This document shows positions 1 through 64,000 of a stretch of DNA of 64,000 nucleotides, piece by piece. The stretch spans positions 252,337 to 316,336 of the forward strand of contig JAUPSS010000014.1 in assembly GCA_040285825.1 (NCBI GenBank), written 5' to 3'. How positions within the stretch are numbered: position 1 is the stretch's first letter; every line of letters starts with the position of its first letter. The DNA is from Eukaryota sp. TZLM1-RC (Eukaryota; Protista; Metamonada: BaSk clade). The position numbers and the translations under genes were made by a program. The notes beneath the pieces are model-generated. The model did no database searches and had not been told where the DNA came from. It worked only from the letters and a program-made list of their open reading frames with translations.

Positions 1-31
1 ATCCTCTAAATAATTATTAATATAAAACATT

Positions 32-1126
32 TTGTTTAAAGTTTTTTAATTTATTGAGATAAGAATCACACCCATCTAGAATTCAATATCCTCCAAACAA
101 GTGTCACTATTACTAAACCTACTCACAGCATTACGTTCATATTCTACACCAATAGCTAAAGGTGCCTTTGAAATCATTGTTGAAATAGACTTGAAAATGT
201 AAAAAACAATTCTATTTAACTAGAAAGTGGAATTCATTGTTTTACCAGACCTATTCAGTAACACTTTTTTGAAATCTTCAAAAAAGTGCAAGCCTGAAGG
301 TCCAATATTGCCATAAAGAGAAATCGCAAACGGCACAAACTGATATTTCACATGTTCTACTCTACCTAACTGTGCCAAAGGTTCTTCATATTTTTTTATC
401 TTCTTTTTTCGGCGTTAGATAACGGCGAATCAGCGGAATACACTAAACGAGCAGCAGAATTTTTGCAAACATCAACTGAGACAACATCTACAACATTGAG
501 AACACCATCGATCCCTGGAGCTACTAAATCTGCCCTTCTTTTACCAAAGGAATCATCAGTTTGATCTGAAGACAGCTTACGTACTAATGGCTCAATAAAC
601 GCCTCTATATTGAAACTTTTGCACATAGCATATAATTGATCACGAACTGAGTCATGAACACTTGAGCGATAAGTTATGAAATACTTACAGTTTAAAATAT
701 GGGAAAGCGTAACAACACTCTTGCAGCGACAAATTACATCATTTGGTAAAGAACAAGGCCATAGAAAACATCTCATTCTCATTGCAGTGGTCCATTGGTG
801 ATCATTAAATAGAAGGCCATAAATGTTGGGAATTTGGGAGATTAGGCAACTTGAGCAACTGTCTTCAAGATCAATCAAAAAGTTTGCAAAAACGGGATAT
901 TTTTCTTCAGCCAAGCTAAGACGTACAATATAATCCAAGTTTTCTAAAATTTTCATGATTTTTTTTCTTCAATTTTGCAAAAGTCAGTGGTAAGGAGAGC
1001 AAGCTTCTTGCAGGAAGTTCCACAATATCAGAGGGGAAAAATTTAGACCAAATATTGGGGGAAAGAATTTCAATTTCCTGTTGCAAAAAAATGAGATAAG
1101 AGCTGCCACAATTTTCAATGAGATTA
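32..1126 (-). mobile_element. CRE-like non-LTR retrotransposon family B, 5'-truncated
   Basis: CCHC-like motif (CRC..HILNC) and RLE motif (RRADL..VDVVSVD..EK); ends DIEF*-AATAAA; 16-bp TSD ATTAATATAAAACATT at 16-31 and 1127-1142; close homologue of 3558-4448. Confidence 0.85.
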
Positions 1127-1176
1127 ATTAATATAAAACATTGCCCTAAAATAGTAATTTGATTTTGATGAAAAAT

Positions 1177-1568
1177 GGATGCTCTGGATTTTAAAGCAAA
1201 AGAGAAACATAGAAAATATGATAAAGATATTGAAGAGGCAAATGTCGATAGAAATACACAGCTGGTTTTTATTGCTTTCCCATTTTCGATAAATGGAAGA
1301 TTATCAATTGAAGCAGAAACTTTTTTGGATAACTTCCAAAAAATAATGCAAGAAAAAACAATGAAAAGATTTGATATTTTTTTATGGCGTTCACGAATTC
1401 AATTTGCCATTATTAGTAGATTACCGCGGTTTTTCAATCGAATTAGAGAAGCTTTAGCTAGACAGCAAGCAAATCAAGATTTTGTAGAGGAAATCTTGGT
1501 TTAATGATAGTCGTCCCATTAGTTATGAGTTAATTTAATTAAGTGTGCAAATTCAATAAATACATTTA
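1177..1568 (+). mobile_element. CRE-like family A 3' fragment
   Basis: ORF end ARQQANQDFVEEILV plus the family 3'UTR ending CAATAAA; TSD ATGAAAAAT at 1168-1176 and 1569-1577. Confidence 0.9.
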
Positions 1569-2786
1569 ATGAAAAATCAAATTTTAAATACTTTTCCCTT
1601 TTAGAATTACTGGGAAGTAAAAGAGGGATCTGGTCATTAATGAAAAGCGAAGTAATTGATGAGACTTTGTTTCTCATTGCAGAAGTTTCGCCATCAATAT
1701 CTCTACATCCTTCTAGAAGGATGGATTTAACTTTGTTGATGAATGATGAGAAGTTTTTCTTATCTTGCTTTTTCAGGACGTTGCTGTTTCTCTTAACATC
1801 ATAATAAAACATCGACAAACCGATCCAAGAAATCACAGTAATGCTTCTGGATGCTATTTTTGAAATTCACAATCAGTTTGTCAATTGTGCAATACAAAAT
1901 ATTACTGATTCCCTTTTTTGATAAAACTTTTGAAACAAGTTTTTCTTTAAAGTGTTGGTGATAGAATTCCAACAACGGGGCACAACGAGAATTTTGCAAA
2001 GCTGTTGTTGTCTTTGCGTTAAGGAAACTTTCGTCCTCGTATTGGGACGTGACCACAAGAAAAGCGTCAAGAAATAATTGGGTTTCAATTTTGGGTAAAA
2101 TAGGATTTGGGTTCAAGTCAAAAAGATGCAAATAATAACCACAAATGAATTCTAAACCAACAATAGAAATTTCCTGACACCTAATTACTGCCTCATCGAT
2201 CACTTCAATCATTTTCGCATCTCTGATGACATTTTTTAGACTGTCCTTATAACCATCATAAGGTTTATGTTTAACAGTTTCCATGAATTGGTCATTGTTA
2301 AAGAAATTAAATAATTTCATGGTTAAATCTGTATCCCTTAAACAATAAACTGCAACTGCAGTTCTTCTTTGGGATAAGGAAAAATCTGAGAAGGTATCAT
2401 CTTCTTGAACCTTCCAATACTTTGCAATATATTGAGGATCAAGGTCAATTTTACTTTCCCCTAATAAAACTTTAGAAACTGTGTTGAGTTTGCGTGGTTG
2501 ATAATAATTTGTGTAAAAACTACAAGTATCAACAACAAATCGACCAGCAATTAAGGGGTTCAAGTGTTTGTGATTCAATTCTATTAAATTTGAGTTATAG
2601 AATTGAACCCATTCGGTAGCACCGATTTCACCCTTAAAAAAGTCCTCATTTTCAGAACGTTTCATAATATGTGGAATGTCAAATTTGAGAATATTGAAAC
2701 CACATATTATATGAGGATTATAAGTTTCAAATAATTTTTTAAATGAACTCAGCAATTCTTTTTCAGAGGAATGATGATATAAAGCT

Positions 2787-3072
2787 ATGGCATGTGCTCC
2801 TCTTGAGAGGAAACAAAACACTGCCGTTGTTCAACCTTCTCATAAACATCGTTCTGCTTCTCCTGAAGTGCGTTCTTTCTCGCCCCCTCATAAACGTAGA
2901 CATTCTGACAACGAAGATGACTATAGAATCAAAGTCAAACGCTCTTCATCCCGCCATTACCGCCGCCGTACTATTACCGTATTTCTGTCAAACTAATCCG
3001 TGATCGTAATGGAAAAAGTATAGGTATGGGGTAAGTTGAATTTCCCAGCAAAGATTATGTTTTGAAGGCTGT
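2787..3072 (+). pseudogene. RS/RRM splicing-factor (RBM39-like) gene fragment
   Basis: RS-rich stretch, RNP2-like RTITVFLSN, then a decayed IRDRNGK/RNP1 segment in another frame; second copy at 17739-17880. Confidence 0.5.
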
Positions 3073-3557
3073 TTTGTACCTCATTTTCAATAGAAAATTT
3101 CATTGAAAAAGAAATTTGTTCTGTAAATTTGATGTTCTGAAAGTAATTACACCATGTCTACACCTTTTGCCATCTTGTACTTTCAGCTCAACAATAGAAA
3201 ACATTGTTAGCAACCTGTTGAAATCAAGCTCAAAAATGTTTTTAATTTTTGATCTCCACCAAAATGACTGGTTATCATATTTGAGTAGCTTTGACAAGCT
3301 TCGACCATTTGATTAAGTCACATTTGAACGCTTATTCAACAATTTTATGCTGACTCGGCTATATTGTTTCCTGATGTCGAATTATTAAAAAGTACCTCGT
3401 TAATTACTTGTCGGTATAAGAAACCCAACGAAGCCAAGAATCTCACGTTGCGTTTTTGTCCAATCACTAAATCAACTATAACTCCAGTGATAATCTACTA
3501 CTACTGCACTATTCTCATATTCTGGTATCGTGGAATTTTCAGTAGACAAGTTACCGT

Positions 3558-4448
3558 CTTAGCTTGGCTAAGGAAAAAAATCCCGTTTTTGCAAACTTTT
3601 TGATTGATCTTGAAGACAGTTGCTCAAGTTGCTTAATCTCCCAAATTCCCAACATTTACGGCCTTCTACTTAATGATCACCAATGGACCACTGCAATGAG
3701 ATTGAGATGTTTTCTATGGCCTTGTTCATTGCCAAATGATTTAATTTGTCGCTGCAAGAGTGTTGTTACGCTTTCCCATATTTTAAACTGTAAGTATTTC
3801 ATAACTTATCGCTCACTTGTTCATGACTCAGTTCGTGATCAATTATATGCCATGTGCAAAAATTTTAATATAGAGGCATTTATTGAGCCACTAGTACGTA
3901 AGCTGTCTTCAGATCAAACTGATGATTCCTTTGGTAAAAGAAGGGCAGATTTAGTAGCTCCAGGGATCGATGGTGTTCTCAATGTTGTAGACGTTGTCTC
4001 AGTGGATGTTTGCAAAAATTCTGCTGCTCGTTTAGTGTATTCCGCTGACTCGCCGTTATCTAACGCCGAAAAAAAGAAGATAAAAAAATATGAAGAACCT
4101 TTGGCACAGTTAGGTAGAGTGGAACATGTGAAATATCAGTTTGTGCCGTTTGCAATTTCTCTTTTTGGCAATATTGGACCTTCAGGCTTGCACTTTTTGG
4201 AAAATTTTAAAAAAGTGTTACTGAATAGGTCTGGTAAAACAATGAACTCCACTTTCTGGTTAAATAGAATTGTTTTTTGCATTTTCAAGTCCATTCCAAC
4301 AATGATTTCAAAGGCACTTTTAGCTATTGGTGTAGAATATGAACGTAATGCTGTGAGTAGGTTCAGTAATAGTGACGCTTGTTTGGAGGATATTGAATTC
4401 TAGATGGTTATTTTTATCTCAATAAATATTCCAGTTTTTTAAAAAAAA
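3558..4448 (+). mobile_element. CRE-like family B, 5'-truncated
   Basis: ORF 3564-4403 with zinc-knuckle and RLE motifs; AATAAA and A-tail; 10-bp TSD AAGTTACCGT at 3548-3557 and 4449-4458. Confidence 0.9.
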
Positions 4449-4608
4449 AAGTTACCGTTGTTCCATTAAACACTACAACTATATTAAAATATTTTCAATT
4501 AGTGATTTTGAACTTTTATAGGAAAAATAATTTCAAATTTTAAACAAAGTGCTTCGAAAACAGATTTTGAAAGGTATTTAATTTTTCCTTCTGGCTAACT
4601 AAAACGAA

Positions 4609-4973
4609 ATTTATTAAACTTACACACTTGAAAACATAAACTCGCAACTAATGGGACGAAATTCATTGAGCCAAGATTTCCTTTACAAAATCTTGATCTG
4701 CTTGCTGTCTAGCCAAAGCTTCTCTAATTAGATTGAAAAACCGAGGTAATCTATTAAGAATGGCAAATTGAATTCGACAGCGCAGCGCCATAAAGAGATA
4801 TCAAATCTTTTCATAGTTTTTTCTTGACCCATTTTTTGGAAATCCTTCAAAGAAGTTCCTGCTTCTACTGATAGTCTTCCGTTTATAGAAAATGGGAAAG
4901 CAATAAAAACAAGAGGTCTATTTCTTTCAGCGTCAGCTTCTTCAATATCTTTGTCATATTTTCTATGTTTTCT
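4609..4973 (-). mobile_element. CRE-like family A 3' fragment, diverged
   Basis: Reverse complement matches the family A C-terminus and 3'UTR (..gtcccattagtt..). Confidence 0.8.
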
Positions 4974-5757
4974 TTGGCTCTGTTTAGTTGTTTTTTGTAT
5001 CTTTAACGTACTTCAACCATGACCAGTAAAGTTATGTGAATATATACCACCTGTCGTAAATAGGTAAATTAATTTGATTCTTCTATCGACGACATTGGAT
5101 TCAGATTATGCGACTATCAATGAGGATATTTTCTTCTATCATGGAACTCCCATATCAAATTGATAAAACAAAAGGCCACCGCCACAGATTTTTTGTGGTG
5201 TCATTCATAATTTAAATTAGTTGCTGCCATTGAATTCTTGAAGAATGATAGTTTTCCCTATTTTTGAACTATTTTCAACAGCATTGAATTGAGTTATTAA
5301 TCTGAACATTATACAGAACATTTGATTTTAACGAATTAGACACATTGTGTGTTATGTTTACCAAATAGCAACACGTCTTGGAGCATAAATGTAACATAAC
5401 ACTTATCAAGAAGTTATTGAACCCAACAAATAAAGAAACTGAGAATGTGTTAATCAGAAACCTATATCTCCTCCAATATGAGGAGAAATATCTCAAGACA
5501 TTGTCTATTGACCTTAAGTAATAAAAGTCACAAATCTAAATCTGTAGCAGATTGGGAAGGAACCTTATCCCAGTTCAATTGCAAAAGATTGTACATATTA
5601 GTTCAGCGCTTCAAAAGAGTAATTGGTGATCTCAGTCAAGTTGTTATTGGGATTAGAGATTGAAGATGACGAATGCTTTTGAAATTCAAATAATTATAAA
5701 TCAAAGGTTTTTAAACGGGGAAACACTATTTCTCAAACGCTGAATCCCTCAATATTG

Positions 5758-8700
5758 ATGGATACCTCTATCTTTCAGAAACTCTCCAATGGTGACATAT
5801 CTGTTGACAAAATAGAATCTGTGTTAGATGAGTCGTTCTTTGGCTCTACTTCAACTTCAAAGGAACATCTCAAAGCTGCTCCTTCTTCAAATTGCACTCA
5901 CGTATGGAAGCACAGTGAGCTTGCTTTTGCATGTGCCACGTGTGAGGACGATCCCACTGCTGCTCTCTGCTTTTCCTGTTTCCTTGCTGGTGATCACTCC
6001 AACCATTCATGGAGACTTTTGAGAGTCAATGCTGGTAGATGTGATTGCGGTTCCAGCTCCATTAACCACAAAACCGGGAAATCTCTTACCTGCAAGTTCC
6101 ATCCTACTCCAATTACTTCTACGTCCACATCTACCTCTCTCCCTTCTGGTTTCCCTTCTCCACTAGAATTTTTTTCGGCTGTTCTTGAGTTCATTAACAA
6201 CAGAGTAGAGGCTTTTTCTTTTACTTCCCCATTTGGCGAAGATCCTGTTCTGGAAGTAGTTTCTACCTGGACACGTGAAGTTGCCGACCTCCATGAAGGT
6301 TTCCGCTATCATTTAGCATCACTTCTTTCCCCTTCCAATGTTTCATCCTATCTCTTGGCATCCATTCACCCTTCTAAAGCCGGACATTCTATTTCTGATC
6401 TGCTCTATAGTTTCCTTTCTGTTGTTGAATTTAGATCTCTTTTATTAGAAGTTTATTCTAGCAATTATGTTTCATTAGCTGAAAAGGTCATTTTCATTAA
6501 ACAAAACATTGATGAGTATAATGACAAGCTATTCGGGAATTTTGGCGTCCAATTATTTACCATTGCAGATCTTGTTCCTTCAATTAATGGCAAGTTGAAT
6601 GGACAAATGATGGTTTCTTTGTTTTCTGCCTTTAATTTGGTTTTAAATGTTAGTAAAAACAATTATATCCCATTTTCTGGGCTTATTTCAGCTATTGGTG
6701 GAGATTTAATCTTTACTTTGAATTATCCTCAAATTAGATCTTTTATTACCCATAATTACTCCCAATTTACTTCAATTTTTTCAGATTTAATTTCCCTTTA
6801 CAAGCACGAACACAGAGCATTTGAGTATAAAAGAAGAGGAAAATCTGACGAATTTTATGATGACCCCGTAGTTCCAAGTCCTGAATGGTCAAGAAGTATT
6901 ACGGTTCAATTCTTGGTATTTAATATTATTAGTAAATTAGTTGGTGAATTAGAAGATTCTATTGACAAGATTGCTGAATCAACCCCGGAATCTCTTGAGT
7001 TAATGAAGTTGTTAGCCAGAATAATTATAAATGTTATCCCTCAAGCCACCAGTAACAGCGTTTTGAACGAGAAAGTCTCTCTTCATTACCCTTTACATCG
7101 GTTGTTAGCGTTTCTAGTTAAAATTATTTCGGCATCTGAGGAATTTAATCCGCTTGATTATGCTAATGTGGAGTTTTGGTTGAGTCAGACGATTCCAATA
7201 TCAGAAGCCTTTGCCTTTTCCTCTTTTGTTAATGCACAATTGTTTAAAAAGAATGGTCTACATCCCTATTTAGAAGTGAAAGAAAGGCCAACTTCTTTTA
7301 GTTTGTTCAGGGATTATGATTTATTTTTCCTTCAGATTTGTGCAAGTGTTGCTATAACTAACCAAAAAATTGATAAATTTATCGAAATTTTGGCTAATTC
7401 TTACTCGGTATGGACCAATCAAGTTTTCAATCTCTCTTTACCATTGGATGACAACATTGAACGCCACACGTCTACTGCTTTTGATTTCTTTTGTTTAATT
7501 TACAGAATTATTGTTGAACGTTTTGGGTGCACTTCTCTGTTGGGAATTGTTAAGCAAGACTTAATACATCAATTAGCTAGCAAAGATAAACCATTTTCCC
7601 AGCTCATAAGGCACTTGACTTTCTTTGACTCATCTAAATTTGATCTTATTAATGACCTTTTAAGTGATGTTGCTGTTTTCAGGGAGCCTACTGAAGTGTC
7701 GTCTGGATATTATATTTTAAAATCCATCATTTGGGAGAAAGTTGATCTCTTTTACCCTCATTTGACTGCCGAAAAGATTGAAAATTTGACTCAGAGATCA
7801 GCAGACACGCGAGTAAAGATCATGATGAGGCCAGGTGACCTTGATGATCATTTTTCTTATTTAAATTGTTTAAGTTGTATTTTAAATTCAAATGTCTTGA
7901 ATGGATTAATTTGGTGTAGCGTTTATTCATCTTTTTCTAGATCAAATCAAGTCAATAAGCCCTTAGAATTAGGTATAAGGTTGCTTTATTTATCCATTTG
8001 TGAAGAATTTAAAAGAAAATCTATTTCTGATGCCACAGGAATAATTGAAAATTTTAGTGACATTCATGCTGACATCCCGACTGATCCCAACTCTGATCCT
8101 TTTGACACTTTGAAATATTGTTACACCAAATTTCCTATTCCCAACCAGTCACAAATGTCACTTATAGATTTAATGGCTGGTCTAGGTCAAAAAACTCACG
8201 CTTCGTTATTGCTTCCTCTAATCAAACAGTTTTTAATTGTTGCTGCCCCCCATGTAATCAATGAAACGTCATCAACTGGACCTTCTAATGCCAAGAAACG
8301 GCAAGCGGCTATTCTTGCCCACATGCAAAGGCAGCAAGCAATGGCTTTGGAACTATTATCAGGAGAGATTTCCGAAGAAGAAGAGCCTCTTGCTGATCAG
8401 AAGGCTCATCTTGAAAATATTTCTTCTCTCAATATCGGATGTATTGACTTGAGTAACTCTGTTTGTGCTTATTGTCGACAACAAGTGTCAGATCAGGATT
8501 CTTCAGGATTCTTTTGTCACGTGACCAGAACAGCTCAACTTGATTATCTACTGAGAGAAGAGAGGGGTCCCAAGCTACCAAAAGTAGAACAATTGCTGAA
8601 CACCCCAATCAACACGGTTTCTGATCTTCCTGCATATGACTCTGATTCAGAAATGGAAGGTGAAGATCAAATGAGTGCTAATGAAGGTGATGTAGACATG

Positions 8701-10503
8701 GAAGAAGTAGAATATGATTGGGGGGAAGGTGATGACGTGATGGATGACGTGGAGGTTGTGTATGAGGATGGACAATCCTTTGAAGAGGAGCAGTATTCTT
8801 CCAGTTCAGAGCCTAATGATGATGCCTTACCCATGGATATTATTGAACGAGTTTTTGGTCGTTTCATCCAATCCCACCAATCACAACAACCTCCAGTTAG
8901 ACCTCTAGGCTCAGGAGATGGTAGGTTTGGTGCTAAGGTATCAGGTTGTGGGCACTTAATTCACACCAGATGTTTCCTTGCATTCTCAGAGACCTTGGAC
9001 CAGCAAGAAGACCATTCACTCAACCCAGAATGTTCTGAGTTTAGGTGTCCTCTCTGTAGGACTCTTTGCAATGCAGTTGTGCCTTTGATGGGTCACTACC
9101 ACTGCACTTCAGCTCATTTTACTCTGTCTGTCGGGACTCTGTCGGGAGAAAGTTTGGTCAGACGGGGATTGGAAATTCTTGATGATCCTATTGAGTTGAT
9201 CACTGGAAATTCTGTTGAAGTTGTAGGCACCGATGCACTTGCCTTCAACTCTTTTATCTCCCATGTAATTGCAAATAACGAAGGAGTATGCTTTAAATCT
9301 ATTGAGTTTGGTACCCCTCCAACAAGAGAAATTTCTGCCTTCAACATTGCTTCCTCTCTTTCTCACTCTCTTTCTTCATTGGAAATCCGTGCTAGGAGTG
9401 GTAATGGAATGCTATGCGATTCTGCTTCTTTTAAGGTATTGAAGGCAGTTTTGAGATCGATATTGGTTCAAATGAAATCATCTGGTTTCAGGTATTCTGA
9501 TATTAAGGCTAAATTCTTTGCAGATGATGGAAATTTATCTTTGAATTGCCACTTTCAGTTTCCTTTGGTTATGCTCATTTTGACTGGCTGTTGTTCTCTT
9601 GAGTCTTTTTCGTCGGTTCTTTCCATTAGTTTTATGATTGCAGCCGCTAGAGCTGTCTTAGCGGCTCAATTGTATGGTAATTGCGTGTCATCTGATTACA
9701 CAACACCTTCACATGGTTCTTTTGAATTCCTTGTTGGTCAGGCTTTTTCTGGTTTCTCTGCTGAAATCTTAAACCAGAATCATTCGTTACCATCGTTTGA
9801 CAAGATTTTGTACTTTTTGGTACCCTTTATTCGTCGTGCTTGGTTGCTTTACCATGTTGCTTTTAAGAATGAACCACCAGCTGAAGTTTTTGAAGGTGAT
9901 ATTGTCACTTATTTTGCTCATTTAATGTCTAATTCTTCCTTAATGTTTGGGGTGAATAACCAATCTTTTCTTTATGAATTTCCAAGGTTTTATCGAATTC
10001 TTGGAATTCAGTCGAAATTTTCTGGACAATTTGCAATCGCCCCTTGCTTACCTTTCTCAATTGTTTCTCTTCCATCGTACTTCCACATTCTGTACTTCCA
10101 GAGCCGTAAGGTCAGTTGTGGGGACTGTGGGGAAGTTCCTCAATCCCCTGCTCTTTGTTTATCTTGTGGAAAAGTAGTCTGCATGGGTAACAAAAGATCT
10201 ATGCTTCCTGAAGTTGAACTCTTGGCAGGAGAGCTTTGGAAACATTGTTATTTGTGTACAGGCGGTTTTGGTGCTTTTCTCTTGCTTAATACCTGTAATG
10301 TACAATACTTAGACCATGGAAGAGTAGCTGATGGTGTACCTATCTACTTGGACCCTCACGGAGAATCTGATGCTCATCTGGCACGAGGTTTACCCCTAAT
10401 GTTGAATGAATTGAGAATCAAATCTTTGGAAAAACAAATTGGTGGCAATAGCTTCATTGTGGATACTGATAGGCTAGAGTTTGACGACGAATTCAATTTA
10501 TAA
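5758..10503 (+). CDS. UBR1: UBR1/UBR2-type N-end-rule E3 ubiquitin ligase
   Basis: N-terminal UBR box (C..VWK..CATCEDDPTAALCFSCF..H..H..CDCG); split RING-H2 (CAYC...SGCGHLIHTRC..EFRCPLCR); conserved C-terminus (CLSCG..YLDPHGESD..RGLPLML). Confidence 0.92.
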   Translation: MDTSIFQKLSNGDISVDKIESVLDESFFGSTSTSKEHLKAAPSSNCTHVWKHSELAFACATCEDDPTAALCFSCFLAGDHSNHSWRLLRVNAGRCDCGSSSINHKTGKSLTCKFHPTPITSTSTSTSLPSGFPSPLEFFSAVLEFINNRVEAFSFTSPFGEDPVLEVVSTWTREVADLHEGFRYHLASLLSPSNVSSYLLASIHPSKAGHSISDLLYSFLSVVEFRSLLLEVYSSNYVSLAEKVIFIKQNIDEYNDKLFGNFGVQLFTIADLVPSINGKLNGQMMVSLFSAFNLVLNVSKNNYIPFSGLISAIGGDLIFTLNYPQIRSFITHNYSQFTSIFSDLISLYKHEHRAFEYKRRGKSDEFYDDPVVPSPEWSRSITVQFLVFNIISKLVGELEDSIDKIAESTPESLELMKLLARIIINVIPQATSNSVLNEKVSLHYPLHRLLAFLVKIISASEEFNPLDYANVEFWLSQTIPISEAFAFSSFVNAQLFKKNGLHPYLEVKERPTSFSLFRDYDLFFLQICASVAITNQKIDKFIEILANSYSVWTNQVFNLSLPLDDNIERHTSTAFDFFCLIYRIIVERFGCTSLLGIVKQDLIHQLASKDKPFSQLIRHLTFFDSSKFDLINDLLSDVAVFREPTEVSSGYYILKSIIWEKVDLFYPHLTAEKIENLTQRSADTRVKIMMRPGDLDDHFSYLNCLSCILNSNVLNGLIWCSVYSSFSRSNQVNKPLELGIRLLYLSICEEFKRKSISDATGIIENFSDIHADIPTDPNSDPFDTLKYCYTKFPIPNQSQMSLIDLMAGLGQKTHASLLLPLIKQFLIVAAPHVINETSSTGPSNAKKRQAAILAHMQRQQAMALELLSGEISEEEEPLADQKAHLENISSLNIGCIDLSNSVCAYCRQQVSDQDSSGFFCHVTRTAQLDYLLREERGPKLPKVEQLLNTPINTVSDLPAYDSDSEMEGEDQMSANEGDVDMEEVEYDWGEGDDVMDDVEVVYEDGQSFEEEQYSSSSEPNDDALPMDIIERVFGRFIQSHQSQQPPVRPLGSGDGRFGAKVSGCGHLIHTRCFLAFSETLDQQEDHSLNPECSEFRCPLCRTLCNAVVPLMGHYHCTSAHFTLSVGTLSGESLVRRGLEILDDPIELITGNSVEVVGTDALAFNSFISHVIANNEGVCFKSIEFGTPPTREISAFNIASSLSHSLSSLEIRARSGNGMLCDSASFKVLKAVLRSILVQMKSSGFRYSDIKAKFFADDGNLSLNCHFQFPLVMLILTGCCSLESFSSVLSISFMIAAARAVLAAQLYGNCVSSDYTTPSHGSFEFLVGQAFSGFSAEILNQNHSLPSFDKILYFLVPFIRRAWLLYHVAFKNEPPAEVFEGDIVTYFAHLMSNSSLMFGVNNQSFLYEFPRFYRILGIQSKFSGQFAIAPCLPFSIVSLPSYFHILYFQSRKVSCGDCGEVPQSPALCLSCGKVVCMGNKRSMLPEVELLAGELWKHCYLCTGGFGAFLLLNTCNVQYLDHGRVADGVPIYLDPHGESDAHLARGLPLMLNELRIKSLEKQIGGNSFIVDTDRLEFDDEFNL

Positions 10504-10685
10504 TAATAATTCAACAATTATAAGTTGTTTTGTGCGAATAAATGGTAAATAAATTTAGTTTTTCAGTTCAACCCATTTCGTTAATTGAGTTATTTTGCAC
10601 TAATTATCAACGATACTTGTTGTGATACATTCTTAAACTGATGTTGGTCTAACAATTTTTAAGTTTAGAAATCAATAAATCACAA

Positions 10686-11192
10686 TGATAGAGGTGATGT
10701 ATACTGTGATTGGATTGATAATTCTGAAGCTATTGTTGACTTTGTCTCATGTAATGTTGCAAACGATACTTTGGTTCACAGAAGAAAACTTAATCCTGTG
10801 GCTGCTCTGGATTTTAAAGCAAAAGAAAAACATAGAAAATATGATAAAGAAATTGAAGATGCAAATATCGATAGAAATACACAGCTGGTTTTTATTGCTT
10901 TTCCATTTTCGATAAATGGAAGATTATCAGTTGAAGCAGAAACTTTTTTGGATGACTTCCAAAAAATGGTGAAAGAAAAAACAATGAAAAGATTTGATAT
11001 TTTTTTATGGCGTTCACGGATTCAATTTGCCATTATTAATAGATTACCGCGGTTTTTCAATCGAATTAGAGAAGCTTTAGCTAGACAGCAAGCAAATCAA
11101 GATTTTGTAGAGGAAATCTTGGTTTAATGATAGTCGTCCCATTAGTTATGATTTAATTTAATCAAGTGTGCAAATTCAATAAATTAATAAAT
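10686..11192 (+). mobile_element. CRE-like family A 3' fragment
   Basis: Near-identical to the 3' end of the long family A copies; 11-bp TSD ATAAATCACAA at 10675-10685 and 11193-11203. Confidence 0.9.
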
Positions 11193-11403
11193 ATAAATCA
11201 CAAAACATATTGTTAAATTCCTTCAATTTAGTTCAGGAATTCCAGATTATACAAAGCATTAATCATTTGAACAAGATTGCGCAAAGATTGACAATCTTTC
11301 AATTGTTTGAAGCTCTTACGGAATCCATACAGTCTGAAATCTACCGCTTTTTGTTTCTTTTTCATTTGTTTGGTTTTTTTTTCAGATTTCGTTTGACTCC
11401 AAA

Positions 11404-11921
11404 ATGCCAACTCCTATCCAATACACCCTCTTTTTTTGCTTAGTTGTACTTGTTGTCTCACAGGGACCAAGACAGTGGGTATATGTCCGAAATCAAAACT
11501 CATTGTACAAACTCTACCATTCCTCTGTTGATGTGCATTCAGGATTAGGTATGGGGTACTGATGCCATTCACCTCAGTGATATGGCCTGGTGCATATCCT
11601 AGAGACATTGATCATGGTACCGTTTGTGAATTTGAGTTTTATGTTCCAACAGACTGGATCGATCCCCCTACCAATACATCCATGACCATTACTTGGTATA
11701 CAAAGAGTGTGTCTTGCTTTATTTTTCTCATGCTAGATGTTTTACGTCAGCAAAAGGAACGTATCTACATTGATATATTATTAGACACCCGTGGATGGAT
11801 AAATGAGTTTGGGTGTTCTATTACCGACCAACACGGAAAGAGCCATCCGTGTGAACATTGGACTGTTGACGATTATCATCGGTATGTATTTATTGACACT
11901 GGGCATCTTGAGATGAAATAG
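11404..11921 (+). CDS. Small predicted secreted protein of unknown function, intron-containing
   Basis: ATG 11404 with hydrophobic signal-like MPTPIQYTLFFCLVVLVVSQ. A 29-nt GT-AG intron (11549-11577) joins it in frame to ORF 11562-11921. Possible second, in-frame 30-nt intron at 11707-11736. Confidence 0.6.
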
Positions 11922-12465
11922 ATCTTATTTAGTTGTACAGAAGCATTTGAATTGTGAAAAGATTTACTATATAGAGATGAGCAATAATATCAAACAAGCA
12001 AATACATAAATATAGTCATATTGATTTCAAATATTAAATCATATATTTTCAATCAACATTGTTTTAATAATGGGAAAACAGGGTTGTTTTGCTGATAAAT
12101 TAGCATTGTTTGTTGGAATTCAAATATGTAAGAAAAACAACTCTCTTGTTCATTGAATTGATTCCATTGTGCTCATTAGCTTCAGTTAAATTTGGTGGTT
12201 TTGCATTCCGTAAAAGGTTGTAGGGAAAACAGTTACATAAATAGAGAATGATACATTCTCGCAGTGTTTGAGAAACGTCTTATTTGAATTAAAGAGGCAT
12301 AGTTAATATAGGACATGATGATGTGTGGTGTTGAAGTGAACAAAACATTTGAACTCAACTGTTTTCACCTTGTTGCCTACACCGAAGTTTTAGTTTTTAT
12401 ATGTTAATAACTGTGAACTTAGAAGTATAAGACTGGCGAGTATGAATTGCGGTTGTTGGTTGGTG

Positions 12466-12790
12466 GATTATTGGGAGCAATCAATAGCAAACAGCATAGA
12501 GGGAAGTACCTACAACTATTGCCAAAAGTTGCTGATGGGTAAACAGTGCGTGTCAAAATAACAATAACAACAGTCATTCCCGTGGCAGAACGTTAGCTAA
12601 AAGACAGAAGCCCTCCCCAACAGTTGTTGAAATAAAACCAACAACGCAGCACAGCAAAGGTGTAAGACCGGGAGCATTGAAGGTGGAGACAAATACGATG
12701 ACAGAAAGCCCTCCGAAGAGGACGTATCAGCTGTCAAACTGATAAGAACAGATACTACACTTGATCTAAGCCATATAGGCGAAGACTAAT
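12466..12790 (-). ncRNA. U2: U2 spliceosomal snRNA (3' end uncertain)
   Basis: Minus strand reads ATTAGTCTTCGCCTATATGGCTTAGATCAAGTGTAGTATCTGTTCTTATCAGTTTGACAGCTGATACGTCCTCTTCGGAGGGC: stem I, GUAGUA branch-pairing sequence, stems IIa and IIb. Confidence 0.92.
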
Positions 12791-13488
12791 GGAAAAAGAT
12801 TTTTTTCCCAATTTGAACCCTATCACTAGTGAAGTCAGTATATGTCGGATCAAATTTTTTGAACCTGCAACATGTTTAATCTATACATTTCCAAGAAAGA
12901 TAATACAGTAAATAATTGTTTAAATTCGTCGTTATAGTTGAGTCAATTAAACAAGTTACAGAATACCAGTATTCTTTGCTAGAACTCGTTCAGTGTAGAC
13001 AATGGTGTGGTAACACAATCTGGAAATCATGTTGTCACATAATATTTGTTTTGAAGGACTATAGGTTATGTATACAGCAACATAGTTTTAATTCTACATA
13101 CAACGCATTTGCAAATGATCAACATTCAATGGTGTACCACTGAGCTTAGTGATTCTTCGCCTGCTGTACTATTTTGTTATTTAAGAACATTTCAATGAAT
13201 TAATGTTTATTTACGTAGAATAGATGCACTAAACAACTAAAAGCTCATCCGAAATGGGAAAAAACAATAAAAACAAAAGAAATGTTTCATTATTTTGACC
13301 CTGTACAAAATTCCTTTTGATTACTAATCAGCAAGAGCCAAGACACAATAAACAAGAATAAATTAACAGAATTAAAGTTCTTAATAACAAAAACATCAGA
13401 AAAAGGAAATAGAGTAAATCAACAACAGAAACCACTCATAGAAATAAGAATAGCTTAATGTTTAAACAATGGATCAAAAATAAATAAA

Positions 13489-14565
13489 TCAGCCTACAAC
13501 TTTATCTATTAAAGGATTTTCTTCAAACTCCGCTCGACTAACAGACATTGAACCAAAACAAGCCAAACTACTCAAAACTCTTCCTCCATTAAATGCCAAC
13601 AAATGTCTATCCCTAGCATTAACTACCCTTATATTAGCAAAAGAAGGTAATCTTGCCTTAAGTTCTGCAACAAACCTTCCTGCAAAACCCTTAAACAAAG
13701 AAGAACCACCTGTAATAACAATGTTCTTCTGTAATAGTGCTCGAGACTCAGTCTGGCACAAATTCAGGGTGTTGAGGGTAGCATCCACTATACCAAATGA
13801 ATCAACACGGAAACTCAGAGGATCAAATAACACGTTGATAGGATCAGTTCTTTCCCTTTCCAGCACAATTGATTGACCATCTGGAAGGATATAGGTACAT
13901 GCTAAAGGTACGGAGAGTGATGAAGACGCCACATAACCAACTCTGTGCAGTATTTGAGAAGCGAGAAGACACTGCCTGTGGTTGGACAATGGAGTTGAAA
14001 GTTTGGTGTTGATCAAGTTTATAAACTTCTTCAACACTGTCTGTCCACCGAGAGACACTTGCTGAATTCCATCTCCAAACACTTGGCCTTCTAGAACGGG
14101 TACAGTTGATGAAGATGAATGGCCAACATCTACAACAAGACCATTAAGACTACCAGTAGCATAAAGAGAGAGTAAAGGTGAGGAAGCAAAGCAAATGGAG
14201 GGAACTTCAAACCTCTCAAACAGTACTTGAGATATCAATTGCCTGTTACTTTGTGACTGGAAAGGTGGTTCAGTAATGAGAACCGGGTGCTTTGTAGAAG
14301 AAGTTTTGAGAATATCATTGTATATGTGTTCTAATAAGTTTCCCCATTCTTCTTCGTCTGATGGGGATATCGGGGAAAGAGAATGAGTTTGATGTTGAGA
14401 TATAGCTTCACCTCCATAGAGAGTCTTGAACTGACCTTTTTCATTTGTAAATGAATGTAGAAATGGCTTGGCCAAAAAGCAAGGAACAAGGGTTGGGAGC
14501 TCACAGTTAGTGAACCCCACTTTCACATAGTAAGTACCGTTATCTATGACAATTGGAACATCCAT
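13489..14565 (-). CDS. Divergent actin-related protein (centractin/ARP1-like)
   Basis: PIVIDNGT..KVGF, HPVLITEPP, LFERFEVP, GLVVDVG, YILPDG and NIVITGGSSLFKGF actin-fold motifs; likely ATG at 14565. Confidence 0.85.
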   Translation of the reverse strand: MDVPIVIDNGTYYVKVGFTNCELPTLVPCFLAKPFLHSFTNEKGQFKTLYGGEAISQHQTHSLSPISPSDEEEWGNLLEHIYNDILKTSSTKHPVLITEPPFQSQSNRQLISQVLFERFEVPSICFASSPLLSLYATGSLNGLVVDVGHSSSSTVPVLEGQVFGDGIQQVSLGGQTVLKKFINLINTKLSTPLSNHRQCLLASQILHRVGYVASSSLSVPLACTYILPDGQSIVLERERTDPINVLFDPLSFRVDSFGIVDATLNTLNLCQTESRALLQKNIVITGGSSLFKGFAGRFVAELKARLPSFANIRVVNARDRHLLAFNGGRVLSSLACFGSMSVSRAEFEENPLIDKVVG

Positions 14566-14642
14566 TTTTAAAAGTGCCAAGGACTCAGTTTTTTGAACCA
14601 AACTAATTTTCCAGTTTCTACATAAGTTGATGGTTTGTTTAA

Positions 14643-15357
14643 TTTATTGAATTTGCACACTTAATTAAATAAACTCATTACTAATGGGACGACTATCATT
14701 GAACCAAGATTTCCTCTACAAAATCTTGATCTGCTTGCTGTCTAGCAAAAGCTTCTCTTATTCGATTGAAAAACCGTGGTAATCTATTAATAATGGCAAA
14801 TTGAATCCGTGAGCGCCATAAAAATATATCAAATCTTTTCATTGTTTTTTCTTGCACCATTTTTTGGAAGTCATTCAAAAAAGTTTCTGCTTCAACTGAT
14901 AATCTTCCATTTATCGAAAATGGGAAAGCAATAAAAACCAGCTGTGTATTTCTATCAGCATTAGCATCTTCAATATCTTTATCATATTTTCTATGTTTTT
15001 CTTTTGCTTTAAAATCAAGAGCACTCACAGGATTCAGTTTTCTTCTGTGAACCAAAGTATCATTTGCAACATTACATGAGACAAAATCAACAATAGCTTC
15101 AGAATTTTCAATCCAATTACAGTATACATCACCTCTATCATCAGAAGCAAAATTATTCAGAGAAAGTGTTTCCTTCAGCAGAGGCTCTTTGATACACGAT
15201 ATTCTTGCAGTTTGTGCCATATTGAAAACAGTGTCTCTAACAGCATCATTTAGTGAAGAATGATAAGTTATGAATTTCGAACAATTCAGAGCATGGTGCA
15301 AAGTGAGTTGAGGTGAATTCGAACAAATACATTTTTCTTTTGATAATAATTGATTAA
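14643..15357 (-). mobile_element. CRE-like family A 3' fragment
   Basis: ORF 14696-15394 with CIC..HALNC and DDRGD..VDF..EK motifs; family 3'UTR. Confidence 0.9.
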
Positions 15358-15366
15358 TGTTGTTGT

Positions 15367-17508
15367 ATTTTTGCACTAAATGAAGAAATTTCAAAATTTG
15401 GTGTAGAAAAATGGAGTCGATGTGTTCCCCAATGATTCACTGGTAATATTCCTGAAAGAATTATTTAAATTTAAAATTCACTCTTCAAACATTACAAAAA
15501 CGATTGGCTGAAATGTATGAAAATGATCTTTATAAAAATATTTGCAGCTCGGCTGTTTTTAATCAAGATTTTCACTCATTGTTATGGGAAAAAGGTGTTT
15601 GTGAAAATCAGTCATCAGATTCTTCACTGTTTGTAACCCTTGTACCACGAAGATTTGTACTGTGTGCTACTAATGAAGCGTTTGTAACAAAAGTGAGATT
15701 ATATTTGAATACCCCCATTAATGATGCCGTTAGGCAGAAATACCAAAGAAGTAAAGAGAGAAAAAAGAACTTTATTAATAGAAATACTTGTTCTTGAACA
15801 AGTGCCACGTCATCGTGTAAATTCTTCATCTGTCTACCAAGTTAGTTTATCAGTAACAACAACACTGCTTCTTCCCATTTTCTCTCAACAGTTTCGTAAA
15901 CCATTTAGCATAATGAAGATAGGGGATTTGTGAAATAGTGAGGCACGTGGTGTAGATGATTTACTTCGTGCTTAACTTTTGAGGGGCAATCACAAGCTAG
16001 ATGACCTTTCTGATGACAATTGAAACATGTTCCGTCAGTCAAAATGCGAGACCTATAAGATGAACGAGACTTCATACCAGCTTGACGCACAGAGTCAGTA
16101 TTTTCAGAAACAGTCTTTGAAGACCTGTTTCAAGAAGCTACTCGCGTGCAATCAAGTAGTTCATCCTCTGCGGTATTTACCAATGTTGGAAAATCGGGGA
16201 ATACCTCATCCCGAATTCGAGAAATCAGAAATTTCTGCAGTCCTAATGGAAAAATTCCCTTGGCGAATCTGATCATGAAGACTGAATCAGGCAATTTCGG
16301 TCCGGAAGCCCTGCTTTTCGCCTGAAGAAAAGTCTCAGGTAGCAGGAAGTACGTTCACGGACGTCGCCTTTACGGACATCAACCGTCAACTCAGACATCA
16401 CCAAGTTGAATTCCTCGTACGAGGAAAACGAGGTGGAGGATCTTAAATGATCCAGAAACACCTCATCGGATGAATCAACCCCAGGTCTTGTGAGAACCAA
16501 TGATTCTAACAAGAAGGGGTCAACGAGGAGCCTTGCTGGAACAAGGTCCTTTTTCGGTGTAACAGAAGAGTACACCTTCCACTGTTGTAGGAACAACAGA
16601 ACATCATCCACTTCCATAGAAGCAACGGACTGATGTAGTACGTGTGTAGATATCATTTGCAATGAGGGCCAATAATTATTGATGCCGTTAGGCAGAAATA
16701 CCAAAAATGAAAAGAGGTTTATTAATAGAAATACTTGTTCTTGAACAAGTGCCTCGTCATCATGTAAATTCTTCATCTGTCTACCAAGTTAGTTAATCAG
16801 TAACAACAACATTAATCAATTATTATCAAAAGAAAAATGTATTTGTTCGAATTCATCTCACTTTGCGACATGCTCTTAATTGTTCGAAATTCATAACTCA
16901 TCGTTCTTCACTATATGATGCTGTTAGAGACACTGTTTTTAATTTGGCACGAACTGCAAGAATCTCGTGTATCAAAGAACCTCTGCTGAAAAAAACACTG
17001 TCATTAAATAATTTTGGTTCTGATGACAAAGGTGATGTATACGATTGAGAACTCTGAAGCTGTTGTTGACTTTGTCTCCTGCAACGTTGCAAGTGACAGT
17101 TCAATTCAAAGAAGAAAACTTAATCCTGAAGATGCCCTTGAATTTAAACTTCAAGAAAAACATAGAAAATATGATAAAGACATTGAAGAAGCTAATGCTG
17201 ATAGAAATGGAATACTTGTGTTTATTGCTTTCCCATTTTCGATAAACGGAAGACTATCAGTTGAAGCAGGAACCTTTTTGAATGGTTTCCAAAAAATGGT
17301 TCAGGAAAAATCAATGAAAAGATTTGATATCCTTCTATGGCGCTCTCGAATTCATTTGCCGTTATTAAAAGATTGCCTTGGTTTTTCAATCGTATAAGAG
17401 AAGCTTTAGCTAGACAGCTGATCAAAATTCTGTAAAGGAAATCGTGGTTCAATGAATTTCGTCCCATTAGTTATGAGTTTGTTTTGTTAAGTGTGCAAGT
17501 TCAATAAA
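15367..17508 (+). mobile_element. Diverged CRE-like family A copy carrying a nested LTR element
   Basis: Family A sequence resumes exactly across the 15722-16811 insertion; several frameshifts; 3'UTR ends TCAATAAA at 17508. Confidence 0.85.
15722..16811 (-). mobile_element. Non-autonomous gag-only LTR element (TR-GAG/TRIM-like), 1090 bp
   Basis: LTRs at 16680-16811 (5') and 15722-15864 (3') read TGTTG..CATCA on the minus strand; TTAA TSD; PPT GAGAGAAAATGGGAAGAAGCAG; decayed gag (16273-16660) with zinc knuckle CFNCHQKGHLACDC; no pol. Confidence 0.9.
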
Positions 17509-17738
17509 TTAATTTGTTCACAAGAGTAACAAATCAATTGACATTTGTCACTCTAAGTGAAAGCTGATGATGATAGGTTAACTAATCAAGCAAAAGGTGG
17601 AAAGAAATACCATTTTCAATGATGTACATTACACAGGTGCTGATTAATCGTCATCACAAAAAGTTCTGCCAATGTACACCAATAATTGGAAACACTGAAA
17701 CGGTGATTCAGAAAATTTCCCAAATGAAGAGAGCTCAC

Positions 17739-17880
17739 AAACGCTCTTCACCCCACTATTACCGCCGTTGAACTATTACCGTATTTCTGTCAAACTAATC
17801 CGTGATCGTAATGGAAAAGTAAAGGTATTGGGTATGTTGAATTTCCCGGCGAAGACTATGTTTTGAAGGCTGTGATGTTG
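17739..17880 (+). pseudogene. RBM39-like RRM fragment, second copy
   Basis: Aligns to 2937-3072; RNP1-like SKGIGYVEF..EDYVLKAV. Confidence 0.5.
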
Positions 17881-18318
17881 TTTGACCCATGATAAAATAA
17901 AATGATGACGTGTCAGTAAGTCAAAAGGAAAATTCAAATTTGGATGAGATAATTCCTTGCTATCATCTTCACATCGTCGCTCTTGGTGTAGAAGCTAAAT
18001 TACAAGGAGATATCCTGACATCTGATTAAACTTCTCTGTTTTGTGATTGCAGAGTTGGTCGCGATAGTCTAACATAATTCATTACAACAAGAGTAACCAT
18101 CAATAATAATTCTATAGACACAATTGAGAAAGGGACAATGTCGTCTTTATGACAAAACAGGTTAAGCTGACTTATTTTGGACAAACCCGCTGTAGGATGT
18201 TGTTTGTTTGGACCCTATATGACTTGCGCTTTATTCATGTTGTCTTACTTAAACATTCATATGGATTTGAATATTGGTATTTTCTTCAGAACATGTTTGA
18301 TACATCAATCCCTTTGAT

Positions 18319-21300
18319 ATGTCTCACCTCTACTTGACCGATGTTTTTGCTGAACAGTCGTCCCCATTGAAAATCATCACAGCACTTCGTGAGAAAGGTT
18401 CCTCTCCCCAACTTATTTGGATTGCGGACGAATCAACCACTGTTTGTCTGCTGTGTAATACGCCTTTCAGTACCCTTCACAGAAGACGACACCACTGTCG
18501 TTTCTGTTTGAAAGTTGTTTGCGCCACTTGCTCATCAACACCTTCTTCTTTACGTCTTTGCACTATCTGTTTGTCCTTAACATTCTCATTCACTCTCACA
18601 AGGCCCAACATCTCTTTTTGTTCCTCTCCACCTCGTTGTTTGTTGGACTCCTCCTTTGCTGAGTACAACAGTGTGTTTACTTCTAAACCTTCTAATGTTC
18701 CTATTCAAGCCGTTTTATTCCTCCAAGAATTACTTGACCGCTTCAGTATCTCTGACTTTAAATCTGATTTCTACTCTCTATCACCCAGAATAGTTTCTTC
18801 AGTGAAATCCTGCTTAGCCAATTTCAACAATGATATTACTAGCTACTATTCTTTTCATTACAAGTACTCCCACCAGGAAAAGGTTGTTCTTCACTATGGA
18901 ATTTTATTAGATGGGAACGTTGTTACAATTTCTAGGAATTTGTTCAATTTACTCAATCAGAAATTCTTGATTTTTCTCATCAACGATGATGTTTTACTTG
19001 AATCTACCATTGATGTTTGTGAATCATGGGCAAAATCAATTGTTGATATATTATCTAAATTATTTTCAGCATTTAGTTTTCCTGTTTTGTTAGTAATTAA
19101 AGGAAAAGTTTCGAGTTTGCTCCTCAATTTATTAAATAATAATGAAATCTATTGTGCTTTCAACCTTGACCAAGAATTATTTGATTCTATTTCAAAAACC
19201 CTCAATCTCCCAATCATTCCTTCTATATATATCTTAACCTCCCTTCAAATCAATCCTCGTCTATCCCAATCTATCCTCTCAGCATTCACTTCTCCTGTCC
19301 ATGTTAACATCTTCAACTCTTTCCTCGCCTTTGTCTCTCCTTCTCCCCACTTCTCTTTCATCATCACCTCCCCATTCCTTCCTTGCTCTCTTTTTCCCTC
19401 ACTCAAACAATCCCTTCGTCTTGTAGCTTCTTTTCTCCACCTACCACATGTCCCATTCTCTTCTTCTCTGTTCACCTCTTCTTCCCTCTTTTATCTCCCT
19501 TCACAGTCGATCTCACCTTCATCATTCGTTGATTCTTCCCTTCTTCCCATTCTCTCTACATACCCTTCCTTGCCTTTCCTTCCTTCATGCTTGCCTGTCC
19601 CTCTGAGACTCCCTAATAGTGATGTTTACCGGTCACTATGTTTATCATGTCACATGTCACCTCTCCTTTCCTTTCCCATTATTGCAGGATTATTTTGCAG
19701 GAATGAAACTTTACGAGATTCGTTGTGTTTTCCTTTTCATTATAGGATTCTTTATCCGTGGTCTCAGTTTGATTTAACCTTGATTGATTGGTTTCAGGGT
19801 CAATTATCCAATTCTGAGCTGATGACGTGTACATCACATGACTTGTGGTCTTCTGATAAGCTTTTGGAAGTATTAAATCTGGAAGCTAATTCTAGTAGTA
19901 GATCTTATTTTTCTGAATGCTCTCATCTCTCTTTGGGTTTTCATTATCTTTTTCTTATTGGAAAAAACTTTTCATTGAATATTTCAGTAGAATTAGTCAC
20001 TCAAACTACTGATGATTTAACTTTGTTTTTTGAGTGTTGCAATCAATCAATTTTGATTGACCGGTTGATTGATACATTTTCATTTAGTCAGTTGATTATT
20101 CTTTTTTTGACTGGTTATTGGAAGGAAAATTGTTGTAATTGTCTTGAAGTAGTTTCTAATTTCGTTATCTTATACGCAAATCTCAAGCTGAAAATTAAGA
20201 GAACAAGAAATAATTTAAGAAAACTACACACAAAATTTTCCATGTTTCCTGATTTGAAACCCTCAATTCCTTCCTCAATTAGCTCCGCTGATCCTTTTTT
20301 ATCAATTCCGTCAACCTTATCCAAGCAAAGTTTGTACAGTCATTATAAAGAATTACCCAACCCTAACCCTCATTGTTCAAGCGATTCGTTGTATAAAAGA
20401 TTGTGTAGGAAATTCAACAAGAATCACGTTGACCAAGTTTTAGATTTGACCGATACTTCGCAATCAGTTAAAGTGAATGAATCTTTGGAGTGTGATGTTC
20501 ATTTTGCCAGACAATTTGAGGTGTTTCGAAAGTTAAAATTTGGTCACAACTATTCTAAATCATTTATTTCTTCTCTATTTGACGTGGAAAGTATTGGGAA
20601 TGAAGGAGGGAAAAGCAGTGCAGTTTTTAGAATCAGTAATTGTAAGAGATTCATTATTAAAAGTGTAAAATACGTGGAATTGGAGAATTTTATGTTGAAT
20701 TTCAACGCCTATTTCAACCATTTTTGTTGCTCCTTATTACCCAATGGTTCTTTTATTGTTCCAATTGTTGGACTATTTACTGTTATTTTGTCCAATACAG
20801 ATTCTAGCACTCAAAAATTTGGCTTTATTATTTCTGAAAATGTACATTTCAATTCACCAATCAATTACCAAGTTTTTGATTTAAAAGGTTCAGCATGGAG
20901 GAGGAAAGCCAAACCTGGAAGCAATGTTTTCTTAGATGAAGACTATATTGTTAAATTTTACAAAAACCCTTCTTTAATCTCTTTACAAGAAAAAAACCAC
21001 ATAATGACAACTCTTGCTAGAGATACACTAATGTTATCCAATCTAAATGTTGTTGATTACTCACTGATTGTTGGCATAACCAGAACAAAAATCAGAATTG
21101 GAATAATAGATTATCTTGCTCGTTATAGTACTTTTAAAGCAGTTGAATCTAAGGTAAAGCAATCTTATTTTTATAATTGGAAGGGGTTAGATCCAACAAT
21201 TGTTTCCCCCCAGCACTATAGACTTCGATTTATTAATTCAATTGATTGTTATTTTTTAGGTGTTGCAGATGAAACAGTTTCTATTCCCAGTATCGATTAA
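18319..21300 (+). CDS. FAB1: Fab1/PIKfyve-like phosphatidylinositol 3-phosphate 5-kinase
   Basis: FYVE domain (WIAD..C..C..F..RRRHHCRFC..VVC..C); C-terminal PIP5K domain (GGKSSAVF, FIIK, FDLKGS, VVDYSL, GIIDYL, PTIVSP..YRLRF). Confidence 0.85.
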   Translation: MSHLYLTDVFAEQSSPLKIITALREKGSSPQLIWIADESTTVCLLCNTPFSTLHRRRHHCRFCLKVVCATCSSTPSSLRLCTICLSLTFSFTLTRPNISFCSSPPRCLLDSSFAEYNSVFTSKPSNVPIQAVLFLQELLDRFSISDFKSDFYSLSPRIVSSVKSCLANFNNDITSYYSFHYKYSHQEKVVLHYGILLDGNVVTISRNLFNLLNQKFLIFLINDDVLLESTIDVCESWAKSIVDILSKLFSAFSFPVLLVIKGKVSSLLLNLLNNNEIYCAFNLDQELFDSISKTLNLPIIPSIYILTSLQINPRLSQSILSAFTSPVHVNIFNSFLAFVSPSPHFSFIITSPFLPCSLFPSLKQSLRLVASFLHLPHVPFSSSLFTSSSLFYLPSQSISPSSFVDSSLLPILSTYPSLPFLPSCLPVPLRLPNSDVYRSLCLSCHMSPLLSFPIIAGLFCRNETLRDSLCFPFHYRILYPWSQFDLTLIDWFQGQLSNSELMTCTSHDLWSSDKLLEVLNLEANSSSRSYFSECSHLSLGFHYLFLIGKNFSLNISVELVTQTTDDLTLFFECCNQSILIDRLIDTFSFSQLIILFLTGYWKENCCNCLEVVSNFVILYANLKLKIKRTRNNLRKLHTKFSMFPDLKPSIPSSISSADPFLSIPSTLSKQSLYSHYKELPNPNPHCSSDSLYKRLCRKFNKNHVDQVLDLTDTSQSVKVNESLECDVHFARQFEVFRKLKFGHNYSKSFISSLFDVESIGNEGGKSSAVFRISNCKRFIIKSVKYVELENFMLNFNAYFNHFCCSLLPNGSFIVPIVGLFTVILSNTDSSTQKFGFIISENVHFNSPINYQVFDLKGSAWRRKAKPGSNVFLDEDYIVKFYKNPSLISLQEKNHIMTTLARDTLMLSNLNVVDYSLIVGITRTKIRIGIIDYLARYSTFKAVESKVKQSYFYNWKGLDPTIVSPQHYRLRFINSIDCYFLGVADETVSIPSID

Positions 21301-21452
21301 ATAGTGTTTTGTTTTGTTTAAATTTGTATACTTTTCAGTTGAACGTTTCAATTTTTTCATTTGATAAAGAAAACGCTGTTGAAGAAACGTTGTATCTTCA
21401 AAGATTTCGGGTTCTCAATTTTTATGGGGTCGAATGTTGTTTTCTTTTGTAA

Positions 21453-21525
21453 GCCCAAATGGCTCAGTTGGTAGAGCATTCCTTTAGTAAGGGAAAGGTC
21501 CTGAGTTCGATTCTCAGTTTGGGCA
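21453..21525 (+). tRNA. tRNA-Thr(AGT)
   Basis: Acceptor stem GCCCAAA/TTTGGGC; D arm GCTC-AGTTGGTA-GAGC; anticodon loop TTAGTAA; T arm CTGAG-TTCGATT-CTCAG; T4 run just downstream. Confidence 0.95.
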
Positions 21526-21960
21526 GTATTTTCTGCATTTAATATGTTCTAAAAAGTTGGTTGGCTTTTTTCTCATCGTCCAACGTTTTGGGGAACACGG
21601 TATGGCACACTAGGCTCTTGCAAAGATGTTTGTATATTAATTTAATCAATTTTGAGTCTCTCTTCATTTTGTCTATACCCATTGAAGAATTTTGCATTAA
21701 CATCGCATCTAGAATTCATGTTGCAGACTTTCACTTGAAAGCGTTTTTGTTGAAAAGGTTTTTCATTAACATTATTGATTTCAACTCCCTTACATATATT
21801 GATTTTGGACGACTAAAGTAATCACTTCAGAAGGAATATTGATTTGTTCAATGTATTTTAAACAAGTGAGACATTTGACTTAATAATATTTTCAGTGAAA
21901 CTTTTGGAATAGAGGAAAAATACTTCAAAAAAATGAATATTGCTAGACAGTAATATCGTA

Positions 21961-24928
21961 TTTATTGAATTTGCACACTTGATTAAATTAAATCATAACT
22001 AATGGGACGACTATCATTAAACCAAGATTTCCTCTACAAAATCTTGATTTGCTTGCTGTCTAGCTAAAGCTTCTCTAATTCGATTGAAAAACCGCGGTAA
22101 TCTATTAATAATGGCAAATTGAATCCGTGAACGCCATAAAAAAATATCAAATCTTTTCATTGTTTTTTCTTTTACCATTTTTTGGAAGTCATCCAAAAAA
22201 GTTTCTGCTTCATCTGCTAATCTTCCATTTATCGAAAATGGGAAAGCAATAAAGACCAGCTGTGTATTTCTATCGACATTTGCATCTTCAATTTCTTTAT
22301 CATATTTTCTATGTTTTTCTTTTGCTTTAAAATCCAGAGCAGCCACAGGATTAAGTTTTCTTCTGTGAACCAAAGTATCGTTTGCAACATTACATGAGAC
22401 AAAGTCAACAATAGCTTCAGAATTATCAATCCAATCACAGTATACATCACCTCTATCATCAGAACCAAAATTATTCAGAGAAAGTGTTTCCTTCAGCAGG
22501 GGCTCTTTGATACACGATATCCTTGCAGTTTGTGCCATATTGAAAACAGTGTCTCTAACAGCATCATGTAATGAAGAACGATAAGTTATCAATTTAGAGC
22601 AATTCAGAGCATGGCGCAAAGTGAGTTGAGGTGAATTCGAACAAATACATTTTTCTTTTGATAATAATTGGTTAATGGGGATGTTCAAATATAATCTCAT
22701 TTTTGTTACAAATGCTTCATTAGTGGCACACAATTCAAATCTTCGTGGTACAATGGTTACAAAAAGTGAAGAATCTGACGCCTTGTTTTCACAAACACCC
22801 TTTCCAATAACAATGAGTGAAGATCTTGATTTAAAACAGCCGAGCTGCAAATATTATTATAAAGATCTTTTTCATACATTCCAGTCAATCTTTTCTGTAA
22901 TGTTCGAAGAGTGTACTTCAAATTTAAAACATTTTTTTCTGGAATATTGCCATTGAATGATTGGGGAAAACATCGACCCCATTTTTCTACATCAATTCTT
23001 GAAATTTCTTCATTTAATGCAAAAACAGTGGAACTTTGCGTTGTCATCAATCAATCTTCCCAATCTGCAAATCTTTCGGAAAACTCAAAGATTGCATTTC
23101 TGCATCCACCAACAAAAGCACACAAGGTAAGAATAGAAGCCTTCATCCACCCTAAACCACCATAATGTGGACTAAGGTAAGCATGATCTGGAATTTGAAA
23201 CATTTTACATCCCAGTAATTGAGACAGAACTTTTGCACGTAACTCATTAAACTTTTGAGCCAAAGGTCTAGTGATAAGAGGATTTGTAGATCGAAATATA
23301 TGATTAAAATTGGAACTAAAACACAGTCTGATAATGGTAAATTTGATGTGTTTTTTTATATCTAAATTCATCATTCGGTCAATTTTGTCAGAAATTGAGT
23401 TCAACTTTTCAAACAATTTTTTGGTAATTTCATCATTATTTCCTAAAAACGAACCCAAATGACGAATAGCATCAATTGAATATAATTTGGCTTGAATTTC
23501 AATATCATCAATTATTGTGGAAACTGGAGAATTCGATAACAAAACACATTTAAGTAAATTAAGTCGGAGACCAATTTTGGTAAATAATTCTTTAAAACAT
23601 ACAGTTGCTTTTTTCACAATATTTAAATCACCAATAAGCACAACATCATCCATATATGCAATCATTTTTAGTGAAGGAAACATCTCTTGAATTTGAATTA
23701 GAATAGGATGAATGGCCAAACAAAACAAAAGAGGTCCTAGCGGATCTCCTTGCTTTACGCCACTTGATGAACTCAAAATGTTGTTACCAAAATGTAAATT
23801 AGAATATGTGCAATATGTTGATTGAAAATATGGTATTAATTCCGGCATATATTGCAATAGAGCACCATGGATACTGCGACGACTTAGTGAATTCAAAGCA
23901 TTACTAAAATCCAATGACATGCATACATTGGATTCATTTTGACGAAATAAGACATCAGTAGCAAAAATCGCTGAAGAGACTCCATCTGTAGTATTTATAC
24001 CATATTGAAAGGGTAATAAAATCTTTTTAGCTTTTTCATTGAACCTGCTTAAGCAACACGCAGAAAAAATATTGTGTAAGCTCTCAGAGACTGCAATAGG
24101 ACGAACATCCATTTTTGAATTTTTGACAAGTGCATTCAAACGAGAACTTCTTAATTCTTCTGGGTATTTGCGTTGACCAGATAATGTTTGGTTGAAAAAT
24201 TTAGTCAATAAACCAAGGCAATCTTCTGAAGAAATAATCGCGGCTTTTACAGGATCAATAGTAATACCAGAAAGTCCGGCAGACTTACCACGAGGTCTCT
24301 TTTTGATAACCGAAAAAACTTCTGATGGCATCAATGGATAATTTTCCCAGTATGTGCCGTAAAAATTTTGATCCATTATAGGGTCTTCATAAGGATGAAG
24401 TATTTTCAGTTTATGTATTGTATTTTCATTGTTCGGTGCTTTGACTCCGGGACTTAAAGCTGACAAGGCCTTGGACCAGTTGTTGTCAAAGCATTTGTCT
24501 TCAAAATTTTACTTAATTTCTCGGATGATTGATTTCTCGGTGCTATATAAGTTAAATCTTCGGAAATATTAATAAAATTTTGTTCAAAAGGAGGACAAAA
24601 AGAACCAAAAAATTCCCAAATAATATTGATAGCATACTTTCCTTTACATAATTAATCCAAAAATCTTTGAAAAACGAAAGCAAATTCATTGCATTTGGTC
24701 GGATGAATTTCTTGAGGTATTCTTATAGGAGGATGGTAGTTATCAACTATGCGGCATTTCAAGCAGCGGTCAGAAGTTTTTCCTTTTGCATTTTTTCTAA
24801 AAGAAATACCACAAGTGTTGCAAGTTTTGTGCTTTAATCGGTTGCCAACTGGTTTTGCAACAATTTGTGGAGCATTATTTATGGGTTCTAATTGCTAGAC
24901 ACAATTACGATAATACATTTTTGATCGA
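21961..24928 (-). mobile_element. CRE-like family A, long copy (RT + RLE), with an older decayed 5' part
   Basis: RT motifs (VRPIAV, QYG, LDFSNA, GVKQGDPLGP, AYMDD) in 23051-24466; RLE ORF 22017-22850; upstream remnant with CNTC..CLKC zinc finger at ~24750-24830 (5' boundary approximate). Confidence 0.9.
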
Positions 24929-24936
24929 ACCTGGTC

Positions 24937-25445
24937 GATAGATAGAGGTGATGTATAATGTGATTGGATTGATAATTCTAAAGCTATTGTTGACTTTGTC
25001 TCATGTAATGTTGCAAATGATACTTTGGTTCACAGAAGAAAACTTAATCCTGCGAGTGCTCTTGATTTTAAAGCAAAAGGAAAACATAGAAAATAAGATA
25101 AAGATATTGAGGAGGCTAATGTCGATAGAAATACACAGCTGGTTTTTATTGCTTTCCCATTTTCGATAAATGGAAGATTATCAGATGAAGCAGAAACTGT
25201 TTTGAATGACTTCCAAAAAAATGATTCAAGAAAAAACAATGAAAAGATTTGATATTTTTTATGGGGTTCTGGGATTCAATTTTCCATTATTAATAGATTA
25301 CCTCGGTTTTTCAATCGAATAAGAGAAGCTTTAACTAGACAGCAAGCAGATCAAGATTTTTTAGACGAAATCTTGGTTCAATGATAGTCGTCCCATTAGT
25401 TATGAGTTTATTTGTTTAAGTGTGAATGTTCAATAAATATAAAGT
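24937..25445 (+). mobile_element. CRE-like family A 3' fragment
   Basis: Family A C-terminus and 3'UTR; TSD ACCTGGTC at 24929-24936 and 25446-25453. Confidence 0.85.
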
Positions 25446-25830
25446 ACCTGGTCCATTCAATAATTATTTCTTGATTTTTAACTGTTTTGAAAAGTTGTTT
25501 CCTTACATACCTAAGTAGTTGTTGGACTTCAAGATCAACAATTCAACTGCTTGCACCAAAGTCATTTCTACAATGTGATTGAAATTCACCACTGTCGTTA
25601 GACAGAAGTGGAAGTTGAGGGTTGAAGTTTTTGTGTAACATTTCCTTTTTACAGCAGTATTCATAAAGAATTTTATAAATTTAGACAGATAAAACAATCT
25701 AGGATCAGATTGTTTATTCAAAAAGTTGAAAAACTCTGTTGATGAAAAGCTAAAAATGAACATAGAATTAGAGTCAATTTATAATTATTTTTCCCAATCG
25801 CATATCCTTGGGTCTTTCCTTAGTCTTATT

Positions 25831-26847
25831 ATGGATAATCTTATTAATATTGATGGCTCCACAACCCTTGGGTATCGTTACAAGATGCCTCCGATTGAAT
25901 CCAAGGTCGAGGGTCGTGGTAATGGTATCAAGACCGTTATTCCCAATATCGACGTTGTTGCAAAATCCCTCAAAGTTGATCCTGCTTTTTGCGTCAGGTG
26001 GTTAGGAATGGAACTTGGAGCTCAGTCGACTTGGAATGAAGTAACCCGTCATGCAGTCGTCAATGGTGCTCACGACGCTTCTATGCTCCAGTCTACACTT
26101 CAGGGATTCATCAACAGGTTCGTTCTATGTCCCAGATGTCGTCTTCCAGAACTGAACATGGGTGTCCAAAAGAAAGACATTATGTTTGATTGTAGGGCTT
26201 GTGGTGTCAACACAAAATGCTCCACAAAGCACAAAATTGTCTCCTTTATCAAGAAGGTCCTGACCTCTACTCGTAAGGATACAGAAGAAGGACCAGTTCT
26301 TGACGCAGAGCTCGAAGCCAGACTCGACCGAGCCGAAGCTGCTGTTCCCTCTTCTCATGTCAAGACGGAAGAAGAATTCCTTGAAGAAAACATTGAAAAG
26401 GTGCGTAATTTTATCAACGATGGACACACTGCTGATGAAGTTTTAGAACATATTCGCCTCATTTGCGTTGCTGCTGAATATGACGATTCTCAACGGTATC
26501 TTCTCATATTCTTTACTGTTCTCACTATGGAGAAGGACGATCCTCTCGCCAGTGCTCAGAAGCATTTGCCTATATTAGCTGGTGCTTTCCACGAACTCAA
26601 AGGTCAAGTTTTGTTTTTGAAACTTTTGGGTAAGTTTTTCACTGTTTTTTCCACTCTCCGTGATCAATATTTCCTTCACTTACTGGGATATCTCTATAAT
26701 GAAGATTTTCTCGAAGAAGATGTTATACTAGCTTGGTATGATCAAAACCCAGGCAGGCCTCTCAGGGCTGCTTCAAAGCCATTCATAGATTGGCTAAGAT
26801 CGGCTGAGACTGAAAGTGAAGACAGTAGTGAAGAAGAAAGTGATTAA
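25831..26847 (+). CDS. EIF5: Translation initiation factor eIF5
   Basis: YRYKMP..KVEGRGNGIKT, ELGAQS, VNGAHD, zinc ribbon CPRC..CRACG, C-terminal W2 domain (LYNEDFLEED..W..PFIDWL..AETES); likely ATG at 25831. Confidence 0.95.
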   Translation: MDNLINIDGSTTLGYRYKMPPIESKVEGRGNGIKTVIPNIDVVAKSLKVDPAFCVRWLGMELGAQSTWNEVTRHAVVNGAHDASMLQSTLQGFINRFVLCPRCRLPELNMGVQKKDIMFDCRACGVNTKCSTKHKIVSFIKKVLTSTRKDTEEGPVLDAELEARLDRAEAAVPSSHVKTEEEFLEENIEKVRNFINDGHTADEVLEHIRLICVAAEYDDSQRYLLIFFTVLTMEKDDPLASAQKHLPILAGAFHELKGQVLFLKLLGKFFTVFSTLRDQYFLHLLGYLYNEDFLEEDVILAWYDQNPGRPLRAASKPFIDWLRSAETESEDSSEEESD

Positions 26848-27143
26848 GAGTGGTTGTTAAATGTTTAGTTTTTAAATGTGTTTTTGATAATTTTATAAAA
26901 AATCAGATTTATTTTGAATATAAATTTTTTATGATGTTTGAATTAATGTTGACTCTAGACCAGAAACAATACCTGCAGCTCCCTTTTATCTCTGCGTGAG
27001 GCTCCAGAAATCTGGAAGACACTTGATCTTCCCTAACTACCAAGGATTTACTAACAGCATTTTGGATAGTTGTTCAAGATCATGATCATGCAGTACTTTT
27101 TGTAGGGCATCTTTTAGTAGGAGTCTTGATACCTTTTTCCACA

Positions 27144-27410
27144 ATGTCTGAACCCTTGTCACCAGAAACGCCATCACCTGACGTTGAATCAGAACAGTTC
27201 AATGACTTCATTATGATACGGTCTCTTGACGGAGAAGAGTTTGTGGTACCAAAATACGTTGCTCAGCAGAGTGGCTTGTTGAGAAGAATGATTGAAGGTG
27301 ATTTTAGAGAAGCAGCAAGCGTCATTAGGCTTCCACAATCAAAAGATTGATTGAAATGATTGCTCATCAATTTGAGTATAATTGGTTTTATGAAATTGTA
27401 GGCAAAATAG
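27144..27410 (+). pseudogene. Elongin C/Skp1-like POZ gene, frameshifted
   Basis: IRSLDGEEFVVPKYVAQQSGLLRRMIEGDFREA; continues in another frame as LIEMIAHQFEYN; no intact C-terminus seen. Confidence 0.55.
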
Positions 27411-27489
27411 ACACTGTTTAATATGTTGAAACTAAAATTATATTGAATGACAACACTTAATAAAATTGAATCAGAACTAATGCAATTAA

Positions 27490-28112
27490 AGGAACCAAGA
27501 TTTCCTCTACAAAATCCTCATCTGCATGTTTTCTCGAATGCTTCTCTTATTTGATAAAATAAATGAAGTAATCTATTAACTATAACAAAGTGAATTCGTG
27601 GCCGCTACAAAAAGACATCAAATCTCTTCGTTGTTTTTTGAACCAATTTATGGAAATCACTCAAAAAATTCCATGCTTCTACTGAAAGACTTCGGTGTAG
27701 AGAAACTGGAGAATCAATAACAACAAGTGGTCTGCTGTTATCAGTATAAGTTTCCTCAATACCTTTGTCAATTTTTTTTACTTATTTTATTCAACAGAAA
27801 TTATTAAAAACTAAAAATCAATTTCCTCAAAATCCACACCTTTGTCAATTTGTCTAGGTTCTATATTCGCTTGATATTCAAGAGCTTTCAGAGGATTAAT
27901 TTTCCTTCTTTGAACCAAAGAATCATTTGCAACAATCGAGGAAAAAATCAACAATAACTTCAGAGTTATCAATCCAATCACAATAAAGATCACCTCTGTC
28001 ATCAGAACCAAACTTGTTTAATGACAGTGTTTCTCAAAGCAAAAGCTCTTTAATACATGAGATTCTGGCATTTCTTGCCAAATTAGAAACTGTGTTGCTG
28101 ATACCATCATTT
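27490..28112 (-). mobile_element. Decayed CRE-like (family A-related) 3' fragments
   Basis: Remnants such as NDSLVQRRKINPLKALEY, GSDDRGD and ..FVEEILV-like ends. Confidence 0.7.
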
Positions 28113-28809
28113 CATGGGGTCACTAGAGCGGCTAATGTGGAAAATTTTGCTCAAAATGAAATAGAGAACAGAAATAGATTGACAAATTTTGAAATTTGTA
28201 AAACTTTATTTCCAAACTTCACATGACCAATTTCAGATAAGAATTGATATATTTATGGTGTGTAAAGTGCTTATCATTACTGAATATTTTCCTATTAAAC
28301 TGAGCAAATATGAACTCCAAGACTCATTATGTTTGTAACTAATTCATTCTTGAATGTATAACCTACTGCTAAGTACTTTATCGATAAAACAATTGCAAGG
28401 AAATGCCAGATGTATTAAAACTGTTGATGTCAATCTGGACCAATAACATTGTGGAAAATTTTTTGAGAATTTTTGTATGAATAATTTCCCTCCAAAGTTT
28501 TTGCAAAAAGAATAATTGCTGATGGCTGCATTTCATAGAGGAAAAGATTACTCATTACAAAGTCTACAATGAAAACCCTCAGTGAAATGATAGCATCTTA
28601 AGCTCTCAATTGCTCCTACAACATCTATTCTCATAAAGAATCTCGTATTTGGTTGATTAATAGAGTAGAATGATAGAAACACACCATGTGCAGTGCTGTG
28701 AAAATGTTGCAAGCTCAGTATTTCAGGTTGATTGCTTATAAGAACAAATGTATTTTCTGGTATTAATGTAAATGAATTTCAACTGTGAACATTTCATAAC
28801 ATTTAGAAC

Positions 28810-29455
28810 AAAAGTACAAAATAACGTCAGGGACCAAATTTATGTAATGTTTTTATCATATCGAGTAAATTCCTTTTTAGAGCCTTTGTTATCAAAATAA
28901 ATTCTTAATGACCCCAATATTGATAGTAAGGGTTACAACAGGGCATCTATGGGTCTGACAAAAGGTGATTTGGTTGTTCTCAGCGTAGAAAATAGTTTTA
29001 TTATTTTAGATGCCATGTCCATAGACCCTTGTAGTTCTTCTAATGACATTTCATTAATTCAGATGTCAATAACCCTCTTCTTGCTGGCGAAAAATACAAA
29101 ATTGCTAAATGAGCGAAACCCATTTCCTCTGTGAATTAAAATTCTTATGCCCAATATAGGTCCCTTTGTTGTTTCCTTGCTCGGATCTTCAGGAAAAACT
29201 GCTATGGCTTTCCTCGAGGATTTTGATGTAGTTGTAAGGAAAAGAACTGGAATAAATTTCAATCGTGTTTACTGGCAAAACAGGATGGTATTTTCTATTT
29301 TTATGATAATGGTAAAAATAGTTTCTGATTCACTCTCTTCTTTTGGGAAATTTCTGAATCCTTAGCAATTAATTGTTTTGATGTAGGGGATAGAAATTGT
29401 GAGGATGTGGAGCTTTGGTGGTTTATTTCATGATTTCATATTCCTTATTGGATAA
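28810..29455 (+). mobile_element. CRE-like family C 3' fragment
   Basis: Aligns with 55320-56120 (GDLVV..ILDAMSID, RVYWQNR). Confidence 0.8.
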
Positions 29456-29689
29456 AGAAAATGACAATATTTCAAAAAAATTATTTAAAATGGAGTAAAA
29501 ATTGTTTAAACTCTAAAATTGTCACAAAAACACTACTGACCACTACCAATACTGGTCACTAGATGCACTTGTTTGTTTGAGATTTGATTCACTGAACATC
29601 AAAATTAATTGATCAAATACTCTATGTCAAAGAAAATGTGTTAGCTCAAAAAAATGTGTCGGAAAATGTGTCGGCAATTAGAAAAGTGT

Positions 29690-30110
29690 GCATTTATAGA
29701 GGTTGATTGTACTTGATCATTTTGGTCTCCTCAGTTGTATCTAATGGTGAATTATAAGATAGTGTCAATCATTTGAAGAATTCTAATCCTATTTTCTGTG
29801 GTTAACAGTTGACTTAATAATTGATCCCTCAAAGCATAGAACCAACTAATTTCGATCAGTATCACCAAAAAGAAGCACTGTCTAAGGTATCAGCCATCAT
29901 TGAAAAATGAGGTTCTAAGAACGATTCAATTTTCTTTCCATTAGCATCAGAGTTGATCATGGACTATATCATAAAATTTTGATCTAAAGGTTATTTGATT
30001 TCAAGCTGTAATTGGCAATTGAATAATTTGGTTGGAGTGACCATTTCACCGCACATACAAGTTAATACGCGACCTTACATAGTTGCACCAATAAAGAACT
30101 CCAAACAATT
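29690..30110 (-). mobile_element. Highly decayed CRE-like RLE fragment
   Basis: Minus-strand remnants VHDQL, KIESFLEP and KMIKYNQPL match families B/D. Confidence 0.45.
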
Positions 30111-30150
30111 ACAGAAATTTTCATTGTATTTATTTACAAAAATTCAAAAG

Positions 30151-32439
30151 CTAATGGTAAAAAGCATCTTTATCTAAATAATCACTCAAAATTTCAACCA
30201 AATCTCTTTCAGCAGAATACTGAATCCACCAAGGAAAACCAGATAATTCAACTAAATATTCATTCTTGATTAGTTTAACACATTTAATTAAACCGTGATT
30301 AATAAGTTTTTTTGGAGATAGGGGAGAATTGAAATAATTGAATTTATACGGTTTAATCAACTGAATGAATTTCAGATAAGGAAAGTTTTGTTCAGTGATA
30401 TTGGTAGGAAGGGTGTCATGAATTATCAATTCTTTAATGTTTAGTAAATGTACTTTAATCTTAACAGGATACTTCAAAAATACTTCCAATCTAACAATGG
30501 ATTGAGATAGTTGTCTCTTTAATAATCTTTCTGAAACCACATCAGATAGAACCACCAATTCGTTTAATGAGGTAAGATGGCTTAAATCACAAACTTGAAT
30601 GTAATCATCCTTGAGTACTAACTTCACTAGTGAAGGGGGTAATTGTTCTATATTGAAAGGATAATCAAGCTCTAGACATTTCAGATTTGATAAATGTGTC
30701 AAGTTTATAGCAAACTCGTCACCTGATCTTGACTCTCCACCAAGCTTGACAACCTCAACATTTGGGAAAAAGGACAGTAATTGTGGATCATAATCAACTT
30801 CATCAAAGTAAACATCAAGTTTTTTAATTCTAGTATTAATTACTTTGGGACCTTTATAATCATTAGTTAATCGTAATTGTAAATCACAAATATTATCCTT
30901 TAAATTTAAATTTTGAGGATTTTTTAAAAACATCACGTTTTGAATTGAATGAACACTAAACTCTTCTTGAGCAAATTGAGCTACCCTTTTACTAATACCA
31001 CATTTGGTGTATAATCTTGCTTTAACATACGGATTATTACCAAAGAGATTTTGCAAATAATTTAAATATTCCCAATAAACAAGCTTAATTAGACCACTGA
31101 ACATTCTATCCAAAGGTCGTTTTGGATAATGAAAACTGCCAAGTATTTCAGATCCAAATAACTTGACGGGTTGTGGTCGATCAATCAAATCACCTGTACC
31201 TAATTGACCTTTATCGTTCCTTCCCCAAGCCCAAACAGTGTTTTTGTTGTAGGCAAAAAGAAAGTCATGACCGACAGAAATACCTTCTATATTAGTTAAA
31301 CCATCGATACATATTGGTTCATCTTTGAAAAGTTGTTGCAAAATACTTATTCTACTCAAATCACCCCAAACAAAAACTTTACCATTATTATCAATGACAG
31401 CATAAACACCCTCAGAACCACTAATAGAAACAATATTACTCAACCCTGAAACTTTGGTGGGTTTGTTATTGAAAGGATCATCACATTTGAACCCGCAAAC
31501 TTCACCACTGGCATTAATGACAAACATTTGGTCAGCAACTAAGTCACATTGTCGTAAAGGATTTGTACAATTTGAAGACAAATAGGGATAATCACAAGAA
31601 ATGAAAAACTTAGACAAAGAATATCTATTTCTATAATAGAAATCACCAATTCCATCAATTGCCACAAAAGAATCATCAGAAACAGAAATAGAAACAATAT
31701 TAGTTAATTCTTTAATTATTTCAAATGATTTACCATCTCCCCATTTAACAACTTGACCGTCTTGTGTCAAAGCAACAGTACCGATACGAGCACAGTAAAC
31801 TTCCTTAATAATATAAGGAATTTTTATCAAAGTAATTGGCAATGTGACTCTCTTTGACATGTTAATCTGCTGATCACCATTACGCCCCCAACCATACAAC
31901 TTACCTTCAGAAGAGAGGGCAAGGGAATGGCAATCACCAGCTGAAATGGTTACAATATTAGTTAATGGCAGTTTGATTGGTGAAATTAATTTGATTATTG
32001 TGGCCCCATTACAAAGAACTTGACCTTCTTCATTATCCCCCCAACCATAAACCTCACCAGAATAAGTGAGAAGAAGTGTATGTCTAAAGCTGTTGGAGAT
32101 GCATTTAACTCCTGCCTTGCGATCGATCGGAGTAGCTGACCACTCCTTATTGAAATGCGATCGATCGGTAGTGGTCCGGACAGAAGAAAATGAGGAAACT
32201 TGGCTTGTCTCTGTGCAGATAGGTAAGTTGTGTTGGTCTTGATCGATAGTGCTTGATCCAAGTGCAATTGAGGGATTGTGAGATGGTTGTAGATAGCTGA
32301 CGAAGAAAGGATATGGACCTGATTCGGGTAAAGTTGGAGAATTTTCTCCATTGTCAATATGATTACGTTGGCAGGACCGTTTCCAAGGAGGAGAGGACGC
32401 AACACCCCCAGGAGAATACCGCTCACCAGCATCAGACAT
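30151..32439 (-). CDS. RCC1-repeat beta-propeller protein with C-terminal LRR/FNIP-like region
   Basis: Repeated H(T/S)L.L...G.(V/L)YGWG.N..GQ and WAWGRNDKGQLGTGD motifs; LPPSLVKL-type C-terminal repeats; paralogue at 42968-45217. Confidence 0.85.
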   Translation of the reverse strand: MSDAGERYSPGGVASSPPWKRSCQRNHIDNGENSPTLPESGPYPFFVSYLQPSHNPSIALGSSTIDQDQHNLPICTETSQVSSFSSVRTTTDRSHFNKEWSATPIDRKAGVKCISNSFRHTLLLTYSGEVYGWGDNEEGQVLCNGATIIKLISPIKLPLTNIVTISAGDCHSLALSSEGKLYGWGRNGDQQINMSKRVTLPITLIKIPYIIKEVYCARIGTVALTQDGQVVKWGDGKSFEIIKELTNIVSISVSDDSFVAIDGIGDFYYRNRYSLSKFFISCDYPYLSSNCTNPLRQCDLVADQMFVINASGEVCGFKCDDPFNNKPTKVSGLSNIVSISGSEGVYAVIDNNGKVFVWGDLSRISILQQLFKDEPICIDGLTNIEGISVGHDFLFAYNKNTVWAWGRNDKGQLGTGDLIDRPQPVKLFGSEILGSFHYPKRPLDRMFSGLIKLVYWEYLNYLQNLFGNNPYVKARLYTKCGISKRVAQFAQEEFSVHSIQNVMFLKNPQNLNLKDNICDLQLRLTNDYKGPKVINTRIKKLDVYFDEVDYDPQLLSFFPNVEVVKLGGESRSGDEFAINLTHLSNLKCLELDYPFNIEQLPPSLVKLVLKDDYIQVCDLSHLTSLNELVVLSDVVSERLLKRQLSQSIVRLEVFLKYPVKIKVHLLNIKELIIHDTLPTNITEQNFPYLKFIQLIKPYKFNYFNSPLSPKKLINHGLIKCVKLIKNEYLVELSGFPWWIQYSAERDLVEILSDYLDKDAFYH

Positions 32440-32932
32440 TGTTTGTTGGAATGTTTCAAAAAAGATCTCATTAAATCAACTTTTACATTTTTACAAATAC
32501 TCAATTAATTTAAATTTTTTTAATTATTAATTTTATTAAAAACCTATCAATCAACATCTAAATAATCCATCTCTCCCAAAACAAAAACACTAGATGCAAC
32601 TCTCTCATAGTGAGATTCAAGAGAAAGCAAAGCATCAGAAACCATCTTCAACATCCCTTAATAGAAAACACAATTCTATTTTGCCAAAACAATCTATTGA
32701 AATTTCTGTTAGTTCTTCACTTTACAATCATTCCAAAATCTTCCGAAAAACGTATAGCCGTTGGAGGAAGTAAACCAAAAAGAGAAAATACAAATGGATA
32801 CAAATTGTATTTTGCATGCTGTTGACTGGCCAATTTGGACAAAGGTTCATTGTATTTTTTGACTTAGAAACTTTCAGCATTTGAAAGAATATTATGAATT
32901 TCAGAAGCAGCAAGCCTTTCATTTGAGGCATT

Positions 32933-33073
32933 TGTTGTTGTTGAACTCAAATTGAATCAGTAGGTTTCTTTGTATTTCGACTGATGACGTGATACTCGTT
33001 TATGAATCAGTTTTATTAATAAACGCAGATTTCTCTCTCTCCCCTTCGTGTGTTCATCTGCCTAACGGCATCA
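32933..33073 (+). mobile_element. Solo LTR, subfamily related to the gag-only element LTR
   Basis: TGTTGTTGTT...CTGCCTAACGGCATCA termini; 141 bp; CATT TSD at 32929-32932 and 33074-33077. Confidence 0.88.
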
Positions 33074-33598
33074 CATTATGAGGATCAACAGACATTACAT
33101 CCAATAAAATGAAGGTTCCAGGAAATCCACGTAATATGAAATCGCCTCTATTATTCTTATGAAAATCATCTTCAGTATCAAACAGATTTGACAACAGAGG
33201 TTCCAAAAAAGATTCAATTCTATGAGACTTGCACATGCAATATAATTGGTCTGATATAGCATCGTGAACCTTGCTTCTAAAAGTAATAAATTGTTTACAA
33301 TTTCACAAATGGGTAATTGAAATTTTTCGAGAACATTTACAAATTAAATTATGAGGTAAATTATCAGGCCAGATGAAGGAACGAAATCTCATATTCAAAT
33401 TCCAAGCAGAATCAGTTAAGAGAGTACCATAAACTTGAGGGATTGTTGTTACTAAGGCAGAAGAAGTACTATCACACATATTTTGTAAAAGATTTGCAAA
33501 AGCGGGATTCTTTTTCTTGGCCAAGCCAAGTCTAACATCAAAATCCAAGCTTTCAAAAATCTTTGACAATTTTTGTTGAAGCTTTTTACAGCAAAACT

Positions 33599-36082
33599 TT
33601 TTTTATTTATTGAATTTGCACACTTGATTAAATTAAATCATAACTAATGGGACGACTATCATTAAACCAAGATTTCCTCTACAAAATCTTGATTTGCTTG
33701 CTGTCTAGCTAAAGCTTCTCTAATTCGATTGAAAAACCGCGGTAATCTATTAATAATGGCAAATTGAATCCGTGAACGCCAAAAAAATATATCAAATCTT
33801 TTCATTGTTTTTTCTTGCACCATTTTTTGGAAGTCTTCAAAAAAGTTTCTGCTTCAACTGATAATCTTCCATTTATCGAAAATGGGAAAGCAATAAAAAT
33901 CAGCTTGTATTTCTATCGACATTAGCCTCTTCAATATCTTTATCATATTTTCTATGTTTCTCTTTTGCTTTAAAATCCAGAGTAGCCACAGGATTAAGTT
34001 TTCTTCTGTGAATCAAAGTATCATTTGCAACATTACATGAGACAAAGTCAACAATAGCTTCAGAATTATCAATCCAATCACAGTATACATCACCTCTATC
34101 ATCAGAACCAAAATTATTCAGAGAAAGTGTTTCCTTCAGCAAGGGCTCTTTGATACACGATATCCTTGCAGTTTGTGCCATATTGAAAACAGTGTCTCTC
34201 ACAGCATCATGTAATGAAGAACGATAAGTTATCAATTTAGAGCAATTCAGAGCATGGCGCAAAGTGAGTTGAGGTGAATTCGAACAAATACATTTTTCTT
34301 TTGATAATAAATGGTTAATGGGGATGTTCAAATATAATCTCATTTTTGTTACAAATGCTTCATTAGTGGCACACAATCCAAATCTTCGTGGTACAATGGT
34401 TACAAAAAGTGAAGAATCTGACGACTTGTTTTCACAAACACCCTTTTCCAATAACAATGAGTGAAGATCTTGATTTAAAACAGCCGAGCTGCATATATTA
34501 TTATCAAGATCTTTTTCATACATTCCAGTCAATCTTTTCTGTAATGTTCGAAGAGTGTACTTCAAATTTAAAACATTTTTTTCTGGAATATTGCCATTGA
34601 ATGATTGGGGAAAACATCGACCCCATTTTTCTACATCAATTCTTGAAATTTCTTCATTTAATGCAAAAACAGTGGAACTTTGCGTTGTCATCAATAAATC
34701 TTCCCAATCTGCAAATCTTTCGGAAAACTCAAAGATTGCATTTCTGCATCCACCAACAAAAGCACACGAGGTAAGAATAGAAGCCTTCGTCCACCCTAAA
34801 CCACCATAATGTGGACTAAGGTAAGCATGATCTGGAATTTGAAACATTTTACATCCCAGTAATTGAGACAGAACTTTTGCACGTAACTCATTAAACTTTT
34901 GAGCCAAAGGTCTAGTGACGAGAGGATTTGTAGATCGAAATATATGATTAAAATTGGAACTAAAACACAGTCTTATAATGGTAAATTTGGTGTGTTTTTT
35001 TATATCTAAATTCATCATTCGGTCAATTTTGTCAGAAATTGAGTTCAACTTTTCAAACAATTTTTTGGTAATTTCATCATTATTTCCTAAAAACGAACCC
35101 AAATGACGAATAGCATCAATTGAATATAATTTGGCTTGAATTTCAATATCATCAATTATTGTGGAAACTGGAGAATTCGATAACAAAACACATTTAAGTA
35201 AATTAAGTCGGAGACCAATTTTGGTAAATAATTCTTTAAAACATACAGTTGCTTTTTTCACAATATTTAAATCACCAATAAGCACAACATCATCCATATA
35301 TGCAATCATTTTTAGTGAAGGAAACATCTCTTGAATTTGAATTAGAATAGGATGAATGGCCAAACAAAACAAAAGAGGTCCTAGCGGATCTCCTTGCTTT
35401 ACGCCACTTGATGAACTCAAAATGTTGTTACCAAAATGTAAATTAGAATATGTGCAATATGTTGATTGAAAATATGGTATTAATTCCGGCATATATTGCA
35501 ATAGAGCACCATGGATACTGCGACGACTTAGTGAATTCAAAGCATTACTAAAATCCAATGACATGCATACATTGGATTCATTTTGACGAAATAAGACATC
35601 AGTAGCAAAAATCGCTGAAGAGACTCCATCTGTAGTATTTATACCATATTGAAAGGGTAATAAAATCTTTTTAGCTTTTTCATTGAACCTGCTTAAGCAA
35701 CACGCAGAAAAAATATTGTGTAAGCTCTCAGAGACTGCAATAGGACGAACATCCATTTTTGAATTTTTGACAAGTGCATTCAAACGAGAACTTCTTAATT
35801 CTTCTGGGTATTTGCGTTGACCAGATAATGTTTGGTTGAAAAATTTAGTCAATAAACCAAGGCAATCTTCTGAAGAAATAATCGCGGCTTTTACAGGATC
35901 AATAGTAATACCAGAAAGTCCGGCAGACTTACCACGAGGTCTCTTTTTGATAACCGAAAAAACTTCTGATGGCATCAATGGATAATTTTCCCAGTATGTG
36001 CCGTAAAAATTTTGATCCATTATAGGGTCTTCATAAGGATGAAGTATTTTTAGTTTATCTATTGTATTTTTATTGTTGGGTG
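33599..36082 (-). mobile_element. CRE-like family A, 2.5-kb 5'-truncated copy with continuous RT-RLE ORF
   Basis: ORF 33900-36020 (RT YMDD, zinc knuckle, RLE); short A-tail; 10-bp TSD CAGCAAAACT at 33589-33598 and 36083-36092. Confidence 0.93.
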
Positions 36083-37237
36083 CAGCAAAACTGCAAATTA
36101 AAAAGAGATCGGTTTGGAATTTCTTGAATTGATTGAACTATTTTAATTTAAAATGTCTGTGTTTCCGGAATAATACTTTTTTATTTGATTTAATTAAATT
36201 GAATTGTTGCCCTTATTGCTATATCACTTAAAGACCACGATATCCCATAAGACAGCTTTGGTATAGTTTGTAATTGCATTTAAGAAACTCTGTAACCTCT
36301 CTTTTCAAAGAAAATCTAAGATGTTGTTTGAATATTGCACTTGATCTTATAGCTCATGAATCAACTATATATTCAGAAATAAATAGATAACAATAATCAT
36401 AATGAAAATACAAAAAATAACTATCAATATTCAAAATGATAATAAAGACAAATGAAATACTTTTTAGACTTCTCAATTTTTTGGAAAACAAATTGCAATT
36501 TTTTAATTATTATTCAATTATTCAAATTGCAATTTTTTGATGAAATGCGTATTATATACCATTTTGGTATTGGTTATTTAATTTTCATTTGTCGAAATAA
36601 CTACAATATTTCAATATAATACATACAATAAATTGCAAAAATTCACACGAATACTTTCAACAATTGACCTAACCTAGACCAAAACTATACCTAATTGAAC
36701 TCTACAAACTCAATAATGGAAGATTTCCGTGATTGACTTTACCTAAAACTTGCTTGTTACTGCATTATAATACTATTTTCAATAAAGTTGAAATAACACA
36801 GAAAAACTTTAAATAATGATAAATGATGATACTACAAATAAAGCATTTCATCCTCAATTATACCAAAAGTTGAAATTGCAACGGAAACAAAATAAATGAT
36901 TGAATTATAAATCTATTTTACATTAAATTTGTCGATTTTGTGTCAAGAAATGGCATTGACGCCAGTGAAACAACTTAAACCTTGTAGTTAAATTGTAGTA
37001 GTTGTTGTCTTGTTGATTCTTTTACCGCATTCAGCAATGCGTAATGGATAGATGAGATGTTTGAATTGTTCAGATACATTTTTGTTGAAAAATGAATTCT
37101 TACCAGTTTGTCAAATTTAAATTAAATCCATGGTAGTGTTGAACTTGATGAAAGAATTCTTGTTGATGTGGCATTTTTCAAAAAGTAAATTGAGCATTTT
37201 GAGATAATAATCGAGGCATTAGGTTCACCTGCAGCAA

Positions 37238-40200
37238 ATGCCCCCTCAGCCCTATCCTGGCGATATCTACCTTCAATGCTGTCAAAAATACGGAATCTCT
37301 CCCAAAACCGAGCTTTTAAAGATCCTTCGAAGCGACAGACTATCAAAAGTACACCTAACCAATGACTTAGACACTCTTGATGTCTCTGCTGTACTTGAAG
37401 CTTTATCTCAAACTAACACATCAACTCTTCGCATTACCGGTATTGCCCTCGATCCCTCCACTGTGCAGACACTAGTTAAACTGCTCTCTTCTAGTAAAAC
37501 CATCACCAAGCTTGCCCTCCGCTCTACCCAACTTTCGTCTCAGAGCCTTTCCATCATTTTCAAGTCCGCTTCTTCTCTCAATGACCTGGTTATTGCTGAT
37601 AATTTTATCCCTGACGATTGTCTCTCCTCTCTTTCCTCTTCTCTGCCTTTTCTAACAACACTTTCCCTCATCTCCTGTCAGCTTACCGACAACTCATGCC
37701 ATGTCATCTCACCCTTCCTACGTACTTCCAAGCTCCAGTCACTCTACCTTGAGGACAATTCAATCACCTATCAAGGCACTGAGCTCCTTGCCTCGTCTCT
37801 ACCATCTTCACTTATTTCCTTCTCAATTGCTGGAAACCCCATTGCCAATAGAGGTGTGACTCTCCTCTCCCCTCTTCTCTGTTTGTTTTCCATACTTGAT
37901 CTTCGGTCATGCAACATTGGTCCCCATGGTATTGCTTCTCTCTGCCAATGTCTCTCTGACAACGCCGGCAACGTCACTGCTTTGGCGCTTGATGATAATA
38001 GAATTGGTTCTAAGGGTGCACTTTCCCTTGCAAGAATTCTGACTTCTTTGAAAAATCTTGAAGAATTATCCTTGAATAACAACAAAATTGGTGATGGTGG
38101 CGCTGTCGCTTTGGCTTACGCAGCCGCAATGCATGATTCTTTGGTTAAATTGTTCTTGGAGGACAATCTGGTGGGAGATAAAGGTGCTGAAGCTTTGGTT
38201 AATGTTTTCAATAATAATAGTAAAGTTTTGTTTGTTTCTATTATTGGAAACTATCTCACTGAGGAAGGTGAAGTTTTGATTGGTAATCAATTAGAGGAAG
38301 TCAATCAAAGTCAAGGTGAGTTTAATATTGACGGTCAAAATGATTACGTGATGACGTGTGATGACGTGTACATGACACGCGAGCTAGAGGAATGGTTTTT
38401 TTCTAATAGAGATGATATCTATTGTAATGTTTCTGCAGTCATTCAAAGATATAGAACAGATCAAGAAGAGATCAATGATGAAATTTTTGGAATTTTGCAC
38501 TCATTAGCTGGTCCTTCAATGGACAACGTCAGTCTTGAGGATTCTGATAGAATTCCAACGACTATTGACCTTTCCAATCAAAATATTACTCCTGCTGACG
38601 TGTCAGCTTTTGCAGAAGCCCTCAGACTTTGTAACACAATCAGCAAAATTACCATTAGCAATACCAATTTCCATTGTGAACATGCTAGAATTCTTTCGAC
38701 TTCTTTAATAAACTCAGCCACCCTCAGAACCTTTTCTCTCCGTCATCATTCTCTTGCTGCTGATGGTTCTTTTGTTTTGGGACAAGCTTTGGGTAGTAGT
38801 GGGGTGGTTAGAGTGGTCATTACTGATTCGAGTACTTTGAATGATCATGGCTTGAGTTATCTTTTAAAAGGGTTAATGACTCACACAAACTCAATCACGT
38901 CACTTGATTTGTCGAGATTGGCCATCACATCACGTGCACTTTCCTATTTAGGAAAGTATTTGTCGACTACCAATACAATTCAAGATTTGTGTTTAGATGG
39001 GAGCAATCTTTCTAACAATAGCAACTCTGACTTTAAAACGTTTGTAGAATCAATAATAATGGCAAATAATTCTCTAAATAGTCTTTCTCTGAGATCTTGT
39101 GGTCTTGATGACGTGATCCAATCAGATTTGATTGGGTTAGTTACCAAGAGTAGTTCGCTCAAAAAGTTGATATTGGAGGATAACAAATTTTCAGTAACAT
39201 GTCAAGAAGAGATCACGAGCAGGGCAAATTTTGTCGAAGTTTCCTTTAATGGGGGTCTCAATAGAACATCTAGAACCCCCGTTTTGAAAACTTCAAAATT
39301 TGTTCATCAGCCAATCAATGATGATGTGTTGGATGACGTTTCTGATTGCAAAAAATTGGAAGATGAGCTCTCAAAGGTTGTCAATCAAATAGAGTGTTTA
39401 AATATCAAGAAAAACCATCTGCTTTCAGCGATAAGGAGGAAAAAAGAAGAAAAAATCCAGGAAATTTCTGAAAAACATCTAGAAATTGCTCTCGGTGAGG
39501 CTTCTAAATCTACCGAAAACAAAGCTCCATCCATGACTGAGATTTCAAAAGAATTCAAGCTTGATTATGACCGTAGCTATCGTACTTACACTGCTAATAT
39601 TGCTTTTGTTGATTCTAAAGTTAGAAGCATTTCTGAAGAGGTCAATAAAACTAGGAAAAGTCTTGAAGATTCTGACACTGTGGTCAATGATTTTCTTGCT
39701 AAAAGAGATGGTCTTATCAATCAAATGAAGGAAATTCTACTTGAGAATGATGGTTTAACCAAAGCAGAATCAATACAAAACGAGCTTGAAAAACTTGAAT
39801 CAATGGTGTTGGAATCAATCAAAAAACGTGACACATTACGTGATCAGCTGTTGACCCTTGTTGACCAATTATCTGACAGTATCTCTGAATACAAGAGCCA
39901 CTTGCATAGCTTTGAAAGCCATTTGGACCAAATATTAACTGATGAAGGTGGCAACAACAGTCCTAATTCTACTCTGGACAAGGCATATGAGGTGTTAACA
40001 TTAAATTTAACCAAATTGGCCGAATTAAAGTCATTCTGTGGTTTAGTTGAACAGCGAGATAAAGAAGCTTTTGATAAATGGACCCGATCAAAAGAAAAGT
40101 TAGATTTAGTGCGTAATAGCTTGAATGATGCTGAAAATGAAGAAATTAATTCATATGAGGCATTTCTCCAAGCCAGGAGGTGCACTCAAGAAGCTTATCA

Positions 40201-40789
40201 AGAAGAACAATGTTTGGTGCATAGCATGGGATTGGATGATTTGGGAATTAAAGTTGATAATGTTGATGATATCACTTCTGATTTGGTCCCTATTGCTCAA
40301 AGTAATTATGAATTTTATTCGAAAATAGCAGCAGAAAAGAATAATTTGGGAAAGAATTTGAAAAAATTGCTTGATCATACCAGAGATTCGTTTTCTATAG
40401 CGGACATGATTAAAACCGCTCAGCAAAATTTTGAAACAGCAAGGGAAAAATTGGCATTGGCTCAAGAAGCTAGAGCTGACGCAGATACTCTCCGTCAGCA
40501 AATCAATGATTGGGGAATCCAAATTAGTAAGCTTGAAACTTCCTTACACTTAACCCGAGAAGACCAGAATCGGGCCAGAATAAGAGGTGATTTTTCTAAA
40601 TTCAGGGAGACTCAGAAAACAATTGAAGAGTATTCGTCACATTTGAATGCATTGCAAGAAGCAAGGAATTCAGCTGTAGATGATCTCTCTAGGTTAGAGA
40701 AAGTGGGGGTTGAAGCTGAAGAATCTGTTGTTCAAGAGTTTGGGGAGACGGCGTCTGAATATTTTTTGGTTTTTGACAAGTTGAACTGA
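37238..40789 (+). CDS. RNI-like (NLRC3/CARMIL-type) leucine-rich-repeat protein with C-terminal coiled coil
   Basis: Repeated L..L.L..N.IG..GA..LA units in two blocks; heptad-rich C-terminal ~450 aa. Confidence 0.85.
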   Translation: MPPQPYPGDIYLQCCQKYGISPKTELLKILRSDRLSKVHLTNDLDTLDVSAVLEALSQTNTSTLRITGIALDPSTVQTLVKLLSSSKTITKLALRSTQLSSQSLSIIFKSASSLNDLVIADNFIPDDCLSSLSSSLPFLTTLSLISCQLTDNSCHVISPFLRTSKLQSLYLEDNSITYQGTELLASSLPSSLISFSIAGNPIANRGVTLLSPLLCLFSILDLRSCNIGPHGIASLCQCLSDNAGNVTALALDDNRIGSKGALSLARILTSLKNLEELSLNNNKIGDGGAVALAYAAAMHDSLVKLFLEDNLVGDKGAEALVNVFNNNSKVLFVSIIGNYLTEEGEVLIGNQLEEVNQSQGEFNIDGQNDYVMTCDDVYMTRELEEWFFSNRDDIYCNVSAVIQRYRTDQEEINDEIFGILHSLAGPSMDNVSLEDSDRIPTTIDLSNQNITPADVSAFAEALRLCNTISKITISNTNFHCEHARILSTSLINSATLRTFSLRHHSLAADGSFVLGQALGSSGVVRVVITDSSTLNDHGLSYLLKGLMTHTNSITSLDLSRLAITSRALSYLGKYLSTTNTIQDLCLDGSNLSNNSNSDFKTFVESIIMANNSLNSLSLRSCGLDDVIQSDLIGLVTKSSSLKKLILEDNKFSVTCQEEITSRANFVEVSFNGGLNRTSRTPVLKTSKFVHQPINDDVLDDVSDCKKLEDELSKVVNQIECLNIKKNHLLSAIRRKKEEKIQEISEKHLEIALGEASKSTENKAPSMTEISKEFKLDYDRSYRTYTANIAFVDSKVRSISEEVNKTRKSLEDSDTVVNDFLAKRDGLINQMKEILLENDGLTKAESIQNELEKLESMVLESIKKRDTLRDQLLTLVDQLSDSISEYKSHLHSFESHLDQILTDEGGNNSPNSTLDKAYEVLTLNLTKLAELKSFCGLVEQRDKEAFDKWTRSKEKLDLVRNSLNDAENEEINSYEAFLQARRCTQEAYQEEQCLVHSMGLDDLGIKVDNVDDITSDLVPIAQSNYEFYSKIAAEKNNLGKNLKKLLDHTRDSFSIADMIKTAQQNFETAREKLALAQEARADADTLRQQINDWGIQISKLETSLHLTREDQNRARIRGDFSKFRETQKTIEEYSSHLNALQEARNSAVDDLSRLEKVGVEAEESVVQEFGETASEYFLVFDKLN

Positions 40790-41639
40790 GTTTATTGTTT
40801 TTGTAAAGTATTGTAATTTCTTTTGTTTTGTGAAATTTTTTGAAAATATAAATTAATTAATTATATAAATTAATTCAGATCTTGAGCTAATAGTTCTTTG
40901 AAAATGATAAAGTTGAGAGCAATATTTTCTTCTATTCCTTTTTGTTCCTGCAGTGTCGCAAATTAACTATGTTTCTGCTTTATTTGAGACCTATTTAAAC
41001 TGCATAGTTGAACTCCATAAACTCAATGATTTTCGTAATGGGAGATTTTCGTGATTGACTCTTCTCAAATCTCGATTGTTACAGTATTAAATTGAATTTT
41101 GTATTATTGTTTCAAATACAGTTGAACAGTAGAGCAATTTTAACTAAACAAAATACAGTTCTGTAATTCCAATTCAGGAAGTACATTCGATCGCTCTCTT
41201 TATCAAATTTGTGTAAATTTTCAACTATCAAGGCAAATTGAAACAAAAGGGCCTAAACAATTGAATTATGCTTTCTGCTACTTCTACGTTATAGTAACAT
41301 TAATTCCCAATCACATTTGTTGAAACGATTATTACTGATCCATTGACTAGAACGTTTAGATCGAGGGGTCACTAGGACTTTTCAATGTGGACAATCTGTA
41401 TTTTCTCAAATTTGAAGGTGGTCTTGGTATTCCTTATCTTGCCTTATTGTAAAAAGAAAGTCTCACTCAGAAATGGCATTTGTTTTGTGTTTGTCAACCA
41501 AATTGATCGCCTAATGTTGCCACAAATGAAACAATTCCTAAAGTTGTTCGAAGTGTTCTTTTATTTTGTTATTTGCATTCAGTTCCTGTTTTCGAAACAT
41601 TTAATTAAACATTACGTTATCAAATTGTGAATACAACTC

Positions 41640-42250
41640 TGAATAACCTTTGACTCAAAGAGCAAGTATTTCACTCCCCATTCTTTCATGTACTTTAATG
41701 CATTTTTAATGCAGTGCTCTACTTTTGGTTTTTTTTGTCCAGTTTTCCGTCTTGTTCTGAAACAGTGTTAAATAATTGCTCAGAAACATCGTTAATTAAT
41801 TGTTTAGCAACATTGTTAGTACAATATTCTCCAAAAGATATCCTCAAATGCTTTTTGAGTGTGGTACAAGAAGAGGAATATCTAAAGACACAGAAAAGAG
41901 AAGTGGGACGTGCTGACATTAAGTCAGTATTTTGATCCAATGATTTAGCAAGTAGATACGTCTCTTCTGCCACATGAATATGATGATGGTGAACCATATC
42001 ATCAAAGCTTGTTGACCAGTTTCATAATTCAAATAGCCTTTTTCCATCATCTGTTGTCTTTGTTTTGCCTAAATAGGTCTTCATGATACAAAGCAAATAT
42101 TTTTCATTAGTGAAAGAATTGTGCCAGTAGCTTTTTTGTGTTTTTTTTGGTTATTCTATTCCCCTCCCGATTGTTTGTGGTGGTTGGTTTAGGTGATATC
42201 AGTCCTTTATTTCAACTGTAATCATACAACATTGGCGATATTCGGAAAGT
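41640..42250 (-). mobile_element. Decayed DDE_1 (pogo/CENP-B-like) transposase remnant
   Basis: Fragments resembling W.N..T..KYL, QALMIW..H, NTDL.., LKKHLRISFGEY..VAKQL across stops and frameshifts; no TIRs recognised. Confidence 0.4.
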
Positions 42251-42967
42251 AAATAAGCAAAAGGTGAACCTTCAACGTTTGTTACAGGAAAAAATGAATG
42301 CGAATCTTCAGGCAATGTTGTTGGATAACCTTGAACAACTTTTTACAACGTTTCTCCTTCATGAGCTCATTTTAGCGAATACCATCATAACTAATTCTCA
42401 ATAAACCTATAATAATTTATTGAATCTATTTTGCAAGACAGTAAAACAAGTTGTAAATCTCGAACTGGACAATTCCCTAAAGTCTGGTTTCAATTGTTCC
42501 AAAGAATAATCGGAACCGTTCTAGTACAAACTGAGCAAATTCATATTGTTTTTCACTTGAATATTTCTGGTAAACTCAGATCAACTTTGGCTTTGAACTT
42601 AAATAGATACTTGAGTAGTAAAAAGACATGAGTCAATTTCAAACAGTTTTGGAAACTCCCACTTTCTTTCCAAGAATATATGAAGTTTACCCCCTCCCCC
42701 AAGTCACTATGTAAATTTTCCTCTGGTTGTGACCTTTTGTTGTTGCTACCACCAAACAGACAAAAACGAAAAATTGGAAAATAAATAAAATAAATAAGTA
42801 AAATTGGATTAGTTCATTTCCCACGGTTTGCAATGATTTTTGACAAACATCTGATTTTTTTAAAATTTATCACAGAATTAGACAAAATAAATCAAAACTA
42901 CAGTGGTAACAAATTAATAAAAACAAACACTTTTGAATAAACTACTTGCTTCTAGACAACTTGATTT

Positions 42968-45217
42968 TCAATTTTGAACTGCATAGTCACAGAATGTTTC
43001 AATCAAATATCTAGAAAGTTTACTCGCTGAATACTGAATCCACCATGGAAAACAAGATAATTCAACTAAATAATCATTCTTGATTAGTTTAACACATTTA
43101 ATTAAACCGTGATTAATAAGTTTTGTTGGAGACAGAGGAGAATTTATGAGATTATATTCATATGATTCAATCACTTGAATGAAATTTAAAGAAGGAAAGT
43201 TTTGTTCAGTGATGTTGGAAGGAACAAAGTTATGGAATACTAATTCCTTCACGTTTAATAACACAATGTTAATACTGACACTGGAACCAACTTCTAATCT
43301 AACAATGGAGTGAGGCAAAGGTATTTTTCCTTCGAATATACTTTCTGTAAGAGTACCATTCAGAACCACCAATTCTTTTAATGATGTAACATGGCTTAAA
43401 TCACAAACTTGAATGTAATCATCCTTGAGTACTAACTTCACTAGTGAAGGGGGTAATTGTTCTATAAAAAGATCACAGCCAAGCTCTAATTCTTTAATAT
43501 TTGAAAAATGTACCAAGTTCACTGGATGCATTTGATCGTATTTAGACCATCCACCAAGCTTGACAACCTCAACATTTGGGAAAAAGGACAGTAATTGTGG
43601 ATCATAATCAACTTCATCATAGTAAACATTAAGTTTTTTAATTCTAGTATCAATTACTTTGGGACCTTTATAACCACTAGTCAATAGTAATTGTAAATCA
43701 CAAATATTATCCTTTAAATTTAAATTTTGAGGATTTTTTAAAAACATCACGTTTTGAATTGAATGAACACTAAACATTTCTTGAGCAAATTGAGCTACCC
43801 TTTTACTAATACCACATTTAGTGTAAAATCTTGCTTTAACATACGGATTATTACCAAAAAGATTTTTCAAATAATTTAAATATTCCAAATAAACAAGCCT
43901 AATTAGACCACTGAACATTCTATCCAAGGGTCGTTTTGGATAATGAAAACTGCCAAGTATTTCAGACCCAAATATTTTGACAGGTTGTGGTCGATCAATC
44001 AAATCACCTGTACCTAATTGACCTTTATCGTTCCTTCCCCAAGCCCAAACAGTGTTTTTGTTGTAGGCAAAAAGAAAGTTATAGCCTAAAGAAATACCTT
44101 CTATATTAGTTAAACCATCGATACATATTGGTACATCACTAGTTTTGTAAAAATCACCAACAGTACGGAACAAGCTCCACAAGAAAACTTTACCCTTAAT
44201 GTCAATGGCAGCATAATTTGATCCCAGCCCAACAACAGAAGAAATGTTTTGTAACCCCGCAACTTTGATTGGTTTTTCGTTAAATATTTCATCAAAACCC
44301 TTGTCAAACCTCCAAACATCACCATGAATGTCAATGACAAAAAGGAAATCTGCAGCTAACGTAAAGGAATCCTGGAATGGTGTTTTTAATGATAAATAAT
44401 TCGTGACTGCTAGTTTGTGGGTCGGAGTGGAGACATAACTAGAGCTCAAGTCGTCTTCCGCAATATAGGGATAATAGAAATCACCAACTTTATCAATTGC
44501 CACAAAAGAATCATCAGAAACAGAAATAGAAACAATATTAGTTAATTCTTTAATTATTTCAAATGATTTACCATCTCCCCATTTAACAACTTGACCGTCT
44601 TGTGTCAAAGCAAATGAAGAAACAAAGCTACAGTAAACTTCCTTAATATTATAAGGAATTTTTATCAAAGTAATTGGCAATGTGACTCTCTTTGACATGT
44701 TAATCTGCTGATCATCATTACGCCCCCAACCATACAACTTACCTTCAGAAGAGAGGGCAAGGGAATGGCAATCACCAGCTGAAATGGTTACAATATTAGT
44801 TAATGGCAGTTTGATTGGTGATTTGAGTTTTTTAGGTCCATTGTAGAAAACTTGACCAGAAGGGTTATCCTCCCAACCATAAACCTCACCAGAATAAGTG
44901 AGAAGAATAGCGTGTCCTCGGCCACGCGAAATAACTTTAACTCCTGCTGCTCGGTCGATAGGAACAGTGTCAGGAAGGGGAGAACGCAGCGAATCGTTAT
45001 GGGTGAAAGAGGGATCGGAAACATGCAACAAAGTGGTATGGGACAGGGTCTGTGTACAGAAATTTGCCTTTCTCTCTGGTTGATATGTAGCGTGAGCATA
45101 CGACAGGAGATTTAGAGGAACTGCTGTAGAATCATGGCGTTCTGTTCCAGAACACGTAGGATAAGTCATTGACATCAGGTGTAAATGAATGAATGAAAAA
45201 ACAACCTTTTGATACAT
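42968..45217 (-). CDS. RCC1-repeat protein, paralogue of 30151-32439
   Basis: Same architecture with long blocks of near-identity; true start may be the downstream MSMTYP. Confidence 0.85.
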   Translation of the reverse strand: MYQKVVFSFIHLHLMSMTYPTCSGTERHDSTAVPLNLLSYAHATYQPERKANFCTQTLSHTTLLHVSDPSFTHNDSLRSPLPDTVPIDRAAGVKVISRGRGHAILLTYSGEVYGWEDNPSGQVFYNGPKKLKSPIKLPLTNIVTISAGDCHSLALSSEGKLYGWGRNDDQQINMSKRVTLPITLIKIPYNIKEVYCSFVSSFALTQDGQVVKWGDGKSFEIIKELTNIVSISVSDDSFVAIDKVGDFYYPYIAEDDLSSSYVSTPTHKLAVTNYLSLKTPFQDSFTLAADFLFVIDIHGDVWRFDKGFDEIFNEKPIKVAGLQNISSVVGLGSNYAAIDIKGKVFLWSLFRTVGDFYKTSDVPICIDGLTNIEGISLGYNFLFAYNKNTVWAWGRNDKGQLGTGDLIDRPQPVKIFGSEILGSFHYPKRPLDRMFSGLIRLVYLEYLNYLKNLFGNNPYVKARFYTKCGISKRVAQFAQEMFSVHSIQNVMFLKNPQNLNLKDNICDLQLLLTSGYKGPKVIDTRIKKLNVYYDEVDYDPQLLSFFPNVEVVKLGGWSKYDQMHPVNLVHFSNIKELELGCDLFIEQLPPSLVKLVLKDDYIQVCDLSHVTSLKELVVLNGTLTESIFEGKIPLPHSIVRLEVGSSVSINIVLLNVKELVFHNFVPSNITEQNFPSLNFIQVIESYEYNLINSPLSPTKLINHGLIKCVKLIKNDYLVELSCFPWWIQYSASKLSRYLIETFCDYAVQN

Positions 45218-45656
45218 TTAACCATGAAGCAGCATCTGCTGCTGCTGTTGGTTATTATGAAAACCTGTTTCATACACAGCCGCTGTTGAAATTTTATTCA
45301 TCATATGTCTGGAAAACAAGCATGAAGAGTCGAGTCGCGCTGTTTCAAAAGTTTTCAAATCATGTAAAAATAATTGTGTATCGAATATATTAATAGCACA
45401 ATTGTACATTCTCTAATTGTCCAGGTTGTGAAACAGATGGGTAATGGGTCATCTTTGTATTAAGACAAAGTGGGAGATTGTAGTTAGTGAGTATTTTTTT
45501 GAAAACATCACCGCTAGCTTCGAGGAAACCTCCGTTGCAGTCTTTAAATCGGGTATAAATCTCATCTAATGATGCAATAAGGATGTATTGATCGTACCAA
45601 ATTACACAAAGGGAAATTGATTTGATTTCCACAACATTTTACCAAACTGTGAGCAA

Positions 45657-46979
45657 ATGTCTTCATCTGATCGAAGACGATCAGATTCTGATGGAAGCCT
45701 TGGAGTCCCGCATGTAAAGAGACATGCTACCACAATCCCAGTCTCACCAGCTCTTCGCACCAAGTCCTTATCACATCGCCGAGAGTCGTCAACCTTATCT
45801 TCATCCCTTTCGTCCTCACTCTCCGATGCTGGTTCCTCTCGTCGATCCAGCCTCAGCAGTTCACAAAATTCAATAAAACTGATTTCTCACAAACGGAAAG
45901 CAACTGCTGCGAAATCTCCAAAGTTCCGAGTGGACCGTATTCATGAAAAGCTGCAGAAACGACTCCAGGAAAAGCTCGCGGCCGAGGAAGCAGAACGTGA
46001 AGCTAAAATGAGATTCAAAGCTACTCCGATCCTGAGTGCCACGGAGGATACATCGTGTCCCATCAATTGTCCCCAACCAACCGTACCAACCCCCTTCAAT
46101 TTTAAAACTGATCAACGTCATGCTCTACACGAACAGTTATTGAAACAGCAATTGGAAGAAGAAGAAAGGATAGCTGCAGAAAAACGTAACTTCAAGGCTA
46201 ATCCAATTCGTGATTTCAATGATGAACCAACCAAAACATTTGAACCTCGACCACCGACTCAACCGAAAGAATTTCAATTTAGAACCGATCAGGTGCATGA
46301 AAAGCTAACCCGGAAGCAGCAACAAATGATTGAGGAAGAAGAAAAAAGAATTGCAGAAAAACGTAACTTCAAGGCTAATCCAATTCGTGATTTCAATGAT
46401 GAACCAACCAAAACATTTGAACCTCGACCACCGACTCGACCGAAAGAATTTCAATTTAGGACCGATCAAGTGCATGAAAAGCTATCCAAAAAACAACATG
46501 AAATATTGGAAGAAGAAAGAAAAAGAATTGCTGAATTATCAAAGTTTTCGGCACAACCTGTTCCTTCCACACACACTAACCCCTATATTCCAGCACCTTC
46601 ACATAAGGACTTAACGAAAACTGAAGAATTGAGGTTGAAATCTGACGAACAAGCGGCTAGGAGAGCAAAGTTTGAAGAGGAACAAAGACTGAAGAGAGAA
46701 GAAAAACAGCGCCAGTTGGAGGAAATGCATAAGAAAATGAAACAAGATGAAGAACGACAATTAAGAATGGAGCGAAGAAAAGTTTGGGAAAAATATGGTA
46801 AAGCAACCCCTATCAAGAGATACAAATTGAAACTGGGCACTCCCACTTCTTCCTCACTCACCATTCCTGCTAGTCCAGCATTGCGAACAAAGAGGAGATT
46901 AAGAGTGTCATCCGGCTTCATTGACCCTTTGAAAATTCAGCGGGATGTTTCTAAAACAACTTCAAAGTTTCATGGTTGA
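45657..46979 (+). CDS. TPX2-domain microtubule-associated protein
   Basis: Repeats of FKA.PI..PT.P..F.F.TD; C-terminal TPX2-like RAARRAKFEE..R..KATPI..LTIPASPALRT; 177-bp internal tandem duplication. Confidence 0.75.
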   Translation: MSSSDRRRSDSDGSLGVPHVKRHATTIPVSPALRTKSLSHRRESSTLSSSLSSSLSDAGSSRRSSLSSSQNSIKLISHKRKATAAKSPKFRVDRIHEKLQKRLQEKLAAEEAEREAKMRFKATPILSATEDTSCPINCPQPTVPTPFNFKTDQRHALHEQLLKQQLEEEERIAAEKRNFKANPIRDFNDEPTKTFEPRPPTQPKEFQFRTDQVHEKLTRKQQQMIEEEEKRIAEKRNFKANPIRDFNDEPTKTFEPRPPTRPKEFQFRTDQVHEKLSKKQHEILEEERKRIAELSKFSAQPVPSTHTNPYIPAPSHKDLTKTEELRLKSDEQAARRAKFEEEQRLKREEKQRQLEEMHKKMKQDEERQLRMERRKVWEKYGKATPIKRYKLKLGTPTSSSLTIPASPALRTKRRLRVSSGFIDPLKIQRDVSKTTSKFHG

Positions 46980-47109
46980 ATCTTGGTTTTGTGTTTTTGT
47001 CGGTTTTTCTTGCTTAAGTGTGAGAAAAATCTTTTTTTAGATAATAAATTGTTGTAAATTTTGTTTTCAGGGTTCATAATTTTTCACAATCAATCAACAA
47101 TTAATTGTG

Positions 47110-48200
47110 CTTTAACTACCTTTATTAACCGAGATTCAGCCTTCTTTTGCTAATTTTGTGGTCCATATTAGTGTTCATGTTTTATACTCTTTGAAGAAAT
47201 TTCCACTTATTGAAGCATTATCTTCCAAAACAAAGTTCATCAAAAATACTTGTCTTAAACGATTATTCAAACAATGTCCTTACCAAAAATTCAATATCAA
47301 CAGAAAAAGTTTGAAAAATAGACTTGAAATTTTTTTAGTGAAAACTAATGGTAATGAACTGTTTTTGACCTTTGAAGGTAAAAATAATGACTCAGAAAAC
47401 ACAGATGAGCTGAATGAACCACCGAAAAAGAAACGAAGATTGAGGAAAGAAATGAAAAGTGACCCTGAAGCCAACAAAAACCAGAGAAGCACAGTTAAAG
47501 GGTACTAAAAAAGCCCCATCGAAGACGTAGACATAGAGTCGAAATTTTACCTGAAAGGCCCCTTATTGGCGTTGATCTGGGACAATCAAGACTATGTGGT
47601 TACATTTCAAATTTTAATCGATGTGGAGTTATCCTTTGTCCAACTGGTAGGAGATACATGACAAAACCTTCACCCAGTAAACACTGTCCCAACCAATATT
47701 ACGTTGAAAATTTCAATCAATGTTTGAATGATTGGATTTTGGTCAGGAGGAAAGTGTATTTGGAAAGTAATCGCCAGAAATGGAAAATAATTAAATCTGA
47801 TAACCGCAGACGTAAAGAGATACGCTTCTGAAAGAGTCTCAACAAATTTCAAAGGCTGGCTGGACATCCTGAAAAACTCTACCTTGCTGTAGGTTCTGCT
47901 AACTTCCCTTCTCATTGCCGAAAAGTCAATCGATATGGATCAGTAACGGCTTTCAGAAAATGGTTGTGTTATCAAAAGGACGTGAAGCACTTGTCAACCA
48001 GTGAATTTAATACAAGCAAATTGTCAAGTTGTTGCATGGCTGAGAATATTCAAGCAGACTCATGGCAGATGCATATTTCTACTGAGTGTCCAATAGTATA
48101 TGACAGAGATATTTCCTCTGCAAAAAATATTCGAATTAAGAAGAAAGCGGAATTGTGTCCGAAAAGATACATTTGCCCAGATGCTCTGTTGAGAAGATGA
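47110..48200 (+). pseudogene. Decayed Fanzor1-like nuclease, C-terminal (WED/RuvC) half
   Basis: In order: VKTNGNELFLTF (TDG-like), RuvC-I LIGVDLG, LAVGSANFP, RuvC-II SEFNTSKLSSCC, and W..C..YDRDISSAKNI (RuvC-III); stops and frameshifts between the motifs. Confidence 0.8.
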
Positions 48201-48293
48201 GTGGGGAACCTGAGCATACAGAAACATAAACTTTTGAAAAACTGATATTTTATTTTGATTTTTTATTATATCTTTGATTTTTTGAAAAAGTTT

Positions 48294-48450
48294 TGAGACC
48301 GATCTACAAATACCTTAGTGGCATTTGGTAGATCCACTCAGATACATCAAGTCGCAAGGCTTTGTTCTGTGAAAACAGTAGGTTTATTTAAGTGAGATAG
48401 CCTATTGTCAAATGACGCTACATGTCTCTTACATCCTGTGAGTAGACATT
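48294..48450 (+). ncRNA. Putative Fanzor omegaRNA scaffold
   Basis: Consecutive hairpins about 100 bp after the Fanzor stop: GATCTAC/GTAGATC stem, AGTC-GCAA-GGCT, CTGT-GAAA-ACAG, AGTAGGTT/AGCCTATT and ATGTCTCTTACA-TCC-TGTGAGTAGACAT. Confidence 0.55.
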
Positions 48451-48511
48451 GAGAAAGTTGAAAACGGGAGTGAATTGTATAGGGGAATACATGATAAGTA
48501 GGATTTCGATT

Positions 48512-48628
48512 TGAGTTGAGTCAACTCATTGAGTTTCGAGTTGACTCGACTCGACTCGACTCGTTTGACTCATGAGTCGAGTCGAGTCACTTATTATTCA
48601 ATTTCACTTATCAATGATAAGTGAAATT
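48512..48628. repeat. Inverted GACTC/GAGTC pentamer array plus a 29-bp palindrome upstream of the lysozyme gene
   Basis: TGAGTTGA-G-TCAACTCA; (GACTC)4..GACTCATGAGTC..(GAGTC)3; AATTTCACTTATCA-A-TGATAAGTGAAATT at 48600-48628. Confidence 0.85.
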
Positions 48629-48647
48629 CACATTAATCCTAAACCTA

Positions 48648-49322
48648 ATGCACTTTCCTCTTCTTCTATCCACTTTTCTTGTACTCTGCCTAGGATACAA
48701 AGCATTTGATCACTCATTCTATCAGGGTGATGTTCAAAAATCTTCTTATGAATGCTTACGTCGTGAGGGGTACTCATATGGTGTCATTCAAGCTCAACGT
48801 CATCTCGGTCTAAATCCCTACTTCCCAGATAATTTTCGACGTGCTCGTGCAGCTGGTTTACCAATTGATATTTACATGTTTCCTGACAAACGCCAAGATG
48901 GTACAATCCAAGCCAGAACACTCGTGGAATGGTTAAAAAGTGAAAACGTGCTTACAAACCAGACAATTTTTGTTGATATAGAAGATACGAACCGTTTCCT
49001 TCCCACTGTTGAAGAAAATGTCAGATTTGTCCATGATATCGTGAATGAACTCAATCGTCTTCACAAGGGCTGTGGTAGATCATCCTGTGTGGGCATTTAC
49101 GCCTCGAAAGTGCAGTGGGATAATATCATGACTGGAAATACTGATTTCAAGGATTACCCTCTTTGGTACCCCCATTATGATATGAATCCTTCGTTTGATG
49201 ATTTTGTCTCTTTTGGTGGTTGGAATAAGGACATGGTGGTGATGAAACAGTTTAAAGGCACCACAAATGCCTGCAAGACTCAAATTGACTTGAATTATTA
49301 CGAAAAAAAGTGGTGGATGTAG
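48648..49322 (+). CDS. Secreted GH25-family lysozyme
   Basis: Signal peptide; AFDHSFYQG, DIYMFP, catalytic VDIE, VGIYAS..QW, PLWYPHYD..FGGW..MKQF..IDLNY. Confidence 0.9.
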   Translation: MHFPLLLSTFLVLCLGYKAFDHSFYQGDVQKSSYECLRREGYSYGVIQAQRHLGLNPYFPDNFRRARAAGLPIDIYMFPDKRQDGTIQARTLVEWLKSENVLTNQTIFVDIEDTNRFLPTVEENVRFVHDIVNELNRLHKGCGRSSCVGIYASKVQWDNIMTGNTDFKDYPLWYPHYDMNPSFDDFVSFGGWNKDMVVMKQFKGTTNACKTQIDLNYYEKKWWM

Positions 49323-50159
49323 ATAGTTAGCTCAATTTGTATTTGTTTATTTTTATTTGAATAAATCTGTTTATTGTTATAGTATTTTAATTTCGTATTT
49401 TAATTTCTGGGTGGTTTTTGAAGTTTTCCTTTATTTCATAACCTTGTCTGCACACAATACAATGTTACGTTAGTGAACTCAAATAATAAAACGTGATGAA
49501 GCGATGGTTAGTCTTTCTGACTTGAAATATTACTACTGAAGTTTCAATATGTTTCAATATTGATAATGTAGAAATATTGAACTACTAATGGTGACTAATT
49601 CTGTCATTTGATGATCTGTCAATCTCACTCAAAATTCATATTTCACATTTTCCTTTCACATTTTACTCACAGCCTTACAAAACAATGTCCTCTTCATAAG
49701 CTTCGTTTTTGTTTTGACAACTAAAATTTATTTTCAAACGCAAACAAAACAAATTAACAGAAACAAGAACTCATTATCCTCAAAACACGCATCAACATCA
49801 ACAAATCTCTTAAGTGCGCGATTTTCATACTCTATTATTATTTGTAACAGTGCTTTTGCTATCATTTCTGTAATTGCTTTAAGAATATTAAAAAAAATCT
49901 ATTGTGCCAGAAAGTAAAGTTCAATTCTTTTCCTGCTCTTTCTTTGATTAAACATCTGAAACCTTTGAGAAAATTAATACAAGATAAATAGACGTTGGAC
50001 AATTTTCACAGATTCACATCTGAGAAATGTTGAGGTGGTGATGAAGGCTTACAACTTGACTGAGAGGAAATGAGAGCTGTGCATGAACAAATTTATAAAT
50101 TAATTAACAAAATTACCAATTTGTTTCCCAAAATAGACAAACTTCCCCTTCTTCATACA

Positions 50160-50823
50160 ATGCTGTTTGGCAAACACAACTCTACTTTCCAAGGTCCTTC
50201 TAAAAACCACAAAACTAGTAAGAGAGCTTATCTCTCAAGCCATGCAATGGTTCGTTAACCTTTCTTTTCACCAACTTCAGGCAACTATAGGGTCAGGGGA
50301 TTTGGCATCCGCTGTTAAACTTCCAGAGGGTGAAGACCATAATGAATGGGTAGCTGCTCACATTGTAGACTTTGTCTCCCAAATTCAAATGTTATATGCT
50401 ACTGTCCAAGAATTTTGCTCTCCAGAAACATGTCCAACAATGTCTGCTGGTACGGATTATCAGTATTACTGGGCAGATGGCGTGGCAGTGAAGAAACCAA
50501 TACAAGTCTCAGCACCAGAGTACGTTGACCTGCTCATGAGCTGGATCCAAACTCTTTTAGATGACGACGAACTCTTCCCTAACCAGGTAAATGTTCCTTT
50601 CCCAAAGCGGTTCAAAAAGATATCCAAGCAAGTTTTCAAACGCCTTTTCAGAGTATATGCCCACTTATACCATCATCATTCGGATTCACTCTCCGCACTA
50701 GGTATCATTCAACATGTAAATACGTCGTTTAAGCACTTTGTTTTGTTTTGCAGGGAGATGGAACTCGTTGAGGAAAAGGAATTTGGTCCTTTACATAGCT
50801 TAATTAATGAATTGATTGTATAA
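50160..50823 (+). CDS. MOB1: MOB1 kinase activator (2 exons; intron 50250-50280)
   Basis: Splicing out a 31-nt GT-AG intron joins ..SSHAM to ATIGSGDL..VKLPEGED.NEW; CPTMSAG..YYWAD, FKRLFRVYAHLYHHH, NTSFKHF. Confidence 0.93.
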
Positions 50824-51261
50824 AGGTAAAGTCTTTTAGGATGTTTTGCATAGTGAGGGTTGAGTTTCAATATGACATTATGATAAGGTCATTTGCTAAG
50901 CAACATGCATTCAGATGTTCTAATAATCTATCCAAATAGACAAGTCAGCATCAACAGAATATCAATTATTTTTCATTAAGTTTAATTGTATGAAGAAATA
51001 GAGTGCTTAGGGACACCCAAAATGCATTGTGTAATAGCTGAAATACGTTGTTGACATAATATTGAAAAGATGTAAACTTATAGCTAATCTTAAGTTCTCT
51101 CAAAACTGAACTGCCTGACGGTCATGACAACCATATTGTCCAGAATGAAGTGTTGAGATTTCCAGATTTTACTGAGAGTCTTAATCTGATTACGGTAGAG
51201 GTTGAACAATTTTTCCCGATTTTAAACTCAACTTTGAAGACAGTTCTGTAGGTCTGTTGCA

Positions 51262-53301
51262 ATGTCACCATGCCAAGTGACATTGGTATTGCCCCAAGAC
51301 GATCAGGTTAATACTGGACGATGTCACCTTTCCTCCACCATTATGCGTTCATTGGGTCTTCATCCTGGAGATGCTGTTATGTTTGATACAAGTTCAACAC
51401 GCATTTTCTGTAGTGCGTGGCCTTCCATCAACAAGTCTTCAACATTCTGTTCCGTCGATCCATCTGTCTTCATCTCCTCTCAAATCATTTCCTCTCCCTC
51501 CATATCACACACTCCTGCTACTGTCTCCAAACTCCATGCAGCCGAGCTTAAGGAGGTGACCATTCGTATCCGCAACCTTCACCATCCAGCCACTAACAAC
51601 CAACTCTCAATGCTAAAGAGATTTCTCCTTAACCGTTACCTCGTCTCCAATGCTTGCATCACCACCCCTCTTGGCCAAGGCGTTGTTCTTCCATTTGACC
51701 AGCCGTCCACTGCCGGGAAGGTGGTTAAAACTACCCACTTGAGTGTTGTGCAAGATGAAAGCTCTCCAAGTGGTGTATTCAATGCTAAATGCAATAATCT
51801 GGTTTTAACGAAAAACCACTCCCCATTGTCCACAGTACTGAATTCCAAATTCAAAACTGTTTTGTTACGCCCCAGTTTAGTAGAATATACTCATAATTTT
51901 AATAATGATTTAAAAAACAAATATGAAAATCCACATTGTTTGTTGATTAATTCTTTGCACAGTGATCATGAAACCTTGGGGAATATTTCAAAATTTGCTG
52001 AGGAATGTAGAGCTCAGTTGGTGTCACTTAAAGCTCATGACATTTCTTTTGACAAGTTGACAAGTGTTGATGAGTTCCATCCCAAAATTTTTGTTTTGTC
52101 AGATGTAGACACTGCCAGTCATCAGCAACTAGATCAATTATGTACAGTTATAAACTCCCTACCTCCCCAATCAAAATATCTGTTGATTGCAATCACGTCA
52201 CGTCAGCATTTCCATCGTCAGTTTTCTTCATTGTGCTCTTCATTTTCCACCAGCACTCCGGCCACTACTTCACGGTCAGATTTGATAAGGGAAAAAGTTC
52301 AAAAGTACGGGTCAAAAATAGCTGATGATGTCAACATTCGTGAAATATCTCTATTGTGTTTTGGATTAGATTCAAATGAAATTTCTCTTGTTTTTTCCAT
52401 AATTGATTCAAATCTTGCTCAATGTTCATCAATAAGAAGAATCTATCAATCAGATTTTGTCAAAGCAATCAATCAAATCAAGGAAGATCAATCACAATCA
52501 CGTTATTTGACACGTATTGATTGTAATCACCTTCCCAATCTGGAAGAAGTCGTTGGTTTGGAAGAAGTTAAAATGGTATTTAAAGATTTAATAGAATTAC
52601 CTCTTAATTTCCCTTCTTTATATAAGGCAAATAAAGTTGTTCAAACATTGTTGTTGACCGCTTTACCAAACTCTGGTTGCCGTTTTCTTGCTCAATCATT
52701 TGCCAAATCAATCAATTTTGATTTTTACACTCTTAATCCTTCTTTCAACAATGATTTGCAAGACTTTTGTCGTATCGTTTCTTATTCTTTCAGCTTATTT
52801 TGCAAAAAATCGAATTCACTTTTATTTATTGAGAATATTGACCAATTTGATTGTGTTTCTAATAGAGTTTTGAACAGCATAATTGATGGAATTAAGCTTG
52901 TTAAGCAATCATTTAAATCAAATTTAATTGTCATCATGACGTCATCCAATCCAGATTTGATTGATTTTGGTCTATTCAGAATGATTGATGAAGTTTTGTT
53001 TGTTCATCCACCTGATGCAAAGGAACGAGAGTCTTTAATCAAAAAATATCTATCAAAATTTCCTAAATTAAATAGTCAAATTAATCCAAAATTATTAGCT
53101 GAAGAAAGTTCTTTGATAACTTCTGGAAATTTAAAAAATTGTGTTGAACAGGTAGTTTTGAATAGTAAAAAAGATATTTCTTTGATTAATAATGCTGACT
53201 TTGTAAGATCTTTTAGTCGTTGTTCTCAATATTCATCAACAGAATTAACAAAATTGGCTGAATTCATGGATAGATTTCATGATGGTGCTGGTCTTCGTTA
53301 G
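51262..53301 (+). CDS. CDC48/AFG2-like AAA+ protein with degenerate ATPase motifs
   Basis: N-domain MRSLGLHPGDAV; D2 VVGLEEVK..LIELPL.FP; Walker A replaced by ALPNSGCRFLA; Walker B IENID; SSNPDLID; VHPPDAKERE. Confidence 0.65.
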   Translation: MSPCQVTLVLPQDDQVNTGRCHLSSTIMRSLGLHPGDAVMFDTSSTRIFCSAWPSINKSSTFCSVDPSVFISSQIISSPSISHTPATVSKLHAAELKEVTIRIRNLHHPATNNQLSMLKRFLLNRYLVSNACITTPLGQGVVLPFDQPSTAGKVVKTTHLSVVQDESSPSGVFNAKCNNLVLTKNHSPLSTVLNSKFKTVLLRPSLVEYTHNFNNDLKNKYENPHCLLINSLHSDHETLGNISKFAEECRAQLVSLKAHDISFDKLTSVDEFHPKIFVLSDVDTASHQQLDQLCTVINSLPPQSKYLLIAITSRQHFHRQFSSLCSSFSTSTPATTSRSDLIREKVQKYGSKIADDVNIREISLLCFGLDSNEISLVFSIIDSNLAQCSSIRRIYQSDFVKAINQIKEDQSQSRYLTRIDCNHLPNLEEVVGLEEVKMVFKDLIELPLNFPSLYKANKVVQTLLLTALPNSGCRFLAQSFAKSINFDFYTLNPSFNNDLQDFCRIVSYSFSLFCKKSNSLLFIENIDQFDCVSNRVLNSIIDGIKLVKQSFKSNLIVIMTSSNPDLIDFGLFRMIDEVLFVHPPDAKERESLIKKYLSKFPKLNSQINPKLLAEESSLITSGNLKNCVEQVVLNSKKDISLINNADFVRSFSRCSQYSSTELTKLAEFMDRFHDGAGLR

Positions 53302-53649
53302 TTTTTAATCATTGTTTTGTTGAGCAATAAATGTATTATATCGTTCATATTGTTTTTAAGTTTCAAGTAATAACTATAGTTTTATACCCAAACTGGTGAG
53401 TTGATATATTTTGTTTTCGAAGCTCTACTATTCACAGCAATAGTGCTGCTCTCAATGATAGAAATTTGACATTTAAATCCTATCATATGTTTAGGTAGTT
53501 GGATTAAAAGTGACGAAATTATTTACTATGCAGATCGAATTAGTTTTCTTTGCAGATACCTTAGCTAAATAGAGTTAAAACTAATTGAACTGATGATGTT
53601 CATTGATATTTCCAAGAATTAAAATTAAATATTACTTTATGGTATTATT

Positions 53650-54228
53650 TTATGGCACAAACTGCAAGAATATCGTGTATCAAAGAGCCTCTGCTGAAGG
53701 AAACACTTTCTCTGAATAATTTTAGTTCTGATGATAGAGTTGATGTATACTGTGATTGGATTGATAATTCTGAAGCTATTGTTGACTTTGTCTCTGGTAA
53801 TGTTGCAAATGATACTGTGGTTCACAGAAGAAAACTTAATCCTGTGAGTGCACTTGATTTTAAAGCAAAAGAAAAACACAGAAAATATGATAAAGATAAT
53901 GAAGAGGCTAATGCTGATAGAAATACACAGCTGGTTTTATTGCTTTCCCATTTTCGATAGATGGAAGAATATCAGATGAAGCAGAAACTTTTTTGAATGA
54001 TTTCCAAAAAATGGTTCAAGAAAAAACAATGAAAACATTTGATATTTGTTTATGGCGTTCACGGATTCAATTTGCCATTATTAATAGATTACCTCAGTTT
54101 TTCAATCGAATAAGAGAAGCTTTAGCTAGACAGCAAGCAGATCAAGATTTTGTAGAGGAAATCTTGGTTCAATGATATTCGTCCCATTAGTTATGAATTA
54201 ATTTAATTAAGTTTGCATGTTCAATAAA
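53650..54228 (+). mobile_element. CRE-like family A 3' fragment
   Basis: MAQTARISCIKEP..FVEEILVQ with a frameshift; family 3'UTR. Confidence 0.88.
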
Positions 54229-54234
54229 TATTAA

Positions 54235-56120
54235 TTTATGCTTATATCGATGACATTTCTATTATTGGTCCCTTTGAGAGCATTTGTAGGGTTTCTGAAG
54301 GCATTGCTGCGAACTACAAAGACATTGGATTAGCCTTGAATCCAACTAAATGTCCCTTGATTGGAAGAACAAAACAATTTTTATTGATTGAGCACCATCA
54401 AAATGATGGTGCTCAGATTTCCTTTATTAATTATGACCAACAAACGTTCAAGTTTCTTGGATGTTGGTTAGGTAATTTGGATGAAATTTATTCCCAGTTG
54501 AACAATTTATTGGAGACTTTTGATAAGGATCTTAGTTTTATTGTTGAATGTGATATTGAAAAACACGTCAAATTTTTTATTTTAAAAATTTGTTATTCTG
54601 GAAAAATCACTCATATTTTGAGGTCAACTCCACCTTCAGTGTATCTTGATTTTTGCAGATCTTTCAACAAAGTTCGTGTCAAATCTCCTTCTTCTTTATT
54701 GGAAATAAATGAGTCTTTAATTCGAAGTCATGTATTTTGTTCTGCTAAATTGGGTGGAATTCGTTTCACTAAATCTTCAATTTTATGTAAAGCAGCTTTT
54801 TTCGGAGGTGGAAAAATCTTATATTTGAATTTTTCCAAAGCTTCCCTTATGTTGTTCATCTGATCCATGATGAATCGAATTTTCATTTAAATCAACTTCA
54901 ATTTGAATTAGATAATTTGCCCAGTGATATCTGGATTCAGTGTTTTACTCAAATTGTACAAGAAATTCCCACCCGATCTCTTCCAAATTTACGTTTTTGC
55001 CTGAAAAAGCTTCAGCACCGTCTGGTTAAATAATATGAAGGCTTGGATTACGAAGTAAGATTTGGCTTGGGCAAAATTGAAAATCCCACTTTCGGAAATT
55101 TATTTAAAGGACGTTCGTGATAGTTCTGCTACTGCTTTTGTAACGCAAATTTCTTATGTATATGGATTTTTGTTAGAAAACAATGAGTGGCTTTTAAACA
55201 TGCGTTTTCGTTTTTTTCTGTGGCCAAACAATTTGCCTAATCATTTGACATGTAAATGTGGTAAACCTCTTTTGTTTACTCATTTTTTGAACTGTAAGCA
55301 GTTTATTACATTTAAAAGTAAAGTACATAATAACGTCAGGGACCAAATTTATGTAATGTGCAAATCATATCGAGTAGATTCCTTTTTAGAGCCTTTGTTA
55401 TCAAAATTAATTCTTGATGACCCCAATATTGTTAGTATGCGCTACACCAGAGCTTCTATGGGTTTGACAAGTGGTGATCTGGTTGTTCGCGGCTTAAATG
55501 GTAGTTTTACTATTTTAGACGCCATGTCCATTGACACTTGTAATTCTTCTAACGAACATTTCATTAACTCGGATGTAAATAATCCTCTTCTTGCAGGCGA
55601 AAAATATAAAATTGCTAAATATGCGCAACCCATTTCCTCAGTGAATGAAAATTCTCATGTCCAATATTGATGCCGTTAAGCAGAAATACCAAAGAAGTAA
55701 AGAGAGAAAAAAGAACTTTATTAATAGAAATACTTGTTCTTGAACAAGTGCCACATCATCATGTGAATTTCTCATCTGTCTACCAAGTTAGTTTATCAGT
55801 AACAACAACATTATAATTTATGTCCCTTTGTTTTTTTTGCTTGGATCTCTAGGTAAGGCTGCTATGGCTTTCCTGGAGGATTTTGTTGTAGTTGTGAAGA
55901 AAAGGACTGGAAGAATTTTCAATCGTGTTTACTGGCAAAACAGGATTGTATTTTCTATTTTAAAGGAAATGGTTAAACTGATTTCTGATTCACTCTCTTC
56001 TTTTGAGAAATTTTCTGAATCTTAAGCAATTAATTGTTTTAAAGTAGGGGAGACAGATTTTGAGGATGTGGAGCTTTAGTTGTGTATTTTATGTTTTCAT
56101 ATTTGTTGTTGGATAAAAAG
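54235..56120 (+). mobile_element. CRE-like family C, RT(part)-RLE, decayed, containing a solo LTR
   Basis: YAYIDD, LNPTKC, FKFLG, HILRSTPP, LGG, CKCG..HFLNC, GDLVV..LDAMSID. Confidence 0.85.
55668..55810 (-). mobile_element. Solo LTR of the gag-only element family
   Basis: 143 bp, near-identical to 15722-15864; 4-bp flanks ATAT/TTAT (TSD with one mismatch). Confidence 0.9.
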
Positions 56121-56129
56121 AATTTGTTT

Positions 56130-56759
56130 GATCTCTATTTCTATCAGTATAAGCTTCCTCAATATTTTTGTCATATTTTCAATGTTTTTCTTTCGCTTTA
56201 TATTAAGGAGCCTCTACAGGATTTTCCTTCTTTGAACCAAAATTGTATTTACAACATTTCAGGAAACAAAATAAAACAACTTCAGAGTTACCAATCCAAA
56301 AGCTGTAAATATCACCTCTGTCATCAGAACCAATTATTTCATGGAAAGGATTTTTTCGCAGAGACGTATTGATACACAAGACTCTTGGATTTCTGACCTC
56401 ATTTAAAACATTGTTTGCTACAGCAACATGTAATGAAGAACCAGAAGTTGTCAATATAGGAAAATTAGAACATGACAAAAGGTGAGCCGGGATCAATACA
56501 AACAAATAGAGTGTTCTTGTTTTAAAAGTTGGTGAATTAGTATATTTAGATGAAACCTCATTTTTGTTACAAACCAGTTCAACAAAATTAGTTTATGAAC
56601 CTGCCAAACTCATTATCCAAACTACTATAAAACCTTATAAAAAATATGATATTCTAAACTTTTGCTGAAACTTTGCTTGAATCATCACGCAATTCTCCGA
56701 ATGAATCCCTTAAAATGTGACTTATTTTCCAAAATCAAAAGTGAGTTGAATGGCGACAA
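56130..56759 (-). mobile_element. Decayed family A-related CRE fragment; host site of the gypsy insertion, probably continuing after 63833
   Basis: Remnants GSDDRGDIYSFWIGNSEVV, HLLSCS..SSLHVAV and KENPVEA. Confidence 0.65.
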
Positions 56760-59700
56760 TGTTGGCGCCCTAAGGCTTTTATAATATGAATAGAAAATAA
56801 ATTATCTTTATCTCAACCACTTTTGCAACCTAAGGCAACAATAATTATTGGCCGTATTAGGTTATAGGTATACCGTTTACACAACTCACAGCTATCAAAC
56901 AGAGGATATCTTCAGCGGATATCATGTCAGTCTCTCCTCGCCAGGACACTGACTCCAGCCAAATTTTTTACATTAGACAGATGCAACAGTACGATAGAGA
57001 TGCTTCGAGCATATATACAACAACAGCAGGGACTGAAGAGTCAAATAAAGAAGAGGACTCGGGCTCGAGACCACCCTCCGCCCCTCCTCATGAGAAAGAA
57101 ATGGAACCAGGCACGGAACCACCTCCCGCCTCTTCCAAATCAAAAACAATGGAACCAGGCACGGAACCACCTCCCGCCTCTTCCATGTCCAACAAACCAG
57201 ATAAGGTTTCAGGAACGGGACCACCCCCCCTCCCCACCTAAAGAAAATGTTGGGTTAAGCTCGGATACTTCGTCTGCCCTAAAGGACTACGAAGAACTCC
57301 AGTCCGTTTTAGAAGAAATGGACGACGATGAAAAAGAGCTTCGCCAACAGATAATGAAGGACGCGGAAGCTCACCTTGAACCAACAGATTACTGTCTGTT
57401 CGAGCAGCTCCCTCCCCTTTGGAAGCAAATATCAAAATCTGGTAGAAATGTGGGATTCCAGACTCTGGGCCATAAAGGGGACCCTAATAGAGTCTACGAA
57501 TTCCCTCAAAATGAGAGAAGAGAACTCATTAACGCGTTGGACACTTTGAGTAGAGAGACCTATGGACGCGGGGCAGAACGCCGTCCTAGGATAACCGGTA
57601 TGGATAGAAAGATCCATATGATTCTGGCAAAACCTATCAAAGATAGGCCTGATTGGGAAGCCATTCATTTAGATCAGTTCGGGAGAAGGATCAGGTTCTT
57701 AGCCATCGAACGAAGGAGCAGAACCGATACCGACGACATCCTGGAAACCAAATTACCGGCATGGATGGACTCGTACTTTGATACGATCATTCATAACTAC
57801 TCAGAGGTAGAGGATGGGGCTCCTACTTGTTTCAGAGAATACATGGAACAAGCAGACAGCACAAATCCAAGTAAGTTGGATCCCGTCAGTGACTTCTTTG
57901 ACGCGGACGCCCTAAATAACATACTCACAAAACGTTCAAGCGTATCCACATTTAGGAGCCGCCCAAATAACTTCATTCAGCAATTCGGGGAATCAACGAC
58001 AAGGAAGAAGAAGTTCAGGTTCTTGGTCACGGGTGATCAATCAACAGAGCTCCACCAGAGACCTAAACTTCCTATAATTGCCCCCATTATATCTGAAAAA
58101 GAGCAACCGGTACAAGTCTGTTCCATTGACGTACTCCCTGATCACATCCCGACAGTAGATGTGACAGAACGAACAAACAGACCTACCAGAGTGGTTCAGG
58201 GACCATCAAGTCCCTCCCAACCTATGCTCACTAGCGCATCAGAAGACGAAGTCGAGTTGAGAGGACCTAGTTTAGATGAAACACCTCCTCCTCAACCCCC
58301 TCGTAGAAGAGTTACTTCTGAGGAGCCTCTCCGTTTGGAAGACCTCCAAGCTTCTAGAAACATTTTGGATATGAGTATAGCAAGTAGTCTTCAGAGACAT
58401 GTGGACTCTCAGCCTAGGTCAGCTGAATATAAAGCCCCCCACCTATCTGAGAAAGACCCTCTCAACAAGATGTCTCTCGTCTCCTTCCTCCTCAAATTCC
58501 AAACATGGGACAAATACGGACGCAAGATAGCCAATCGAAGCTTTCAAGCCCCTGGTCAATCTGATTGGTCTCGTGCTATGTTGATAGCAACCCAAATATT
58601 TGGTGAAGGAAAGACCCAGATTACCCCTGAGTTGTTATCATCACTCCCATCTCACATCAGAGAAGAAATAGACAGGGACATGAAACAGCCACTCTTAAGG
58701 ATCGACCCAGAACTGACGAAACGTTTGGGACCTCCTATCCATCATTATGACTTATTCAGAAGTATGATGATAAGTACTTGCCCATCCGGCTTATCAAGCA
58801 TGGTCGACCCCCATCTCATCTCTAGATGGCAAGGCCAAGGACTTCTAAGACCGGACTTCTCAGACGCTGACTTAATGGTTTTTCTGCTACGCAGGACACA
58901 ATTTACCTCATATCACGAGGCTTGCTCTGCCCTAGCAAAACCATGTATAAATTGGAGAAACATCCACAACAAAGTAGATGCGGACAACGAATTTGGTAGG
59001 TTCGTCGAAGATTTTGGAGACGTCCTGAGGATGACCACTTATATGGTTGATCACTCCATATCTGCATCAATTAGGGGAAGCAGCGGTTTAATAACCCTCT
59101 CACCCGCCCTTATTGCAGAATATTTTCTCTTGGGTATAGATAATTTTGCCATTACCAAGGAGCTGGCAAGCCATTGGACAAGAGAAGATCTATGGGACCC
59201 TTCAACAGGTACAACTTTGTTAGACCTGATTTCGACCACCAGGCGACACTTTTTAGCTTGGTGCCAAACAACAGGAAATAGGCACACCATGGAACTTTTG
59301 AGAAAACAAGCTGAAAGAGAAGAAGACATCCCATTAGGCCTTTCGACCATGAGAACGTTCTCTAGAGGAGCAACCCCATCTGGTCCAGGTGCTAAACGTC
59401 GCTCGGGAGGCGGATCCAAAGGAACTCCCCAAAACAAATATGTCCCAGAAAGACATGAACGAGAGGGATCTAAGTTCTGTACATTCTGTAACGTCACCGA
59501 AGGAAATAATCCTATCGGTCACACGGTTTTCGAATGCAAAGACCCCCGTTGTACCAGGAGCAAGGTACCAAAAGAATTGAGGTTTAAGATCGGCGAGGCT
59601 GATCAGCCTGCAAGAAGTGGCAGTGTAGTTAGAGGCCGAGGTGGCCGTGGTAGACGTGTTTCTAGGTTTAGAGGTAGGGGCCGAGGTGGCCATTTTAGAG

Positions 59701-62700
59701 GACATAAAGGCAGAGGTCACTATAGACCTATTTATTACATAAACACACAAGAGGATACATCATCAACATCATCCCCTTCTGAGAACGTGTCAGCTAGTTC
59801 GAGCATGACCTCTCACAGACGGATTGACCGTTTCAGCAACAGGGTCAGAAACACTGGAAACTTTCCCAATCGGAAACAAATCAACGCAATCAATCATAAT
59901 CAATCAATTGCCGATTTCGGAAACCCAGTCAACAACTCCCCAACAGCTCAACAATTCTTACTAAATCCTCTACAATTCCACAAACCCAGCTCTGATATCA
60001 ACAGTATTTTTGGTATAAATTCTACGGTTAGTGAGAACCACATCAGATCCCAGCGTTCTTCATTTCTAAGATTGGAGATTTTAATAAATAATATAAAGAT
60101 GATTGCAACTATTGATTCGGCAGCGTTTTGTTCGGTTATAACAGAAGATTTGGCTAACAAATGCAACATGTCAATTAATAGAGATGATACAATTGAGTTC
60201 TTGCCAGCCAATAACGTATCAAGTAAATCGCTAGGGAGTGCAAATGGTATTCTGTCGTTCAACGTAGGAAGCATTGCGCACCAGGTACATTATAGACATA
60301 CTCTTCCCATAATCCCGGGTTCGAACAAATTATTAATAGGGATAGACATGTTAAAAACACTTGGGCTTCAGACGGATGATGGTCTTTTCATTAGATTAGA
60401 CAAAGAACACCGCACTTTGTTAAATGTAGAATCTGAATTCGACTCAAGAATCGCTCAACATTCGATTGGGACCTTAGATAACCAATCATCGAGTCCTTCC
60501 GATTTTGAGGAGCAGTTAACTAGATCTGGTTGTGAGATAAAATTAGATGATGATAATAATAAATTAAAATTAACGAGTCTACTAAGAATTTTCAGCGATG
60601 TTTTTAGTGAAACTCCAAACAGAAAAGGAATCGATTGTAAACCTCTAACAATCCCCTTTAGAGACGAGAATGCTATAGTACATAAACCTGCTAGACGATT
60701 AAATCCCAGCAAAATGGAAATAGCAAACAAAATATTTGATGAACTGATTGAAATGGGCTATGCAGTTGAATCTAATTATAAATTCAGCTCTCCTATTGTC
60801 TTAGTTATATATCCTGACGGCAAGAAACCCAGGTTAACGGGAGACTTTAGCGGTAAAGATGGAGTCAATGCCCACACGATTTCAGTAGAACCTAATCTAC
60901 CTAGGATTAGTGATATTTTAGAATTTTTAAGTAGAGCAGATTACATAGCCACGCTTGATTTACCAAAAGCTTTCTGGCAAATGAATGTAGCAGAGAAGGA
61001 CATTGAGAAAACATCAATCTCAATCCCTGGAAGGTCAATTATGTTTAAAAGAGCTTGCTTCGGATTAAAGAACATCCCAGCAGTATTTCAAAATGTAATG
61101 ATGGAAATATTCCAAATTGATGGCGTTTTCATATATATTGATGATATTATAATAGTTGGAACGACTTTCGATGAATTCTATAAGAGATTACGAAGAGTCC
61201 TCCAATGTGCCAGAAATAGACGTGTAAATATAGGTTTACGTAAATGTAAATTCGTAACATCCAAACACCCTATTGATATTTTAGGAAGCACCTTCCAGGA
61301 TAAAACCAGATTTATTAGTAAGAAAAAAATCGAAGCCTTGATGAGAATCCCTAGACCAAAATCAGTGAAAGAAGTTCGCTCATTGGTAGGATCCATCAAT
61401 TATATAAGAGATTGGCTTCCAGGTATTTCCGAATTAATAGCTCCAATTAATGAGTTAATTAAAGAAAAACCTAGAGTAATAAAATGGACCAACGAGCATG
61501 ACGATTATCTTAAACAAATAAAAGATTTAATAATTAATCACATGCCCCTTGAATTACCAGCTCCGGGCAAGCGCGTACTAATAAGTACCGACGCATCAGA
61601 TGTAGCAGTTGGAGGCGTTATTTGGCAAGAAATTGAACCATACTCCCCTGCAGGAACCCCGCTGAATAAAAGAAAAGTGAAACCTTTGTCGTTCTATAGT
61701 AGATTACTTACAGAAACACAAAGGAAATGGTCCACTTTACAGAAAGAATTATATGCAATTCTTCTGATTTTAACTGAAAGTTGTTTAGAAAGCTACCTTT
61801 TGACTAGACATCTAACAATTTTCACCGATCACAAAAATATTGCATTCCTGGCCACAGCCCCAGAGAAAAATAGAATTGTAAAGAGATGGCTGCCGATACT
61901 ATCTGAATTCGACTTTGATATAGTCCATGAACCAGGTGAAGATAACCACTGGGCAGATATGCTATCGAGGAATATTGATTTAGATCAAGATGAGGAAACT
62001 CCTTCTATATGTAGTATAAATATTCCAGATACTTTACTTTCGAATTACGAGATACCTCCTATAGACGATGATTCTGATTCGGACTTCGAAGACATCCCAT
62101 CAATTTCATCCCTAAGTAGACACCAAGACTTACCTATTTTTTCTTCTTGGTTCTCTAAAATAAGATCTGAACAACAAATAGCCAAAAATAATAATGACCC
62201 TCTATTTGAGAATGCAATTTTAGATGAAAATACTCAAATTTGGAAAAACAATAAAAATAAAATTTTAATTCCAAAAAGCCTCAGAAAACAGGCACTATTA
62301 ATAATTCATGGATTGGTTCAATCAGGCCACCCCAGCAAAAACGACAGTCTACATAAACTGTCCAAAAGCGACTTTTTCTGGCCTAATATGAGAAGGGACC
62401 TCATAAACCACATCAAAAGATGCCCAACTTGTCAAAAAACGGCACCAGTTAAAAGAACAAAAACACCCTCCACAGGTTCCCTTTGGGCAGATCGTCCTTT
62501 TGCCAGACTAAATGTTGACACAATTGGACCTCTGAATACTGAAAGTGATGGTAATAAATACTTATTAGTATTTGTAGATTCTTTTACTGGATATTTAATT
62601 TTAGTCCCTCTGAAGGAACTCAATGCCTTAGAGACCGCAGACGCTTTGATTTGGAACGTTTGCGCAATTTTTGGCATACCTATGTTAATTCATAGTGATA

Positions 62701-63829
62701 ATGGTCCTGAGTTCGCCAATGAGACTTTTAAGATAGTGTGTAATAGATTAGCTATTGAGATGAGTAACTCAATACCCCACTACTCTGAAAGTAATGGACT
62801 CGTAGAGCGAAAACATAGAGACGTTCTACAATGCTTGAGGAAATTATTAATAGATTTTAATGATTACGGAAATTGGTCTACTTATGTACCCATATCCCAA
62901 CTATTAATAAATTCCACTAAAAGCAGAAAGACAGGTTTTACACCTTACGAACTAATGTTCGGATCTTCGATTAGTCCAAGATCGGACCCTGCAAACATAT
63001 TAGGAAACTTATCAAAATTTGATTCCAATATACCTTTATTAGACGATATTAAAATGAAAAATACTCGTCTGCAAGAAAAAAGGGAAGAAGCAGAGCGTCA
63101 TCAATCATTAAATACTCCGATTTCAGTAGACAATACTAATTCGCGCTCTATAGTATTTAATATTGGTGACTATGTCCTACGTAAAACCAAACAGAATAAT
63201 AAATTACATGGATCTTGGAACGGACCCTTTTTAGTAATAGACCATCCTTCCAACTCCACTTTATTATTAAAGAATCTTATCACTGGCACCGAATTAAAAG
63301 CTGCCAAGAAAGATTGTAAAATCTATAACGCAGATAATCCTCAGGATATCGGATTTCTAAAGGCAGTCGCAGCAGGCGATGCTGAGAAACATGTTATAGA
63401 GAAAATCCTCTCAGAATATAATTCTGACTCAGGTAGTTTCTGTACTGTTCAATGGTTTGGTGGTGAGACAACAGAAGAGCCTCTCCATTCAGTTAAACAT
63501 TCAGAAGCTTACAAGTTGTTCAGCAGGAATAACAAGAAAATTGGAAAACGTACCTCTAGTCAACGTAAGAGTACCTCCAATAACTCTACGCCTTGCAAGA
63601 GGCTCAGACGCAGTACTAGAATTAGGAAGTGATGCTAATTCTCAGTTTAGATTAGGTTATTTGTAGTTATTTAGTTATTTAGTTATTTGTTTATAGTTTA
63701 GATTCATATTTATATAAGCCTATTAGCTCTGAAAAAGGGAAGAAGCAGTGTTGGCGCCCTAAGGCTTTTATAATATGAATAGAAAATAAATTATCTTTAT
63801 CTCAACCACTTTTGCAACCTAAGGCAACA
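56760..63829 (+). mobile_element. Full-length Ty3/gypsy LTR retrotransposon with chromodomain
   Basis: Identical 81-bp LTRs at 56760-56840 and 63749-63829 (TGTTG..CAACA); ACAA TSD; PPT GAAAAAGGGAAGAAGCAG; PR-RT-RH-IN domain order. Confidence 0.96.
56924..63632 (+). CDS. Gag-Pol polyprotein (+1 frame break near 57224-57241)
   Basis: Gag with CTFC-x10-H-x4-C and RGG tract; protease IDSAA; RT YIDD; RNase H STDAS; integrase H-H-C-C, VDTIGP, SDNGPEF, SNGLVER, WNGPF; chromodomain VIEKIL..VQWFG..TEEP. Confidence 0.9.
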
Positions 63830-64000
63830 ACAAGAAAGAATTTGATTTCCATCAGAACTTTGTTGAATACCGTAAACCAAACAATATCAATATCGTATTT
63901 ATTTATAAAAACACCCAAACTAAAGTCTTGGCATTGATTTTGGAGGTTCCGATGATGGCAGCATACTTTGTGATCTTTGTGGAAATCTATTAGGGTTCTG

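Follow-up and report, generated by a model that had tools for sequence, protein, structure and literature searches.

We propose that the left edge of the window, by which we mean the whole 64,000-nucleotide stretch of DNA analysed here, carries a dead and 5′-truncated copy of a Skoliomonas litria mobile element of about 4.45 kb that was twice hit by retrotransposons, and we consider it probable that the ancestral protein of this element was an exonuclease-coupled RNA-guided nuclease. In the ancestral element a single open reading frame (ORF) of about 1,461 codons would have filled nearly the whole element length. Its product is envisaged as an RNA-guided nuclease whose attached 3′-5′ exonuclease would resect the 3′ ends left by its RuvC cut. 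Such resection would block exact re-ligation and may thereby bias repair towards copying the element by homology or microhomology, a bias that would suit the role proposed for TnpB-family nucleases, namely to maintain or spread the elements that encode them. The architecture recurs at five loci of the genome, and the catalytic motifs of the consensus built from them are intact.

The source is S. litria TZLM1-RC, a soda-lake metamonad that is anaerobic and free-living (GCA_040285825.1, contig JAUPSS010000014.1), and the window DNA has a G+C content of about 33% with long, intronless genes. On its minus strand positions 1799-2821 form an ORF of 340 codons closed by a TGA stop, and by our own estimate 340 stop-free codons would arise by chance in DNA of 33% G+C with a probability of about 1e-10. 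Residues 14-172 match the Pfam family DNA_pol_B_exo1 (PF03104) at 4e-11, above the curated cut-off, and also the exonuclease domain of yeast Pol delta (PDB 3iay) at 2.7e-9. When the ORF was searched with HMMER against 1.84 billion representatives, family-B polymerases matched residues ~10-175, while residues ~177-339 matched the first ~150 residues of Fanzor1 proteins of 630-730 aa, most of which carry a Cas12f1-like TNB domain. The standalone Fanzors always align by their own first 3-40 residues, and their start methionine aligns at, or only a few residues from, Met180 in the ORF of the window. Both halves of the exonuclease-Fanzor1 gene proposed in the initial annotation are therefore matched in one ORF, with its C-terminal part being Fanzor as claimed, and the fusion as one gene is well supported.

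Recurrence of the junction in the S. litria genome had been suggested as a check, and protein look-ups located four loci there in addition to that of the window, giving five copies on four contigs (L001, L002, L003, L005 and L004, the last being the locus of the window itself). None is intact, as all five carry frameshifts and stops. The copies have one layout in common and a DNA identity of 87-95%, with unrelated flanks and with different lesions in each. The junction between exonuclease and Fanzor is open in four of them; the fifth, L002, bears at this point a copy-specific 12-nt insertion bringing a TGA. In addition, a short-read (Logan) contig from the source sample spans the junction (window 1861-2394). 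The locus is full of retrotransposon insertions, which might favour a rearrangement by chance, one insertion nested in another or an assembly error confined to this decayed site, but a junction that recurs at five unlinked loci, each with its own flanks and lesions, and that is spanned by a short-read contig leaves such an accident with hardly any probability, and we regard it as refuted by the paralogs.

The 4.45-kb copy at L005 is free of insertions and retains a full-length 5′ part, in which the frame of P0285 begins ~715 codons upstream of the Fanzor methionine; its lesions are two frameshifts and three stops. With insertions removed, the five copies yield a majority consensus that reads as one ORF of 1,461 codons, the N-terminal 450 aa of which are based on just two or three copies. 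Its order is an N-terminal region of ~200 aa, a Ulp1/C48 protease, a basic linker whose sequence suggests a bipartite nuclear localisation signal, the PolB exonuclease and a complete Fanzor1. The exonuclease-Fanzor architecture of the initial annotation thus stands, although it missed the upstream half, namely the protease and ~200 aa of no recognised fold. Our searches returned no convincing relative of the N-terminal ~185-200 aa, and no Pfam match on P0285, L005 11762-12550 or L005 12553-13131.

The copy in the window lacks consensus aa 1-547 and has accumulated five frameshifts, two stops, a 100-nt deletion and two insertions (Table 1). It had been called dead, with ExoI missing and the 5′ end replaced, and the lesions together with the start of family homology at 2784 agree with this: ExoI is absent because homology begins only there, following 5′ truncation, and is present in other copies of the element. 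Beyond the window edge, in the left flank of L004, RuvC-I is intact, RuvC-II is deleted and RuvC-III is followed by a stop, so that RuvC motifs do lie where they had been expected; the loss of RuvC-II is due to the 100-nt deletion. The frame was said to be restored by excising the two retrotransposons at their target site duplications (TSDs). This splice is right and the duplications are confirmed, but an extra 1-nt insertion near 1805 also needs correcting.

Table 1. Parts of the element copy and its insertions at the left edge of the window (window positions).
Feature	Positions	Strand	Basis or remark
Fanzor coding resumes and crosses the window edge	1-31	-	remainder is L004 12666-14084 (tblastn)
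5′-truncated non-LTR retrotransposon, CCHC / restriction-like endonuclease C-terminus	32-1126	-	exact 16-bp TSD at 16-31 and 1127-1142
Short Fanzor coding piece between the two retrotransposon insertions	1143-1176	-	aligns to L001 14437-14486
5′-truncated non-LTR fragment within the Fanzor ORF	1177-1564	+	13-bp TSD with one mismatch, 1164-1176 and 1565-1577
Fanzor1 coding in another frame, past the 1-nt insertion	1578-1836	-	ORF 1519-1836; contiguous with L001 14128-14449
Fanzor1 N-terminal helical (REC-type) region	1802-2284	-	opens with the Fanzor start Met, still present (ATG 2284-2282); same reading frame as the exonuclease
PolB-type 3′-5′ exonuclease, C-terminal two thirds (consensus aa 548-705)	2306-2784	-	Pfam, PDB, paralogs
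Non-homologous start of the listed ORF, twelve codons (replaced 5′ flank)	2785-2821	-	blastn against L001, L002 and L005 ends at 2784

Both insertion sites are empty in L001, L002 and L005, and the sequences flanking the insertions are contiguous in L001 and L005. The larger insertion has an inverted copy at 3555-4407 that is 95-96% identical, and it resembles the LINE ORF at L001 12319-13932; the smaller is 95% identical to the 3′ part of this LINE (L001 12033-12295 and 13988-14125). Several 5′-truncated copies of the same non-LTR family lie in the window (31-1127, 1177-1564, 3555-4407 and 4609-4970). Logan contig depth over these copies is 30-200x that over the Fanzor part, and the family is therefore high-copy. 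At the other end of the window, positions 57000-63632 of the plus strand hold a gypsy-type polyprotein ORF of 2,210 aa with reverse transcriptase, RNase H and integrase, which looks intact.

As to how the element itself moved, neither terminal inverted repeats nor a transposase were found. Copies L001-L004 share a common 3′ end and differ in their 5′ cut-offs (consensus aa ~286, 395 and 548; 2784 in the window), a pattern like that of retroelement 5′ truncation or of incomplete gap repair, in an element without a reverse transcriptase or transposase gene.

In the consensus the exonuclease has ExoI (FDIET), ExoII (N..FD) and ExoIII (Y...D) all intact, and these are held in most copies; in the window ORF, ExoII is N43..F47-D48 (nt 2695-2678) and ExoIII is Y159..D163 (nt 2347-2333). 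With the Pol delta class (PDB 3iay, 6p1h) the domain has the DEDDy motifs in common at compatible spacing, with ~30-38% identity over ~160 aa, although by our own count ExoI and ExoII lie ~28 aa further apart than they do in yeast Pol delta. Unlike family-B polymerases, it comes without a polymerase N-terminal domain, palm, fingers or thumb. The absence of a polymerase palm had been noted in the initial annotation, and no PolB homology was found in the consensus past aa ~710-713, where motifs A, B and C of palm, fingers and thumb were looked for and Fanzor1 follows instead; this is therefore not a polymerase but an exonuclease domain only. A divergent yet complete family-B polymerase, viral or Polinton-like and with palm and thumb further downstream, would have had sufficient length to the left of the window, but all that lies downstream of ExoIII fits the Fanzor1 profile end to end (E 1e-144), and we give this reading virtually no credence and reject it. 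The exonuclease had further been described as captured from the host; a host Pol delta and a viral PolB are both possible sources, the best PolB matches being just 30-38% identical and from metagenomic proteins.

The assignment of the second half to Fanzor1 draws on several lines of evidence. An HMM built from six relatives matches the Spizellomyces Fanzor1 SpuFz1 (8gkh) over its whole length at 3.8e-90, and it is this HMM that covers consensus aa 719-1436 with the E-value of 1e-144 given above. The AlphaFold model of the Fanzor half of the window ORF has a mean pLDDT of 81. Foldseek searches of the PDB with the helical Fanzor N-terminal model gave E-values that were all non-significant; in VIA-align, the AF2 model of this N-terminal region came out closest to solved Fanzor1 structures and clearly separated. 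DPGK, IGIGDW, IDEFRTS and NRD are found in the consensus, in L005 and in L001, and most copies retain DPGK, DEFRTS and NRD. At RuvC-II a Gly occupies the canonical position, with an alternative Glu (DEFRTS) ~35-40 aa downstream, and by its sequence this arrangement fits the rearranged Fanzor site described in PMC10530073, in which the canonical residue is Gly or Pro and a Glu further downstream takes its place. The zinc ribbon is represented by a Pfam Cas12f1-like_TNB match of 5e-7 on L005 13520-14383 and by CxxC..CxxC in the consensus. The module is collinear over its full length with SpuFz1, PpFz1 and GtFz1 (8gkh, 9cf0, 9cer) and has in common with Fanzor1 the N-terminal helical region, the RuvC-I DPG, the RuvC-II Gly with the Glu of DEFRTS, the zinc ribbon and the RuvC-III NRD, so that, judged by its sequence and predicted fold, it is a Fanzor1 on each point examined. 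In L002 an Asn replaces the RuvC-III Asp (NRNRN, 19484-19501); the other four copies have Asp, and within this element family the Asn reads as copy-specific decay.

Two features set the element apart from known Fanzors. The first is the ~715 aa that precede the Fanzor1 module in the same ORF, an extension that is absent in the 15 N-terminally matching relatives and in the best 120 of 778 profile matches. The second is that neither a transposase nor terminal inverted repeats were found. A point of agreement is that Fanzor coding reaches nearly to the 3′ end of the element, where known Fanzors encode the omega RNA. Conservation at this end is highest in the last ~70 nt, which contain a small hairpin, and no covarying pairs were found. 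The same genome holds a second and distinct Fanzor-like gene at L001 4083-5996 (minus strand), of 318 aa with a TNB domain and accompanied by an ORF of 299 aa; another RuvC-III fragment lies at L001 6712-6819 (minus strand). Both are a few kb from the exonuclease-Fanzor copy, so several Fanzor lineages are present. Among those met in the genome, only the exonuclease-Fanzor lineage has the extension. In the window itself a short remnant of a related Fanzor (5604-5693, plus strand), covering the GDW / RuvC-II region, lies ~60 nt upstream of a UBR1-like ORF at 5755.

The protease at the head of the ORF was recognised by an Atlas feature score of 0.94, with 184-195 shared features and Peptidase_C48 in 28 of 30 matches, and by a structural TM of 0.58. 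As its Pfam score of 18 bits is under the cut-off of 20.7, its membership of C48 draws mainly on the Atlas matches and on its motifs: HW, FDSL and Q..DCG are seen in three copies, placing the His-Asp-Cys triad and the oxyanion-hole Gln. Ulp1/C48 domains of transposons accompany transposases, for example in some MULE and hAT elements. The present domain resembles these in having the C48 fold with His, Asp and Gln..Cys within a transposon-encoded protein, and one hAT cluster is among the Atlas matches, whereas here it heads a Fanzor protein.

The position of a protease upstream in the same ORF raises the alternative of a self-processed polyprotein, which would be cut by the Ulp1/C48 domain after translation so that exonuclease and Fanzor work as separate proteins of one transposon. 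The catalytic residues of the protease are intact, and the start methionine of Fanzor is kept exactly at the junction, as if it had once begun a separate product. No Gly-Gly type site is found at the consensus junction, however, and Ulp1-like domains of transposons are not necessarily self-processing, and we think processing of this kind unlikely. A coupled exonuclease and nuclease is the reading that we retain.

Selection bears on the importance of the exonuclease for the element. Summed over pairs, dN/dS in the Fanzor part is 0.38 as against ~1.0 in shifted frames, and changes are in excess at third positions (p 3e-6), which is clear purifying selection. The exonuclease gives a dN/dS of 0.54, compared with 0.71 and 0.92 in the shifted frames, and no excess of third-position changes (62/45/58, p 0.24); constraint here is weak or unproven, and we therefore infer the function of this domain, with activity being predicted from its intact motifs. 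Neither the protease nor the N-terminal region gave a selection signal, fewer copies being compared for these. The exonuclease, and perhaps the protease also, could on these data have been captured in frame as a passenger of no role, with only Fanzor being of consequence. The restriction of clear constraint to the Fanzor part and the absence of the extension from the Fanzor1 relatives noted above both favour this. Against it, the consensus and most copies retain all of the DEDDy residues, a domain of 250 aa has been held in frame and free of stops in the consensus, and its in-frame dN/dS is below both shifted-frame controls, and we consider a mere passenger to be improbable. An exonuclease that acted together with the nuclease remains our favoured reading, with the qualification that an attached exonuclease is not to be assumed beneficial, since engineered fusions of TREX1, TREX2 and T5 exonuclease impaired the Fanzor MmeFz2 (PMC12923547).

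The principle of tethering an exonuclease to a programmable nuclease, for action on the cut that the latter makes, is common to the S. litria protein and to the engineered TREX1, TREX2 and T5 fusions on Cas or Fanzor, but the engineered fusions are laboratory constructs that use unrelated exonucleases, while the S. litria protein is of natural origin and uses a polymerase proofreading domain. It is nature's parallel to the fusions made by engineers and, if active, would be the first TnpB-family nuclease with an exonuclease coupled to it naturally. Fanzors are eukaryotic RNA-guided nucleases that are being developed as compact genome editors. Although all five copies are dead, their consensus is open in one frame throughout, which puts synthesis and testing of the protein within reach. 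The attachment of an exonuclease and a protease suggests that processing of cut ends or of partner proteins may form part of the natural role of Fanzor.

We could not find a description of the protease-exonuclease-Fanzor1 combination for any natural Fanzor, nor of any natural exonuclease- or protease-fused Fanzor, in the literature as available, including the accessible text of the founding and survey papers. A supplementary figure of PMC10530073 is cited there for the statement that Fanzors 'often contain various domains', and an earlier mention in that figure is possible. We tentatively put forward, as a possibility rather than as our expectation, that the element encoded a natural three-enzyme effector, with Fanzor1, a proofreading exonuclease and an Ulp1-like protease in cis, and that it landed precisely at host start codons.

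The siting of the copies can be read from their shared terminus. All five have a conserved end of ~45 nt, and the alignment continues into an ATG; the sites are at L001 15978, L002 19682, L003 14291, L005 14424 and, to the left of the window, L004 14079-14095. In four of the five copies the ATG is the annotated start of a host gene on the same strand (Elongin A, ARS2, a 125-aa protein and HSP70), and at the window's locus a giant surface-protein gene, likewise on the same strand, begins 12-16 nt later. This suggests either that start codons are targeted precisely or that the end of the element provides a promoter or start, and it provides a separate clue to target choice in a compact metamonad genome.
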